Positions 1 to 64,000 of a stretch of DNA of 64,000 nt are shown here, in pieces. The position numbers and the translations under genes are program-made. The stretch is taken from positions 1,632,001 to 1,696,000 of the forward strand of contig JBKAGP010000001.1 in the NCBI GenBank assembly GCA_046290465.1, written 5' to 3'. A model generated the notes under the pieces. It did no database searches. It was given only the letters and a program-made list of their open reading frames with translations, and was not told where the DNA came from. How positions within the stretch are numbered: position 1 is the stretch's first letter; each line of letters opens with the position of its first letter. Origin of the DNA: Planctomycetota bacterium (GTDB lineage: Bacteria; Planctomycetota; UBA1135; UBA2386).

Positions 1-1422
1 CCGCTGGGCCGCCGCCGAACTGCCGGCGCGCAGCTTGCGACGCAGGGTGGCGCGGTTCATGTCGAGCGCGCGCGCCAGCAGCGTCGGCTTGCCGCCGTAG
101 CGGGCCAGCAGCAACTGCAGCAGGTGCCGTTCGAGTTCGCCGTGCAGCGTCGCGTAGTCGACGTCGTCCTCGAGGCGCCGCTCGACCCACTCGTGCAGCG
201 CCGCGACCATGCGCCCTTCCTGGGCGCCCGCGTCGGCGCCGGCGCGGCGACGGATCGCGTCGGGCAGGTGCTCGGGCAGGATCAGCGGGCCGCCGCAGAC
301 GGCCATCGCGCGCTCGAGCGCGTTGCGCAGTTCGCGCACGTTGCCGGGCCAGTCGTGCGCCTCGAGCGCCGCCATCGCGCGGTCGGAGATCCGCAGCTCG
401 CGAGCGCCCGCGGCCCGCGACAGCAGGTAGGCGCTGAGCGTGCGCAGGTCGCTGCGGCGGTCGACCAGCGCCGGCATCGGCACTTCGAGCACCCGCAGGC
501 GGTACAGCAGGTCCTCGCGAAAGCGGCCCTCGGCGACGGCGTCGTCGAGGTCGACGTGGGTCGCGGCGACGATGCGCAGGTCGACGTACCGCTCGTCGCG
601 CGCGCCGATCGGCACGTAGACCTGGTCCTCGACCACGCGCAGCAGCTTGACCTGCAGTTCGAGCGGCAGTTCGCCGATCTCGTCCAGGAACAGCGTGCCG
701 CCCGAGGCGCGCTCGACGTAGCCGACGCGCTCGGTGTCGGCGCCGGTGAAGGCGCCCTTCTGGTGGCCGAACAGCTCGGACTCGAGCAGCGTCGGCGGCA
801 GGCTGCCGCACGACAGCGTCACGAACGGCCCCGCGTGGCGGGCGCTGTGGCGGTGCACGATCTCGGCGGTCAGCGACTTGCCGATGCCGGTCGGGCCGGT
901 GATCAGCACCGGCACGTCGGAGCTGCAGGCGTGCGCGATCGCCGCGAACGCCGGCTGCATCGACGGCGCCGAGCCGATCAGCACCGGCATGTGGCCGTCG
1001 TCGCCGGCCCGCTCCGCGACCTCGGCGGCCGCGCGCGTCGGCAGCTCCTCGGCCGCGCGCGCTTCGAGCAGCGAACGCATGGTGGTCGCGAGTTCGGCCA
1101 GGTCGAGCGGCTTGACCAGGTAGGCGGTCGCGCCGCGCTTCTTGGCCTCGACGGCGTTCTCGAGGCTGCCGTGCGCGGTCACGATCAGCACCGGCAGCGA
1201 CGCGTCGAGCTCGCGCACGGTGTGCAGCAGCTGCAGGCCGTTGAGGTCGGGCAGGCCGATGTCGAGCACCACCAGGTCGGGCCGGGCGCTGCGCAGCTCG
1301 CGCGCGCCCTTGGCTGCCGATGCCGCGGTGACCGTTCGGTAGCCGAGCCGGCGGCCCAGTTCGGCGATCGCGTGGGCGACGTTGGCCTCGTCCTCGACGA
1401 TCAGGATCGTCCCGGCGCTCAC
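1..1422 (-). CDS. Sigma-54-dependent response regulator (REC-AAA+-Fis HTH), 3' end runs off window
   Basis: Not in the ORF track. Manual translation from GTG at 1422 (GTGA overlap with the kinase stop) gives MSAGTILIVEDE..LVVLDIGLPD, Walker A GPTGIGKS, ELFGHQKGAFTGA and HTH LDMNRATLRRKL. Confidence 0.93.
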   Translation of the reverse strand, partial: MSAGTILIVEDEANVAHAIAELGRRLGYRTVTAASAAKGARELRSARPDLVVLDIGLPDLNGLQLLHTVRELDASLPVLIVTAHGSLENAVEAKKRGATAYLVKPLDLAELATTMRSLLEARAAEELPTRAAAEVAERAGDDGHMPVLIGSAPSMQPAFAAIAHACSSDVPVLITGPTGIGKSLTAEIVHRHSARHAGPFVTLSCGSLPPTLLESELFGHQKGAFTGADTERVGYVERASGGTLFLDEIGELPLELQVKLLRVVEDQVYVPIGARDERYVDLRIVAATHVDLDDAVAEGRFREDLLYRLRVLEVPMPALVDRRSDLRTLSAYLLSRAAGARELRISDRAMAALEAHDWPGNVRELRNALERAMAVCGGPLILPEHLPDAIRRRAGADAGAQEGRMVAALHEWVERRLEDDVDYATLHGELERHLLQLLLARYGGKPTLLARALDMNRATLRRKLRAGSSAAAQR

Positions 1423-2837
1423 GGCGCCACCTCTGCATTCTGCGTCATGTCTGGTCGGAGCTGCGCGCGCGGCAGGCGCACCGTCACCCTGCCGCCGGCG
1501 GCGTGGTTGGCGGCGGTCAGCTCGCCACCGTGCGCGACGACGACCTCGCGCGCAACCGCGAGCCCGATTCCCATGCCGCCCTCCTTCTCGCTGAAGAAGA
1601 ACTCGCCGAAGCGGCGCAGCGCCTCGTCGCTGAAGCCCGCGCCCGAGTCCTCGAACTCGAACACGACCTCGTCGCCGACACCGAGCGCGCGCACGGTCAG
1701 CTCGCCGCCCTCGGGCATCGCCTGCACGGCGTTGACGATCAGGTTGTCGAGCACGTGCCCGATGCGGTCGCGGTCGCAGGTGACGACCAGGTCGCCGCGG
1801 CGTTCGTGGACGACGCGCACGTCGGCGTGCTGGCAGCGGCCATCGTTGGCCAGCAGCACCTCGTCGAGCAGCAGGCCGAGGTCGGCGCTGCGGCGCGCCG
1901 GCGGCTCGGGCCGGGTCAGGTACATCCACTGGTTGAGCATGCGCTCGATGCGCGCGGCCTCGGCCAGCACCACGTCGGCCGGGCCGGGGTCGGCGGCGTC
2001 GCCGCGCCACAGCTGCGCGTGCATCTTGATCGCGGCGACCGGGTTGTGGACCTGGTGTGCGAGCGAAGCGGTCATGCGCCCGAGCACCGCCAGCTTCTCG
2101 GCCTCGATGCGCCGGGCGCGCTCGCGCTGCAGGCCCTCGCGGGTGTCGACCAGGGCGCGCGCGACGTCGCCGATCTCGTCACGACGCCCGGCCTCGGGCA
2201 GCTGCAGCGGCTCGGCGGCCTCGATGCGCGGCAGCTGCGCGGCGAGGTTACGCAGCGGCCGCACCAGCCCGCGCAGCACCAGCACCGCGATCAGCAGGCC
2301 GACCGACCAGGCGCCGATCAAGACCGGCACGATGCGCGAGTCCCAGACCGTATCGGCGACGCGGCGGACCAGCAGCAGGTCGCCGCGGGCCAGCGGCCGG
2401 GCGACCACCTCGAGCTGTTCGTCGAGTGCGTGCACGTCGCCGTCCGCGGGAACCGCGCGCAGCCGCGGCGCACCGACGTCGTCCGGCGGGGTCGGCACGA
2501 TCCGTTCGCCGACGCGGAAGTGCACGTCGAAGTTCGAGACCCGACGCAGGTCTTGCGCCAGCTTCTCCGACAGCGGCAGGCTCGCCTGCTCGACGAACGC
2601 GGCGTGCGCCGTCGCGAGCCGCACCATGCGTTCGCGTTCTTCGGCGGCCAACTGCGAACGCAGGGCGACTGCGATCGCGACGGTCACGATCAGCATCAGC
2701 AGCAGCCACGGCACACCGATGCGCCAGTACAGGCCGGTGCCACGGCCGCGCACGTGGGCGGCGGGATCGGGAGACCGGGACGGACGGTCGGAAGACTCGG
2801 AGGAGCGGTCGCGCGGCAAGGCTGACGAAGGGATCAC
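1419..2837 (-). CDS. Membrane sensor histidine kinase (2 TM, HAMP, HisKA, HATPase)
   Basis: H-box LAHQVHNP, N-box NLIVNAVQA, DSGAGF, GMGIGL. Start uncertain (GTG 2837 or 2753). Confidence 0.92.
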   Translation of the reverse strand: MIPSSALPRDRSSESSDRPSRSPDPAAHVRGRGTGLYWRIGVPWLLLMLIVTVAIAVALRSQLAAEERERMVRLATAHAAFVEQASLPLSEKLAQDLRRVSNFDVHFRVGERIVPTPPDDVGAPRLRAVPADGDVHALDEQLEVVARPLARGDLLLVRRVADTVWDSRIVPVLIGAWSVGLLIAVLVLRGLVRPLRNLAAQLPRIEAAEPLQLPEAGRRDEIGDVARALVDTREGLQRERARRIEAEKLAVLGRMTASLAHQVHNPVAAIKMHAQLWRGDAADPGPADVVLAEAARIERMLNQWMYLTRPEPPARRSADLGLLLDEVLLANDGRCQHADVRVVHERRGDLVVTCDRDRIGHVLDNLIVNAVQAMPEGGELTVRALGVGDEVVFEFEDSGAGFSDEALRRFGEFFFSEKEGGMGIGLAVAREVVVAHGGELTAANHAAGGRVTVRLPRAQLRPDMTQNAEVAP

Positions 2838-2988
2838 AACGGCGGCGGTCGGCGGTCGGTTCGCCTGCAAACGGGTCCGCTGCAGTATCCCCACTCGCGG
2901 ACGATTGGTGACCCGTCGAGGCGGACGAATGGACAGCGATGGCCCACCGCTGCGGGCGGGCGGCGGCCGCGCCCCGGGGAGCCGCGAT

Positions 2989-3004
2989 CGGCACGGCGAT
3001 TGCC
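2989..3004 (+). promoter_or_regulatory. Putative sigma-54 (-24/-12) promoter
   Basis: CGGCAC-GGCGA-TTGC: GG 2990-91, N10, GC 3002-03, upstream of the 3124 gene. Confidence 0.65.
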
Positions 3005-3045
3005 GCAAAGGCCGTGACCCCTGCGATGCCGCGCGGCCTGCTGCC

Positions 3046-3060
3046 AGGCACGGCAGCTGC
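3046..3060 (+). promoter_or_regulatory. Second putative sigma-54 promoter
   Basis: AGGCAC-GGCAG-CTGC: GG 3047-48, N10, GC 3059-60. Confidence 0.5.
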
Positions 3061-3123
3061 GCCGGCGTGCCGGCCGGCCCCTGAGCGAGCTGCCGCATCC
3101 CGATTCCGAAGCAGACCGATCCG

Positions 3124-4347
3124 ATGACCCGACCCACCACCGTCCTTTGGCCCCAACCGGCATCTCTGCTGGCTTCTCTGCTGGCACCCCTGCTGGCACC
3201 CCTGCTGGCCACGCTCGCCGCGACCACGACCGGCCTCGCCCAGGACCAGCCGGCCTGGTCGAAGGCCCAACAGAAGGGCCTCGAGTTCCTCGCCACCAAG
3301 CAGAAGGACGGCGTGTTCTCGGTGCAGACGCGGCGCGGCGCGTTCCCCGACCCGGGCTTCACGTCGCTGGCGATCGCTGCGCTGCAGAGCAAGCCGAAGT
3401 CGCTGCGCAGCGAGGCCGAACAGGCGATCATCGACGGCGGCCTGCGCTGGGTGCTGAAGAACCAGAACGACGACGGCTCGTTCGGTCGCAACGTGCCCAA
3501 CTACACCACCTGTGCGGCGGTGATGGCGCTGTCGCGCTGGCACGACCAGGAGGCGGCGGCGGACGCGCTGAAGAAGGCGCAGAAGTACGTGCTGATGATC
3601 CAGAAGTGCGAGCAGAACGGCACCGAGCGTTCGGACGCCGAGTACGGCGGCGTCGGCTACGGCAGCAAGGGCGAGCGCAGCGACCTGAGCAACATGCAGT
3701 TTGCGATGAACGCGCTGCGGCAGACCGGCCTCGAGGTCGATCACGAGGCGTTCCAGCGCGCGGTGGTGTTCTTGCAGCGGCTGCAGAACCGCAAGCAGAG
3801 CAACGACCTCGACGGCAAGCTGAAGGTGTCGACCGCCGAGCAGGAGACCGGCACCATGAACGTCGGCGACGACGGCGGCGCGGTCTGCTATCCCGGCGAG
3901 TCGCCGGCCGGCTACGTCGTGCACCCCGATGGCAGCGCCACCCCGCGCAGCTACGGCTCGATGACCTACGCGCTGCTCAAGACCTACACGTTGTGCGGCG
4001 TCGACCAGAAGGACCCGCGGGTGCAGGCCGCCGTGAAGTGGATCGGCGAGAACTGGACCGTCACCGAGAACCCCGGCGCCGACCCGCGCCTCGGCGACAA
4101 GGCGCGCTACCAGGGCCTGTTCTACTACTACATGCTGATGGCGCAGGCGCTCGACACCGTCGGCATCGACGAGCTCGCGGCCGGCAAGGACCGGAAGGTC
4201 CGCTGGCGCGCCGAACTGAAGCAGCAGGTCGAGTCGATCCAGCGCGACGACGGCTCGTGGCTCAACGCCAAGAACTCGCGCTGGTACGAAGGCCTCGACA
4301 TCCTCTGCACCTGCTACGCGCTGCTCGCCCTCGAGCACTGCAGCTGA
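3124..4347 (+). CDS. Exported prenyltransferase/squalene-oxidase-repeat (terpene-cyclase-like alpha-alpha barrel) protein
   Basis: Signal peptide; QW-like repeats (KQKDGVF, NQNDDGSF, IQRDDGSW), SDLSNMQFA, YGSMTYA, LFYYY. Confidence 0.8.
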   Translation: MTRPTTVLWPQPASLLASLLAPLLAPLLATLAATTTGLAQDQPAWSKAQQKGLEFLATKQKDGVFSVQTRRGAFPDPGFTSLAIAALQSKPKSLRSEAEQAIIDGGLRWVLKNQNDDGSFGRNVPNYTTCAAVMALSRWHDQEAAADALKKAQKYVLMIQKCEQNGTERSDAEYGGVGYGSKGERSDLSNMQFAMNALRQTGLEVDHEAFQRAVVFLQRLQNRKQSNDLDGKLKVSTAEQETGTMNVGDDGGAVCYPGESPAGYVVHPDGSATPRSYGSMTYALLKTYTLCGVDQKDPRVQAAVKWIGENWTVTENPGADPRLGDKARYQGLFYYYMLMAQALDTVGIDELAAGKDRKVRWRAELKQQVESIQRDDGSWLNAKNSRWYEGLDILCTCYALLALEHCS

Positions 4348-4368
4348 CCCGCAGCGCGACCGCACCGA

Positions 4369-4417
4369 CCGGTTCAGTGCACTTCCGCCTCCGGCGGAAG
4401 TGCGCAACTTGAACCGG
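4369..4417. terminator. Long inverted repeat between convergent genes (probable terminator/REP-like hairpin)
   Basis: CCGGTTCA..GCACTTCCGCC-TCC-GGCGGAAGTGC..TGAACCGG. Confidence 0.5.
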
Positions 4418-4490
4418 GTTCGGTATGCGGCGGTTCGCGCACGGCCCCGTTCGGCAGCTGGCACCTCCCACCCGGCGGCTCGGTCACCCA

Positions 4491-4570
4491 GCGCCGCGGG
4501 CAGCCCGCACCACGGTCACCCCGCACTACGGCCAGACAGCACCACGGCCAGCCAGCACGACGGTCAGCCC
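4491..4570. repeat. Degenerate 16-bp tandem repeat x5 (GCACyACGGyCAsmC-like)
   Basis: Units begin at 4491, 4507, 4523, 4539 and 4555. Confidence 0.6.
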
Positions 4571-4583
4571 GCGACCCGGCCCG

Positions 4584-5663
4584 CTACTGCTTGCTCTGCC
4601 ACCAGGCGAGCCAGCCGTCGCGGTCGCCGACGGCGATCTTGACGCCGGCGATCTGGTGCAGGGCGGCCATCGCGACCTGGGCCTGGTCGGCGCGGCCGAA
4701 GCGCACTTGGTCGATCAGCAGCGAGCAGGCCTCGCGGCGCTTCGACGATGGCACCAGCAGCGCGCTCAGGTAGGCGCTGGCGAAGTTCTTCGGGGTGAAG
4801 TCCTCGAGCGCGGCCTTCAGGCCGGCGATCGGCTGGGCGGCGAGGATCTCGTGGCCCTTCGGCCACTGCGTGTAGCTGACCGCGCCGGCGGTCACGCGCT
4901 GCACCGGCGCGCGCATTTCGTCGAACGTCACGTAGCCCGGCATCAGGTCGACGCGGACCAGCACCGAACGGCGCACCGCGTCGCCGACGTCGGCGCCGAT
5001 CTCGATCGGCAGGCGCAGCGCCCGGGTGCCGCTGAGCTCGAACGGCTCGGGCAGCCACAGGAACTCCTTGGTCTGCGACAGACGCGAGCTGCCGTCGACA
5101 TACTCGTCGTCGATGGTCACCGCGACCGAGAACCCGATCGGGTCGCGCTGGCCGAGCGCGCCGAGCCGCACCGGTGCGGCCATCGCCGGCACCTCGAGTT
5201 CGAGCCGCAGCGGCTCCCCGAGCACCGGCGTAGTCGGCTCGTCCTGGCCCTCCGGCACGTCGCCGGTCAGCCGCAGCGAGCCCTTCTGCTGCACGTGGTG
5301 CGTGAAGCCGATGCCGCGCGCGATCGCGCGGTAGCCCTCGAGGTGCTGCTTGAAGGCGTCGGGCACGCTCGGGCGGTCGTAGCTGTCGACGAGGCTGTCG
5401 AGCAGGGCGACGTCGCCGTCGTCGGCCGCGTCCTGCAGGCGGCGCAGAATGCCGCTGTAGAACTCGACCAGCACCCGGTTGTTGCCGCCGCCCAGCTCCG
5501 GCAGCGGGATCGCGACCGGCTGGGCGAACGACAGGCTCTCGACGTCGTTCTCCGGGTCGACCGGCTCGTACGTCGTGACGCAGGCGGCGAGCGACGACAG
5601 CAGCAGCGCGGCGGGCCAGGCCCGCCGCGAACGACCGCGCGTCGTCGTCGCCGGGCGAAGCAT
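4584..5663 (-). CDS. Hypothetical lipoprotein
   Basis: ATG overlaps the rpsA stop (TAATG); lipobox LSSLAAC; GC3-rich codons. Confidence 0.8.
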   Translation of the reverse strand: MLRPATTTRGRSRRAWPAALLLSSLAACVTTYEPVDPENDVESLSFAQPVAIPLPELGGGNNRVLVEFYSGILRRLQDAADDGDVALLDSLVDSYDRPSVPDAFKQHLEGYRAIARGIGFTHHVQQKGSLRLTGDVPEGQDEPTTPVLGEPLRLELEVPAMAAPVRLGALGQRDPIGFSVAVTIDDEYVDGSSRLSQTKEFLWLPEPFELSGTRALRLPIEIGADVGDAVRRSVLVRVDLMPGYVTFDEMRAPVQRVTAGAVSYTQWPKGHEILAAQPIAGLKAALEDFTPKNFASAYLSALLVPSSKRREACSLLIDQVRFGRADQAQVAMAALHQIAGVKIAVGDRDGWLAWWQSKQ

Positions 5664-7468
5664 TACTCTTCGCCCTTCTCGTCGTCCTTCTCGGCGGCTT
5701 CGCGCTCGCTGACGCGCTGGCCGATACCCTTGAGCTGGTCGGCGAGCGAACCCAGCGCCGGGTGCGCCGGCTCCGGCGTCGGCTCCGGCGCGGGGGCCGC
5801 TTCCGCGCCCTCTTCGCCTTCCTCGAAGTGCGCCTGGATCAGCGTCAGGCCGATCTTCCGCTCGTCGGTGTCGATCTTGATGATGCGGACCTCGACGCGC
5901 TGGCCGACCTTGACCACGTCCTCCGGGTTCTCGACCTTGTGGTCCGCCAGCTCCGAGATGTGCAGCAGACCCTCGAGGCCCTGCTCCAGCTCGACGAAGA
6001 CGCCGAAGTTGGTGATCTTGGTGACCGTGCCGGGCACCGAGTCGCCGATGTGGTAGCGAGCCGGGATGTCGCCGCTCCACGGGTCGGCCTGCAGTTGCTT
6101 GAGGCCGAGCGCGATGCGCTTCTTCTCCTGGTCGACCGAGAGCACCACGCACTCGATCTCGTCGCCCTTCTTCACCACCTCGTTCGGGTTGGTGATCTTG
6201 CGGGTCCACGACATGTCCGTGATGTGCAGCAGGCCGTCGATGCCTTCCTGCAGCTCGATGAACGCGCCGTAGTTGGTCAGGTTGCGCACCTTGCCGCGGA
6301 TGACCGTGCCCGGCGGGTAGTTCTCCGCCACCATGTCCCACGGGTTGACCTCGGTCTGCTTCATGCCGAGCGAGATCGTCTGCTTCTCGGTGTCGATCTC
6401 GAGCACGACGACCTCGACCTGGTCGCCCTGCTTGACGACCTCGTTCGGGTGGTTGACGCGCTTGGTCCACGACATCTCGGAGATGTGCACCAGGCCTTCG
6501 ACGCCGTCCTCGAGCTTGACGAACGCGCCGTAGCTCATCAGGTTGACGACCTCGCCGTTGATGCGCTGACCGATCGGGTACTTCTCGGTGATGTTGTCCC
6601 ACGGCGAAGCAGTCTTCTGCTTCATGCCGAGCGCGATGCGCTCACGCTCGCGGTCGATCTTGAGGACCTTGACCTCGACCTCGTCGTCGAGCTTGACCAT
6701 CTCCGACGGGTGGTTGACGCGGCCCCACGACATGTCCGTGATGTGCAGCAGACCGTCGATGCCGCCGAGGTCGACGAACACGCCGAAGTCGGCGATGTTC
6801 TTGACCACGCCGGTGCGGACCTGGCCTTCCTCGAGCTCCTTGAGCAGGGCTTCCTTCTTCGCCTCGCGCTCCTCTTCGATCAGCTTGCGGCGCGAGATGA
6901 CGATGTTCATCCGCTCCTCGTCGATCTTGATGATGCGCGCCTCGATCTCCTTGCCGATCCAGTCGCCGATGTCGCCCGCACGGCGAATGTTGACCTGCGA
7001 CGCCGGCAGGAACACCGGCACGCCGATGTCGACCAGCAGGCCGCCCTTGATCTTGCGCAGCGCCAGACCCTTGACGGTGTCGCCTTCGCTGTGGGTCTGG
7101 ATGATGTTCTCCCAGCCCCGGATGCGGTCGGCCTTCCGCTTGCTCAGCAGGATGTAGCCTTCGGCGTCGTTGATCGCCTCGACGAGGCACTCGACCTCGG
7201 CGCCCGGCTGGACCTCCAGCGGGTCGGGGAACTCGTCGATCGAGATCTGGCCTTCGGCCTTGTAGCTGACGTCGACGACGACGGTGCCGTCTTCCTGCAC
7301 CTTGATCACCTTGCCGCGCACGATCTTGTGCGGCGTCAGCTCGGCGACGGTCTTGCCGATGGCGGTGTCGATCTCGTCCAGCGTGGTGGAACCGAGAGCT
7401 TCGGTGGTGAGCCGCGACAACTCGTCGTCGGGCAGGGCGAACTTCTTGATCAGGCTCTTGCCGGTCAT
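5663..7468 (-). CDS. rpsA: 30S ribosomal protein bS1
   Basis: Six S1 repeats (FGVFVDLGGIDGLLHITDMSW etc.). Confidence 0.98.
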   Translation of the reverse strand: MTGKSLIKKFALPDDELSRLTTEALGSTTLDEIDTAIGKTVAELTPHKIVRGKVIKVQEDGTVVVDVSYKAEGQISIDEFPDPLEVQPGAEVECLVEAINDAEGYILLSKRKADRIRGWENIIQTHSEGDTVKGLALRKIKGGLLVDIGVPVFLPASQVNIRRAGDIGDWIGKEIEARIIKIDEERMNIVISRRKLIEEEREAKKEALLKELEEGQVRTGVVKNIADFGVFVDLGGIDGLLHITDMSWGRVNHPSEMVKLDDEVEVKVLKIDRERERIALGMKQKTASPWDNITEKYPIGQRINGEVVNLMSYGAFVKLEDGVEGLVHISEMSWTKRVNHPNEVVKQGDQVEVVVLEIDTEKQTISLGMKQTEVNPWDMVAENYPPGTVIRGKVRNLTNYGAFIELQEGIDGLLHITDMSWTRKITNPNEVVKKGDEIECVVLSVDQEKKRIALGLKQLQADPWSGDIPARYHIGDSVPGTVTKITNFGVFVELEQGLEGLLHISELADHKVENPEDVVKVGQRVEVRIIKIDTDERKIGLTLIQAHFEEGEEGAEAAPAPEPTPEPAHPALGSLADQLKGIGQRVSEREAAEKDDEKGEE

Positions 7469-7471
7469 CAA

Positions 7472-7645
7472 AGAATCGGGGTTAGGAGTGAGATTGAAAC
7501 GGGGAACGAATCAATGAGGAACGAAGTGCCGCGCAGCGAACCTGCTGCACGACGATCACATTCCGGCGAACGGACCATCCGGCCGCCGGTCGCCCCCGAA
7601 GGGGCCGGTCGCCCCCGAAGGGACAATGCCCCTCAAGGGGGCCGA
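7472..7645 (-). promoter_or_regulatory. Structured rpsA 5' leader with three tandem hairpins
   Basis: CCCC-UUGA-GGGG, GUCCC-UUCG-GGGGC, GCCCC-UUCG-GGGGC; U/C-rich region without SD before the start. Confidence 0.5.
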
Positions 7646-7662
7646 GCTGTCTCGGGAACGGC

Positions 7663-8502
7663 TCACGCCTTTCCGTCGACGGGTTGCGAACGCGTCGGCG
7701 GGGCCGACGTGGACGCGTTGGGTTGTGATTTCGCGGGTTGTGATTTCGCGGGTTGTGATTTCGCGGGTTGCGATTTCGCGGGTTGCGATTTCGAACTGGT
7801 TGGATCGACCGTGCCGGCCGGAGAACTGGAGGCGTCGGCGTCCGTAGGCCCGGCGTCACCGAGCTCACAGCGCGCGAGTTCGGCGACCCGCCGCCGCAGC
7901 GCCTCGACGCCGCCTTCGGCCAGCACCTGCTCGGGCGTCCACGGCTCGCCGACGCGCACCGTGATCTTGGTCGGCCGCGGGAACCAGGCCTTGCGCGGGT
8001 AGGCGCGGAACGAGCCGTCGATGCCGATCGGCACGACCGTCGCCTTCGACCGTCTCACCAGGAACTGGACGCCGCTCTTGAACGGCATCACGCGACCGTC
8101 GGGGCTGCGCGTTCCTTCGGGGAAGATGCCGACGACCTCGCCCGCCTTGAGGCAGTTGCCGATCAGCCGCATGGCCTCCTTCGACGGCGCGTCGCGGTCG
8201 ATCAGCGTGACGCCGACCTGCCGCAGCCACCAGCGCAGCGGCGCGAACGAGGCCAGCCCCGCCTGCGCCAGGAAGTTGACCGGGCGGCGCGCGGAGCTGC
8301 CGACCAGCGGCGGGTCGAGGTAGCTGCAGTGGTTGGCGACCAGCAGCACCGGCCCCTCCGAGGGGATGTGCTCGCTGCCGCCGCGGCCGACGCGGAACCA
8401 CAGCTTGCAGAGCACCTGCACGGCCCACTTCGACACCGTGTACCAGAAGGCACTGCGCTGCACCATCTGCGGTCGATCCGACTTCTTGTGGGCGTCGCTC
8501 AC
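7663..8502 (-). CDS. plsC: 1-acyl-sn-glycerol-3-phosphate (lysophospholipid) acyltransferase
   Basis: NHCSYLD and FPEGTRS motifs; GTG overlaps the cmk stop. Confidence 0.9.
   Translation of the reverse strand: MSDAHKKSDRPQMVQRSAFWYTVSKWAVQVLCKLWFRVGRGGSEHIPSEGPVLLVANHCSYLDPPLVGSSARRPVNFLAQAGLASFAPLRWWLRQVGVTLIDRDAPSKEAMRLIGNCLKAGEVVGIFPEGTRSPDGRVMPFKSGVQFLVRRSKATVVPIGIDGSFRAYPRKAWFPRPTKITVRVGEPWTPEQVLAEGGVEALRRRVAELARCELGDAGPTDADASSSPAGTVDPTSSKSQPAKSQPAKSQPAKSQPAKSQPNASTSAPPTRSQPVDGKA
7720..7793. repeat. 15-bp tandem repeat x5 encoding (KSQPA)n in the PlsC tail
   Basis: GGGTTGyGATTTCGC units. Confidence 0.9.
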
Positions 8503-9221
8503 AGCGCCTCCCGCCCGGCGCCGCGCACGTAGTCCATCAGTTGCTGGATCACGGTGGCGGTCGTCATGCCGGTGGTGTCGATGTAGAGCGCGTCGTCGGC
8601 CCGCTTCAGCGGCGCGTCCGAACGCGTCGAGTCGAGCCGGTCGCGCACCAGGATCTCCTGCAGCACGTCCTGCTCGCTGACCTCGCGACCCTGCCGGGCA
8701 AAGTCTTGGCAGCGACGGCGCGCACGTTCGCTCGGCGCGGCGTCGAGGTAGACCTTCCACCGCGCGCGCGGGAACACCACCGAGCCCATGTCGCGGCCTT
8801 CGGCGACGACCGGCCCCTGCCTCGCGACCTGCCGCTGCAGTTCGCCCATGCGCGCGCGCACGAACGGCAGCGCGGACACGGCCGAGACCTGCGACTCGAC
8901 CTCGCGCGTGCGCAGGTGCGACGTCACGTCGCGACCGTTGAGCAGCACCTTGCCTTGCTGCAGCTGCAGTTCGGCACCGCGCAGCGCGTCGCGCATGCGG
9001 CCATGGCCCTGGTCCGGCTCACCGGCACACTCGGACGGCGCGGAGCCGAGTTCGAGGAAGTGCCACGTGATCGCGCGATACATCGCGCCGGTGTCCAGGA
9101 AGGCGTAGCCCAGGCGCTCGGCGAGCAGCCGCGCGATCGTGCTCTTGCCGGCTCCCGACGGCCCGTCGATCGCGACGACATCGGTCGGAGCGTTCGCAGG
9201 GAGATCGTCGGTGGCGGCCAA
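8499..9221 (-). CDS. cmk: Cytidylate kinase
   Basis: AIDGPSGAGKST, LDTGAMYRA, EGRDMGSVVFP; start (TTG 9221) estimated. Confidence 0.95.
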   Translation of the reverse strand: MAATDDLPANAPTDVVAIDGPSGAGKSTIARLLAERLGYAFLDTGAMYRAITWHFLELGSAPSECAGEPDQGHGRMRDALRGAELQLQQGKVLLNGRDVTSHLRTREVESQVSAVSALPFVRARMGELQRQVARQGPVVAEGRDMGSVVFPRARWKVYLDAAPSERARRRCQDFARQGREVSEQDVLQEILVRDRLDSTRSDAPLKRADDALYIDTTGMTTATVIQQLMDYVRGAGREAL

Positions 9222-9398
9222 AGCGGGACGGCGGGAAGGAGGCGGCGGGAAGGAGCGGTTGGGGAGAGCTTGTGGAGTGCCAGCAGAGCTGGCGTCTTGG
9301 TATGTCGATCCGGATTGGCAAAGAGCGGCCCGGACAGGCCGCAGGCGCACGTCCGGAACCGGCGCGCAGGCGCACACCGGCGAAAATTCGGGCCGCGC

Positions 9399-9428
9399 AG
9401 TGTAGCGACCCACCGGCCCGGGTGGCAA
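9399..9428 (-). promoter_or_regulatory. Putative sigma-70 promoter of cmk-plsC-rpsA
   Basis: TTGCCA-N18-TACACT on the minus strand. Confidence 0.55.
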
Positions 9429-9453
9429 TGCGGAAAGAGGCATTCACCCAGGC

Positions 9454-10257
9454 TTACGGCGACCACGGGCAGGCCTCGGCGGCCGCGACCGGAGCCGGCT
9501 CGGCGCCGCTGGCGAACCGGACCGGCTCGCAGCTCCCGGGCCCGACGACGAGCCCGACGGAGCGCTCGTCGAACGCCGGCAGGACCCGGTACTCGGCCGC
9601 GCCGACGTGGCCCTGCGCGTGGCGGTGGATGTGGCCGAACACCAGCCGCCCGACGCCGTCCGCAACTGCCGCTGCCACCGCACGCTCCGACGGCAGGAAG
9701 CGGGTCTGGTCGCCGCTGGCGATCACCTCGCCGCTGCGCCGGCGGGCCCGTTCGGCTGCCCGTTCGGCCAGCGCCAGCGGCAGCCGGCGCGCCAGCCCGC
9801 GGGTCAACGGGTGCCGCAGCCAGCGCTTGGCGCGCTGGTACGGCAGGTCGTTCTGGCACAGCTCGTCGCCGTGCAGCATCAGCGTGTCGACCCCGCCCAC
9901 CGTCGCGCGGTAGCCGCCGTGCACCAGCTCGGCCCGGCTGGCCCGGGCGAACTCGTCGCCGAGCAGGAAGTCGCGGTTGCCGACCAGCACGACGATGCGC
10001 AGGCCCGCGGCGGCGGCGGCCGCGAAGCGGGCGGCGACGTCGCGCCAGACCCCCACGCGGATCTGCGCTCGGCTGACGTAGCTGTCGTAGAGATCCCCGA
10101 GCACGAACAGCGCGTCGGCACGTTCGCGCGCGTGCGCGATCGCGGCGTCGAGCGCGTCGACGACGGCACCGCCGTCGGCGCCGACGTGCAGGTCCGAGAT
10201 CAGCACCGCGCGCTCGGCGGCGGCGCCGGCCCGGATCGCGGTGCCGAGCACGTTCAC
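9454..10257 (-). CDS. lpxH: UDP-2,3-diacylglucosamine hydrolase-like metallophosphoesterase
   Basis: ISDLH, GDLYD, GNRDFL, HGD, FGHIH. Confidence 0.85.
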   Translation of the reverse strand: MNVLGTAIRAGAAAERAVLISDLHVGADGGAVVDALDAAIAHARERADALFVLGDLYDSYVSRAQIRVGVWRDVAARFAAAAAAGLRIVVLVGNRDFLLGDEFARASRAELVHGGYRATVGGVDTLMLHGDELCQNDLPYQRAKRWLRHPLTRGLARRLPLALAERAAERARRRSGEVIASGDQTRFLPSERAVAAAVADGVGRLVFGHIHRHAQGHVGAAEYRVLPAFDERSVGLVVGPGSCEPVRFASGAEPAPVAAAEACPWSP

Positions 10258-10325
10258 CCCCTGACCTCGATCAACGAAGCACCTCGATCAACCCTGCACC
10301 TCGATCAACCCTGCACCTCGACGAA
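10255..10325. repeat. ~17-bp tandem repeat x4 duplicating the 3' end of the upstream gene
   Basis: Minus strand TCGAGGTGCAGGGTTGA x2, TCGAGGTGCTTCGTTGA, TCGAGGTCAGGGGTGA. Confidence 0.8.
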
Positions 10326-12405
10326 CACGACCCCGAACGGATCGAGCAACACCGTGCAGCGGTCGGCGCGGCCGTGGTTGCGGCCGCCGAGTTCGCGCAG
10401 GTCGCGCTCGCGCGGGAAGATCAGCTCGACCTCGAGCGGACCGTCGGCGCCGAGCTGCCGCAGCAGCTGCGGCCGTTCGAGCGCGTTGAGGCGGATGCCG
10501 AGCACGCGCCGGCCGTCGCGCAGCTGCAGGGGCGCCCGTTCGACGATCGTCGGCAGCGACTTGCCCTGCACCTCGCACGGCGGCATTACGCCGGCGCGCT
10601 GCAGCGCGGCGCGCACGCGGCGACGCAGCTCGCGGGCCGGACCGATGCGCTGCGGGTCGAGACGCCACTCCGGGTAGTCGCAGACCGGCACGTTGAGGTA
10701 GTAGGCGCGGCCGCGGCGCACGGCGTTCTCGACGAACGTGTCGCTGACCTTGCCGTGCAGGCCGACCGAACCGCGCAGGCCGCGGTCGACCTCGGGCAGG
10801 CCGGAGGCGCGCGCCGTCGAGTCGCCCTCGCGCACCAGCAGGTCGTCCCACGCGAGCGAACGGACGGTGATGCCGAACAGCCGGTCGAGCACGCCGGCCT
10901 CGCGGCGCAGCAGGTGGTCGTCGTAGAGCCCGGTCGAGTGGTCGGCGACGACCGTGCCGCCCTGCTCGGTGTAGAGCGTCAGCGCGCGCGCGGTGCGCTC
11001 GGGGATCGACAGCATCGCCGGCAGCACCACGCAGCGCGGCTTCTCGATCAACAGCCGTTCGGCGAGCGCCGCCGACGCCACGAACGTCGGCTGCTGGCCG
11101 AGGTCCTGCAGCAGCCGGATCCAGCCGAGCCGGGCCGCCTGGCTGGTGCTGTGGGTCTGCTCGTACGAACCGAGCCGCCGCACCCAGGTCATGCCGTCGC
11201 GCGCCGAGTCGATCATCCACCACGCCCGCACCGACTCGTGCGACTCCACCACCCAGACGTCACCCGGCACCGCGACCGCGCCGGCGACCTCGTCGAGCTG
11301 GCCGCCCAGCTGCGCGAAGCCGCGCTGCACCGCGCGGCCGAACGTGGTCGGCTCGCCCTTCTCGTCGACGACGGTACGGTCGTTCCACACCACCACGCCG
11401 GCGCTGCCGCGGCAGGCCATCGCGGCGAGCCGCGCCCGCACGTAGTCCGACAGCGGCACCTTGCTCGCAGCCGACTCGGCGGCCGGCGGCGCCAGCGTCT
11501 CGTAGCGGTGCACGGACTGCGGCAGCAGGCCGCGCGCGAGTTCGATCGAGCCGCCGATGTCGTACGGCTCGGCCAGCGTGTGGCCCTGCAGCAGACGGTG
11601 GTAGTCGTGGCCGCCAAACGGTCCGGGCACCGCCAGGCCGGTCAGGCCGACCGGCACGCCCGGCACCGCGCGCGCGACCCGCTGCCGGATCTCGGCCACC
11701 GCGTCGGCGAACTGCTGGTCGACGAAGTCGAGCCACAGCGACCACGCGCGCAGGTCGGCCGGCAGCAGCCGGTCGCCGAGTTCGCGCGTGCGCACCTGGT
11801 CGGTGCCCAGCGGCACCGCGTCGTCGAAGCTCGCGTAGCTGGTGCCGAGCGCCCCGTTGAGGCTGTCGATGTCGGCGAAGCGGCCGCGGCAGAACGCGCG
11901 GAACGCCGCCATGCAGTGCTCGCACCGGCAGGTGTCGAGCGGCGCGTTGTGGCGCGTCGACGACGCCTCGTCGGCCAGCGCGACGAACAGCAGCCCTTCG
12001 GGCCCGACGCGGCGCGCCTCCTTGGCCGCCTTGGCGGCAGCATCGGCGACCACGCCCGGCGTCGCGAAGCACGTCGGCCGGACCAGCTGCGCCGGGTCGC
12101 GGGTGCGCTCGAACTGCTGCACCACCGGCCGCCACTGCGCGTCGCGCAGCTCGAGCAGGCCCTTGCCAATCGGCTGGTCGAGGTAGAAGCGCAGCCCCTG
12201 CGAACGCAGCGGCGTCGGGTCTCCCCCGCGGCCGAGCTGCACGGCGGTGTAGCCGCTGCTGCGCGCCAGCTTCGGCCCCGCGTCGGCGTCGCTGCACCAC
12301 AGCACCTTCTCGAAGCGCTGCGGCGGCGCGACCCGCTGCTCCTCTTGCTGGGCGACCAGCAACGATCCGGCCAGTACGACCAGCCAGGAGAGCAGCGACG
12401 CGCGG

Positions 12406-12419
<14 letters not shown>
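10305..12419 (-). CDS. Exported GH42/beta-galactosidase-like protein with trimerisation (GATase-like) domain
   Basis: Signal peptide; ADE, CRCEHC..AFR..IDSLNGALGT.Y.SFD pattern; VVLPAMLSIP..YTEQGGTVVAD. Confidence 0.65.
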
Positions 12420-13759
<1,340 letters not shown>

Positions 13760-13767
<8 letters not shown>

Positions 13768-14434
13768 CGCGCCCCTCCCCGAAGCCGGCCTCATCACCGA
13801 ACCCGTCGTCGTCGTCGTCGAGATCGTCGAAGTCGTCGTCACCGAGCGGCAGCGCGTCGTCGTCCTGGCGCAGGCGGGTCTCGCCGAACGAGACCACCTG
13901 GTCGCCGCCGGCGCGCTGCGCGAACTCGAGCGCGGTCTCCGCCTGCGACAGCAAAGAGTCGAAGAACAGCGTGCCCTGGTCGTCGCACGCGGTCAGGCCG
14001 AGGCTGATCGACAGCATCAGTTCGCGACCGTCGACGGTGACGTCCATCTCGGAAAACACCTGGTGCAGGCGCTGCGCGACGACCCGGGTCTGGCCCAGAT
14101 CGGTGTGCGGCAGCACCAGCAGGTAGCGGTCGTCGTTGGTCGTGCCGAGCAGGTCCGAACCGCGGGTCTTCTCGCGCACCAGGCGGGCGATGCCCTGCTT
14201 GACGGCGGTGCGCAGCTGCGCGCCGTGCAGGTCGGCGAGCTGCGCGAGCCGGTCGACCTGCATCAGCACGACCCCCATCGGGATGCCGTGCCGGCGGGCG
14301 CGGGCGAACTCGTTCTTCATCAGGTGCAGGATCTGCGCCTGGGAGAACAGCGAACTGCTGAGGAAGCCGTCGCCTTCGACGGCTGGTGCGCGGCCCCCTC
14401 CCGGACGGCCTTTGCGGAAGCCTGGTCTCGTCAT
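13760..14434 (-). CDS. Degenerate GGDEF-domain protein with acidic tail
   Basis: EFARARRH..GVVLMQVDRL..RGSDLLGTTNDDRYLLVLP..SISLG..ALEFAQRAGGDQV; GG[D/E]EF replaced by NDDRY. Confidence 0.85.
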
Positions 14435-14512
14435 CGTGATGTCCGACGCAAGCTAGTGCCTGCACCGCCGCCAAGCTACGGAGCGGTGGCAGTACGCCGC
14501 CTGGCTCGGGGC

Positions 14513-14552
14513 AAAAAAATACGGGCCTCAGCCGGTCAGAACTGAGGCCCGT
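14513..14552 (-). terminator. Rho-independent terminator
   Basis: ACGGGCCTCAG-loop-CTGAGGCCCGT (11 bp) followed by A-T7 on the minus strand. Confidence 0.85.
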
Positions 14553-14805
14553 GAATGCGGGTCAGGCTACGCAATGGAGAGGGCGGTTAGGGAGGGGGGA
14601 TACTGGTCTCCACCACACAGCCACGACCCGACGGTGTCTGCTGGATCGAGATCGGGTCAGGATCTCGAAGCGCTCCCAATGGTCAGTCAGGAGCAAGCGA
14701 ACCAAACAGTCAGAGAGCATTTCGCTGCGGGAGTGCCACGAGTGGCGCTTCCGCCCGGTCCTCCTCGGATGCGACCAGGCTAGTCACTTCCGGCTCGGGC
14801 CAGGA
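14513..14805 (-). ncRNA. Candidate ~290-nt structured small RNA with repeated CUGAC loops and a C-rich loop
   Basis: Bounded by a promoter and a terminator; about 7 hairpins, G-U pairs favour the minus strand; no recognised RNA family. Confidence 0.65.
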
Positions 14806-14810
14806 GCGCG

Positions 14811-14839
14811 ATCATGCCCAGGTGTCCACTGGATTTCAA
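14811..14839 (-). promoter_or_regulatory. Putative sigma-70 promoter of the candidate sRNA
   Basis: TTGAAA (14839-14834)-N17-CATGAT (14816-14811). Confidence 0.55.
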
Positions 14840-15188
14840 CACCCACCCAACGCGTTTTTCGACACCGAGTATCAGGCTGGGACGGCCTTGCAGGCCTGTC
14901 GATCCTGGACATAACATTCTTGTGCGTAGCAACTTCCGCCTTGCCATCGGTTCCAGGGGCGCGCTCGGGCGGCGAACGCCGCCGACAACTTTCCGCCCAA
15001 AAAGCCAACACTCCACAATCTGCCAACGGCCCCACTATCTGCCAACGGTTAGGTCGGCCCAGCTCCGACGACGGCCCCGGAAAGTTGGGGCGTGCGCGGC
15101 ACGAGGCCAAGCGAAACCGCGGTTTCGAGGCCGCTGGCGGCGTTTGCGCCAGCCCGCTCCCGGGACGGTTGGCCGCCAGCGCGACGCG

Positions 15189-15650
15189 CTACTTGGCGCG
15201 AGGCTCGGCGCCGACCAGTTCGAGCGACTTGTCGAGCAGCCAGTCGATGTCCCACGCGGGGAACTTGTACTCGAGCAACAGCAGCCCGATCACGACCACG
15301 ATCGCGAAGATCACGCCGAAGATCAGCTGCGCGACCATGCGCGCGACGAAGCCCTTGGCGCGGTGCGTGACCGACGGCCCCTTCGCGACCCGCCCGCCAC
15401 GCAGGATCCAGTCGCGCTGCGCGGCGAGACCCTGCTGCACCAGGCGCTGGCCTTCGACCTCTTCCGACAGGATCGCCTGGGTGATCACCTGCCAGGGATA
15501 CTCCGCCTCGTTCTGCTGGGCGGTGATCTTCAGCTGCGCCATCTTTGGCTTGCTGACGGCGCCGGCCATCAGGCGCAGGCTCGCCTCGCTGACGGCCTTG
15601 AGGGCCTGATCGCCCTCGTTGAGGTCCGGTTGCTGCGGCGTTTCGGACAT
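15189..15650 (-). CDS. Hypothetical membrane protein
   Basis: 153 aa, GC3-rich codons, one C-terminal TM segment. Confidence 0.75.
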   Translation of the reverse strand: MSETPQQPDLNEGDQALKAVSEASLRLMAGAVSKPKMAQLKITAQQNEAEYPWQVITQAILSEEVEGQRLVQQGLAAQRDWILRGGRVAKGPSVTHRAKGFVARMVAQLIFGVIFAIVVVIGLLLLEYKFPAWDIDWLLDKSLELVGAEPRAK

Positions 15651-15704
15651 GGCGAGACTCGGCGCCCGCCGCAGGGGCGGGCAGCTATCCGGGGAGCAGC
15701 AGGG

Positions 15705-16016
15705 TTACTGCTTCTGGGCCTTCGTGAAGGCGCGGTTGCGGCCGCGGACCGCCTTGACCAGCGGGAACGAGACCGTCTTGTCGCCCTTCTGCAGGGTGAT
15801 GACGCCGCGCTTGATGACCTTGGTCGACAGCTTCAGCGTCATGACCGTGCCTTCCGGCGTCAGGATGCGGACCGGCTGCAGGTTCGGCTTGAACTTGCGC
15901 TTGCTGCGGCCCGTGACGCGACGACCGACACCGCCGTCCTTCTTGGCAAGACCGCGGCGCTTGACCTTGTTTCCAACTCGGGTGCGACGACCGGTGACTG
16001 CGCAGACTCTGGACAT
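15705..16016 (-). CDS. rpmB: 50S ribosomal protein bL28 (long form)
   Basis: MSRVCAVTG..GN..RRGLAKKDGGVG..KRKFKPNLQ. Confidence 0.96.
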   Translation of the reverse strand: MSRVCAVTGRRTRVGNKVKRRGLAKKDGGVGRRVTGRSKRKFKPNLQPVRILTPEGTVMTLKLSTKVIKRGVITLQKGDKTVSFPLVKAVRGRNRAFTKAQKQ

Positions 16017-16045
16017 AGCGGGTTCGGGGTTTCGAAGGGGCGAAG

Positions 16046-16073
16046 AAGATAGCCAGCAGATCCCAGGACGCAA
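16046..16073 (-). promoter_or_regulatory. Putative sigma-70 promoter of rpmB
   Basis: TTGCGT-N16-TATCTT. Confidence 0.5.
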
Positions 16074-16129
16074 GCCCCGAGCCCGGTCTTCTTGTCGGCC
16101 TTCTCGACGGCGCGACGCGGTCCGGCCGA

Positions 16130-17569
16130 TCAGCGCGGGCTGGCGGCCCGGTAGGCCTGGTAGCGCCGCAGGCGGTCGCGGTACTCGGCCTCCTGGTCGC
16201 CGCCCTGCTTCAGGGCGGTCTCCTGCAGCTCGATCGCGTCGCCGGTGCGCCCGACCAGGAACATCGCCAGCGCGGCCGTGTCGAACTCGAAGTAGTCCAT
16301 GGTCGCCCGCCCCTTCAGCATCAACTCGACCAGGCCGACCGCGAACCAGTCGTAGCGGCCCATCGTCGGCAGCTGGGTCAGCAGGTGCCAGGCGTCGTTG
16401 TTGAGCTCGTGGAACGCGTCCCGGCTCTTCAGGTAGCCTGCCAGCTGGCTCGCCGCAGCCTCCCGGTCCTCGCCGCACCGCAAGGTCACGACGTAGCGCG
16501 CAGCCGCCACCAGCCGTTCGTCGGCGCCGAGTTCGGCGGCGCGCCGCACCGCGCTCTCGGCCAGGTCCCGGTGGATCATCGGGGTCTGGTCGTGGGCCAG
16601 CAGCGTCGCGAAGTCGAGGCAGCCGTCGGCGGTCGCGACCACCAGCTTGCGGCAGCGCATCGCCTGCCGGCCGGCGGCGCGGCCATCGCCGGCGGCCACC
16701 TGCGCCCGCAGCAGCGCCAGCTGCACGAACGGATCGCGCGGCGCCGACTTCGCGGCCCGTTCGAGCGCTGGCCGCAGGTCGGCCACCACCGCGGGGCGGC
16801 GCGGGTCCCCGCGCATCGCGAGGTCGGCGAACACCGCCAGCGCGCGCGGCTCGTCGGCCATCTGCCGGATGCTGCGCCGGCGCAGCCGGGTGGCCGCGGC
16901 GAGGTCGTTGGCCTTGGTCGCGTAGGTCAGGTAGAGCAGGCCCGACAGCAGGCCGTCCCGCGGCGACCGCTCGACCAGCGGCGCCAGCAGCGCGACGGTC
17001 GGCCCGCCGGCGAGGTCGTCGTAGCCCTCGACCAGCTGCAGCCGCCAGGCGCGCGCCTCCTCCTCGTGGCGGCGATCGGTATTGCCGGCCAGTTCGCGGT
17101 GCAGCAGGTCCGCGACGCCACAGCCGGGCGCCCCGGCGAACACCACCACGCCCATGTCGTCGACCGCGACCAGGTTGCGATGGTGCACCGGCGGCACGCG
17201 CAGCCAGGCCTTCTCGGTGCGGCCGTGGTCGTCGAGCACGACGCTGCCGTCGACGAGCTCGCCGATCGCCGGCAGCTCGCGGTCACCGACCACCACCACG
17301 ACGCGCAGCCCGAGGCCGCCCCACTGCCGGCCGAGACGCTGCAGGTATTCGACGTCCCCGGCCAGGAGGTGCGGCAGCTGCCCGTAGAACGCGACCAGCG
17401 TCAACCGCGTCGCGGCTTCGTTGCCGTGCAGCTCGACCGGCTCGCCGCGCAGCCACTCGGCCCAGCTCGCCTTCGGAGCCGCCATGTCCAGCCGGACCTG
17501 GGAGCTGGCGACGCCCAGCAACAGCAGGGCGCCGGCGGCCAGGCGCACGATGGTCGGCAGCAGCTTCAA
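16130..17569 (-). CDS. Exported thioredoxin-like (no CxxC) plus TPR-like protein
   Basis: Signal peptide; WLRGEPV..LVAFY..YLQRL..W..LGLRVVVV redoxin pattern; LNNDAW, FDTAALAMF..AIELQETAL. Confidence 0.6.
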   Translation of the reverse strand: MKLLPTIVRLAAGALLLLGVASSQVRLDMAAPKASWAEWLRGEPVELHGNEAATRLTLVAFYGQLPHLLAGDVEYLQRLGRQWGGLGLRVVVVVGDRELPAIGELVDGSVVLDDHGRTEKAWLRVPPVHHRNLVAVDDMGVVVFAGAPGCGVADLLHRELAGNTDRRHEEEARAWRLQLVEGYDDLAGGPTVALLAPLVERSPRDGLLSGLLYLTYATKANDLAAATRLRRRSIRQMADEPRALAVFADLAMRGDPRRPAVVADLRPALERAAKSAPRDPFVQLALLRAQVAAGDGRAAGRQAMRCRKLVVATADGCLDFATLLAHDQTPMIHRDLAESAVRRAAELGADERLVAAARYVVTLRCGEDREAAASQLAGYLKSRDAFHELNNDAWHLLTQLPTMGRYDWFAVGLVELMLKGRATMDYFEFDTAALAMFLVGRTGDAIELQETALKQGGDQEAEYRDRLRRYQAYRAASPR

Positions 17570-17573
17570 CGGG

Positions 17574-18230
17574 TCAACGCGGCGGTTTGGCGTGCAGGCC
17601 GTCCGCTCCCCGCGCCGGACGTTCGGCACGGGCGGCGGCGAACAGGTCGAGAGCACGCATCTTACCAACGACGTCGCCGACGACACGGTTCAGCCCCCGG
17701 GACAAGGCCCCCACCGCGGCATCCGGCCCGACCGCCGCCGCGGCGTCCGCCGCGATCGGCTCGACGCAGGTGAACTCGTCCTGGAACACCAGCCGGTCGC
17801 CCTGCTGCAGCCACAGCTCGAGCCGCACCCGGGCCTCCAGGCCCTGCCCGGTCGACGCCTCGACGAAGTCGACGATGCGGCCGTGCAGCGACCAGGTCTC
17901 GAGGCCTGCGTCGGCGCTGCCCTTGACCAGGTCGCAGACCCGCGCCCGCGACAGGCCGAGCACCAGCGCGTCGGTGACCAGCCGGTCGAGCGGCGCGACC
18001 CAGCGCGCCAGCGGCCGTGGCTCGAGCCGCACGCCCTGCTGCCGCAGCAGCCGGTCCGAGTCGAGCGCGGTGCCGAGCTGCAGGTCGTGCACGCGCAGCG
18101 TGCCGGCGCGCATCGGGTCGGCCTCGGCGACGGCGGGCAGCTGCAGGCGGTAGAACTGCTCGGTCGGCACCTCGACGCTGCCGCAGGCGGCCAGCGCGAG
18201 CAGCAGGAGCGGGACGGTGTGCTTGTTCAT
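17574..18230 (-). CDS. ABC transport auxiliary lipoprotein (PqiC-like)
   Basis: Lipobox ALAACG, FYRL, RWVAPL; follows mlaD. Confidence 0.8.
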   Translation of the reverse strand: MNKHTVPLLLLALAACGSVEVPTEQFYRLQLPAVAEADPMRAGTLRVHDLQLGTALDSDRLLRQQGVRLEPRPLARWVAPLDRLVTDALVLGLSRARVCDLVKGSADAGLETWSLHGRIVDFVEASTGQGLEARVRLELWLQQGDRLVFQDEFTCVEPIAADAAAAVGPDAAVGALSRGLNRVVGDVVGKMRALDLFAAARAERPARGADGLHAKPPR

Positions 18231-18257
18231 GTCGGTTCGTGCAAGGGGTCCAGAGGC

Positions 18258-19151
18258 CTACCGGCCGGACTGCGGCGCCGCGGCGTGGCGCACTCCGAAC
18301 AGCAGGCTGTCGGGTGCGAGCTTGAGCTGGCGCAGCAGCCCGCGCATGTCGTCGAGCGTGGTGCGCAGGCCGGCGAACGTCTGCAGCGCCGGGCCGCGCA
18401 TGCTGGCGACGACGGCGGTCGACTCGCGCAGCAGCGCGTGCGCGTCGGACTCGAGCCGCCGCAGCGCGGCGACGGTCTCGGCGACGGCCTCGGCCGAACC
18501 GGTGGCCGCGTCGGCGGTCGCCTCGGCGGCCTGCACCGCACGGCGCGCGTCGGCGACCAGCGCGTGGATCTCGGGCACCGTGCCGTCGGCAAAGCTGCGG
18601 CTGGCGCGTTCGAGGTTGCCGAGGATGCTCGCGACCTGCTGCTGGTTGCCGGCGCCGAGCACGGCGTCGGCGTTGGCCAGCACGCCGTCCAGGCGCGTCA
18701 GCACCTGCGCTGCCTGCGCGACGACCTCGGGCAGGCTCGCCTTCAGCGAGTTGAGCGGGTCCTCCTTGGGCTCGATGAACGACTCGGGCGGCAGCGACGT
18801 GCCGTCCGACGCGTAGCCCTCGAGCTCGACGGTGACCTGGCCGGTGACCAGCAGCCGATCCATGCGCGCGCGGGTGACGTCCTGGATGTTGGCGCGGGTC
18901 GGGTCGACGCGCAGCTCGACCAGCGTGCGGCCGTCCTGGAAGCGCATGTCGGCGACAACGCCGATCGGCACGCCCTGGAAGTTGACCTTCGAGCCGACCA
19001 CCATGCCCTTCACGTTCTCGTCGAACATGATCCAGTAGGTGGCGCGGTCGCCGTTGAAGCTGCTCCGCACGATGAACACCAGCAGCGACACGAACAGGGC
19101 CCCCGCGCCGAGCACGTACAGTCCCAACCGGAAGCGCCTGCTGTTCTCCAT
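18258..19151 (-). CDS. mlaD: MCE/MlaD family protein
   Basis: N-terminal TM, F.ENVKGM.VGSKV.FQGVPIG.V, helical C-terminus. Confidence 0.88.
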   Translation of the reverse strand: MENSRRFRLGLYVLGAGALFVSLLVFIVRSSFNGDRATYWIMFDENVKGMVVGSKVNFQGVPIGVVADMRFQDGRTLVELRVDPTRANIQDVTRARMDRLLVTGQVTVELEGYASDGTSLPPESFIEPKEDPLNSLKASLPEVVAQAAQVLTRLDGVLANADAVLGAGNQQQVASILGNLERASRSFADGTVPEIHALVADARRAVQAAEATADAATGSAEAVAETVAALRRLESDAHALLRESTAVVASMRGPALQTFAGLRTTLDDMRGLLRQLKLAPDSLLFGVRHAAAPQSGR

Positions 19152-19153
19152 TC

Positions 19154-19978
19154 CTAGACCTCGATGTGGCGGATCACGTCCATGCCATCGCCATCTTCGG
19201 CAGGCAGGCGGCGTTCGATGAAGTCGCGCAGGCGCGGATTCGGGTCGTTCCAGACCGCGTCGCGCTCGCCGAGCGCGGCGACCCGGCCGTCGAGCAGCAC
19301 CACGATGCGGTCGGCGATCGCGTGCGCCGAGGGCAGGTCGTGCGTGACCACGACCATGGTGATTCCGAACACCTTGTTGAGCTTGACGATGACGTTGTCG
19401 ACTTCTGCAGCGGTGATCGGGTCGAGGCCCGCCGACGGCTCGTCGAAGTAGACGATGTCCGGATCGAGCGCGATCGCGCGCGCGATCGCGGCCCGCTTCT
19501 TCATGCCGCCCGACAGCGAGCTCGGCAGCAGCTGCTCGGCGTGCAGCAGGCCGACCATGTCGAGCTTCATGCGGGCGGTATCGAGGATCACCGACTCGCA
19601 CAGGTCGGTGTTCTCGCGCAGCGGCAGCGCGACGTTCTCGAGCACGGTCAGGCTGCCGAGCAGCGCGCCGCCCTGGAACGACAGCCCAGTGCGCAGCCGC
19701 AGGTGGTGCAGCAGATCGGCCGGCGCCGAGTAGAGGTCGTGGCCCTGCACGCTGATCGAGCCGAGGTCCGGCGGCAGCAGCCCGCACAGGTTGCGCAGCA
19801 GGGTCGTCTTGCCGCAGCCCGACGGCCCCATGATCACGAACACCTCGCCCTGCCGGATCGCCAGGTCGACGCCGTCGAGCACGGTCCGTTCGCCAAAGCG
19901 CGTCGTCAGCGCCAGCGCCCGGACCAGGTCCTGGGTGCGGCGCCGCGAGCCGTCGAGGTCCATGCGCATGCGTGCCAT
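19154..19978 (-). CDS. mlaF: Mla-type ABC transporter ATP-binding protein
   Basis: GPSGCGKT, LSGGMKKR, FDEPSAGLDP, VTHD. Confidence 0.9.
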   Translation of the reverse strand: MARMRMDLDGSRRRTQDLVRALALTTRFGERTVLDGVDLAIRQGEVFVIMGPSGCGKTTLLRNLCGLLPPDLGSISVQGHDLYSAPADLLHHLRLRTGLSFQGGALLGSLTVLENVALPLRENTDLCESVILDTARMKLDMVGLLHAEQLLPSSLSGGMKKRAAIARAIALDPDIVYFDEPSAGLDPITAAEVDNVIVKLNKVFGITMVVVTHDLPSAHAIADRIVVLLDGRVAALGERDAVWNDPNPRLRDFIERRLPAEDGDGMDVIRHIEV

Positions 19979-20005
19979 CAGTCCTGCATCCTCAGTCCAA
20001 CATCC

Positions 20006-21088
20006 TCAGGCCAGCATCCTCTGACAGGTGACGAAGATCGCGTCGACCACGATCACCAGGAAGATGCCGAGCACGACCGCGTTGGTGGTCGCGCGACCGA
20101 CGCCTTCGCTGCCGCCCTTGACCCGCAGGCCGAGCGCGCAGCCGACCACGCCGACCGCGGCGCCGAACGTGCACGCCTTGCTCAACGCGACGGCGAAGTC
20201 CGACAGGTGCAGCGCCTGGCGCAGCTGCTGCGCGAACGCGTCGAGCTCGATGCCGGCAACGCCCCACGCGAACAGCGCGCCACCGCACATGCCGACGACG
20301 TCGAACACGACGCTGAGGGTCACCGACGCGAACGCGCAGGCGACCACCTTGGGCGCCACCAGGAACGCCAGCGGCCGGATGCCCATCTGCTCGAGCGCGG
20401 CGATCTCCTCGCTGACGACCATCGAACCGAGCTGCGCGGCGTTGCGCGAGCCGGAGCGCGCCGCCAGCACGATCGCGGTCATCAGCGGGCCGATCTCGGC
20501 CAGCACCGACACGCCGACCATGTCGGCGATGTAGATCTCGGCCCCCCAGACGCGCAGCTGCACGTAGGCCTGCATGGCCAGGATCAGCCCGAGCAGGAAC
20601 GCGATCAGCGTCACGATCGGCAGCGCGCCGGCGGCGCAGTGGTCGACCTCGATCGCGGTCCGGTCCATGCGCAGGAAGCGCCGCCGGAACGGCCCCACCA
20701 CCAGCTCGCCGAACGCGTCGATCGCGGTCGAGGCGACCCCGAGCGCGCCGTCGACCATCGGTTCGACGACACCGCCGAGCCGGGTCACCGGGTCGGGCCG
20801 CGCCGCGCGCGGCTGGTCGGCGACCAGCCGCTCGATCGACACCAGCGAGAAGTAGTCGAGCATCGACTGGCTGACGCCGCGCAGCTTGACCTCGCAGCCG
20901 TGGTCCCGGGCGCGGCGCATGCCGGCGACGACCCCGCCGAGGCCGGCCGAGTCGAACGACTCGACCGCCTCCAGGTCGACGTAGACCCGCCCCGGTCGGC
21001 CGCGCAGGGCGCGGTCCAGGTCGTTCACGAGGGACGTCACGTTGGAGCGGTCCAACGTGGCCCCGGCGGTGATCGTGGGGTGCGACAC
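20006..21088 (-). CDS. mlaE: MlaE permease with N-terminal STAS (MlaB-like) domain
   Basis: DLEAVESFDSAG (STAS); EIGPLMTAIVLAARSGS; GGSEGVGRATT. Confidence 0.9.
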   Translation of the reverse strand: MSHPTITAGATLDRSNVTSLVNDLDRALRGRPGRVYVDLEAVESFDSAGLGGVVAGMRRARDHGCEVKLRGVSQSMLDYFSLVSIERLVADQPRAARPDPVTRLGGVVEPMVDGALGVASTAIDAFGELVVGPFRRRFLRMDRTAIEVDHCAAGALPIVTLIAFLLGLILAMQAYVQLRVWGAEIYIADMVGVSVLAEIGPLMTAIVLAARSGSRNAAQLGSMVVSEEIAALEQMGIRPLAFLVAPKVVACAFASVTLSVVFDVVGMCGGALFAWGVAGIELDAFAQQLRQALHLSDFAVALSKACTFGAAVGVVGCALGLRVKGGSEGVGRATTNAVVLGIFLVIVVDAIFVTCQRMLA

Positions 21089-21279
21089 GGGGGGATGGGG
21101 TTCCTTCGTCCGGTGCTATCGACCGGACGTTCGGCCGCCCTTGACCGTCGAAAGACGGATCCACGGCCCTTGTGCCCTTCCGCTCCGTGTCGAAAGTCGC
21201 AACAATGAGCCGGTCGCAACCTCTCCCTCGCGCGCTCCGTCCCGAGCCAGCCCGGTCGTCCGACCGGGTGTCCCGCAAC

Positions 21280-24200
21280 ATGAAGCCAACGACCCCTCTG
21301 TGGTGCGCCGCCGTCCTGGTGGCCGCCTGTGCCAGCATCACCCCTCCCACCTCGGCCGAGTCGCAGCAGCTCGAGTCGATCCGCAAGCTGATGGCGAGCG
21401 ACCTCGACGCCGCCGCCAACGCCGCCGAGGACCTGCTGCAGGAGAAGCCGACGCTGCGTGAGGCCCGCCTGCTGCTGGCCGAGTGCTCGCTGCAGATGGC
21501 CAACGAACCCGGCCGCTCGGGCAAGCAGTTCCTGCTGATGGACGCGGCCCGCAACTTCGACGAGGCGCTCGACTCGGCCGAGGACGAGCCGTTCGCGCGG
21601 GAGTGGCGTTTGTGCGCCGAGGCCCACTACGCGCTCGGCGAGTTCGACAAGGGCAGCGTGGCGGCCAACCGTTCGGCCAACGGCTTCGCCAAGAAGCCGG
21701 GCCTCGACAACAAGAAGGAGTACGCGACGTCGCGCCTGGTCGGCGCGCGCTGCAACTACCGCATCTTCGTCGAGGAGCGCCAGGCCGAGATCGAGTCCGG
21801 CGACAAGGACCAGAACGGCCTCGTCAAGCCGAGCAAGCGCATCATGACACTGGCCCAGGTCGTCGCCGCCGGCTTCCAGAACGCGCAGCACGACTATCCG
21901 GCCGAGGCCGCGACCACCGTCGCCGACGTGCACAAGTGGCTCGGCCAGACCAGCGAGGTCCAGCGGACCTACGAGGCGGCGGTGAGCAACTGGCCCGCCG
22001 AGACCGGCATCCACGACGCCTACATCGACTGGATGACGCAGAACGGCCAGCACGACGCGCTGGTCGGCGCCTACCGCCGCTTCGTGCGCGAACAGCCGGA
22101 CGCGCCGGTGCTGCGCTGGTTCGAGGGCCGCGCGATCTACCGCCGCGCCGACCAGCTGCGCACCCAGGGCAACTTCCAGGGCGCGATCGCGATCTACCAG
22201 AAGTCGCGCGACGTGTTCGGTGAGTACATCGCCGTGATGCCCAACCACCGCACCTCGTCGGCCCAGTGGCAGGCGCTGTGCGACCTCTCGATCGCGCGCT
22301 GCGCGGCGGACTCCGGCGATCTCGAGAAGGCCACCGAAGTGATGTTCCGCGCCGCCGAGACCGCGCCGGCGACGACCACCTACGTCGACGGCAACCCGCA
22401 GCTGGTCGACGCGTTCGGCAACCACTTCACCGGCGTCGCGTTCGCGATCCACGTCGCGCTGACGCAGGCGCCCGAGAACGCGCTGCAGCGCACGCTAGCG
22501 TTCAACGAGCAGGTGGTGCAGAAGTATCCCGACCGCTGGGGCTTCCTCTACAACAACGCGGCGCTGGCCGCGCGCGACCTCGGCGTGCAGGTCCAGAACG
22601 ACGGCGACGACAAGGCGGCGATGGAGCTGTGGGAGCGCAGCTACCGCTACTACGAGAAGGCGGTGGCGCTGTCGCCGACCGACGCCCGCATCGTCAACGA
22701 CTGCGGCCTGATGCTGATCTACCACCTCGACCGCGACTTCGACCGCGCCCGCGAGTGCTTCGACAAGGCGATCGAGATCGGCACCGCGCAGCTCGCCGAG
22801 CTGTCCGACGACACGCCGGCGCGCGAACGCGAACTGCTCGAGGAAGCCGTCGGGGACGCGTGGCAGAACATCGCCGTGCTGATGCGCGAGCACGAGAAGA
22901 AGCCGTTCGCGGACTACAAGCAGTTCTGCGAGCAGGCGGTCAAGTACTAGCCCTACCAGCGCCGTGAAGCCGCGTCGCTGCTGCGCAACGAGGGCAAGAG
23001 CAACCTCGGCTCGACCGCGCGCGCGCAGCTGCAGAACCGCCTGTCCGGCTCGTCGAAGGGCCAGGGCGGCGCCGCCGAAGCGTTGAAGAAGGCGCAACCG
23101 AAGGTCGACGAAGCGATCGGCAACGAGGACTTCGACGCGGCCCTCAACGTGCTCGACAAGCTGTCGAAGGACTGCAAGGAGTACGCCCCCTACCACTTCC
23201 TGAAGGGCAAGGTCACCTGGATGCTCGCCAACCAGGCGCGCGACAACAACCGCAAGGGCACCGAGTTCTTCTACCAGGACGCGGTGGTCGCGCTGACCCG
23301 CGCGGTCGAGCTGGACGCCGAGCCGAACGAGCCGCGGCAGATGCTGGCGCAGGCCCTCTACGACGCCGGCAACACCGAGAAGGCGACCGAGGCGATCTCG
23401 TCGCTGCTGCTGCACATGCAGTCGCAGGGCGGCGGCTCCGAGGCGGAGAACCTGGCCGCGCACACGGTGCGCGCCAACGCCGCCGGCCGTGCCTACGCGC
23501 AGAAGAAGAGCGGCGGCAGCGACGACCCGACGCTGCTGACCGCGGCGCGCACGTCGATGCGCTGGCTCGAGCAGAAGGGCAAGCTCGACGAGAAGCTGCT
23601 GGCGCTGTGGTCGGCGACCGAGGCCTGGGCCGGCGCGCCGGCCGAGGCGGTCAACGTCTACATCCGCGCTGCCGAGCGCGCCCCCGACGACTTCAACCTG
23701 CTCGAGCAGGTGATCAACACCGCCGCCAACCAGAAGCAGCTGCCGCTCGCCGTCGAGGCGCTCGGCAAGCGCGACGACGCCGGCACGATCTGGTACCGCG
23801 GCAAGGCGCAGTTCTGGCTGGCCGGTGCCGAGCGCCAGTCCGGCAAGGCCGACGAAGCGCTGCAGACGCTCGACGCGTCGCGCAAGAGCTTCGAGCTGTC
23901 GATGCAGAAGAACGCCGGCTACGCCGACAGCTGCAAGCAGTGGATCGCGATGGTCGTCGGCAAGAAGGGCTGCATCACGCTCAACGTCAAGGACGACCGC
24001 GACGCCGCCCAGAAGCTGCTGCTCGAGGCCGCGCAGATGCGGCCCGACATGATCAACCAGGACCTCGGCCTGACCGAGACGATCAAGGGCGGCATCCTGC
24101 GACTGGTCGACTTCTTCTACCGCAAGAACGACCTGAAGCGCGTCGAGCAGATCAGCCGCGCCGCCTCCGACGCCGCCAACAGCGACGTCGACCTGCTCAA

Positions 24201-24660
24201 CAACTCGGGCCTGTTCGCGCGCGACTACGGCAACATCCTCGAGCGGCAGGGCAACAGCGAGGCCGCCCAGGAGATGTACGAGCAGAGCTACAAGGCCTAC
24301 ACGCGGGCCCAGCAGCTCGATCCGAGCAACGTGCGGCTGCGCAACGACTGCGCGCTGATCGCGATCTACCACCTCGAGCGCGACTGGGACCTGGTCAAGA
24401 AGCTGCTCGACGGGGCGATCGAGGACGGCAACAACACGCTCGAGAACAGCCCGCCCGACAACGAGGAGCTCAAGCAACAGCTCGAGGAGGCGGTCGGCGA
24501 CTGCTACGAGAACCTGGCGCTGTGGCACCTCAAGCACAGCAAGGACGCCGAGGCCGCCAAGGCCGCCGCGAAGAAGAGCCAGGACTACCACCCAGGCGCC
24601 CGTCGCCCCGGCGCGGCGCGCCACCTGCGCGCTGCGGAACGCCTCTTGCAAGGCAAGTAG
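21280..24660 (+). pseudogene. Large TPR lipoprotein interrupted by one in-frame TAG at 22948-22950 (nonsense allele, sequence error or read-through)
   Basis: Lipobox LVAAC; ORFs 21172-22950 and 23083-24660 share a frame and are joined by 44 open GC3-rich codons; the two halves are homologous. Confidence 0.75.
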
Positions 24661-24662
24661 GC

Positions 24663-26279
24663 ATGACCGTCGCCATCCGCCTGCTGGCCCCGCTGTTCCT
24701 GCTCGCCGGCCTCGCCTCCCAGGGCGAGGCCGAGCCGTCGCCCGTTGTCGTAACGCAGCAGGAACAGAACGAGCTGCGCCAGACGGCGTTCGCGGCCGAG
24801 AACGCGGGCCGCTTCAGCGACGCGGCGGACGCGTTTCTGAAGCTCTCGAAGGCCGCTCCGGACCGCATCGACTGGGTCGTGGCGGCCGGCCGCTGCCTCG
24901 GCCGCAGCGGCCGCTTCGGCGACGCCGTCGACGTGCTCGACGCGGCCCGCAAGCGCTTCGAAGGCTCGGTCGAGATCAACTCGATGCTGGCCCGCACGCT
25001 GCTGCTGCAGACCGAGCGCGACGTCGGCATGGTGCACCCCGAGGTGCTGTGGGCCGAGGCCGCCGACATCGCCGCCGACGTGCTGCGCCGCGATCCCAAC
25101 CACGCCGACACCCGGCTGCTGCTGGCACAGTCCTACTACCTGCTCGGCCGCTGGGACGACGCGCAGCGCGAGGCCGACGAGGCGGTGCGACGGCACCCCC
25201 GCCGCGCCGGCGCGCACGTGCTGGTCGGCCGCCTCGCGACCGACCGCTTCCGGCTGCACCTCGGCGAACTCGAGCGGGTCGGCACGGACGAACAGGCCCG
25301 CGCCGACGTGATCAAGAAGCTGCACACGCAGCGCACCAAGGCGCAGGAGTCGTTCGCCAAGGCGATCGAACTCGACCCGAGCCGGGCCCACCCGCACGTC
25401 GCACTCAGCAAGCTGGCGACGCTCGACGGCAAGGCGGAGCTGGCCCGTCGGCACCTGACCGACGCGCTGGCGATCGACCCGGAGACTTCGGTCGATCACG
25501 TGCTGCTGACCAAGGGCAAGGACTGGCAGCAGCGCCGCGACTTCTACCGGGGGCTGCGCGAACGGTTCGAACGCAACACATCGCTGCCGGCCGCGGTGCG
25601 CACCCGCAAGGCCTCGGTGCTGACCTTCCACGAGGCGCGCGCGCTGCTCGAGGGCCTGCAGTTCGCGGACGCGCTGGCGGCGTTCCAGGCGGTGCAGCAG
25701 GGCGACCCGGAGGCTGACAACGCCGACTACTACCTGTTCCTCTGCTCCTACTACCTGAAGGACTACGACCGCGCCGAGAACTACGCGGCCGGGTATGCGC
25801 GCCGCAGCGCGCCCGGCTTCGCCGACGTGCTGCGCGAGCTGCCGACCGAGCAGCGCGTGCAGATCGCCGCGATGGTCCAGTACCTCGGCGACCGCGCCTA
25901 CCAGCAGAAGCGCATCGAGAACAGCCGCGACCTCAACCACGTCACGGCTTGCCTGAAGGACTCGGCCGACGCCTGGAACAACCACGCGTTCCTGTGCCGC
26001 GAGACCGGCAAGTTCGAGCGCGCGCTGACGTCGTACCAGTACGCGATCCAGCGCGAGCCGGACTCCCCACAGCTGTGGAACGACGGCGGCGTGGTGCTGC
26101 AGTACCACCTCGCGTCGCCCGAGAACCTGGCCAAGGCCCGCACCATGTACGAGAAGGCCATCGAGCTTGCGGCCAAGGTGCTGGCCGATCCGAAGGCGAC
26201 CGAGCAGCAGCAGGCGTTCGCCCGGGAGGCCGTCAAGAACGCGCGCCTGAACCTGGCCGAGATCGACAAGCAGGCCTAG
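24663..26279 (+). CDS. Exported TPR protein
   Basis: Signal peptide MTVAIRLLAPLFLLAGLASQ; TPR patterns; WNDGGVVLQYHL. Confidence 0.85.
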   Translation: MTVAIRLLAPLFLLAGLASQGEAEPSPVVVTQQEQNELRQTAFAAENAGRFSDAADAFLKLSKAAPDRIDWVVAAGRCLGRSGRFGDAVDVLDAARKRFEGSVEINSMLARTLLLQTERDVGMVHPEVLWAEAADIAADVLRRDPNHADTRLLLAQSYYLLGRWDDAQREADEAVRRHPRRAGAHVLVGRLATDRFRLHLGELERVGTDEQARADVIKKLHTQRTKAQESFAKAIELDPSRAHPHVALSKLATLDGKAELARRHLTDALAIDPETSVDHVLLTKGKDWQQRRDFYRGLRERFERNTSLPAAVRTRKASVLTFHEARALLEGLQFADALAAFQAVQQGDPEADNADYYLFLCSYYLKDYDRAENYAAGYARRSAPGFADVLRELPTEQRVQIAAMVQYLGDRAYQQKRIENSRDLNHVTACLKDSADAWNNHAFLCRETGKFERALTSYQYAIQREPDSPQLWNDGGVVLQYHLASPENLAKARTMYEKAIELAAKVLADPKATEQQQAFAREAVKNARLNLAEIDKQA

Positions 26280-26290
26280 GCCCGTTCTGC

Positions 26291-27022
26291 TCAGCCGCGG
26301 AGCCGGGTCGCCAGGTTGCCGTAGCTGCGGTAGTCGGTGACGTCCGGCGGCCCGGGCGCGTAGCGCCAGGTCAGCGCGGTGACGTCGTCGCGCGGCAGCG
26401 CGATCAGCGAACTCGATACGGTGCCGTAGTCCGCGCCGTGCTTGCAGACGACGTGGAAGCCGACGCCGCCGCGATCGCGCACACACTCGGCGAGCGCATC
26501 GAGCCGCTGGTCGGCCGTCAGGTCCGCCGCCAGCGCCGGGTCGAGGCCGCGCGGCGACCAGCTGCCGGCCTCGTGCTCGTTGGTCAGCGCGACGACCGGC
26601 TCGGGCCACTCGACGCAGCGCACGGAGCCGGCGACGTGGCGGATCACGAAGATCCGTTCGGCGTCGGCCGCGACCAGCTGGAACGACGAGTGCCGCTGCT
26701 GCTCGACGCGCGCCAGCACCGCGTCGACGCCGTGCCGCAGGTCCTCGTGGTCGAGCACCAGGTGCGGCAGATGGCCGCGCGACGGCGCACCGACGACGTT
26801 CTCCTGGCCGTAGACGTTGGTCAGGCCGGCGAACCTGCCGACATCGTCGACCGCCAGCCAGGTGCCGCCGGCGACCCGGTCGCGCGGCGACAGGATGCGG
26901 CGCCGTTCACCGTACCAGATTCCGGGCGGCGAAGCCTTGCGGTCGGTGCGCTCGTCGCGGTTGGCGGCGACGAACAGCGCATGCTCCTGGGTCAGACCTC
27001 GAAGGACGATCAACGAACACAT
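26291..27022 (-). CDS. NRDE family (TANGO2-like) protein
   Basis: MCSL..AANRDE, GGTWL, SRGHL, YGTVSS. Confidence 0.9.
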   Translation of the reverse strand: MCSLIVLRGLTQEHALFVAANRDERTDRKASPPGIWYGERRRILSPRDRVAGGTWLAVDDVGRFAGLTNVYGQENVVGAPSRGHLPHLVLDHEDLRHGVDAVLARVEQQRHSSFQLVAADAERIFVIRHVAGSVRCVEWPEPVVALTNEHEAGSWSPRGLDPALAADLTADQRLDALAECVRDRGGVGFHVVCKHGADYGTVSSSLIALPRDDVTALTWRYAPGPPDVTDYRSYGNLATRLRG

Positions 27023-27027
27023 GGCGA

Positions 27028-28275
27028 TCAGGGGGCGAGCCGGCGCTCCACGCGCCGCAGCAACAACATCCCCGTTCCGGCCACGCCGCACAACAGCGCC
27101 GCGGTCCCGAACGCGATCCGGAAGTCGGTGCCGTCGGCGCGCGCGGCGACGGTCGTGCCGAGCAGCGGCCCGAAGGCGAGGCCCAGCTGGATGCAGCTCT
27201 GCACCAGCGAGAACGCCAGCGTGCGGTTCTCGTCGGCGACGCGCTTGCTGACCGACGAGTAGGCCAGCGTCAGCGACCCGGCCATCAGGCAGGCGACCAC
27301 CATGCGCAGCACCAGGAACTGGTCGATCGACGTCACCAGCGCCATCAGCCCCTGCGCGACGCACAGCCCGAACGCCAGCAGGATCAGGCTGCGCAGCGGT
27401 CCGCGACGGTCGGCCATGCGCCCCCACATCGGCGTGAAGAACCACTGCCCGATCGCCAGCACGCCGAACGCGACGGCGATGGTCCGATCGAGCGCCAGCG
27501 CCTCGGTGTTGCTCCACGCCGCGATCCAGCGCTGCGGGCCCAGTTCGCGCACGAACAGCGACAGCATCGGCTCGAGCATGTTCTGGCCGAGCCGCAGCAC
27601 CAGCAGCAACAGCAGCAGCACCGCGAACACGCGGTTGCCGAGCAGGTCGCCGACCCCGCGCCGGAAGGCGCCGAAGAACGACTGCTGGCGCGCCTTCGCC
27701 GACGGCGGCGACTCGACCGCGCTGACGTAGACCCGCAGCGCGGCCAGCGCCGACAGCGTCGACGCGACCCAGAACAGCGCGCTGCGCCCGAACAGGCTGG
27801 TGATCTCGGCGCCGACGTAGGGACCGACGAACGAGCCCATCGCCATCGCGACCTGCAGCCTCGCGATGATCCGACCGTGCACGTACTTGGGCAGATGGCC
27901 GGACACCAGCGCCATCGCCGGTGCGACGTAGCCGGCGAACATGCCTTGCAGCACACGCGCCCCGACCAGCCACATCGGCGTCGGCGCCAGCGGCATCAGC
28001 GCGGTGGTGATCGCGATCGCCAGGTTGGCGCGCACGGCCATGCGCTTCTTGCCGTAGCGGTCCCCCATCGCGCCCCAGATCGGCCCCATGCAGGCCGCCG
28101 ACAGCGGCCCGACGCCGTAGATCACGCTCGCCCAGAACGCGACCTCCTGGGGGTCCCGGATGCCGAACTCCTCCTCGACGTACAGCGCGAGCACCGGCAG
28201 GAACGCCATCAGGCCCATCGCGGTCGAGAACAGCGCCAGCCAGACCGCCCAGAAGTTGCGTCGCCCGGGATGCAA
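27028..28275 (-). CDS. MFS transporter (DHA1/MdtG-like)
   Basis: About 12 TM; WGAMGDRYGKK and WGRMADRRG motif A. Confidence 0.9.
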   Translation of the reverse strand: MHPGRRNFWAVWLALFSTAMGLMAFLPVLALYVEEEFGIRDPQEVAFWASVIYGVGPLSAACMGPIWGAMGDRYGKKRMAVRANLAIAITTALMPLAPTPMWLVGARVLQGMFAGYVAPAMALVSGHLPKYVHGRIIARLQVAMAMGSFVGPYVGAEITSLFGRSALFWVASTLSALAALRVYVSAVESPPSAKARQQSFFGAFRRGVGDLLGNRVFAVLLLLLLVLRLGQNMLEPMLSLFVRELGPQRWIAAWSNTEALALDRTIAVAFGVLAIGQWFFTPMWGRMADRRGPLRSLILLAFGLCVAQGLMALVTSIDQFLVLRMVVACLMAGSLTLAYSSVSKRVADENRTLAFSLVQSCIQLGLAFGPLLGTTVAARADGTDFRIAFGTAALLCGVAGTGMLLLRRVERRLAP

Positions 28276-28331
28276 GACCCGCTTCTAGTCGCCGGCACCC
28301 GCCGACGACAGCGAAGAATCGGCGGGCGGTC

Positions 28332-30404
28332 TCAGCGCCTGGCGCGGAAGCGGATCACGATGCGCTCCTTCGGCGCGGCACGATCGGGCGTCGGCTCGGG
28401 CTCGGGCGTCAGCCGGAGCTCGGGTTGGCCACCGGGTTGGCCACCGGGTTGGCCACCGGGTCGACCCGCCTGCTGGCCCGCCTGCTGGCCCTCCTGCTGG
28501 TCGGCCGGCCCACCGGTGCGCGGCCGGCCGGCCCCGCCAGCGCCGCCGCCGAGGCCGAGGCCCGCCAGCATGCCGAAGTCCTTCGGCAACGACACGGTCA
28601 CCTCGCCATTGCTCGGCTGGACCGGCGCCTGCTGCCGCAGCCGCGCGAGCAGCCGGGCGATGTCCTTGCGCGTGCCCTCGACCAGCCACTGGCGCTCGGG
28701 CTGAAAAGGACCGCCGCTGCCGCCCGCCCTGCCAGCAGTACTGCCGGCGGTGCTGCCGGTCGCGCCGCCGCGGCCGCCGCCACCAGGCAGCGCCGGCGGC
28801 GGGATCCGCACCAACCGCAGGCCGCCGAGCACCAGCTCGTCTGCCGGCACCTTGCGCCCTTCGCCGGCCGTCGCCTGGCGCTGCTGCGCGCCCCCGGGCT
28901 GCTCCTCGTCGAGCCGCTCCTCGAGCCGTTCGAGCACGCGCTCGAGGCCGAGCGTCAGCTCCGCCTCGCGACGGAACCACGCCCCGAGCGCGACGTCGTC
29001 CGCCGCGCGGGTCGAGCCGAGCAGGAACCCGTCGCTGCCGGCCTGCGCGGACTTCGTCTTCTTCTTCTTCGCGCCGGTGGTGCCGGTCGAGCGCGGCTTC
29101 GACGACTTCTCGGCCGGTTCGAGCCGCTGGCCCTCCTGGGCCTCCAGGGTCGAAGCCGGGATGTCGAACGTCACCGAGGCGAGCCGTTCGACGCCCCACG
29201 TCCCGCGCGACGGCGCGGTGCGGCCACCCGGACCGGGCACGACGTCGCCCGGACCGCGATGCTGCGGACTGCGCGAGCCCGGCCCCGCGGGGCCAGCGGT
29301 CGCCGGGCCGGATGGTCCACCCGTCGTCGGCCCGGCCGGGCCGGGAGCCGTCGGGCCGCCCGGACCGGAAGGAGCCGGACCAAAAGGAGCCCGACCACCC
29401 GAGGAAGGCGCCGGCGCCGACGGCGCCGACGGTCGACCACCGCGGCGCGTGCGCGCCTTCGGTTCGGCCTGCTTCACGCCCTTGTCGACGTCGCCGTTGC
29501 CGTCGCGACGCCCGCGTGCCCGCCCAGCGGCCTCGACCTCGCGGTCCGCGGCACCGACACCCTGCCGGCGGCGGTCCTGTCGCGGTTGCTGCATCCGCGC
29601 CGCCTCGTCGCCGACCTTGGCCATCTTGGCCTCGTCGCCCTTCGTGGCGGCCCGCTTGTCGTCGGCGGATCGATCGCCCGACTCCGCGCGTTCCAGCTCG
29701 GCCCCCGGAGCCCCGACGACCGGAGCCCCGACCACTGGAGCCTCGCCCACCTTCGCCCCCTCGACGAGCGGCTTCTCGTTGGCCTGCTCGGCGGGCACCG
29801 GCGCTGCGTCGGGCTGGCCGAGGTGGCGCCCGGCCTCCCCCTCGCCAGGAACGGCCCGGTTGCCTTCCCGTTTGCTCTCCCGGGCGCCGACCTCGGACTC
29901 CTCGCTCTCGAGCATCCGGCGCACGCCCCTGCGGGACGATGCCCGGTCCTTGGCGGCCTCGGGCGCACCTTCGGGGTCCGGAGCCTTGGCAGGTCGTTCC
30001 TCGACCTGCGCCGCCGTCGCGTCATGTTCTGGCGCCAGCGGCACGCTCCAGCTGTCCACCCACACGGCGATCGCCAGCAGCGCTGCGGCCGAGGCCAGCG
30101 CCAACACGAACGGCCACGTCGAGCGCGGCCGCGGCCCGGCTCCGGCGGCCCGCGTCGCCAGCGTCGCCATCACGCGATCGGCCAGCGCGACGTCCTCGAT
30201 CGGCTGCTGCAGGGCATCACGGATGTCCGCGACCATCGTCTCGTACTCGTCGACCTGCTGCCGCAGCTGCGGGCTGACCCGCAGCTCGGCCTCGAAGCGC
30301 TCGCGGTCGCGCGCGCTCATGCTGCCGTCGACCCAGTCGCAAATGCGCTCGTCGACGTCGGGCACGCCCGCGAACGGGTCCGGTTCGGCGTCGAAGCGGC
30401 TCAT
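28332..30404 (-). CDS. Putative membrane anti-sigma factor with long low-complexity exported region
   Basis: ATGA overlap with the ECF sigma; DWVDGSMS..RERFEAEL..P anti-sigma-like helix, one TM, Pro/Gly-rich tail. Confidence 0.7.
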   Translation of the reverse strand: MSRFDAEPDPFAGVPDVDERICDWVDGSMSARDRERFEAELRVSPQLRQQVDEYETMVADIRDALQQPIEDVALADRVMATLATRAAGAGPRPRSTWPFVLALASAAALLAIAVWVDSWSVPLAPEHDATAAQVEERPAKAPDPEGAPEAAKDRASSRRGVRRMLESEESEVGARESKREGNRAVPGEGEAGRHLGQPDAAPVPAEQANEKPLVEGAKVGEAPVVGAPVVGAPGAELERAESGDRSADDKRAATKGDEAKMAKVGDEAARMQQPRQDRRRQGVGAADREVEAAGRARGRRDGNGDVDKGVKQAEPKARTRRGGRPSAPSAPAPSSGGRAPFGPAPSGPGGPTAPGPAGPTTGGPSGPATAGPAGPGSRSPQHRGPGDVVPGPGGRTAPSRGTWGVERLASVTFDIPASTLEAQEGQRLEPAEKSSKPRSTGTTGAKKKKTKSAQAGSDGFLLGSTRAADDVALGAWFRREAELTLGLERVLERLEERLDEEQPGGAQQRQATAGEGRKVPADELVLGGLRLVRIPPPALPGGGGRGGATGSTAGSTAGRAGGSGGPFQPERQWLVEGTRKDIARLLARLRQQAPVQPSNGEVTVSLPKDFGMLAGLGLGGGAGGAGRPRTGGPADQQEGQQAGQQAGRPGGQPGGQPGGQPELRLTPEPEPTPDRAAPKERIVIRFRARR

Positions 30405-31132
30405 GGGCGGTATTCCTTCAGCTTGTGCTGCAGCAGCAGCCGGCCGCGGTGGATGCGCGAGCGAACGGTACCGGGCGGCAGGTTCAGCGCCTCGGCGATC
30501 TCCTCGTACGACAGCGACTCCATGTCGCGCAGCACCACCGCCTCGCGGAACTCGTCGGGCAGCTCCTGCACGCACTGGCGCACCTTCTTCAGGAACTCGC
30601 TGCGGTGCACCTTGTCGGCGGGATCGCGCTCGTTGGCCTCGGGCGTGATGTAGAGGTCGTCGGTGCCGTGCATCGGCGCGTCGATCGACAGGGTGCGCTT
30701 GTCGCGCTTCAGCGCGCGGCGTCGCCGGTATTCGCTGATGGCGACGTTCATCGAGATGGTGTGCAGCCAGGCGGCGAAGCGGACCTGGCCGTCGAACCCG
30801 GGCAGGCCCTTGTGCACGCGCAGAAAGACCTCCTGGCTGAGGTCCTCTGCCATCGCTCGGTCGCACTTCAGGACGGACACCATCACACGCATCACCCGGT
30901 TCTGGAACATCTCGACGAGCGTCCGGAACGCGTGCGGGTCACCCTGCTGCGCCTGCAGCATCGGCTCCCGCGCGGGGTCCCGTTCGTCGTCGTCACCGCC
31001 GGTTCGGGCTCCACGCAGCTGGATCGGCTGCGGCGAGGCCTTGGTCGGCGAACCGAGCGCCAGACGCGGCGGCCCCTCGTCGGTTCCTTCCTGCAGCGGC
31101 TTTTTCTCGGCGGTCACGAGACTCCGAACCAT
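30401..31132 (-). CDS. ECF RNA polymerase sigma factor
   Basis: AEDLSQEVFLRV, FAAWLHTI, LP..FREAVVLRD..LSYEEIA..GTVRSRIHRGR; start uncertain. Confidence 0.93.
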   Translation of the reverse strand: MVRSLVTAEKKPLQEGTDEGPPRLALGSPTKASPQPIQLRGARTGGDDDERDPAREPMLQAQQGDPHAFRTLVEMFQNRVMRVMVSVLKCDRAMAEDLSQEVFLRVHKGLPGFDGQVRFAAWLHTISMNVAISEYRRRRALKRDKRTLSIDAPMHGTDDLYITPEANERDPADKVHRSEFLKKVRQCVQELPDEFREAVVLRDMESLSYEEIAEALNLPPGTVRSRIHRGRLLLQHKLKEYRP

Positions 31133-31279
31133 ATCGACCGGGCCGGCCTGCGGCGACCGCCCTCCGCAGGTCCACGACGGACGCCGGGGAGAACTCCCAC
31201 CGTCGGCGCGGACGTTGCCTGGACCGCGCCGCGTCGCGAGAATCGCGGCATCCCCCCCCGCGCCCGGAGCCCGAACCCC

Positions 31280-31576
31280 ATGGCCAGAACCGTCTTCACC
31301 TTCCCCTGCCCGTGTTGCGACAAGATGGTCGAGGTCGATACCCGGACCGGCAAGGCCCGCGCCGTGCGCGCCGAGGAGCAGCAGGGCGGCAAGAACCTCG
31401 ACGACCTGTTCGACGCGCACAAGCACGAGTCCGAGCGCCTCGACGACCTGTTCTCGTCGGCCAGGAACAGCGAGAGCCGGCAGGACGACGAACTGGCGAA
31501 GAAGCTGAAGCGCGCGCGCGACGAGGCCCGCAAGAACCCGGACGAGAAGCCGCGCAACCCGTTCGACCTCGACTGA
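31280..31576 (+). CDS. Small hypothetical protein with CPCC motif
   Basis: MARTVFTFPCPCCDKMVEVD..PRNPFDLD, 98 aa; upstream TTGCCT-N17-GAGAAT. Confidence 0.8.
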   Translation: MARTVFTFPCPCCDKMVEVDTRTGKARAVRAEEQQGGKNLDDLFDAHKHESERLDDLFSSARNSESRQDDELAKKLKRARDEARKNPDEKPRNPFDLD

Positions 31577-31606
31577 CGGACGCGGCGAGGCCCGCCTCGG
31601 ATCGGA

Positions 31607-33520
31607 TCAGCCGAAGCCGAGCAGGCTGCCGATCTGGTAGATCGCGACCGCGGCGAGCCAGGCCAGCACGGTCATGTAGACGAACACGAACACCGGCCAC
31701 CGCCACGAGTGCGTCTCGCGCCGGATCGCCGCCAGGGTCGCCGCACACTGGCTGCACAGCGCGAAGAACACCATCACCGCCAGCGCGATCAGGCCGTTCA
31801 TCGACGGCTTGCCGTCGGGCCCCTCGGCGCTGCGCAGCGCCTCCTGCAGCGACGGGTCCGGCGCGTCCGGGTCGGCGTCGACCTCGCCGAGGCTGTAGAG
31901 CGTGCCGAGCGTCGGGATCACCAGCTCGCGCGCCGGAAACGCCGCCAGCACGCCGACGGTCATGCGCCAGTCGAAGCCGGCGGGCTCGAACACCGGCTGC
32001 ACCGCCCGGCCCATCGACGCCAGGTAGCTGTTCTCGAGGTGCGCTGCGGCCTCGCGCGCGTCGACCTCTGCCAGCCGCTCGGCGACGCCTTCGCCGCCCT
32101 GCGCCTCGATCGTCTGCCGTTCCTGCGTGAACTTCTGCTCGAGCTCCTCGGAGCGCGGGAAGTAGGCGAGTGCCCAGACGATGATCGTCGCGACGAAGAT
32201 CACCGTGCCGGCGGTCTTCAAAAAGCCCTTGACCGCGAACCAGGTGTGCATGCCGACGAGCTTGAGCCGCGGCCGCTGGTAGACCGGCAGCTCCATCGCG
32301 AGCATCGACTCGCCGCCCTTGAGCGCCGTGCGGCGCAACACCAGCGCCACCAGGATCGCGGTGACGATGCCGACCGCATAGAGCGCGAACAGCATCAGGC
32401 CGGCCTGCATCGACGGGAAGAACGCGGCCAGCAGCACCACGTAGACCGGCAGCCGCGCCGAACACGACATCAGCGGCGCGACCGCGATGGTCGCCAGGCG
32501 GTCGCGTTCGTCGCCGAGGATGCGGCTGGCGGCGATGCCCGGGATCGCGCACGCAAAGCTGCTCGCCAGCGGGATGAAGCTCTTGCCGGACAGGCCGAAG
32601 CCGCGCAGCAGACGGTCGAGCAGGAACACCGCGCGGGCCATGTAGCCGGTCGCCTCGATGATCGTCACGAACGCGATCAACAGCGCGATCTGCGGCACGA
32701 AGATCAGCGAGCTGCCGACGCCGTTGATGATGCCGTCGACCAGGAAGCTGCGCACCACGCCCTCGGACGTGATCGCCTCGGCACCCGATGTCACCCAGTC
32801 CTGCGCCGCCTCGATCCAGCCCATGAACGGATCGGCGACCGTGAACACCAGCTGGAACATCACCAGCACCACGCCGACCAGCACCACCGGCCCGAACAGC
32901 GGGTGCAGCAGCAGCCGGTCGAGGCGGTCCGTGCGCGAACGCGCGATCGTGCGCCGCAGCTCGGTGCCGTGCTGCACCGGTTCGCCGGCCGACGCCGACG
33001 ACACCAGCGGCGCGGTCGCGAGCCGTTCGCGCAGCACGTCGCAGCCCTTGCCGCTGGCGCCGTCGACGACCAGCAGCGGCAGGCCGATCGCACGCTCGAG
33101 CTGGTCGGCGTCGATCGGGAAGCCCTCGGCGAGTGCGACATCGACCTTGGTGACGGCGACGACGATCGGCAGGCCCAGCGTGCGCAGCTGCTGCAGCAGC
33201 TGCAGTTCGATCGCGAGCTTGGCCGCGTCGAGCACGAAGCAGATCAGGTCGGGCCGCCGGGTCGGATCCCGCAGCTGGTCGATCGCGACCTGCTCGTCCC
33301 GGCTGTGCGGCTCCAGCGACGACACGCCGGGCAGGTCGACGACCTGCAGCTCGACCTCCCCTACCGTGGTCGACGACTCGATCGACTCGACCGACGTGCC
33401 GGGGAAGTTGACGGGCCGCTGCAGGCTGCCCGTCAGGTGCATCAGCAGCGAGGTCTTGCCGGAGTTGGCGCGGCCGAACAGGACGACGCGGCGGGCGCCG
33501 ACGCTCGCGGCGGCGCTCAC
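31607..33520 (-). CDS. feoB: Ferrous iron transporter B (compact form)
   Basis: GRANSGKT, NFPGT, DLPG, MSCSARLPVY, CSQCAAT. Confidence 0.93.
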   Translation of the reverse strand: MSAAASVGARRVVLFGRANSGKTSLLMHLTGSLQRPVNFPGTSVESIESSTTVGEVELQVVDLPGVSSLEPHSRDEQVAIDQLRDPTRRPDLICFVLDAAKLAIELQLLQQLRTLGLPIVVAVTKVDVALAEGFPIDADQLERAIGLPLLVVDGASGKGCDVLRERLATAPLVSSASAGEPVQHGTELRRTIARSRTDRLDRLLLHPLFGPVVLVGVVLVMFQLVFTVADPFMGWIEAAQDWVTSGAEAITSEGVVRSFLVDGIINGVGSSLIFVPQIALLIAFVTIIEATGYMARAVFLLDRLLRGFGLSGKSFIPLASSFACAIPGIAASRILGDERDRLATIAVAPLMSCSARLPVYVVLLAAFFPSMQAGLMLFALYAVGIVTAILVALVLRRTALKGGESMLAMELPVYQRPRLKLVGMHTWFAVKGFLKTAGTVIFVATIIVWALAYFPRSEELEQKFTQERQTIEAQGGEGVAERLAEVDAREAAAHLENSYLASMGRAVQPVFEPAGFDWRMTVGVLAAFPARELVIPTLGTLYSLGEVDADPDAPDPSLQEALRSAEGPDGKPSMNGLIALAVMVFFALCSQCAATLAAIRRETHSWRWPVFVFVYMTVLAWLAAVAIYQIGSLLGFG

Positions 33521-33807
33521 TCAGCCGTCTCCGCGCACGGCGTCACCCGCACGCGCGCCGCCTCGGAGCGACGCAGCGCGAGGCGGTAGCCCTGCACGCG
33601 GAACAGCAACGGGTCTCCCAACGGCGCGGTCGTGATCCGCTCGATCACCACGCCCGGCCAGATCCCGGCCGCGGCCAGCCGCGCGCTGAGCGCGTCGTCG
33701 CCGTCGATTCCGAGCACCCGGACCGGCTTCGTGGCGACGCCATCCAGGCTCTGCACGGCGGACGGCGACGCGGTCGCGAGATGGCAATCGACGGAGCTGG
33801 CGGTCAC
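33517..33807 (-). CDS. feoA: Ferrous iron transport protein A
   Basis: RLAAAGIWPG..APLGDPL..LALRRSEA; overlaps the feoB start. Confidence 0.88.
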   Translation of the reverse strand: MTASSVDCHLATASPSAVQSLDGVATKPVRVLGIDGDDALSARLAAAGIWPGVVIERITTAPLGDPLLFRVQGYRLALRRSEAARVRVTPCAETAE

Positions 33808-33850
33808 TGGCGAACGGCTGGGAGGACGGAACGGCGGATCGAAGGGTCAG

Positions 33851-33903
33851 TTGAGACAGAGTCTCAAGTGCAGCATTGTCGATCGAGCCGACGAGGAATG
33901 CAA
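33851..33903 (-). promoter_or_regulatory. feoAB promoter with Fur-box-like palindrome
   Basis: TTGAGAC-AGA-GTCTCAA (33851-33867) immediately downstream of minus-strand TTGCAT-N17-GACAAT. Confidence 0.7.
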
Positions 33904-33967
33904 GTGGGCTGTCCGGCGATCGGCGAGACCGTTGCCATGGGCCGCCAGATCCCGACACTCGCCCGCC

Positions 33968-36055
33968 ATGCAGCCGACCGCACACACCACCACCGTCAAG
34001 ATCGCTGGCACCGAGGTCTCGTTCGAGACCGGCCGGATCGCCCGCCAGGCTTCGGGCGCGGTGCTGGCCCGCTGCGGCGACAACGTCGTGCTCGCGACGG
34101 TCACCGCGGCCTCCCAACCCAAGCCCGGACAGGACTTCTTCCCCCTGACGGTCGAGTACCGCGAGAAGTTCGCCGGCGCCGGCAAGATCCCCGGCGCGTT
34201 CGGCAAGCGCGAGGGCCGCATCACCGACCACGAGGTGCTGGTCTGCCGGCTGATCGACCGCAGCGTGCGTTCGCTGTTCCCCGAGCACTACAAGAACGAC
34301 GTGCAGCTGCAGGTGCAGGTGCTCAGCTGCGAGCCGACCAGCGACCTCGAGAGCCTGGCGATCCTCGCCGCCTGCTGCGCGCTGCACATCAGCCCGGTGC
34401 CGTGCAACGGCCCGATCGCCGGCCTGCGCGTCTGGCGCCTCGACGACACCTGGCAGGCGTTCGTCGGCCGCGACAAGGCGCAGGAGGCCGACCTCGAGTT
34501 CTCGGTCGCGGTCGGCCCCGAGGGGCTGGTGATGCTCGAGGGCGAGGCCAAGGAGGCCAGCGAAGCGGACGCGGTCGCGGCGATCGCGCAGGCGACCGAG
34601 TGGATCGAACGCTGCCACAAGGCGTTCGACGAGCTGGCCGCCAAGACCGGCCGGGTCAAGCAGCCCGCGCCCGACGCGCCCGAGCTGCCCGACCTGCCGG
34701 CCGACACCGACGCGGCTTTGAAGCAGGCGCTGCAGATCCAGAGCAAGCCCGAACGCCGCGCCGCGATCGCCGCGGCCGAGGCGGCGTGGCTCGACACGCT
34801 CGACGACGACGGCAAGGCGATGGCGAAGCAGGCCTACGGCGACGCGGTCTGGGAGCAGATGCGCGAGAACGTGCTGGCCACCGGCAAGCGCCTCGATGGC
34901 CGCGGCAAGACCGACATCCGCACGATCTGGAGCGAGGTCGGGCTGTTGCCGCGCGCACACGGCTCGGCGCTGTTCACGCGCGGTGAGACGCAGGCGATCG
35001 TGACCTGCACGCTCGGCAGCCCGGACGACGCGCTGCGCATGGGCAACCTCGCCGACGACAACGACCGCAAGCCGTTCTTCCTGCACTACAACTTCCCGCC
35101 ATACTCGGTCGGTGAGATCCGGCCGCTGCGCGGTCCGGGCCGCCGCGAGATCGGCCACGGCTCGCTGGCGCGCCGCGGCCTGCAGCCGCTGATCCCCGAC
35201 CAGTCGAAGTTCCCGTTCACGATCCGGATCGAGTCGGAGATCACCGAGTCGAACGGCAGTTCGTCGATGGCGACAGTGTGCGGCGGCTCGATGGCGATGA
35301 TGCACGCCGGCGTGCCGATCGAACGGCCGCTGGCCGGCATCGCGATGGGCCTGATCTCCGACGGCACGCGGCACGCGGTGCTCAGCGACATCATCGGCGA
35401 CGAGGACCACCTCGGCGACATGGACTTCAAGGTGGTCGGCACCAGGGACGGCATCACCGCGATCCAGCTCGACAACAAGCTCGGCGGCCTGCCCGACGAA
35501 GTGCTCGGGCAGGCGCTGTCGCAGGCGCGCGAGGGCCGCCTGCACATCCTGGACGAGATGGCCCGCACCATCGCCGAGCCCGGCGAACCGTCGCGGCACG
35601 TGCCGCAGGCGTTCCATCTGGCAATCATGCCGGACGCGGTCGGCGCGCTGATCGGGCCGCGCGGCGCCAACATCAAGGGCATCACCGAAGCCACCGGTGC
35701 GCGCGTCAGCGTCGACGACCACGGCGGCGTGCTGATCTACGCGACCGACGCGACCAGCGCGACCCGCGCCAAGGCGATGGTGCAGCGTTCGGCCGGCATC
35801 CTGCACGTCGGCAAGTGCTACCGCGGCACCGTCACCGGCGTGAAGGACTTCGGCGCGTTCGTGCGCATCAACGCGGTCAACGAAGGCCTGGTGCCGATCG
35901 AAGAACTCGACAAGGACCGCGTGCAGCGCGCCACCGACATCGCCAAGGAAGGCGACGAGATGATCGTCACGGTGCTCGGCGCCGACGATCGCGGCCGCCT
36001 GCGGCTGTCGCGGCGCCAGGCGCTCGGGGTCACCGACGCGCAGATCGAGTTCTGA
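33968..36055 (+). CDS. pnp: Polyribonucleotide nucleotidyltransferase (PNPase), divergent
   Basis: DFFPLTVEY, HGSALFTRGETQ, ESNGSSSMA, GDEDHLGDMDFKV, KH and S1 domains. Confidence 0.95.
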   Translation: MQPTAHTTTVKIAGTEVSFETGRIARQASGAVLARCGDNVVLATVTAASQPKPGQDFFPLTVEYREKFAGAGKIPGAFGKREGRITDHEVLVCRLIDRSVRSLFPEHYKNDVQLQVQVLSCEPTSDLESLAILAACCALHISPVPCNGPIAGLRVWRLDDTWQAFVGRDKAQEADLEFSVAVGPEGLVMLEGEAKEASEADAVAAIAQATEWIERCHKAFDELAAKTGRVKQPAPDAPELPDLPADTDAALKQALQIQSKPERRAAIAAAEAAWLDTLDDDGKAMAKQAYGDAVWEQMRENVLATGKRLDGRGKTDIRTIWSEVGLLPRAHGSALFTRGETQAIVTCTLGSPDDALRMGNLADDNDRKPFFLHYNFPPYSVGEIRPLRGPGRREIGHGSLARRGLQPLIPDQSKFPFTIRIESEITESNGSSSMATVCGGSMAMMHAGVPIERPLAGIAMGLISDGTRHAVLSDIIGDEDHLGDMDFKVVGTRDGITAIQLDNKLGGLPDEVLGQALSQAREGRLHILDEMARTIAEPGEPSRHVPQAFHLAIMPDAVGALIGPRGANIKGITEATGARVSVDDHGGVLIYATDATSATRAKAMVQRSAGILHVGKCYRGTVTGVKDFGAFVRINAVNEGLVPIEELDKDRVQRATDIAKEGDEMIVTVLGADDRGRLRLSRRQALGVTDAQIEF

Positions 36056-36135
36056 GCAGGCACGGGATCCGGGCTGCGCCAGCGTCGGCGCGGATCCGGA
36101 CTTGTGCCGATTCCCCTCCGTCCTACCTCCCGCAC

Positions 36136-36699
36136 ATGCCGCCCCTCGCCCGTCGTCTCGGCATCGCCGCTCTGTTGCTGCCTGCGCTGCTGCTCGGCTC
36201 CTGCATCAAGGAACGCCGCTACCGCGTCATGGAGGACCTCGACACCGGCACCAGCCTCGCGCCGGAGACCGGCGTCGAGATCGTCGGCGACGTCGGCGGC
36301 GAAGCGCACTTCGAGCAGTACCTGACGCTGTTCGCGCGGAGCAACCTGCAGGGCGTGCAGGGCACGCTGCTGTCGAGCGCCGACGAACCGCTGCTCGAAG
36401 AACGGCTGTTGATCCCGCTGCTCGATCCGGTGCTGGCGCGGCTGTCCGCCATCGCCAATGGCACCACGCGTATCGGCACGGCCCAACGCGTCGCGATGGG
36501 CCGCGCGATCGCAGCCGCCGAAGAACTCGGCGCCGACACGCTGCTGGCGCCGCGCGTCGAGATCGTCACCCAGAGCCTGACGTTCCTCGTGCCGCTCGGC
36601 TGGCTCTACAGCCGCGGGGTGGTCGAGGTGCGCGCCAAGGCGGTGCGGCTCGGATCCCGACCGGGAGAGACCCAGGCCGGCGACGATGACGACCGCTGA
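36136..36699 (+). CDS. Hypothetical lipoprotein
   Basis: Lipobox LLLGSC. Confidence 0.7.
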   Translation: MPPLARRLGIAALLLPALLLGSCIKERRYRVMEDLDTGTSLAPETGVEIVGDVGGEAHFEQYLTLFARSNLQGVQGTLLSSADEPLLEERLLIPLLDPVLARLSAIANGTTRIGTAQRVAMGRAIAAAEELGADTLLAPRVEIVTQSLTFLVPLGWLYSRGVVEVRAKAVRLGSRPGETQAGDDDDR

Positions 36700-37501
36700 G
36701 GCCGACCCCCGACGGCTGCCGGCGATGCGGGCGCTGCTGGCGATCGCAGCGGCGGCGACGCTCGCAGCGTGCAGCGTGGTGCGCGGCCCCGCGATCCCGG
36801 TCTGGCACCGACTGCACGAGGCTCCGGCCGGGCCGGCGAGCGGCCTGGTCGTGATGTTGCCCGGCATCGGGGACACCGGCGAGGACTTCGTGCGCAACGA
36901 CATGGTCGCACGCATCCACGCGGTCGCCCCCCACCTCGACGTCGCCACCGTCGACGCCAACCTCGGCTACCACGTTCGCGGCATCCTGGCCGAACGCGTG
37001 CACCAGGACGTGATCCAGCCGCGGCGCGATCGCTACCGCGAGATCTGGATCGTCGGCATCTCGCTCGGAGGCCTCGGCGCCACGACCTACGCGGCGAGCT
37101 ACCCGCACGTCGTCGACGGCGTGCTGCTGCTGGCGCCGTTCCTCGGCGAAGACGACGTCGTCGACGAAGTCGCGCGGGCCGGCGGCGTGCGCTCGTGGTC
37201 GGCGCCCGAGCTCGATCGCTTCGCCAACCCGATGCGGCGCCTCACGCACCGGGCGTGGAGCTGGGCGCGCGAGGTGGCCGAAGGCACCGGCGACCAGCCG
37301 GTCGTGCTGCTGGGCTACGGCCGGCACGACCGCTACGCCCGCGCCCACGGCATGCTCGCCGAGGCGCTGCCCGCGGGCAGCGTCGCGACCGTGGACGGCG
37401 CGCACGACTGGCAGGCCTGGCGCGACCTGTTCGACGTGCTCCTGCCACTGGCGTTCGGCGAGGCGCCGTCCGATCGCGGCCGCGAGCGCTTCGCGCCGTA
37501 G
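36686..37501 (+). CDS. Alpha/beta hydrolase lipoprotein
   Basis: LAACS lipobox, GISLGG nucleophile elbow, GAHDW. Confidence 0.85.
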   Translation: MTTAEADPRRLPAMRALLAIAAAATLAACSVVRGPAIPVWHRLHEAPAGPASGLVVMLPGIGDTGEDFVRNDMVARIHAVAPHLDVATVDANLGYHVRGILAERVHQDVIQPRRDRYREIWIVGISLGGLGATTYAASYPHVVDGVLLLAPFLGEDDVVDEVARAGGVRSWSAPELDRFANPMRRLTHRAWSWAREVAEGTGDQPVVLLGYGRHDRYARAHGMLAEALPAGSVATVDGAHDWQAWRDLFDVLLPLAFGEAPSDRGRERFAP

Positions 37502-37560
37502 ACGGCGGGCTGCACCACGCTCTGGCACCTCGGGCCCTGGTCATATCAGGCCTTGGCACC

Positions 37561-40500
37561 TCAGCGTTCGGCGACGACGCGCACGGCCGAGGCGTGCTCG
37601 CCCGGCGCGACGACCACATCTTCCAGCCGGATGCGCTGCGCGTGCAGCGCCGGTTGGCCGTGGCGCCGCTGGTACTCGAGTCGCGCGCCCCGCTCGGCAA
37701 GCTGCGACGGCCAGACGAAGATCGGCCAGGTGCCGGCGACGAACGGGTCGAGGCGCAGCCGGCCGTCGGCGTCGGTGCGCCCGAACGTCTGCCACGCGGC
37801 TCTACCGAACAGCACGTCCCGATCGGCCAGCGCTTCGCCGCCGGGGCCGCGCAGCTGCAGCTCCAGCGACGCCGTCTGCAGCTGCAGGTCGACGGTTCGC
37901 CGTCCGGGTCCCGCGATCCGGACCACGGTCTGCAGCTGCTGCCCCGCGCCCGCAGCCGGCTGCGTCGAGATCACCAGCAGCAGATCGCCGGGCAACGTCG
38001 TCAACTCGAACCGCCCCTGGTCGTCGGCCGTGCCCATCGACTGGCTGGTCACCAGCCGGCCGACCGCGTCGCGGTCGTGCGTGCCCATCGCGTTGACGAA
38101 CGCGTGTGGAGCCAGCGCGCCGTCGACGTGCACCTGCAGTTCGATCGTCGCCGGATCCATCGCGGAAACGTCGAACGCCCGTTCGATCGTCGCCCCCTCG
38201 TCGACCACGAGTTCGGCGAGCACCCGATCCGCGAAGCCGTCGAAGTGGAGCTGCCAGGTCCCCGGCTCGAGCGCGAACTCGAAGGCGCCCCGTTCGTCGA
38301 AGCGCAGCGGTGGCCGCGTCACCGGCGGATGTTCGATGCTGCCACGCGTGAGGCGCAGGCCGAGGTCGCGCGAGCCCCGACGCGCCGCACGCGCGTCGAT
38401 CATCGCGCGCAGCCGCTGCACGACGTCGATCGGCACCAGCCGTCCACGCACGAGGCCACCGGGCGACACGTCGACGACCAGGTCCCCGTCCCCGCGCAGG
38501 TCGATCGGTCGCGCCTGGTCCGGAACCCCATCGCCCGCGACCACCAGCGCCAGCGGCCCTGGTGGACCTTCGAGCCACAGCGCGCCCTGTTCGTCCGACA
38601 CGCCGCGCTGCACCAGGCGCGCGTCCTCCCGGCCCGAGGCCCGCCGCGCGCGCATCGGCCACCGCTCGCCGCCGGGCGTGACGGTGAGCCCGCCACGGTC
38701 GGCCAGGTCGCAACGCGCCCCGGCCAACGGCCGGCCGCCGACCTGCAAGAGCACGCGCCGGCGCGCGGCCGGCACGACGCGGACGACCTGCTCGACGTCC
38801 GCCCCCTCGACCGCCGCCACCGGCAGCACCGAGGACCAGCGCACCGGCTCGCCGGGCACCTCGACGCAGACGAGGCGATCCTGCTGCCGCAGGCGCAGCG
38901 TGACCACGCCGTTCTCGTGGCGGGCCGTGTCGATCCTGGGGCCGAACGGCCAGCCGACCTCCGGGCACAGCCAGACCGCGAACCGCTCGATCGGTGCCCC
39001 CCGTTGGTCGACGACGCGCAGCGTCAGGCCGGGCTCGCGCACCATCGTCAGCCGGACCGGGCTGGCCGGATCGCCGTCCCAATCGGCCTGGGCGCGCCGC
39101 CAGCCGTCGAGGTCGGCGACCACGACGTAGCGACCGTCGGTCTGTTCGGCGAGACCTCGCACCTCGAAGCGGCCGTCGGCGCTGGTGCGCGCGTTCGCGC
39201 CGCCGAGCGAGACCGTGGCGCCGGCGACCGGCGCGCCGACGGGATCGACGACGATGCCGCGGCACACGGGCGAAAGTGGCGCAACGACGACCTCGAGCGT
39301 GCAGACCTGCTGCCCGGGTTCGATCTGCCACGAGCCGCGCGGACGCACGACCGCACGCGTGCCGTTGTCGAGCCCGAAGCGTCCGGGCGCCAGCGCCTCG
39401 CCGCCGTCGATCGTGAACGCGCCGGCCTCGTCGGCGCGGATCCGATGCGAGTAGATGCGGGAATGCGGCTCGAGCTTGCGCAGCTGGTTGCGGTTGTAGG
39501 GCTGCAGCGTCACCTCGGCGCCCGGCTGCGCGACCCCCTGCGCATCGACGATGCGACCGTGCACGATGCAGGGTACCGGCAGCAGCTGGTCGCCGAGGTC
39601 GATCCGCTCGCCCTCGACCTCGTGCCAGTCGCCTTCGACCGGCAGCCGTCCGTCGACCTGCAGCGTGACCTCGAAGCGATGGCCTTCGCGCGGGCTCGCG
39701 GCGAGTTCGAAGCGGCCGTCCGGTCCGGTCCGGACCTCGGCCTGTTCGGCCACCTTGCCACCGTCCCAATGGCGCGTGCGCAGGCGCGCCTGCACGCCCT
39801 CCAGTGGCCGCTGCTGTTCGTCGACCGCGCGACCCGAGAACGTCACGGCGGGCACCGCCTCGACCTCGGTGGGCTTCGCGGCCACCGGGACCGATTCGCG
39901 CACCAGATCGCGGTCCGGGTCGGGTTCGGCGGTCGCGACCTGAGCCGAGCCCGGCACGCCGGTGACGGCGCCTTGCGGCGCCGGCGCACGGCCGTCGTGC
40001 CAGAGCCAGACCGAGAAGGCGATCGCAGCGGCGGCGCCGCACAGGAACTTCCAGCTCATCATCATCATCCAGGTGAGGGTCAGCAGGCCGGCGGCGGCGG
40101 TCGCCGGCGCCACCGAGCCGAGGCCGAACGCGGCGACGAACGCGCCGCGCCAGTGCTCGCGCGGCGCGCGCTCGTCGAGGCTGCGGCGCAGCTGTTCGAG
40201 CCCGCGACGCAACCGGCTCTTGACGGTGGCGAGCGGCTCACCGCGCTGCGTGGCGATCTGTTGCGGCGTCTGCCCTTCGAAGTAGCGCAGCAGCAGCACC
40301 TCGCGGTACGGGTCGGCCAGCGAGCGCAGCGACGCGTGCAGACGATCGATCGCCTCGAGCCGCGCCGCCGCCGTCAGCGCCGACGGCGCCTCGTCGGGAC
40401 GGCCCGCGCCCGACGCGCGTTCCCGCCGGCGGCGCCGCGCATCCGCGGTCCGTCGCGTGCTCGCCAGGTTGCGCATGATCGTCGCCAACCAGCCGCCGAC

Positions 40501-40650
40501 CGACCGCGTCTCGACGTGGCCATGGTCGAGCGCCCGCACCGCGGTCTCCTGCACCAGGTCGTCCGCGTCCGCGGCCCCCACCAGGGCGCGCGCCAGCCCG
40601 CGCAGGGACCGGGCGTGCTCGTACAGGTCGTCGTGGGCTGGATCGTGCAT
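37561..40650 (-). CDS. ECF sigma factor fused to TM and carboxypeptidase-regulatory-like beta-sandwich repeats
   Basis: ADDLVQE, WLATI, LLRYFEG..TVKSRLRRG; then TM and repeated GRxVDxxGxP.xGA.V / T.xDGRF units. Confidence 0.85.
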   Translation of the reverse strand: MHDPAHDDLYEHARSLRGLARALVGAADADDLVQETAVRALDHGHVETRSVGGWLATIMRNLASTRRTADARRRRRERASGAGRPDEAPSALTAAARLEAIDRLHASLRSLADPYREVLLLRYFEGQTPQQIATQRGEPLATVKSRLRRGLEQLRRSLDERAPREHWRGAFVAAFGLGSVAPATAAAGLLTLTWMMMMSWKFLCGAAAAIAFSVWLWHDGRAPAPQGAVTGVPGSAQVATAEPDPDRDLVRESVPVAAKPTEVEAVPAVTFSGRAVDEQQRPLEGVQARLRTRHWDGGKVAEQAEVRTGPDGRFELAASPREGHRFEVTLQVDGRLPVEGDWHEVEGERIDLGDQLLPVPCIVHGRIVDAQGVAQPGAEVTLQPYNRNQLRKLEPHSRIYSHRIRADEAGAFTIDGGEALAPGRFGLDNGTRAVVRPRGSWQIEPGQQVCTLEVVVAPLSPVCRGIVVDPVGAPVAGATVSLGGANARTSADGRFEVRGLAEQTDGRYVVVADLDGWRRAQADWDGDPASPVRLTMVREPGLTLRVVDQRGAPIERFAVWLCPEVGWPFGPRIDTARHENGVVTLRLRQQDRLVCVEVPGEPVRWSSVLPVAAVEGADVEQVVRVVPAARRRVLLQVGGRPLAGARCDLADRGGLTVTPGGERWPMRARRASGREDARLVQRGVSDEQGALWLEGPPGPLALVVAGDGVPDQARPIDLRGDGDLVVDVSPGGLVRGRLVPIDVVQRLRAMIDARAARRGSRDLGLRLTRGSIEHPPVTRPPLRFDERGAFEFALEPGTWQLHFDGFADRVLAELVVDEGATIERAFDVSAMDPATIELQVHVDGALAPHAFVNAMGTHDRDAVGRLVTSQSMGTADDQGRFELTTLPGDLLLVISTQPAAGAGQQLQTVVRIAGPGRRTVDLQLQTASLELQLRGPGGEALADRDVLFGRAAWQTFGRTDADGRLRLDPFVAGTWPIFVWPSQLAERGARLEYQRRHGQPALHAQRIRLEDVVVAPGEHASAVRVVAER

Positions 40651-40736
40651 CGGGATGCGGGGCTTCGCCGGGTCTGACCACACCGACGCGACTCCGGATG
40701 CAGGCCGGACAGAGTTTTTCTTCCGGGCGCTGGCGG

Positions 40737-41348
40737 CTACTCCGGTGGCCTGCCGCGCGACAGGATCACCCCGAGTCGCGCCAGCGCGCGGTGCAGCAGC
40801 ATGCGGGTGGCCGGCACGGTCTTGTCCATCTCCGCGGCGATCTGCTCGTGCGACAGGCCGAGGATCTTGGCCAGCGTGATCACCTGCGTGTAGTCGTCGG
40901 GCAGTTCGTCGAAGGCGCGCTCGAGTTCGGCCACCTCCTCACCGCGGATCGCCGCACCCGACGGCGACAGCAGCGCCCGGTAGCCCGAGTAGTAGCCGGG
41001 GTCGGTCGCCATCGGCTCGTCGCGCGCGATGTCGCGCTTCTGCGAACGCCAGTAGCGCGCGCGGTCGACGATCTTGTTCTGCGCGGTCAGGTAGAGCCAC
41101 TTCTTGAACGCCAGTTCGCCGCGCCACTCGAACCCGTCGACGTCCATCAGCACCTCGCGACAGACCGACTGCACCAGGTCCTCGCTCTGCTCGCGGGCCA
41201 GGATCGCACCACCGGCGCGCAGCCGCACGAACGCGTGCAGTTCGGGCAGGTAGCGAGACAAAAGGCCGTCGATCGCTACGCTGTCGCCTGCGGAGGCCTC
41301 CTGCACCAGTCGCCCGGTTTCGTCGCTCGGCCCGGAGTGCTCGGTCAT
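40737..41348 (-). CDS. ECF sigma factor (kinase-associated type)
   Basis: QSEDLVQSV, FKKWLY..NKIVD, LSHEQIA..RMLLHRAL. Confidence 0.9.
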   Translation of the reverse strand: MTEHSGPSDETGRLVQEASAGDSVAIDGLLSRYLPELHAFVRLRAGGAILAREQSEDLVQSVCREVLMDVDGFEWRGELAFKKWLYLTAQNKIVDRARYWRSQKRDIARDEPMATDPGYYSGYRALLSPSGAAIRGEEVAELERAFDELPDDYTQVITLAKILGLSHEQIAAEMDKTVPATRMLLHRALARLGVILSRGRPPE

Positions 41349-41385
41349 CGCCGTCGATCCTAGTCCCGTTGCGCCGCTTGTCGAG

Positions 41386-44300
41386 ATGAGCCCGTCGCCC
41401 CCACCCAGCGAAGCCGAGATCGAACGCGTCGTGTTCGAATGCCTCGAGGCGGACGACGTCGACGCGGCGTTGCAGCGGCTCGAGCGGAAGCAGCCGGCGC
41501 TGGCGGACGCCGTCCGGCAGGCGCTGCAGGGGCTGCGCGACCGCGGCCTGGTGCCCGCCGCCGGCGGCGACGAACAGCTGCCCGAACGCCTCGGCGGGTT
41601 CCGGCTGGTGCGCCAGCTCGGCATCGGCGGCATGGGCGTCGTCTACCTTGCCGAACAGGAAGACCTGGCCCGCGAGGTCGCGCTCAAGCTGATCCGCCCG
41701 GAGCACCTGTTCTTCCCCGGCAGCCGCGAACGCTTCCGACGCGAGGTCGAGGCGGTCGCGCGCCTGCAGCACGTCGGCATCGCGCAGATCCACACCGTCG
41801 GCGAGGAGCGCGGGGTGCCGTTCTACGCGATGGAGTACGTCGACGGCCCGTCGCTGTCGGCGCTGCTGCAGCAGCTGGCGACCCGGGCGCCGGCCGAGGT
41901 GCGCGGCGCCGACGTGTTGCAGGCGGTGCGCGGCGACGCACCGCCGAACGAGCTGAGCGCGTCGTCGTCGTCGACGACCCGACGGCCGTTCGAACAACCG
42001 TGGACGCAGACCTGCGTCGACACCGCCATCGAGATCGGCGAGGCGCTGCAGCACGCGCACGAACGCGGCGTGCTGCACCGCGACGTCAAGCCCTCGAACG
42101 TGCTGATCACGCGCGACGGCCGCGCCCGCCTGGTCGACTTCGGCCTGGCGCGGCTCGAGGGCGCGCAGCAACTGACCGCGACCGCCTCGCAGGTCGGCTC
42201 GCTGCCCTACCTGCCGCCCGAGCACCTCGACGGCGCGACTGCGATCCCGAGCGCCGGCCAGGACGTCTATGCGCTCGGGGTCACGCTCTACGAGATGCTG
42301 GCGCTGCGCAGCGCCTTCCAGCGCGACACCGCCGAGCAGACCCGCGCGGCGATCCGCGACGGTCGCCCGGCGCCGCTGCGCGGCCGCAACCCGGCCGTCA
42401 ACGCCGACCTCGGCACGGTGGTCGCCACCGCGATGGCGCACGATCCGGGCCAGCGCTACGCGACCATGGCCGAGTTCGTGCGCGACCTCGACAACGTGCG
42501 CAACCGTCGGCCGATCGCGGCGCGCAAGCCGAGCATCTGGACCCGCGCCGGCCGCCTGGCGCAACGGCATCCGGCGACCACCGCGAGTGTCGCCGTCGCC
42601 ATCGTGGTGGTGGCGATCGCCGCGGTGCTGTTCGCCGCGTTCGAGAGCGCCGCCCGCCACCGCTCGGACTCGCTGCGCACCGCCGCCGAACAGCGCGCCC
42701 GCGAAGCCGCGGAGGTCACCGACTTCCTGGTCGAACTGTTCCGCTTCGCCAGCCCCGACCGCGCGCTCGGCGAGGAGCTGCCGGTCGGCGTGCTGCTGCA
42801 GCAGGCCGCCGGTCGCGTGCAGCGCGAGCTCGAGGACCAGCCCGAGGTGCGCGCGCGGCTGCTCGGCACGCTCGGCCGCGTCTACAGCTGGCTCGGCGAG
42901 AACGAACGCTCGGCCGAGATGTTCGCCGAGGCCGCGGCGCTGCTGACGGCGCGACGCGGCGCGGCGGACGCCGACGTGCTCGACTACCACAACTACGAGG
43001 CCATCGACCGCACCGTGCTCGGCGACTACGAGCGCGCCGAGGAGCTGCTGCAGGAGGTCGACGAACGGCTGGCCGCGACCGATCCCGCGCGGCGCCACCA
43101 GCTCGACCTGCAGACCCGCAGGACCCGCAGCGTGCTGCTGCACACCCGCGGCGACAGCGCCGGCGCCGAACGGCTGCACCGCGAAGTGCTCGACGCGGCA
43201 CGCCAGCGGCCGGACGAGCTGACGACCCTGTGCACCGCGACCCGCACGTTCGCGCGGTTCCTCGCCGGCGAGCAGCGCTACCGCGAGGCGTTGCCGATGT
43301 TCCGCGAGGCACTGGCGCTGCACCGCCGGGCCTACCCCGAGGGCCACCCGTCGACGGTCACGACGCTGCATTCGATGGCGACGACGCTGGCGAAGCTGCA
43401 CCGTTACGACGAGGCGGTCGAGCTGGTCCAGCTGGCGCTCGAGCAGTGCCGCCACGTGTTCGGCGAGCGCCACCCGCGCATGGCGCTGGTGCACCGCAGC
43501 GCGGCGGCGGTGTTCCGCAGCTCGGGAGACCTGCAGCGCGCGCTCGCCGAGATGCAGCGCTGCGAGGCGCTGGTCCGCACCCTGCGCGACGCCTCGAACA
43601 ACTTCTTCGCCCGCACCCTCAACGACCTCGGCATCACCTACCACGAGCTCGGCCGCTACGAGGACGCGCGGCGACTGCTCGAGGAGGCGCTGGCGGCGGC
43701 GCGCGAGGCGTTTGCCGGGGACCACATCCTGACCGCGGCGCTGCTGCTCAACCTCGGCAACGCCGAGAGCGAGTACGGCCGCGCCGCCGACGCCCTCACG
43801 CACGCCGACGCCGCCGTCGCGATGATGCGCCGCATCGACCCGGACGCGCGCAGCCTGCCGCAGAGCCTCAACACGCTGGCGCTGATCCAGAGCCGGGCGG
43901 GCGGCGGCGACTCGCTGCAGGCGGCGGTCGCGACGCTCGACGAGGCCTGCGCGCTGGCCGAGCGGCTCGGCGAACTGACCTGGGAGCTTGGCCGCGCCCA
44001 CGCGATGAAGTCGTATCTCGCCAACCTGCAGAACCGCGGTGCCGACGGCGAACGGTTCGCGCGGCGCGCGCTCGAGCTGCTCGACCAGGCCAATCCCAAC
44101 GACCACCAGCGCAAGGCGCTGACGCTCTACAACGTGGCCTGGGGGCTGCTGATCCAGGGCAAGGGGCTCGCCGAGGCGGAGCCGTTCCTGCAGCGTTCGC
44201 TCGCGATGTTCGAGCGCATGCCGCAGACCTACCCGGACAAGGCCTACCCGCTCAACCACTACGGCTACGAACTGCTGCAGGAGCGCGCCGCCGAGGCCCG

Positions 44301-44574
44301 GCCGCTGCTGCTCGAGGCGCTCGAGATCCGGCGCCGGGTGCTGCCGCGCGACGCGCGCTGGCGGCTGATCACCGCCATCAACCTGGCCAGCGCGCACCAG
44401 CGACTGCGCGAGTTCGAAGCCGCCGAGGCGCTGCTGCTGGAGGTCTACGAGGTGCTCGTCGACAAGCACGGCGAGCGCTCGCCGGAGGCCCGCTCGGGCG
44501 CGCAGCGGCTGGTGTGGCTCTACCAACGCTGGAACAAGCCCGAACGCGCCGCCCATTACGAAGCCCGGAAGTGA
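41386..44574 (+). CDS. Hanks-type Ser/Thr protein kinase with TM and TPR repeats
   Basis: LGIGGMGVVY, VALK, HRDVKPSN, DFGLA, PPE; C-terminal TPRs. Confidence 0.95.
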   Translation: MSPSPPPSEAEIERVVFECLEADDVDAALQRLERKQPALADAVRQALQGLRDRGLVPAAGGDEQLPERLGGFRLVRQLGIGGMGVVYLAEQEDLAREVALKLIRPEHLFFPGSRERFRREVEAVARLQHVGIAQIHTVGEERGVPFYAMEYVDGPSLSALLQQLATRAPAEVRGADVLQAVRGDAPPNELSASSSSTTRRPFEQPWTQTCVDTAIEIGEALQHAHERGVLHRDVKPSNVLITRDGRARLVDFGLARLEGAQQLTATASQVGSLPYLPPEHLDGATAIPSAGQDVYALGVTLYEMLALRSAFQRDTAEQTRAAIRDGRPAPLRGRNPAVNADLGTVVATAMAHDPGQRYATMAEFVRDLDNVRNRRPIAARKPSIWTRAGRLAQRHPATTASVAVAIVVVAIAAVLFAAFESAARHRSDSLRTAAEQRAREAAEVTDFLVELFRFASPDRALGEELPVGVLLQQAAGRVQRELEDQPEVRARLLGTLGRVYSWLGENERSAEMFAEAAALLTARRGAADADVLDYHNYEAIDRTVLGDYERAEELLQEVDERLAATDPARRHQLDLQTRRTRSVLLHTRGDSAGAERLHREVLDAARQRPDELTTLCTATRTFARFLAGEQRYREALPMFREALALHRRAYPEGHPSTVTTLHSMATTLAKLHRYDEAVELVQLALEQCRHVFGERHPRMALVHRSAAAVFRSSGDLQRALAEMQRCEALVRTLRDASNNFFARTLNDLGITYHELGRYEDARRLLEEALAAAREAFAGDHILTAALLLNLGNAESEYGRAADALTHADAAVAMMRRIDPDARSLPQSLNTLALIQSRAGGGDSLQAAVATLDEACALAERLGELTWELGRAHAMKSYLANLQNRGADGERFARRALELLDQANPNDHQRKALTLYNVAWGLLIQGKGLAEAEPFLQRSLAMFERMPQTYPDKAYPLNHYGYELLQERAAEARPLLLEALEIRRRVLPRDARWRLITAINLASAHQRLREFEAAEALLLEVYEVLVDKHGERSPEARSGAQRLVWLYQRWNKPERAAHYEARK

Positions 44575-44575
44575 C

Positions 44576-45958
<1,383 letters not shown>

Positions 45959-46035
45959 CCGACTTGCCGTACGACTCGTCCGCGAGCGCGAGCGCTCGCG
46001 GAAGTTGGAGGATGAACCAGGTACCGTACGGCAAG

Positions 46036-46530
46036 TCAGCTGAGGACTCCCTTTGGGGCGAAGGCGATGGCGTCGGGGCGGGCGTGGTGCACGCGTCGGG
46101 CGGCGTCGGCTGGCAGCAGGCGGTAGGTGTGCGTGCCGACCGGGCCGCCGCGCACGACGCACAGCTGGCCGGCGCGAACTTCCTGCGCCTCGCGCGAGGA
46201 CAGCTCGAGCCACGGCAGCGCTCCCTCCCGCGTCGCGAAGTAGAACTTCACCGTGCCGGGGCCGGGCTTCTTCGCGCTTGCGATCAGCTGGTCGACGGCG
46301 ACCTGCTCCTCGCGGCGCTTGCGCTCGCGGTCGAGCTGCTCCTGCTCCTTGCGGGTCTTCTCGCGGCCCTCGTCGCGCAGCTTCTGCACCTCGTCCTGGC
46401 GCTGCTTCGCCTCCTGCTCGAGCTGCTCGCGGCCCTTTTCCTTGCGCTCGACGCGCTGCTGGTGCGCGAGCTGCTTGGCCTTCTTGTCCGAGATCAGGTT
46501 GGCCTGCTTGAGCTGGTCGCGGAGGTTCAT
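46036..46530 (-). CDS. DUF2058/YaiL-like protein
   Basis: MNLRDQLKQANLISDKKAKQ, coiled coil, KFYF. Confidence 0.75.
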   Translation of the reverse strand: MNLRDQLKQANLISDKKAKQLAHQQRVERKEKGREQLEQEAKQRQDEVQKLRDEGREKTRKEQEQLDRERKRREEQVAVDQLIASAKKPGPGTVKFYFATREGALPWLELSSREAQEVRAGQLCVVRGGPVGTHTYRLLPADAARRVHHARPDAIAFAPKGVLS

Positions 46531-46613
46531 GCGCGCAGTCTAGTGCAGAGCGCAGCCAGATGGGGCCATATCCGCGCTGCGCAGGCGTTCGCCGGTGCGG
46601 CCGGCCGACCGCC

Positions 46614-46910
46614 TCAGGCGCCGCCGTCGACGAGGCCCGGGTGTGCCTGGTCGAACTTGACGGCGATCCCGACGTAGCCGGCGCCCATGTTCTCGGTGCG
46701 CACCAGTTCGCCGGTCAGCACGCCATCGCGGCCCTCGATCTCGACCTCGACCGGCACGCGCCCCTCGGCGACGAAGAACACCCCCTGCTCGGAGATGTTC
46801 TGGCCGTTGCCGACCAGCTGTTCGCCGCAGAACCGGATCGTGACCCGGCTGTCCATCTCGATGCGCTCGGAACGACGGTTCTCGATCGACGCCTGCTTGT
46901 CGTCAGTCAT
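46614..46910 (-). CDS. Stand-alone PilZ-domain protein
   Basis: RRSER and NISEQG motifs; SD GGAGGT before ATG 46910. Confidence 0.85.
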   Translation of the reverse strand: MTDDKQASIENRRSERIEMDSRVTIRFCGEQLVGNGQNISEQGVFFVAEGRVPVEVEIEGRDGVLTGELVRTENMGAGYVGIAVKFDQAHPGLVDGGA

Positions 46911-46975
46911 GGGACCTCCAGCAGGCAGCATCGGCCGGCCCGCATGCGGGACTGAACCCGCAGAGCGACTGCACT

Positions 46976-47605
46976 ATGGTGCTCGCCGTGCAAGAGAGCC
47001 GCTACGACCGCGAACCCGGATACGCCGTTCGCTACCGCGACCGACGGTTCGTCACCGGGACCGGTGCAGGCACCGACCGCCGCGAACGGCGCGCGCTGCG
47101 CCAGCTGCTGCAGCTGGCGCAGTTCGACGTCGGCCCGTGGCTCGACGCGCCGTGCGGCGCGGGCCGGCTCAGCGACGAGTTGCCCGGGCAGGTCGTGCAG
47201 GTCGACCGCGACCGCGAGATGGTCGTCGCCGTCGGCGACGGTGCCACCCGCGCATGCGCCAGCGTGCACGCGCTGCCGTTCGGGAACGGGGCGTTCGCCG
47301 GTGTGCTGTGCATGCGGTTGCTGCAGCACATCGCGACAGCTGTCGAAAGAACCGACATCCTGCGCGAACTGCGCCGCGTCAGCCGCGGTCCGATCGTCGT
47401 GTCGTTCTTCGACGCCGGCAGCCTGCAGCACCTGCGGCGGCGCCTGCGACGACTGCGCGGCAAGCGCCGCAGTGGCCGGTTCGCGGTGTCGCGCGCCGGG
47501 TTTGCGCGCGAACTGGCCGACGCCGGACTCGAACCCCTGGCGATGCGGGCCCTGCAGCGGTTCGTCGGCGAGCAGACGCTCGTGCTGTGCCGGCCGAAAA
47601 TCTGA
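46976..47605 (+). CDS. Class I SAM-dependent methyltransferase
   Basis: LDAPCGAGR, LPFGNGAF, RLLQH; real start may be GTG 46988. Confidence 0.85.
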   Translation: MVLAVQESRYDREPGYAVRYRDRRFVTGTGAGTDRRERRALRQLLQLAQFDVGPWLDAPCGAGRLSDELPGQVVQVDRDREMVVAVGDGATRACASVHALPFGNGAFAGVLCMRLLQHIATAVERTDILRELRRVSRGPIVVSFFDAGSLQHLRRRLRRLRGKRRSGRFAVSRAGFARELADAGLEPLAMRALQRFVGEQTLVLCRPKI

Positions 47606-47675
47606 CGCGGTAGGGAAACCCCCCTCGTTCCGCGCCGGGCACCTGTCGATACCACGGGGAAGGAGAACCGCGGAC

Positions 47676-48119
47676 ATGGTCCCCATCACCCCTACCGAAC
47701 ACCCCTCCATCGCGCCGCAGCGCACGATCGACGAGCCGCGCACCGCCAAGGCGACGCGCGTGCTGCTGGTCGAGGACGAGCCGCTGACGGCCGAGGTCTT
47801 CGCTCGCGCGCTGACCCGCGCGGGCCACGTCGTCGACATCGCGCGCGACGGCCTGCAGGCGCTCCGCCACCTCCGCGAACGTCTGCCGAGCGTGCTGGTG
47901 CTCGACATGAGCCTGCCCGCCCTGTCGGGGGCGACCGTCGTGCGCGAGCTGCGCAACAACGGCAACGACCTGCCGATCGTCGTCGTCTCGGGCAGCGAGC
48001 AGCGGCAGAGTTCGCTGACGGACGACGAACTCGCGCCCGGCATGTGGCTGACCAAGCCGATCAAGCCGCGCGACCTGGTGCAGATCGTGCGCGACCTGGT
48101 CCAGGACCGCAGCGTCTGA
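47676..48119 (+). CDS. Single-domain response regulator (CheY-like)
   Basis: VLLVEDE, VLDMSLP, VSG, KP. Confidence 0.9.
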   Translation: MVPITPTEHPSIAPQRTIDEPRTAKATRVLLVEDEPLTAEVFARALTRAGHVVDIARDGLQALRHLRERLPSVLVLDMSLPALSGATVVRELRNNGNDLPIVVVSGSEQRQSSLTDDELAPGMWLTKPIKPRDLVQIVRDLVQDRSV

Positions 48120-48157
48120 GCGTTCGCCGTGCCGGACGGCGCCCGCCCGGCGCGCGC

Positions 48158-49675
48158 CTACCGCTGGTGGAACAGCCGCGTCGCGAACGTGGTCAGCTCC
48201 GGGCGTGACCACGCCGGCCCGTAGAGCCAAGGCGTCGGGCGGTCGTGCAGCCGGCCGAGGTCGAGGCCTTGGTTCTGTTGCTCGGAGCGTGACTCGACGA
48301 ACGTCATCAGGCGATCGATGCTCTTCGAGGCCGGGTAGCCGTCGAGCGACACGAACCGAACGGGCAGGCCATCGAGCTTGTCGAGCACCTGGATCGGCAT
48401 GGCGCCGCCGCCGATCAGCACGACGCCGCTGACGTGCGGCGCGAACCGACTCAGCTGCATCGCGACCACGGCCGCGGCCTCGCGGTCGCAGACCAGCAGC
48501 GGCTTGCGGCCACCGCTCGGCAGCACTTCGGGCAGCGCCTGGATCGAGGACAGCAGCGCCGCGGGATACGGACGGCCGCCGCCGGGCGAGTCGAACACCG
48601 CGACGTTCCAGCCCTGGGCGCGGCCGAAGTCGCCGAGTTCGCGCAGCAGCCAGTGGCCCTCGCGCACCGGCGGCGCCGCCGGCCGTCGGGCGGTGACGTC
48701 GTAGGTCGGGCAGCCGGTCGCGAACACGACGGTCGGCTGCGGCTTGCCGTCCGGCGCGAGCCGCAGCAGACAGGACTGGGTGATGTCGCCGTGCGGCAGG
48801 CCGGTCGGGACGACGCCGCGCATGCCGTGCAGCGGCGCGCGGTCGGCGGCGAAGTTCGCGAGGCACTGCTCGAGCCTGAGCAGGTCGTCGACGGCATCGC
48901 TGCGCACGGCGAACGCCTCGCCGGTGTAGGCGCGGGAGACCTGGCTCGCGAAGCCGTCGAGCAGCGCGCGCGGCAAGGGCTCGAGGTCCTTGCGCAGCTC
49001 GACCGCCTTGCCCATCGCCAGCTCGGCGCGGCGCTGGTAGCCGCGCAACACGTAAAACGGCCAGCGCAGGGTCGGGTCGTGCTCGCCCGGCTCGCTGCCG
49101 TCGAAGCGCGTCTGCAGCTCGACCTGGTAGGTTCCGTCGGCAAGCTCCGAGCACGGCACCGACACCTCGGCCTGCGCCAGCCGCACGTCGGCGATCGCGG
49201 TCTTGTGGGTCAGCAGTTTCTCGAAGACCTGGGCGCCGTCGGCGTCGCGCACGACGATGCGGAACGTCATGGCGCCGGCTTCGGGCAGCGCGAACGGCAG
49301 GTTGACCGAGAAGTTGGCCGCGCGACAGGCCTCCTGGCTGCCGTCGGGGTCGACGACCTCCGGCAGCACGAACAGACCGAGGGTCGTGCGCAGGCGGAAC
49401 GCCGCGTCCGACTTGACCCCGCGCAGGTATGCGAGCGCGTTCGCGACCGGCACGAACGGCACGCCGCCGTCGTCTTCGACCAGCAGCGCTGCGACCTTCT
49501 GCACGTCGGCATCGCGGCGCCCCTGCAGTTCGTCGAAGACCTGGGCCCGACGATGCTCGAGGTGGAGGTAGCCCCACCGTTCGCGATAGACCGGGCCTTG
49601 CGCCGATGCCATCGACGTCGTGACGCCGAGCAGCATGGTCAGGCCGACGACGAGGCAAAGCGACCGGTTGCTCAT
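48158..49675 (-). CDS. Exported hypothetical protein with degenerate alpha/beta-hydrolase-like C-terminus
   Basis: Signal peptide MSNRSLCLVVGLTMLLG; PTVVF..G, SGVVLIGG; no GxSxG. Confidence 0.65.
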   Translation of the reverse strand: MSNRSLCLVVGLTMLLGVTTSMASAQGPVYRERWGYLHLEHRRAQVFDELQGRRDADVQKVAALLVEDDGGVPFVPVANALAYLRGVKSDAAFRLRTTLGLFVLPEVVDPDGSQEACRAANFSVNLPFALPEAGAMTFRIVVRDADGAQVFEKLLTHKTAIADVRLAQAEVSVPCSELADGTYQVELQTRFDGSEPGEHDPTLRWPFYVLRGYQRRAELAMGKAVELRKDLEPLPRALLDGFASQVSRAYTGEAFAVRSDAVDDLLRLEQCLANFAADRAPLHGMRGVVPTGLPHGDITQSCLLRLAPDGKPQPTVVFATGCPTYDVTARRPAAPPVREGHWLLRELGDFGRAQGWNVAVFDSPGGGRPYPAALLSSIQALPEVLPSGGRKPLLVCDREAAAVVAMQLSRFAPHVSGVVLIGGGAMPIQVLDKLDGLPVRFVSLDGYPASKSIDRLMTFVESRSEQQNQGLDLGRLHDRPTPWLYGPAWSRPELTTFATRLFHQR

Positions 49676-49927
49676 GTGGGAAGAGTAGGTTGCGGAACTT
49701 GCCATCTTCAACAACGTGACCGTGGAGCGGGTATCCCGACGGCCGCCCAAGGTAACGCGGGGCCCGCGTCGGCTCGGCACACGACGTCGGGCACGGAGGC
49801 AGGCGGCCAGCCGGTCGGCCCCGCGTAGGATGCCCACGCGCGCCGCCGCCTGCGGTCGCCCGCTTCCTCATCGACAGACAACTCCCATTTGCTGCAACGC
49901 TCCGAGCCGCTGCGGCATACCCAAGGC

Positions 49928-52621
49928 GTGACCGTAGAACAGGACTTCGCTCGCTGGCTCGACGAACGCGACGCGGACGCCCTCGCGAGGGTGTTCGACG
50001 CCACGGGCAGGAGGCTGCTGCTGCTGGCCGCCCATCTGGTCGACGGTGCGTCGGCAGGCGACCTCGTGCAGGCCACGTTCCTCGCCGCCATGACGCGCGG
50101 AGCCAGCTGGGACCGACGACGCCCACTGCAGCCTTGGCTGGCCGGCGTCCTTCAGAACGAGGCGCGGATGCGGCGCCGCAGCCAGCGGCGACGCCGCGAG
50201 GTGCAGCTCGACGACGACGGCCAGGCGCTCGCAGCCCGATCGCCCACGTTGCTCGAATCGGAGGAAGTCCTGCAACACGTACTGCGGGCGATGGACGCCC
50301 TGCCGCTCGCCTATCGTCAGGTCCTCAAGCTCCGGCTGGTGCACGACCTGCAGCCCGTCGAGATCGCGCGCAGCCTGGAGATTCCGGTCGGCACCGTGCG
50401 CTCGCAGCTGCATCGCGGGCTCGCGCGGCTGCGCGCCGCGCTCCCCGCGAGCATCGCCTCTGCCGTTGCCCTGTGCATCGGCAACGACGCACTGCTCGCG
50501 CAGGCGCGCCAGCACGTCTTGCAGTCGGCCAAGGACCTCTCGACCGCCGCCTCCCCGCGCACGCCGACGGGCGCGACGGGCACCGCCATCCTCACCACCC
50601 TGCCGTGGTTCGTGACCATGAAAGCCAAACTGCTCGCCGCGACGGGTGCGGCCCTCGTTGCCCTGCTGCTGCTCGTGTCGCTCGACGAAGGACCTCCAGA
50701 CGCGCCGCCGTCCGCGCAGCCCGGCCCCGGGGCGATCCCTCGCAGTGCCGTCGCTGCCGCGGCGCAGCCGGACCCGCCCGTCGATCGTGAGCAGCTCGTT
50801 TCGAGCGCGGCGGCGGCCTGGCAGCTGACGGTCACGGTCTGCGATCGCGCAGGAACCGGGATCCCCGACGCGGCTGTGGACGTGTGGATCCAGCCGCGGA
50901 CAGGCAGCTACTGGAACCGTTCGTCGCAAAGCTTCTTGCGCGACGACCTGGCCAGCGGCCGCACCGACGCCGCCGGCATCTTCCGCCACGACCTGGCCGC
51001 CCTCCGAGAACCGTCGGCCGTCTGGCGGGCGACCAATACGCTTTGGGTCGAGGCGCGGCTGGCCGATGCCGCCCCGCGAACGCAGGGGATCGCGCTCGCC
51101 ACACTCGACGAGACGCGGCAGCTACGCACCAGGATCGTGCTCCAGCGCGGTCGGGCTGTCGTCGGCCGCGTGCTCGACGCGGATGGGCGGCCGCTGGAGG
51201 ACGCACGGGTGCAGGCGACCGCGACGGATGCATCCGTGCGCGTCGCCGACGGCCGGAGCCGCCGCGACGGGAGCTTCCACATCGCCATCGACGACGAGGC
51301 CCCCTGGCCCGCGCGGATCGCGCTACGGCATGACCGCGAAGGCACCGCACAAGCGGCGATCCCCGCGGGCGACCCCGGCGCCTTGGTCTGCGACGTCGGC
51401 GAGATCCGCCTCGACCCGGGGGCCGCGATCCGCGGCCGAGCGGTGCTCGGTGACGGCAGCCTGATCGCAGGGATCCAGATCGAACTGGACCCGATCGCGC
51501 TCGACGCCGGCGACGACCTCGCGAGCATCAAGCGTTGGCTGCGGAACCGCAGCCGCGCCGAGCGGCGCAAGCGCACCAAGACGACGACCGACGAGGACGG
51601 ACGATTCCGCTTCTCCGGTCTGACGGCGGGTGGACGCTACCTGGTGAAGACCTGGGGGGTGCGCCCGGTGCACCAGGTCGTGCGCCCGAGCAACGCCGCC
51701 ATCGAACTGCTCGTGGACCAGCAACTGCTCACGGTCGCCGTCGTGGACGGCGACGGCGCGGCCGTTCCCGGCGCCGCGGTCGCGCTCGACGGCTTCGACC
51801 CATCTGCGAGCAACCCGTCCTGGTCGAAACGCGAGGGCATTCCCGCCGAGGGCCAGGTCTGCGGCAACTGGATCCCGTGCGGCGACGACGCGGGCAACCG
51901 CGTGCTGCTGACGCCGTTCGGGTTCGTCTGGAGCGTCTATGCATCGGACGACTCGCTGCACGCGGCGACGACGCTGCACCGCGCCCAGCCGGGCGTGTAC
52001 CGCGCCACGGCGCAGCTGACCGTCGCGCCGGAGACGCAGGTCGGAGCGCTGCACGTGACCGCCTTCGATTCCGAAGGCCGACAGGTGCAAGCCGGGGTGG
52101 CGCTGCACGCGCTCGATCGCGACCTCTACCACGACCACCGACGCAGGGTGCCCGACCCGGACGGCCTGCGCTGCGAGCTGCCCGCCGGGCGGTGGCGCGT
52201 CGAAGCCGTTCTCGGCAAGGAGCTGATCTACCTGCACGGCAACGGCGGGTTCGCGCGCGGGCACCAGCAACACGAGGTCCTGATCGAGCCTGGCAAGACC
52301 GCCGAACTCCGTCTGGAGGCGCCGACCGCGGGCCTGGTTTCGTTCGAACTCAGCGGCACCGGCCTGAAGCCCGACACGTGGCGCGCGCTCCGGGTCGAGC
52401 ACCTGGGCCGCCCTGTCGAGGTCCTGCCCGTCGAGCCGCGCGAGCCGCGCCCCGCGACACGCCATCGAGCCGCTGTCCGCCGCCTGGTTTCGCGCGGCGC
52501 CTTCGCGCCGGGGCCGCACACGTTCCTGATCCGCGGCGAGGGATTCCACGACGCGACCGTGCACGTCGAGGTGGTCGCCGATGCGTTGGCGAAGGCGACG
52601 GTGCAGCTGTTTCCGCGGTAG
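49928..52621 (+). CDS. ECF sigma factor fused to TM and carboxypeptidase-regulatory-like repeats
   Basis: AGDLVQATF, PWLAGV, LP..YRQVL.LR..EIA..GTVRSQLHRG; then MKAKLL-TM and GRVLDADGRP repeats. Confidence 0.85.
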   Translation: MTVEQDFARWLDERDADALARVFDATGRRLLLLAAHLVDGASAGDLVQATFLAAMTRGASWDRRRPLQPWLAGVLQNEARMRRRSQRRRREVQLDDDGQALAARSPTLLESEEVLQHVLRAMDALPLAYRQVLKLRLVHDLQPVEIARSLEIPVGTVRSQLHRGLARLRAALPASIASAVALCIGNDALLAQARQHVLQSAKDLSTAASPRTPTGATGTAILTTLPWFVTMKAKLLAATGAALVALLLLVSLDEGPPDAPPSAQPGPGAIPRSAVAAAAQPDPPVDREQLVSSAAAAWQLTVTVCDRAGTGIPDAAVDVWIQPRTGSYWNRSSQSFLRDDLASGRTDAAGIFRHDLAALREPSAVWRATNTLWVEARLADAAPRTQGIALATLDETRQLRTRIVLQRGRAVVGRVLDADGRPLEDARVQATATDASVRVADGRSRRDGSFHIAIDDEAPWPARIALRHDREGTAQAAIPAGDPGALVCDVGEIRLDPGAAIRGRAVLGDGSLIAGIQIELDPIALDAGDDLASIKRWLRNRSRAERRKRTKTTTDEDGRFRFSGLTAGGRYLVKTWGVRPVHQVVRPSNAAIELLVDQQLLTVAVVDGDGAAVPGAAVALDGFDPSASNPSWSKREGIPAEGQVCGNWIPCGDDAGNRVLLTPFGFVWSVYASDDSLHAATTLHRAQPGVYRATAQLTVAPETQVGALHVTAFDSEGRQVQAGVALHALDRDLYHDHRRRVPDPDGLRCELPAGRWRVEAVLGKELIYLHGNGGFARGHQQHEVLIEPGKTAELRLEAPTAGLVSFELSGTGLKPDTWRALRVEHLGRPVEVLPVEPREPRPATRHRAAVRRLVSRGAFAPGPHTFLIRGEGFHDATVHVEVVADALAKATVQLFPR

Positions 52622-52635
52622 GCCGGCCGCCCCCG

Positions 52636-53493
52636 CTACGACACGTTCAACGTCTTGTGCGTCTGCGGCACGACGCGCACGTCGAACTCGTGGCGCGCGG
52701 CGGTCGCCAGGAAGCGCATCAGGTCGCGGGACGGCAGGGCGCGCTTGCACTCGCCGAACGGCGTGACCGGCTGCAGGATCAGCAGGATCTTGCTGCGCAG
52801 GCCGTGCAGTTGCTCGAGCGCGCGCTCGAAGCTGATGTCCGAGACGTTGTCGGTCAGCACGATCTTGACGTCGACGGTCGCGCCGCGGCGCAGCGCGATC
52901 TCACAGCAGCGCACGTGGCGCGCACCGTGGTCGTCGCCCGGGCCGAGCAGCAGCTTCTTGTCGACCGGCTGCGCCAGCGTCTCCTTCAGCTTGTAGTCGG
53001 CGGACAGGTGGTCGACCTGGTTGATGCAGGCTTCGAGCGCCTCGGGGTCGTGCGCGGCGGTCTCGAGGTGCATGCGCACGCCGTGCTCGCGCACCGCCTG
53101 GCCGAACTCGCGCACGAACTGCGGGAACACCAGCGGCTCGCCGCCGGTGACGCTGACGCGGTGCGACTTGAGGCCCGGCATCGCGGTCGTCGCGACCTGC
53201 CGCACCAGCTCCGCTGCGCGCGACGCGCGCACCGGGTTCTGCTCCTGCTGCGTGCGCACGCCGTAGTGCACCGGCACCAGCTGCGGCGCGTCGTAGCTGT
53301 TCGGCGTGTCGCAGTAGCGGCAGCGGAACGGGCAGGTCGCGACCCGCAGGAAGGCCATCGGCATGCCGACGAACCGGCCCTCGCCCTGGACCGAGTGGAA
53401 GATCTCGATCAGCGGCGCGCGCGACTCCTTCGCCTCCTTCTGCGCCGCCTGCTTCTTCTGCTGCAGGTCGCGGAACGCGCCCTTGATGTCCAT
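52636..53493 (-). CDS. queE: 7-carboxy-7-deazaguanine synthase-like radical SAM protein
   Basis: EIFHSVQGEG, CPFRCRYCDT, TGGEP, PQTHK. Confidence 0.85.
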   Translation of the reverse strand: MDIKGAFRDLQQKKQAAQKEAKESRAPLIEIFHSVQGEGRFVGMPMAFLRVATCPFRCRYCDTPNSYDAPQLVPVHYGVRTQQEQNPVRASRAAELVRQVATTAMPGLKSHRVSVTGGEPLVFPQFVREFGQAVREHGVRMHLETAAHDPEALEACINQVDHLSADYKLKETLAQPVDKKLLLGPGDDHGARHVRCCEIALRRGATVDVKIVLTDNVSDISFERALEQLHGLRSKILLILQPVTPFGECKRALPSRDLMRFLATAARHEFDVRVVPQTHKTLNVS

Positions 53494-53497
53494 CGGA

Positions 53498-54658
53498 CTA
53501 GGCCGTGAACCGCTCGGCGAGTTCGTTGAGCACGTCGATGCCCTGCGCCAGCTGCTCGTCCGACGCCGCGAACGAGACGCGGAAGTGCGTGTCGCGCGCC
53601 GAGAACGCCTTGCCGGGCACGATCAGCACGTTCTTCTCGATCGCGGCCTCGACGAACACGTCGCTCGCGACGTGCACGCCGTCCTTGCCCTTGGGCAGCT
53701 GCGGGAACGCGTAGAACGCGCCCTCGGGCTTCGACAGGCAAAAGGCCGGGTGCAGGCGCTCGACCAGCAGGTCGCGCTTGCCACGGTATTCGTCCTGGTA
53801 CGGCTTCAGGTCGATCTCCGGCATCGCGGCGACCAGCGCGTGCTGGAACGGCGCCGGCGCGCAGACGAACGAGAACTGCTGCAGCGTCTTGAGCGCGTCG
53901 AGCATCGCGCTCGGGCCGGTTGCGTAGCCCATGCGCCAGCCGGGCACGCCGTAGCTCTTGCTGAAGCCGCCGAGCTGGATGCAGCGATCGGTGAACTGCA
54001 GCGGCGAGCAGTAGTCGTCGGCGTAGCAGAACAGGTCGTAGATCTCGTCACTGACGACCCAGGCGCCGCACGACTCGGCGATGCGGCAGACGCCCTCGAT
54101 CTCGTCGCGCGTCAGCAGGCCGCCGGTCGGGTTGCTCGGCGAGTTGACGAACACGATCTTGGTCCGCTCGCTGACCAGGCTCGCGACCTGCTCCAGGTCG
54201 AGGCCGAAGCGCTCGCCGTCCTGCTTGGGGTAGGTGTCGTAGAACTTCACCGTCGCGCCGCAGATCGTCGCGAGGTGCTTGTACATGACGAAGTACGGGT
54301 CCGGCAGCAGGATCTCGTCGCCGGGATCGAGCAGGCTCAGGAACGACAGCATCAGCCCGCCGCTGACCCCGCTGGTCAACAGGCAGGTCTCCGGCCGCTT
54401 GCCGAGCCGCTGCTCGACGTCGTCGAGCACGATCCGGTTGAGTTCCGGCAGGCCCTGGGTGACCGTGTAGCGGTTGTGCCCCTCGCGCATCGCGCGGCAC
54501 GCCGCTTCGACCAGTTGCTCGGGCGGGTCATAGTGGGCTTGCCCGATCGACAGATTGATCGGGTCCTGCATCGTCGCCATCAGTTCGAAGATGCGACGGA
54601 TGCCACTCGGCTCGATGCCGCGCACGCGGCTCGACAGACCGATGTTGTCAGCAGCCAC
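53498..54658 (-). CDS. Class I/II PLP-dependent aminotransferase
   Basis: NSPSNPTG, DEIY, GFSKSYGVPGWRMG. Confidence 0.93.
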   Translation of the reverse strand: MAADNIGLSSRVRGIEPSGIRRIFELMATMQDPINLSIGQAHYDPPEQLVEAACRAMREGHNRYTVTQGLPELNRIVLDDVEQRLGKRPETCLLTSGVSGGLMLSFLSLLDPGDEILLPDPYFVMYKHLATICGATVKFYDTYPKQDGERFGLDLEQVASLVSERTKIVFVNSPSNPTGGLLTRDEIEGVCRIAESCGAWVVSDEIYDLFCYADDYCSPLQFTDRCIQLGGFSKSYGVPGWRMGYATGPSAMLDALKTLQQFSFVCAPAPFQHALVAAMPEIDLKPYQDEYRGKRDLLVERLHPAFCLSKPEGAFYAFPQLPKGKDGVHVASDVFVEAAIEKNVLIVPGKAFSARDTHFRVSFAASDEQLAQGIDVLNELAERFTA

Positions 54659-54792
54659 GGGGACCTCGCGCGTGCGGGCAGACGTGGCGGGCAGCGACGC
54701 CCGCCAAGGGGGCGGTCACGGCCCGGGAGGCCACGGCCACGGAAACGGTCACGGAAGAACGTTCAGGAACAGACGAAACGGATACCGGACGG

Positions 54793-55005
54793 CTACTTGT
54801 CGTCCTTCTCGTCCTTCTTGTCCTTCTTCTTCTTCTTCTTGGTCACGACCTTGAACTTGGTGCGGACCTTCGGGAGGCCGGTGACGCCGTCTTCCTCGCT
54901 CCAGCGACCGGCCTTCTTCAGCGCAGCGATGCGCTCGACGCGCGTCCAGACGTTGCGTTGACCGACACCGGTGCCCTTGGACCTGAGACTGCTGTGGATC
55001 GACAT
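54793..55005 (-). CDS. Small basic protein (PVC-superphylum signature protein, TIGR04137-like)
   Basis: MSIHSSL..RNVWTRVERI..L...GRW....GLPKVR plus Lys-rich tail. Confidence 0.85.
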   Translation of the reverse strand: MSIHSSLRSKGTGVGQRNVWTRVERIAALKKAGRWSEEDGVTGLPKVRTKFKVVTKKKKKKDKKDEKDDK

Positions 55006-55062
55006 TGGAGTGTTCTGTCTTGGGCCGCACCGTCCGTGCGGCGGAAAATGAGGGCGAGCAGT

Positions 55063-55683
55063 CTACCGGATCTTCATGACCGTTGGCCACTGCGAATCCT
55101 CGATTCGCAGCTTGCAGAACAACTCGTCCGGCACGTCGTTCGGCATGTTGAGCAGCCGATCGCGCGAGGCCTTCTCTTCGGCCTCACCGGAGAAGTAGAC
55201 CGCAGTGACCCAGATCACGCCGTTGCCACGGGGCCATGGATACGGGCGCGCCTTCGGCAGGCCGTGCTGGACCAGGTAGGCGGCGAGATCCGAGGCCTTC
55301 TGGCGCGCCCCCGCCTCGTCGAGACTTTCGGTCAACGGGTAGGCCGTCACGATGAACGCCCGGTCCTCGAGCGCGGTCGTGTCGACCTCCTTGACGAAGT
55401 TGGGCTTCTGGCCGATCCGCGCGTTGAGCGGGTTGTTGTCGTCGCTGCCGCCACCGAGGCGGTCGCCGACCAGGAACCCGCCGCCGAACGCGACCATCAG
55501 GCCGATCGCGAACACCAGCATCGGGACCGTCTGGCCCTTGTCCTTGCGGCGGCTCCTGCCGAACCGACCGAGCAGGCCGTCGATCGCGCCGAAGAACGAC
55601 GAACCGAAGCCACCGCGGGAACCGCGAGAACGAGACTTGCCGCGCGAACCGAGCAGCATCGCGATGTCGCTTGTCTTGCGCAC
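55063..55683 (-). CDS. Membrane-anchored hypothetical protein (possible SPOR-like C-terminus)
   Basis: One TM (LVFAIGLMVAFGGGFLVG) followed by a small alpha/beta domain; start estimated. Confidence 0.65.
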   Translation of the reverse strand: MRKTSDIAMLLGSRGKSRSRGSRGGFGSSFFGAIDGLLGRFGRSRRKDKGQTVPMLVFAIGLMVAFGGGFLVGDRLGGGSDDNNPLNARIGQKPNFVKEVDTTALEDRAFIVTAYPLTESLDEAGARQKASDLAAYLVQHGLPKARPYPWPRGNGVIWVTAVYFSGEAEEKASRDRLLNMPNDVPDELFCKLRIEDSQWPTVMKIR

Positions 55684-55835
55684 CGAATCACCCCCAACGC
55701 CCCGCGAGGGGCGCGAACCAGCAGACTGTAAGGACCCACCGGGGAAGGTGGGCTGACCGAACCGAGGTGACCAGACCCCGGCGCGCCGCACAGTATCGCG
55801 GCCAACGCATCGGCGCAAACAGCGCGCGTCGAGAA

Positions 55836-58637
55836 TCAGCCTTCGGCGATCTCGAGCAGCAGCTTCATCACGCGCGGGTCGGCGTCCTTGCCCGGCTCGA
55901 GCAGGTAGGTGCGCGCCGCCTTCCTGGCATCGTCGGGCTCACCCTGCTTCTGCAGCACCTTGGCCAGCAGGTAGACCTGACGGCCGGCATCCTGCTGGTG
56001 GCGGTGCTGCCACGCGATCGCCTGCACGCACAGCTCCTCGAGTTCGTCGAGGTCGGGATCGGGCTGGCGATACAGCGCCGTCGCGAGCAGCCACGAAGCC
56101 CAGTGCTGGTCCGGATCCAGGCGCAGGCAGCGCCGGAACGCCACGATCGCCTCGTCGACCTTGCCGTCCTTCAGGCTCTTGACGCCGAGGCTCTCCGAGT
56201 GCCCCCACAGCTTGCCGAGTTGCTCTTGGATGCCGGCGTCGTCGAACTCGTCGGGCGCGACCTCGAGGCAACGCCCCCACGCCTCGGCGGCGGCGTCGAG
56301 ATCCTTGCGCAGCAGGCTGTCGTAGCCGAGCGCCGCCAGGCTCGCCGCCAGCTGGCGCCGCGCGTCCTCGTAGTCGGGCAGCAGCTCGACCGCCTTCTCG
56401 AGGTAGCGCACGGCGATCGCGTAGCTGCGCTGCTCCTGCGCGAGCTTGCCCATCACCAGGTAGGCCTTGCTCTCGTCCGCGTTGTAGCGCAGCGCGTCCT
56501 CGACCAGCCGCTTGACCTCGGCGCGCTTGTCCGGGTCGTGCAGCAACTCGTAGGCGCGCCCGATCAGCAGGTTCGACAGGATCTTGCCGGAGTCGCGATC
56601 GTCGGGCTGCAGCTGCATGTAGGCGGTCAGGTACTGCTCGGCCTCGCGCAGCCGGTTGAGCCCGACCAGCGCCAGCGCGACCTCCTGCAACAACCGCGGA
56701 TCGCTGCGCTGTTCGAAGCCCTTGCGCGCGAACTCGAGCGCGCCGTCGTAGAGCCGCTTCTCGCGCATCAGCCGCGACGCGCCGAGCCACGCGGTCGCGT
56801 CCTGCGGTCGCAGCTCGGTCGCCTTGCGGAAGCAGCGCAGCGCCGACGTCACGCGGTCGCGCGCCTGGTCCCACAGCGCCTGCGCCAGCCACAGACCGGC
56901 GTGGTCGGGATGCCGTTCGCGCGCCGCGGCGAGCCGCGCATCGACCGCCGCCGCGCGCGCGTCGTCGTCGTCGAGCCGCGGCGCCTGGCCGTCCCGGGCC
57001 TTCTTCAGCAGCTCCGGCTGCAGCGCCTTCAGCTCGCGCGTCGCCGCGAACGCGATCACCTGCGGATGCTCCGGCGCCTGGTCCTTGGCGGCCACCAGCA
57101 CCGCCTCGGCCTGCTGGTCACGGCCGTGCAGCTGCAGCGGCTCGAACGCGTCGAGCTGCGCCTGCAGCAGCTGGTCGCTCGCCAGCCGTCGACGCTGCTC
57201 GGTGGTCTCGAGCGCCAGCTGGGCGCGCGCGGCGCGGATCGCGCCCTCGGCGTGGTTGGCGGCCCCCTCGTAGTCGGCGACCGCCATCGCCAGCTGCCGC
57301 AACAGCACGCGGGCGCGCAGCTCGTGCACCGGGTAGCGCGCGGCCTTGACCGCGGCGTCGAGGTGCGGCGTCAACCGATCGATCGACACGTTCGGGGTGC
57401 GCATGCGGTCGTAGACCAGGTTGAGGTGCGCGACGGCGTTGTGCTCGTCGGCCTCGAGGCTGGTCCGCCACAGCGTCGCGTCGTCCTGGAAGTCGTGGGC
57501 GCGGCCGGCACCGAGCCACAGCAGCGGCAGCGCGAGCGCCGCCGCGAGCCACGGGCCGCGGGCGTGGACCAGCGCGGTCGCGGCCGTCAACGCCAGCGCC
57601 AGGCCGGGGACCGCGAGGTAGAGGTAGCGATCCGCCGCGGCGATCGCCGACGCCGGATACGCGGTGTTGAACGGCAGCAGCGCCAGCACGAACGCGCACA
57701 GGCCGGCGCCGATCGCGCGGGTGCGCCGCGGGATCGCGAGGCCGATGCCGAGCGCGACGAACGCCAGCAGCGCGACCGTTCCGGGCAGCCACTGCGCGCG
57801 GAACGCCTCGAGCGTGTCGACCTCGGGGTAGAGCACGTTGAGCCGCGTCGGCCACACCGCCGTCGTCAGGTAGTGCCAGAACGCACCGGGCACCTGCGCG
57901 AGCCGCGAGCCCGACTCGGACGCGGCCATCGTGCCCTGCGCGGCGGCGACCTGCTGGTGCATCAGCGCCAGCAGCGCGGCGGCGCCGAACGACAGCAGCG
58001 GTGCGGCGAACCGCCGGCGATCGCCCCCCACCCACAGCGCCACGCCGACGCCGAGTAGCGGCAGCACCACGGCGGTGGCGTTCGACAGCATCGCGAGCAC
58101 CGTCAGCACGACCACGCCGGCCAGGCGCTGCGGCGACGGTGCCCTGGCGAAGCGCGCGGTCTGCAGCAGCGCCCAGAACACGAACAGGCCCGACAGCACG
58201 TACTTCCTGCTGCTGACCCACGCGACCGATTCGCACAGCGCCGGGTGCACCACGAAGATCGCGGCGGTGACGTGCGCGGCGAGGCGCGGCACGCCGAGCG
58301 TCGTCAGCAGCCGCACCAGCACCACCGCGGCGATCGCGTGCAGCAGCAGCGCGTGCAGGTGCGGCAGGAACGGCGCGTCGCCGGCGACCGCGAAGTCGAG
58401 CCACATCGACGTGTGCGCGACCGGCAGGTAGGCGTTGGCGATCGGTTCGGTCCAGATCGCGCCGAGGCCGGCGACGAACTCGGGGTTGTCGGGACCGAAG
58501 AAGAAGTTGTCGTCGAACTGCAGCAACTCGGCGCCGAGCGCCGCGGGCAGGTAGACGATCAGCGCCAGCAGCACCATGCAGAGCCAGGTCGGCCACTGCG
58601 GTGCGGGCGCCGTGATGGGGTCTGGGCTCGCGTTCAT
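55836..58637 (-). CDS. TMTC-like GT-C membrane glycosyltransferase with TPR repeats
   Basis: FDD, HP..CESVAWVSSR, ADRYLY in a multi-TM region; C-terminal TPRs. Confidence 0.75.
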   Translation of the reverse strand: MNASPDPITAPAPQWPTWLCMVLLALIVYLPAALGAELLQFDDNFFFGPDNPEFVAGLGAIWTEPIANAYLPVAHTSMWLDFAVAGDAPFLPHLHALLLHAIAAVVLVRLLTTLGVPRLAAHVTAAIFVVHPALCESVAWVSSRKYVLSGLFVFWALLQTARFARAPSPQRLAGVVVLTVLAMLSNATAVVLPLLGVGVALWVGGDRRRFAAPLLSFGAAALLALMHQQVAAAQGTMAASESGSRLAQVPGAFWHYLTTAVWPTRLNVLYPEVDTLEAFRAQWLPGTVALLAFVALGIGLAIPRRTRAIGAGLCAFVLALLPFNTAYPASAIAAADRYLYLAVPGLALALTAATALVHARGPWLAAALALPLLWLGAGRAHDFQDDATLWRTSLEADEHNAVAHLNLVYDRMRTPNVSIDRLTPHLDAAVKAARYPVHELRARVLLRQLAMAVADYEGAANHAEGAIRAARAQLALETTEQRRRLASDQLLQAQLDAFEPLQLHGRDQQAEAVLVAAKDQAPEHPQVIAFAATRELKALQPELLKKARDGQAPRLDDDDARAAAVDARLAAARERHPDHAGLWLAQALWDQARDRVTSALRCFRKATELRPQDATAWLGASRLMREKRLYDGALEFARKGFEQRSDPRLLQEVALALVGLNRLREAEQYLTAYMQLQPDDRDSGKILSNLLIGRAYELLHDPDKRAEVKRLVEDALRYNADESKAYLVMGKLAQEQRSYAIAVRYLEKAVELLPDYEDARRQLAASLAALGYDSLLRKDLDAAAEAWGRCLEVAPDEFDDAGIQEQLGKLWGHSESLGVKSLKDGKVDEAIVAFRRCLRLDPDQHWASWLLATALYRQPDPDLDELEELCVQAIAWQHRHQQDAGRQVYLLAKVLQKQGEPDDARKAARTYLLEPGKDADPRVMKLLLEIAEG

Positions 58638-58715
58638 CGGAGAGGGGGCGCACACGTTACCAGTCGGGGCGCAGCCGCGCTTGCCTTCGGCGCCGGGCAT
58701 GGCAAGCTCGCACGC

Positions 58716-59867
58716 GTGTTCCCCGCCCCCTCCGCCCGGCACCTCGCTTCGCAGCAGCCGCAGCTCGCCCGTTCGCTGCGGGAGCGCGGCCGCGAGGTCT
58801 GGCCGCTGCTGCGCCGCGACGCCGACCTCGGCCAGGTGGTCACCGTGCACCGCGAACGGCCCGATCGCCTTGCCGAGACGGCGCTCTGGCGCGCCGGCGA
58901 GCCGGTGTTCCTGCCGGGCGTGCTCGGCGACGTCGAGCACCGCGAACGCGACGCGATCGCCGCCTGCCTGCAGATGTTCGACCGGCTGCGCGCCGAACGC
59001 AGCGAGTTCCTCGACGAGCTCGAGGTGCGCCTGCACGACGACGACTGGCTGCGCTATGCGGGCAGCACCGTCGACCAGGACGACCCGCGCGAGGTCGAAC
59101 GGTGCTTCGTCGACGTCGAGATCGACGGCCAGGTGGTCGCCCAGGATCTGTGGGCCAAGCTCGCCTGGATCACCGAGGATCCGAGCGACAGCTCGCTGCG
59201 GGTGCGCTTCTCCAACGGCCTCGACCAGCTCGAGGAGTGGATGACGACCAGCGACCATACCGCCAGCCAGGTCGACCGGTTCGCGCTGCACGCGTTCCCC
59301 GAGTGCCGCGCGGTGCTGTCCTGCGCCCCGCTGCGCGAACGGCTGGACCGGCTGGTCGCGCAGCCGCACCGGCTGTCCGAGCGCATCGTCTACAACAACG
59401 CCCCCAACGGCGGCGCGGTGTTCCACCACGACGCCGAGCCGGGCCAGCTCGGGGTGGTGTTCTCGCAGCTCGAGGGCCGCACCGCGTGGTTCTCGCTGAG
59501 CAAGCGGCGGCTGGCGCGCCTGCTGGTGCAGGTCGGCTTCTGCCGCCGACGCGACGCGATGCAGGTGCTCGACGAGGCCTGCGACCCGGACCTGCTCGAG
59601 CTGATCAACCGCGACGAGGGCTTCGCCCGGCTGCTGGCGGCACACGGCGCGCTGTTCGTGCTGCGCGCCGGCGACGCGATCCTGCTGCCGTCGCACGGCG
59701 TCGACGACGTCGCCTGGCACAGCGTGCTGGCGATCGGCGACCGGCCGAGCCTGGCGCACTCGTACGGGCTGTTTCCGCGGGCCGACGACTACGACGTCGT
59801 CGGCGATCCCTGGCTCGGCGAGCGCGCCGCCGCTACGAAGGGCGTCCCAAGTACAATGTCACGATGA
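58716..59867 (+). CDS. JmjC/cupin-like putative Fe(II)/2OG oxygenase
   Basis: FHHD..GVVFSQLEGRTAW..LRAGDAILLP..WHSV (HxD...H); start estimated. Confidence 0.6.
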   Translation: MFPAPSARHLASQQPQLARSLRERGREVWPLLRRDADLGQVVTVHRERPDRLAETALWRAGEPVFLPGVLGDVEHRERDAIAACLQMFDRLRAERSEFLDELEVRLHDDDWLRYAGSTVDQDDPREVERCFVDVEIDGQVVAQDLWAKLAWITEDPSDSSLRVRFSNGLDQLEEWMTTSDHTASQVDRFALHAFPECRAVLSCAPLRERLDRLVAQPHRLSERIVYNNAPNGGAVFHHDAEPGQLGVVFSQLEGRTAWFSLSKRRLARLLVQVGFCRRRDAMQVLDEACDPDLLELINRDEGFARLLAAHGALFVLRAGDAILLPSHGVDDVAWHSVLAIGDRPSLAHSYGLFPRADDYDVVGDPWLGERAAATKGVPSTMSR

Positions 59868-60745
59868 ACGACGGCCGCAGCAGCCTCGAACAGCACCTGC
59901 AGCTCTGGGCGGAGGCCTACGGGCCCGACCTGGCCGTGCCCAGAGGGCAGGCAGAGCCCAAGGGCCAGGTGGAGCCGCGACGGGCCGCCCCGCCCGCGGC
60001 CGAGGCTGCCGCCCCGCAGCCGGCGGCAGCAACCCCGGCGGCCGCAACCCCGGCCGCAGCAACCCCGGCCGCGCCGGCGCCGCCGCCCGGGCAGCCGTCC
60101 ACCGCCGCCCGACCTGCGCGCCCCGCCGAAGCAGCGCCGCAACCCGCTGCCGAAGAACAGGATGAAGCGGTAGCCGCGCTGCGCGCGCTGCGCTCCGAAG
60201 TGCTGCCGTGCACCAGGTGCAAGCTGCACATGGGTCGCCGCATGACGGTGTTCGGCGAAGGCAACCCGCACGCGCGGGTGATGTTCATCGGCGAGGCCCC
60301 CGGCGCCAAGGAGGACCAGTCGGGGCGCCCGTTCGTCGGCCCGGCCGGCCAGCTTCTCGACCGCATCATCGAGGGAGCCATGGGATTACGGCGACAGGAC
60401 GTGTTCATCGCCAACATCAACAAGTGCCGCCCGCCCAACAACCGCGCACCAGAGGCCGACGAGGTCGCGGCGTGCCTGCCGTTCTTGAAGCAGCAGGTCG
60501 AGATCGTCCGGCCGGAGGTGCTGGTGTGCCTGGGCCGCACCGCCGCGCAGAACCTGCTCGGCTCGACCGAGTCGACCACCGCGATGCGGCGCCGCCAGCA
60601 CGAGTACGCCGACACCCCGGTGATCGTGACCTGGCACCCGGCCTACCTGCTGCGCGAGCCGTCGCGCAAGCGGGAGACCTGGGAGGACATCAAGAAGGTC
60701 AACAAGCTGCTCGGTCTGCCAGAAGTGCCGCCCACCAAGGCGTAG
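59864..60745 (+). CDS. Uracil-DNA glycosylase family 4 (Fe-S)
   Basis: CTRCKL, IGEAPG..ED..GRPFVG, KCRPP.NR, HPAYLLR; Pro/Ala linker. Confidence 0.93.
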
Positions 60746-60818
60746 GCCGCCGCTGCCGGGCCGTTCGCCGGCAGGGCGAATCTCTCCGCAAACTCGGAGG
60801 GAAGGGCTTGTTGCAACC

Positions 60819-60847
60819 TTGACCGACCCATCGCAGGTCGATAGGGT
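60819..60847 (+). promoter_or_regulatory. Putative sigma-70 promoter of the secretin gene
   Basis: TTGACC-N17-TAGGGT, about 280 nt upstream of the ATG. Confidence 0.55.
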
Positions 60848-61133
60848 CCGGCGTCCCTACGGCCTCTTTGCGTCCCGAGGAGGTCTGGGCTCACCCGGAG
60901 CAACGGGTCGCTTCTCTCTCCCCTCCCCGTCGTCTGTGGCATGCAGGACGGTCCGAGAACGGCGGCGCGCCAACCGAAGTGAGTGCTCTTTGCTCCGCTG
61001 GTTCCGGCCCGACGCTGCGCGCGCAGCCGAGTGCCGAACGCGTCCCGCGCCGCCCTCACGAACGCGCGGCTGCGCACCTTCGGAGCCACCAAAGCCCCCC
61101 TCTCCCCGATCGCCACTTTTGCAGGCATTCAGC

Positions 61134-63752
61134 ATGATCAAGGTTCAGACCCTGCGCTTGCGCGGCCTCTGTGCGTCCTCCCTGTTGGCCCTCGCCGCTT
61201 GCTCCGGCACGCCGACGGACTTCGTTGACGTCCAGACCGGCTCTTCCGAAGGCACCCCGCTGACGAAGACGACCACCCTCGACGACATCACCTACGGCGT
61301 CCAAGACCCGCAAGGCCAAGACCCGCAAGGGCGCGCCGCCCTCGTCAAGAAGGCGGTCGAGAACGCTCGCCGTTCGCTCGAGCTGCGCCTGTTCGAGGAC
61401 GCCCGCAACGAAGCCGCGTTCGCGCTCGAACTCGACTCGAACAACGCCGAGGCGCGCGACATCCTGCGTCGCTGCCGTCAGGTGCTCGGCGAGGAGACCA
61501 ACGCCGGCGACAACAGCTTCCGCAACCTGGTGATGACCGAGCGCATCAAGCAGGAACGGGAGCGCGCGCTGGTCAACAACGAGATCGCCCTCGGCAAGGC
61601 CGAGATGGACCTCGAGAACTACGGCCGCGCGATCGACCGCTTCGAGCGCGCCGTCACGGCCCTGCGCTTCTCGGCCTACGTGCAGCCCAACGACCCGCTT
61701 CGCACCGAAGCCGAGTCGCTGCTCGAGCAGGCTCGCCAGGCCAGCCGCAGCGCGCTGCAGCAGGCCGAGCAGGACGCCAAGGCCGCCAGTGAGGCCGAGC
61801 TCGCCCGCATCGCGCGCGACCGGGAGATCGCCCGCGAGCTGAGCGTCGAGCGCCTGCTGGAAGCCGCCAACGTCAAGTTCCAGAACGGCGAGTACGCCGA
61901 CTCGGTCAACCTGGTCGACCAGGCCCTGCGCCTCGACCCGATCAACCCGACGGCGATGGCGCTCCGCGACCTCGCCGACCGCGCGCGCCACAACGCGCAG
62001 ATGGACCTCAACCGCGAGCGCTGGCGCACCGAGTGGAACAAGACGTTCACCGAGCTGAAGCACAGCGCCGTGCCGCAGACCGAGACGGTCGTGTTCGACC
62101 CGTCGCGCTGGGCGGTCGTCAACCAGCGCAAGCCGGCCAGCTACGCGCAGGCCGAGTCGCTCGAGTCGCCGCAGAACCAGGCGGTGCAGAAGCTGCTGAA
62201 CGAGACCGTGCTCGAGCACAACTTCGCCAGCGCCACCGTCGAGGACTGGGCCAACTACTACGCCCAGGTCACCGGCGCGACGTTCTTCGTCAGCGAAGAC
62301 GTCAAGGGCATGGACGCCGAGACGACCACGCTCAACGAGTTCCGCCTGCCGCGCCGCTCGGTCGCGGGCGCGCTGAAGGCCATCCAGGCCACGACTGGCG
62401 TCGCCTACAAGATCAAGGACGGCCTGGTCATGCTGGTCACGCCGGAGAACGCGATCGGCAAGCTCGACCTGCAGCCGTTCAACGTCACCGAGCTGGTCTC
62501 GGGCGTGCAGAGCAAGCCGGGTCCCGACCTGCGCCTGAAGGTGCCGGGCGACGACGCGCCGCTGTTCCCCGAGGTCGATGAGGAGCCGCAGCCGTCGGTC
62601 GTCGACGACACCCGTCTGGTCGAGCTGCTGCAGGCGACGATCGCCCCCGACAAGTGGGAAGGCTCGCCGTTCACGATGAACTTCCAGGGCGGCGTGCTCT
62701 ACGTGCGCGCCGACCGCCCGACGCTCGAAGCCGTCGGCAAGCTGCTCAACGAGCTGCGCCGCCACGTCGGCATCCAGATCGACATCGAGTCGCGCTTCCT
62801 GAGCGTCGAGGACAGCTTCCTCGAGGACGTCGGCATCGACCTCCGCGGCCTGGGCAACCAGAGCGCGCAGGGCCTCGCCGGTCGCGGCCTCGAGAAGCAG
62901 GGCGACCGCTCGAACGCCGGCTTCGACGACTTCGGCCCCCGCCAGCAGCAGAACGCCGCGGTGCCCGGCATCGTCGGCACCGGCACCGAGCCGGGCATCT
63001 TCTTCGACGACGGCGAGGACGGCGACGCGATGGCCCGCGTCGAGAACCTGTTCAACTCGACGCTCGGCGGCCGCAACGGCGGCCTGACGAACGCCGGCGG
63101 CCTGTCGCTGCAATACGCCTTCCTCGACGACACCGAGGTCGAGGTCGTGCTGCGTGCGGTCAGCAAGCAGGAGCGTTCGGAGCAGATCGAGGCGCCGCGC
63201 CTGCTGGTGTTCAACAACACCCGCGCGTCGATGCACTTCCTGCGGAACATCAGCTACATCCGCGACTTCGAGGTCGAAATCGCGCAGGCGGCGGCGGTGG
63301 CCAACCCGGTCATCGGCACCGTGCACGACGGCGTCGCGCTGGACGTGCGCCCCGTCGTCGACAGCGACCTGAAGTTCATCACGATGGAGCTCCGCCCCAC
63401 CGTGATGGCGCTGCAGCTGCCGATCCCGACGTTCACGACGACGCTCGGCGTCGGCCAGCCGATCTCGATCCAGCTGCCGGAGGTCACCCTCCAGCGCGTC
63501 CGCACGACGGTCACCGTCCCGGACGGCAGCACGATGATGCTCGGCGGCATGCGCCTCGTGGAGCGCCAGAACCTGCGTTCGACGGTCCCGCTGCTCGGCA
63601 GCCTGCCGGGCCTCAGCTGGCTGTTCAGCCGCAACGGCACGTCGGTCCAGAACCGCAAGATGCTGATCCTGATCCGCAGCAAGATCGTGCTGATGGAAGA
63701 GCTCGAGCCGGATCCGGCGACCCTGCCGACCGACATCATCTCGATGCGCTAG
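61134..63752 (+). CDS. Lipoprotein secretin (type II/III secretion D-like) with N-terminal TPRs
   Basis: Lipobox LAAC; QIDIESRFL, APRLLVFN, GVALDVRPVV, TTVTVPDG..LGG, VPLLGSLP..WLF. Confidence 0.88.
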   Translation: MIKVQTLRLRGLCASSLLALAACSGTPTDFVDVQTGSSEGTPLTKTTTLDDITYGVQDPQGQDPQGRAALVKKAVENARRSLELRLFEDARNEAAFALELDSNNAEARDILRRCRQVLGEETNAGDNSFRNLVMTERIKQERERALVNNEIALGKAEMDLENYGRAIDRFERAVTALRFSAYVQPNDPLRTEAESLLEQARQASRSALQQAEQDAKAASEAELARIARDREIARELSVERLLEAANVKFQNGEYADSVNLVDQALRLDPINPTAMALRDLADRARHNAQMDLNRERWRTEWNKTFTELKHSAVPQTETVVFDPSRWAVVNQRKPASYAQAESLESPQNQAVQKLLNETVLEHNFASATVEDWANYYAQVTGATFFVSEDVKGMDAETTTLNEFRLPRRSVAGALKAIQATTGVAYKIKDGLVMLVTPENAIGKLDLQPFNVTELVSGVQSKPGPDLRLKVPGDDAPLFPEVDEEPQPSVVDDTRLVELLQATIAPDKWEGSPFTMNFQGGVLYVRADRPTLEAVGKLLNELRRHVGIQIDIESRFLSVEDSFLEDVGIDLRGLGNQSAQGLAGRGLEKQGDRSNAGFDDFGPRQQQNAAVPGIVGTGTEPGIFFDDGEDGDAMARVENLFNSTLGGRNGGLTNAGGLSLQYAFLDDTEVEVVLRAVSKQERSEQIEAPRLLVFNNTRASMHFLRNISYIRDFEVEIAQAAAVANPVIGTVHDGVALDVRPVVDSDLKFITMELRPTVMALQLPIPTFTTTLGVGQPISIQLPEVTLQRVRTTVTVPDGSTMMLGGMRLVERQNLRSTVPLLGSLPGLSWLFSRNGTSVQNRKMLILIRSKIVLMEELEPDPATLPTDIISMR

Positions 63753-63794
63753 GCAGCTGCATCACCGGCCGGTGGACCCACCAGCCAGAAGAAG

Positions 63795-63831
63795 ACGGCC
63801 GGCATCGCAAGATGCCGGCCGTTTCGGTTTT
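63795..63831 (+). terminator. Rho-independent terminator
   Basis: ACGGCCGGCATC-GCAA-GATGCCGGCCGT followed by TTCGGTTTT. Confidence 0.8.
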
Positions 63832-63915
63832 GCGCGCATGCCGGCCCGGCGCCCTCCGACGCCCGCGACGTGCGCCGCGACCGCGGCGGCCCGCCCCTCC
63901 CCCGCCGACGCCGCC

Positions 63916-63943
63916 TTGGAACACATGAACCCATCGCTATCCT
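63916..63943 (+). promoter_or_regulatory. Putative promoter for a gene beyond the window
   Basis: TTGGAA-N16-TATCCT. Confidence 0.35.
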
Positions 63944-64000
63944 GCGCCGTTCCACCCCTCGGCGGAGTGCGGCTTTGGCCCCCGAACCCGCACTCTGATC

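What the first reader, a model, noticed from the sequence alone, without database searches (positions are those of the whole stretch)
14513..14839. Candidate novel sRNA: multi-hairpin transcript displaying CUGAC in four loops (protein-sponge architecture)
Seen: the minus strand has TTGAAA-N17-CATGAT, then ~290 nt of back-to-back hairpins, then an 11-bp terminator with a U7 tract. CTGAC occurs six times in ~180 nt. It sits in the loop of four hairpins: AGCGAA/UUCGCU (14696-14726), GCUCCUGA-CUGACCA-UUGGGAGC (14672-14694), UCGAGAUC-CUGACCC-GAUCUCGA (14646-14668) and the terminator loop UUCUGACCGG. G-U pairs in three stems favour the minus strand; one stem (14727-14754) favours plus. Established: repeated loop motifs on a promoter/terminator-bounded RNA define protein-titrating sRNAs such as CsrB/RsmZ (GGA loops). 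Inference: this RNA titrates a different, CUGAC-binding protein. It lies just upstream of the degenerate GGDEF / sigma-54 activator operon.
Basis: partly seen in the sequence, partly recalled or inferred. Interest (0 to 1): 0.85.

Follow-up and report, generated by a model that had tools for sequence, protein, structure and literature searches.

The report
New abundant planctomycete small RNA
This is a real, previously undescribed small RNA of about 290 bases from a group of Planctomycetota. It most likely controls the signalling genes next to it by base-pairing with their messenger RNA, rather than by soaking up a protein.

Summary
On the minus strand, 14839 to 14513, there is a sigma-70-type promoter, about 290 nt of hairpins and a strong intrinsic terminator. 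CTGAC occurs six times in 179 nt.

No Rfam family matches. The RNA is single-copy. It is conserved in 19 of 19 sampled genomes of its family and in several sister families. It almost always lies just upstream of a degenerate-GGDEF / sigma-54 response-regulator operon. Contigs of 217-237 nt lying wholly inside it occur in four public runs, three of them recorded as RNA.

The sponge reading is only partly supported:
- CUGACC is a conserved loop on two covarying hairpins within the family, plus one more in the genus.
- It is lost in the more distant homologues.
- It is not enriched in hairpin loops elsewhere in the genome.

The deepest conserved element is a C-rich apical loop, CCCCUCCCUAACCGCCC.

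Two loops are complementary to the first 41 nt of the neighbouring GGDEF-like coding sequence. The paired codons are rare ones kept across genera:
- AGA, 36 of 59 loci against 0.3% of Arg codons genome-wide.
- CCA, 41 of 59 against 2.7% of Pro codons.
- GGA-GGG.

Best reading: a new Hfq-independent base-pairing sRNA whose targets include the adjacent operon. The role of the CUGACC loops is unexplained.

The parts
14854..14864 (-). A-rich element TGTCGAAAAAC upstream of the -35; possibly an UP element
   Evidence: Conserved as TGTCGAAAA(T/A) in the genus alignment. Its function is inferred.
14811..14839 (-). Promoter: TTGAAA, 17 nt, CATGAT. Most relatives read TGnCATGAT, an extended -10
   Evidence: A TTGAAA-N15-19-(G)GCATnnT site was found upstream of the RNA in most loci.
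14513..14805 (-). Predicted sRNA of about 292 nt. The 5' end is predicted, not mapped
   Evidence: Bounded by the promoter and terminator. Contigs of 217-237 nt from 4 runs lie within 14548-14793. 82-90% identical over its full length in 13 of 14 same-genus genomes.
14769..14789 (-). Hairpin H1 with conserved loop CUAGCCUGG (14775-14783)
   Evidence: 6 of 6 pairs show compensatory changes in 49 sequences. The loop is complementary to +8..+16 of the GGDEF-like mRNA.
14709..14726 (-). Conserved sequence AGCGAAAYGCUCUCUGA(C/A), which holds one CUGAC in this genus
14673..14693 (-). Hairpin H4 with invariant heptaloop CUGACCA (14680-14686)
   Evidence: 7 of 7 pairs show compensatory changes in 49 sequences.
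14646..14668 (-). Variable hairpin. Loop CUGACCC in this genus, UUCG-type loops in other genera
14559..14629 (-). Long G-U-rich hairpin P1 carrying the 26-nt C-rich apical loop (14581-14606)
   Evidence: 15 to 20 pairs, 5 of them with double changes, 98.6% of cells paired in 77 sequences. G-U pairs at 4 positions fix the strand. The loop core is kept in sister families.
14513..14552 (-). Intrinsic terminator: 13-bp stem, hexaloop CUGACC (14534-14539), U7
   Evidence: CUGACC is present in 77 of 84 unique core sequences.
14419..14427 (-). Candidate target site 1 in the GGDEF-like mRNA: GACCAGGCU, +8..+16, codons AGA-CCA-GGC
   Evidence: 9-nt complement of AGCCUGGUC, the H1 loop plus two stem bases. 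Rare codons: AGA in 36 of 59 loci, CCA in 41 of 59.
14394..14402 (-). Candidate target site 2: GGGAGGGGG, +33..+41, codons (CC)G-GGA-GGG-GG(C)
   Evidence: 9-nt complement of CCCCCUCCC in the apical loop. It is one of only 24 such 9-mers on both strands of the 6.59-Mb genome. Rare codons GGA and GGG.
13760..14434 (-). Degenerate GGDEF-domain gene: NDDRY in place of GGDEF, RGSD I-site motif kept
   Evidence: Pfam GGDEF E 2.6e-16. Sequence. Lies downstream of the RNA in 100 of 108 loci.
12406..13767 (-). NtrC/AtoC-like sigma-54-dependent response regulator. Its start overlaps the GGDEF-like stop (ATGGCTGA)

Best explanation
A new, abundant, single-copy regulatory sRNA of about 290 nt, found in one lineage of Planctomycetota. 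It is transcribed from its own strong sigma-70-type promoter and ended by an intrinsic terminator.

It most likely acts by RNA-RNA pairing through unpaired loops displayed on covarying hairpins, without Hfq. In this family two loops are proposed to pair with the 5' coding region of the adjacent mRNA, which encodes a degenerate-GGDEF protein and a sigma-54 response regulator:
- The H1 loop (AGCCUGGUC) with +8..+16, inside the region a starting ribosome covers.
- The C-rich apical loop (CCCCCUCCC) with +33..+41.

The expected result is lower translation and/or stability of that mRNA, giving a local control loop on a probable c-di-GMP-sensing sigma-54 module.

The 22-nt C-rich loop is kept even where this site is not. 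It therefore probably has further G-rich targets or a partner not yet identified.

Shown here: the RNA's boundaries by sequence signals, its structure, its conservation, its synteny, the complementarity, and the rare-codon signature. Inferred: that pairing happens in the cell, its direction (repression), and whether it acts in trans.
For: A real RNA:
- Promoter and terminator.
- Fold z -3.8 on the minus strand.
- Structure counted on 77 sequences: 98.1% of cells paired against 92.9% in shuffles; 13 pairs with double changes against 5.0 (0 of 500 shuffles reach either); about 40% paired when partners are slid.
- Many G-U pairs fix the strand.
- Indels, including 5 versus 6 C in the loop, exclude coding.
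- One contig of 217-237 nt lying wholly within 14548-14793 in each of 4 runs, 3 of them recorded as RNA.

New: no Rfam hit at gathering score in the window. The best sub-threshold match is 20.1 bits against a cut-off of 39, on the terminator only.

Distribution:
- 29 of 151 sampled genomes of the class. By family: f1 19/19, f7 4/4, f6 1/1, f8 2/3.
- Single copy in its own genome.
- 88 genome records carry the exact 21-nt loop core, nearly all titled Planctomycetota.

No Hfq or CsrA was found in the 94%-complete genome.

Target:
- The GGDEF-like gene lies downstream in 100 of 108 loci.
- GGGAGGGGG occurs 24 times, and GGGAGGGG 82 times, on both strands of 6.59 Mb. One copy sits at +33..+41 of the gene 78 nt downstream of the terminator.
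- Across 59 unique N-termini the paired codons are rare ones:
  - AGA 36 of 59 (0.3% of Arg genome-wide).
  - CCA 41 of 59 (2.7% of Pro).
  - GGA 25 of 36 Gly at codon 12 (3.0%).
  - GGG 35 of 49 Gly at codon 13 (10.2%).
  - The dicodon GGA-GGG is 35 of 11,231 Gly-Gly pairs.
- Unpaired neighbouring codons use common codons, for example CGC in 45 of 59 at codon 7.
- The start region (-40..+60) pairs with the C-loop better than 4 control windows of the same gene in 42 of 48 close loci (mean -20.9 against -10.9 kcal/mol) and in 12 of 32 distant loci.
- The H1 loop motif and the CCAGG site occur together: 28 both, 5 loop only, 6 site only, 8 neither; odds ratio 7.5, Fisher p 0.0098.
Against: - Loci are related, so the counts and p-values overstate independence.
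- The N-terminal peptide is rich in Gly and Arg, so some G-richness is expected. Rare A-ending codons near starts are also a general trend.
- With shuffled loops as control the signal is moderate: mean z -1.10, and 44 of 123 rows (duplicates not removed) below -1.64. It is about zero in distant homologues.
- Site 2 lies outside the window where pairing directly blocks ribosome binding.
- Loop and site are not strictly compensatory. Five loci keep the loop without the site and 6 the reverse.
- The invariant C-loop in lineages without the site is not explained by this target.
- The genome-wide target scans gave nothing specific.
- Contigs give neither strand nor ends.
- Start codons in other loci were extrapolated from tblastn hits.
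Confidence: 0.55

Rival explanations
1. Protein sponge. The RNA's main job is to titrate an unknown RNA-binding protein that recognises CUGACC in 6-7-nt hairpin loops.
For: - CUGACC(A) is invariant in two loops whose stems covary: H4 7 of 7 pairs, terminator 8 of 12 pairs.
- Extra copies sit in loops in this genus (14654-14660) and in L040/L097.
- CTGAC is about 35-fold enriched locally.
- The RNA appears abundant.
Against: - Only 2 copies are family-wide.
- The motif is missing from 7 of 84 unique cores and from the sister-family homologues shown as alignments, which keep the C-loop and the synteny.
- CUGACC hairpin loops are not enriched in the genome: 112 of 6480, rank 24 of 120. No pool of competing mRNA sites is therefore visible.
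- No CsrA or Hfq was found.
- No candidate binding protein was identified.
Confidence: 0.15
2. Cis-acting leader. The RNA is the 5' leader of the GGDEF-like/RR operon. Most transcripts stop at the terminator, and read-through transcripts are controlled by the same loop-to-coding-region pairing acting in cis.
For: - Strict same-strand adjacency in 100 of 108 loci, including distant families.
- Both complementary sites lie within 120 nt downstream of the terminator.
- A conserved promoter for the operon in the spacer is not established: the box CTAG(C/G)NT(G/T)C occurs in 36 of 93 spacers, and a two-box form in 7 of 93.
Against: - The terminator is very strong (13 bp, U7-U9) and its sequence is conserved. 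I saw no alternative antiterminator pairing, but I did not search for one systematically.
- The four run contigs end within the RNA, which is a weak hint only.
- GGDEF-like genes exist without the RNA in families f10, f2 and f5: 12 loci, 0 hits with the model's filters off.
Confidence: 0.15
3. Component or decoy of conserved cell machinery. The invariant 22-nt C-rich loop, which resembles an anti-Shine-Dalgarno sequence, binds a conserved protein or the translation apparatus or Shine-Dalgarno sequences in general. The neighbouring mRNA would be incidental.
For: - The loop core is identical across families, while its stem covaries and the rest of the RNA is replaced.
- Apparent high abundance in RNA libraries.
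- GGAGG shows a Shine-Dalgarno-like excess 6-7 nt before candidate starts.
Against: - The invariance is partly built in, because 88 loci were found by the exact 21-mer. The covariance-model search did recover the same core independently.
- GGGAGGG is rare at Shine-Dalgarno spacing.
- This reading does not explain the rare-codon signature in the neighbour.
Confidence: 0.1

Closest known systems
6C/B11 sRNA of high-GC Gram-positive bacteria (PMC6486639; I saw only the search listing and the start of the abstract)
   Same: A high-GC organism. Unpaired C-rich loops on stable hairpins. By that paper's title, binding to several mRNAs through C-rich loops without RNA chaperones. Here no Hfq was found and the loop is complementary to a G-rich mRNA site.
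   Different: - No sequence or structure match: Rfam scans gave no 6C hit.
- About three times longer.
- One 26-nt loop with a 22-nt invariant core rather than two short C-loops.
- Additional conserved loops (CUAGCCUGG, CUGACC).
- A different phylum.
CsrB/RsmY/RsmZ protein-sponge sRNAs
   Same: A promoter- and terminator-bounded multi-hairpin RNA with one short motif repeated in loops. The copy number varies between lineages.
   Different: - The motif is CUGACC, not GGA.
- Only 2 to 4 copies.
- No CsrA gene was found.
- No Rfam match.
- The motif is dispensable in distant homologues.
sRNAs encoded beside a sigma-54 response regulator that feed back on it: Qrr/LuxO in Vibrio, Pxr beside an NtrC-like regulator in Myxococcus, NrsZ beside ntrBC in Pseudomonas
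   Same: The sRNA gene is syntenic with an NtrC-family regulator gene. Pairing with the regulator's own mRNA is proposed, as recalled for Qrr and luxO.
   Different: - Those sRNAs have sigma-54 promoters, whereas this one has a sigma-70-type promoter.
- It lies upstream on the same strand.
- The only Rfam NrsZ match was a chance hit on the terminator (10.8 bits against a cut-off of 76.9).

Membership tests
CsrB/RsmZ-type sponge sRNAs | Many GGA/ANGGA motifs in hairpin loops | tested here: not met
   The repeated loop motif is CUGACC. The conserved loops are CUAGCCUGG, CUGACCA, the C-rich loop and CUGACC.
CsrB/RsmZ-type sponge sRNAs | A cognate CsrA/RsmA protein encoded in the genome | tested here: not met
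   PF02599 gave 0 matches in the organism's own 94%-complete genome. The control genomes did match.
CsrB/RsmZ-type sponge sRNAs | Match to an Rfam model of the family | tested here: not met
   No hit at gathering score in the window. None was listed at E up to 10 in 14300-15100.
6C (C-rich-loop sRNA) | Match to the Rfam 6C model | tested here: not met
6C (C-rich-loop sRNA) | Unpaired C-rich loop on a stable hairpin, complementary to G-rich mRNA sites | tested here: met
   for the structure. for the complementary site. This is a working likeness, not membership.
Independent trans-acting sRNA gene | Own promoter, intrinsic terminator, discrete transcript | tested here: inconclusive
   The promoter and terminator signals are present and conserved. 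Contigs of 217-237 nt lie inside the RNA in 4 runs, but contigs show neither ends nor strand.
Riboswitch / transcription-attenuating leader | Mutually exclusive terminator and antiterminator structures, and a ligand pocket formed by conserved junction nucleotides | not tested
   I saw no competing pairing, but I ran no systematic search. The conserved nucleotides lie in apical loops, not junctions.
6S RNA | Match to the Rfam 6S model; a rod-like helix with a central bubble | tested here: not met
   There is no 6S hit here. A weak one (27.9 bits, cut-off 46.4) lies elsewhere in the genome. The structure here is a chain of hairpins.

The most novel reading that the evidence does not exclude
A modular riboregulator of a kind not yet described, with two activities:
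- An invariant loop resembling an anti-Shine-Dalgarno sequence that engages a conserved G-rich partner, either many mRNAs or a piece of cell machinery.
- A lineage-specific 5' domain whose CUGACC hexaloops titrate an unknown RNA-binding protein. A speculative candidate is the neighbouring degenerate-GGDEF protein, through its Arg/Gly-rich tail.

Together these would wire c-di-GMP sensing and a sigma-54 regulator to global translation in Planctomycetota.
Probability: 0.12. Interest if true: 0.8.

Novelty: new member of a known kind. Interest (0 to 1): 0.6.

Why it matters
My three literature searches found no described regulatory sRNA in Planctomycetota (one search concerned 6C only).

This one offers:
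- Conservation across at least five families.
- A structure supported by covariation.
- A hint of high expression.
- A concrete target that can be tested by mutation, in a c-di-GMP / sigma-54 signalling module.

It could serve as an entry point to post-transcriptional control in a phylum that seems to lack Hfq and CsrA, at least in this genome. It also leaves two clear open problems: the invariant 22-nt C-rich loop and the CUGACC hexaloops.

Tried and rejected
Known RNA families and coding
- Rfam at gathering score and at E up to 10 gave nothing but chance matches to the terminator.
- tRNA/tmRNA scan: none.
- Small ORFs inside the RNA (52 aa on the minus strand, 69 aa on the plus strand) are rejected, because relatives differ by 1-2-nt indels and by 5 versus 6 C.

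Genome-wide target search
- Exact seeds: only 50 sites of 10 nt or more complementary to the loop, apart from the RNA's own gene.
- Duplex energies over 253 seed sites, and over the 5' regions of 3291 crudely called genes, gave only G-rich background. My gene caller missed the GGDEF-like gene itself. Inconclusive.
- GGGAGGG is rare at Shine-Dalgarno spacing.

Other candidate sites
- A second site at the response regulator's Shine-Dalgarno sequence (GGGGAGGGG, window 13779-13771) is present here but in only 2 of 31 loci. Not conserved.
- The variable 5' part of the apical loop does not pair better with its own locus's start region than loops from other lineages do (mean percentile 0.49 over 82 loci).
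- CUGACC in hairpin loops genome-wide: no enrichment.
- AUGGUCAG start sites as partners of CUGACCAU: 187 occurrences, uninformative.
- GUCAG in the upstream gene reads CGUCAG, not GGUCAG.

Context
- Two-box promoter motif in the spacer: both boxes in only 7 of 93 spacers.
- GGDEF-like genes of families f10, f2 and f5: no RNA upstream in 12 loci.
- Flanks 14300-14547 and 14794-15000 had no cover in the four runs.
- Earlier notes of this scan: one unrelated note nearby and none by sequence.

Full report
**What is there**

On the minus strand the window reads TTGAAA (14839-14834), 17 nt, CATGAT (14816-14811). About 290 nt of hairpins follow. They end in a 13-bp G+C-rich stem (14552-14521) followed by A and seven U.

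The consensus scan finds this as the only sigma-70-like site in 13500-16000 (0.1 expected), and also finds the terminator. The minus strand folds clearly better than its shuffles (z -3.82, 0 of 100 as good). The plus strand gives z -1.85.

CTGAC occurs six times on the minus strand between 14535 and 14713. The whole window holds 120 on both strands, so about 0.17 would be expected in that stretch.

**It is not a known RNA and not a gene for a protein**

Rfam gives no match at gathering score anywhere in the window. In E-value mode the best match is BjrC68 at 20.1 bits, against a cut-off of 39, and it covers only the terminator. ARAGORN finds nothing. The short ORFs that cross the region are broken in close relatives by 1-2-nt indels and by a 5-versus-6 C run.

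**Conservation and distribution**

- A DNA search of 41 related genomes found a match in 28 (this count includes the window's own genome). Among the 14 other genomes of the same genus, 13 matched over the full length at 82-90% identity. Other genera keep mainly the 3' 130 nt at 77-98%.
- An exact scan for the 21-nt loop core in one genome per species found 88 stretches. Nearly all are titled Planctomycetota, and one Phycisphaerales.
- I built a covariance model from 77 unique core sequences. It found the RNA in 29 of 151 sampled genomes of the class. By family: f1 19/19, f7 4/4, f6 1/1 and f8 2/3. In f10 (1/85) and f9 (1/32) there were only weak hits, and in f2 (0/4) and f5 (0/2) none.
- The organism's own genome holds one copy.

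**Structure**

*3' core.* On the 77-sequence core alignment, RNAalifold predicts a long hairpin (P1) and the terminator. Counted on that structure, 98.1% of cells pair, against 92.9% in shuffles. Thirteen pairs carry changes on both sides, against 5.0 in shuffles. None of 500 shuffles reaches either value. Sliding the partners drops pairing to about 40%. Four P1 positions are mostly G-U, and this fixes the transcribed strand.

I had left 7 of the 84 unique cores out of that alignment (L033, L052, L056, L060, L063, L084, L095), because they have other terminators.

*Full length in family f1.* Here I used 49 of the 53 unique sequences of 270-330 nt, leaving out L037, L040, L048 and L097, which aligned poorly. 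The consensus has:
- H1, with 6 of 6 pairs compensatory and loop CUAGCCUGG.
- A variable hairpin.
- H4, with 7 of 7 pairs compensatory and loop CUGACCA.
- P1, with a 26-nt loop.
- The terminator, with loop CUGACC.

- The hairpin at 14646-14668 carries CUGACCC only in this genus. Elsewhere it has UUCG-type loops.
- The AGCGAA/UUCGCU hairpin is not maintained: L011 and L013 break it.
- The CUGAC at 14561-14565 is the 3' strand of the P1 base. It changes together with its partner, for example GGGUUGA with UCGCCC.

**What is deepest**

The promoter lies about 240 nt upstream of the loop in most loci, and about 170 or about 107 nt upstream in more distant ones. The 5' domain is therefore a lineage-specific addition.

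Homologues in sister families were found by the model, not by the exact word. They keep CCCCUCCCUAACCGCCCU on a covarying stem, but have other terminators without CUGACC. In one, P1 itself is the terminator. The universal element is therefore the C-rich loop, and CUGACC is an innovation at the level of family f1.

**Expression**

Twenty-four public runs from 13 studies hold part of the stretch. I laid four of them, three recorded as RNA. Each has one contig of 217-237 nt lying entirely within 14548-14793 with no mismatch. Three share one inserted A after 14703.

Contigs show neither ends nor strand, so this is a hint of a discrete and abundant RNA, not proof.

**Context**

Downstream on the same strand lie two genes.
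- A 224-aa GGDEF-domain protein. NDDRY stands where GGDEF would be, and RGSD stands at the spacing of the RxxD inhibitory site. That placement rests on my recall of the PleD motif spacing, not on an alignment.
- An NtrC/AtoC-like sigma-54 response regulator. Its start overlaps the stop of the first gene.

tblastn finds the GGDEF-like gene downstream of the RNA in 100 of 108 loci, including distant ones. A conserved 153-aa protein lies upstream in 70. From its sequence I read it as having one membrane-spanning segment.

GGDEF-like genes of about 40% identity also exist in families where the RNA was not found. In 12 such loci the model found nothing with its filters off.

The genome has no detectable Hfq or CsrA.

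**Mechanism**

Two loops are complementary to the start of the GGDEF-like coding sequence.
- AGCCUGGUC (the H1 loop plus two stem bases) pairs with GACCAGGCU at +8..+16.
- CCCCCUCCC (in the apical loop) pairs with GGGAGGGGG at +33..+41.

That 9-mer occurs only 24 times on both strands of the 6.59-Mb genome.

The strongest evidence is codon choice. Genome-wide usage is:

| Codon | Share of its amino acid genome-wide |
|---|---|
| AGA | 0.3% of Arg |
| CCA | 2.7% of Pro |
| GGA | 3.0% of Gly |
| GGG | 10.2% of Gly |
| GGA-GGG dicodon | 35 of 11,231 Gly-Gly pairs |

I looked at 59 unique N-termini of the M-(T/S)-x-P-G-F-R type, out of 83 unique; 24 were dropped for not matching that pattern. In these:
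- Codon 3 is AGA in 36.
- Codon 4 is CCA in 41.
- Codon 12 is GGA in 25 of 36 Gly.
- Codon 13 is GGG in 35 of 49 Gly.
- The unpaired codons 7, 9 and 14 use the common CGC or GGC.

Three further tests:
- The start region pairs with the C-loop better than four control windows of the same gene in 42 of 48 close loci and in 12 of 32 distant ones. Twenty per cent would be expected by chance. An earlier unstratified run, using the full 27-nt loop, gave 52 of 74.
- The H1 motif and the CCAGG site go together: 28 both, 5 loop only, 6 site only, 8 neither (odds ratio 7.5, Fisher p 0.0098).
- The H1 loop is also complementary to GACCAG in the RNA's own apical loop, so an internal loop-loop contact that competes with the mRNA is possible. 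This is inference from the sequence.

**Caveats**

- The loci are kin, so these statistics overstate independence.
- The peptide is rich in Gly and Arg.
- With shuffled loops the z-score averages -1.10 and is about zero in distant homologues.
- Site 2 lies outside the ribosome's footprint.
- The pairing could act in cis on read-through transcripts. An independent operon promoter is not established: a CTAG(C/G)NT(G/T)C box occurs in 36 of 93 spacers, and a two-box form in 7.
- The invariance of the C-loop where the site is absent points to further partners. My genome-wide scans did not find them.

**The sponge reading**

CUGACC loops are real and conserved on two hairpins. However, only two copies are family-wide, distant homologues lack them, and CUGACC is not enriched in hairpin loops genome-wide (112 of 6480 occurrences, rank 24 of 120 permuted hexamers). 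I found no candidate binding protein. The reading remains possible as a second function.

**Comparison with known RNAs**

By working principle the closest known RNA is the 6C/B11 class of C-rich-loop, chaperone-independent sRNAs (PMC6486639; I saw the listing and the start of the abstract only). This RNA is not a member of that family, because Rfam gives no match.

My recall of Qrr-LuxO, Pxr and NrsZ gives precedents for sRNA genes beside sigma-54 regulators. Those were not checked here.

Searches for planctomycete sRNAs found nothing relevant. Supplements were not consulted.

**Verdict**

This is a genuine new sRNA family, a new member of a known kind. It has a specific, testable target and two unexplained conserved loop motifs.

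Noticed in passing
window 13760-14434 (-): The GGDEF-like protein has NDDRY in place of GGDEF but keeps an RxxD-type motif (RGSD) five residues upstream. This suggests a c-di-GMP receptor rather than a cyclase. It also has an Arg/Gly-rich basic N-terminus (MTRPGFRKGRPGGGR) and a strongly acidic C-terminal tail.
   Followed up: partly
window 13760-13767 (-): The stop of the GGDEF-like gene and the start of the sigma-54 response regulator overlap in ATGGCTGA, which suggests translational coupling. In this genome a GGGGAGGGG lies 4 nt upstream of that ATG and is also complementary to the C-loop, but only 2 of 31 loci have such a motif.
   Followed up: yes
window 14448-14460 (-): GGCACTAGCTTGC lies in the spacer before the GGDEF-like gene. 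It looks like a sigma-54 -24/-12 promoter with the spacing one base short. A related box occurs in 36 of 93 unique spacers. If it is functional, the operon that encodes a sigma-54 activator would itself depend on sigma-54.
   Followed up: partly
window 14548-14793; runs X1, X14, X16, X17: The same contig of about 235 nt, with no mismatch, turns up in RNA libraries labelled seawater, coral and other organisms from different studies. Either the organism is cosmopolitan, or its very abundant sRNA is a recurrent contaminant of RNA libraries.
   Followed up: no
window 15189-15650 (-): A conserved 153-aa protein with no Pfam or NCBIfam match lies between rpmB (L28) and the sRNA in 70 of 108 loci. 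From its sequence I read it as having one membrane-spanning segment.
   Followed up: partly
own genome C1:83211-83420 (+), outside the window (L138): A sub-threshold 6S RNA candidate (27.9 bits, cut-off 46.4). It is probably this lineage's divergent 6S RNA.
   Followed up: no
window 14581-14606, both strands: The apical loop has four C-tracts (C6, C3, C2, C3), so the template DNA strand carries matching G-tracts. I did not examine whether these could form unusual C-rich RNA or G-rich DNA structures.
   Followed up: no
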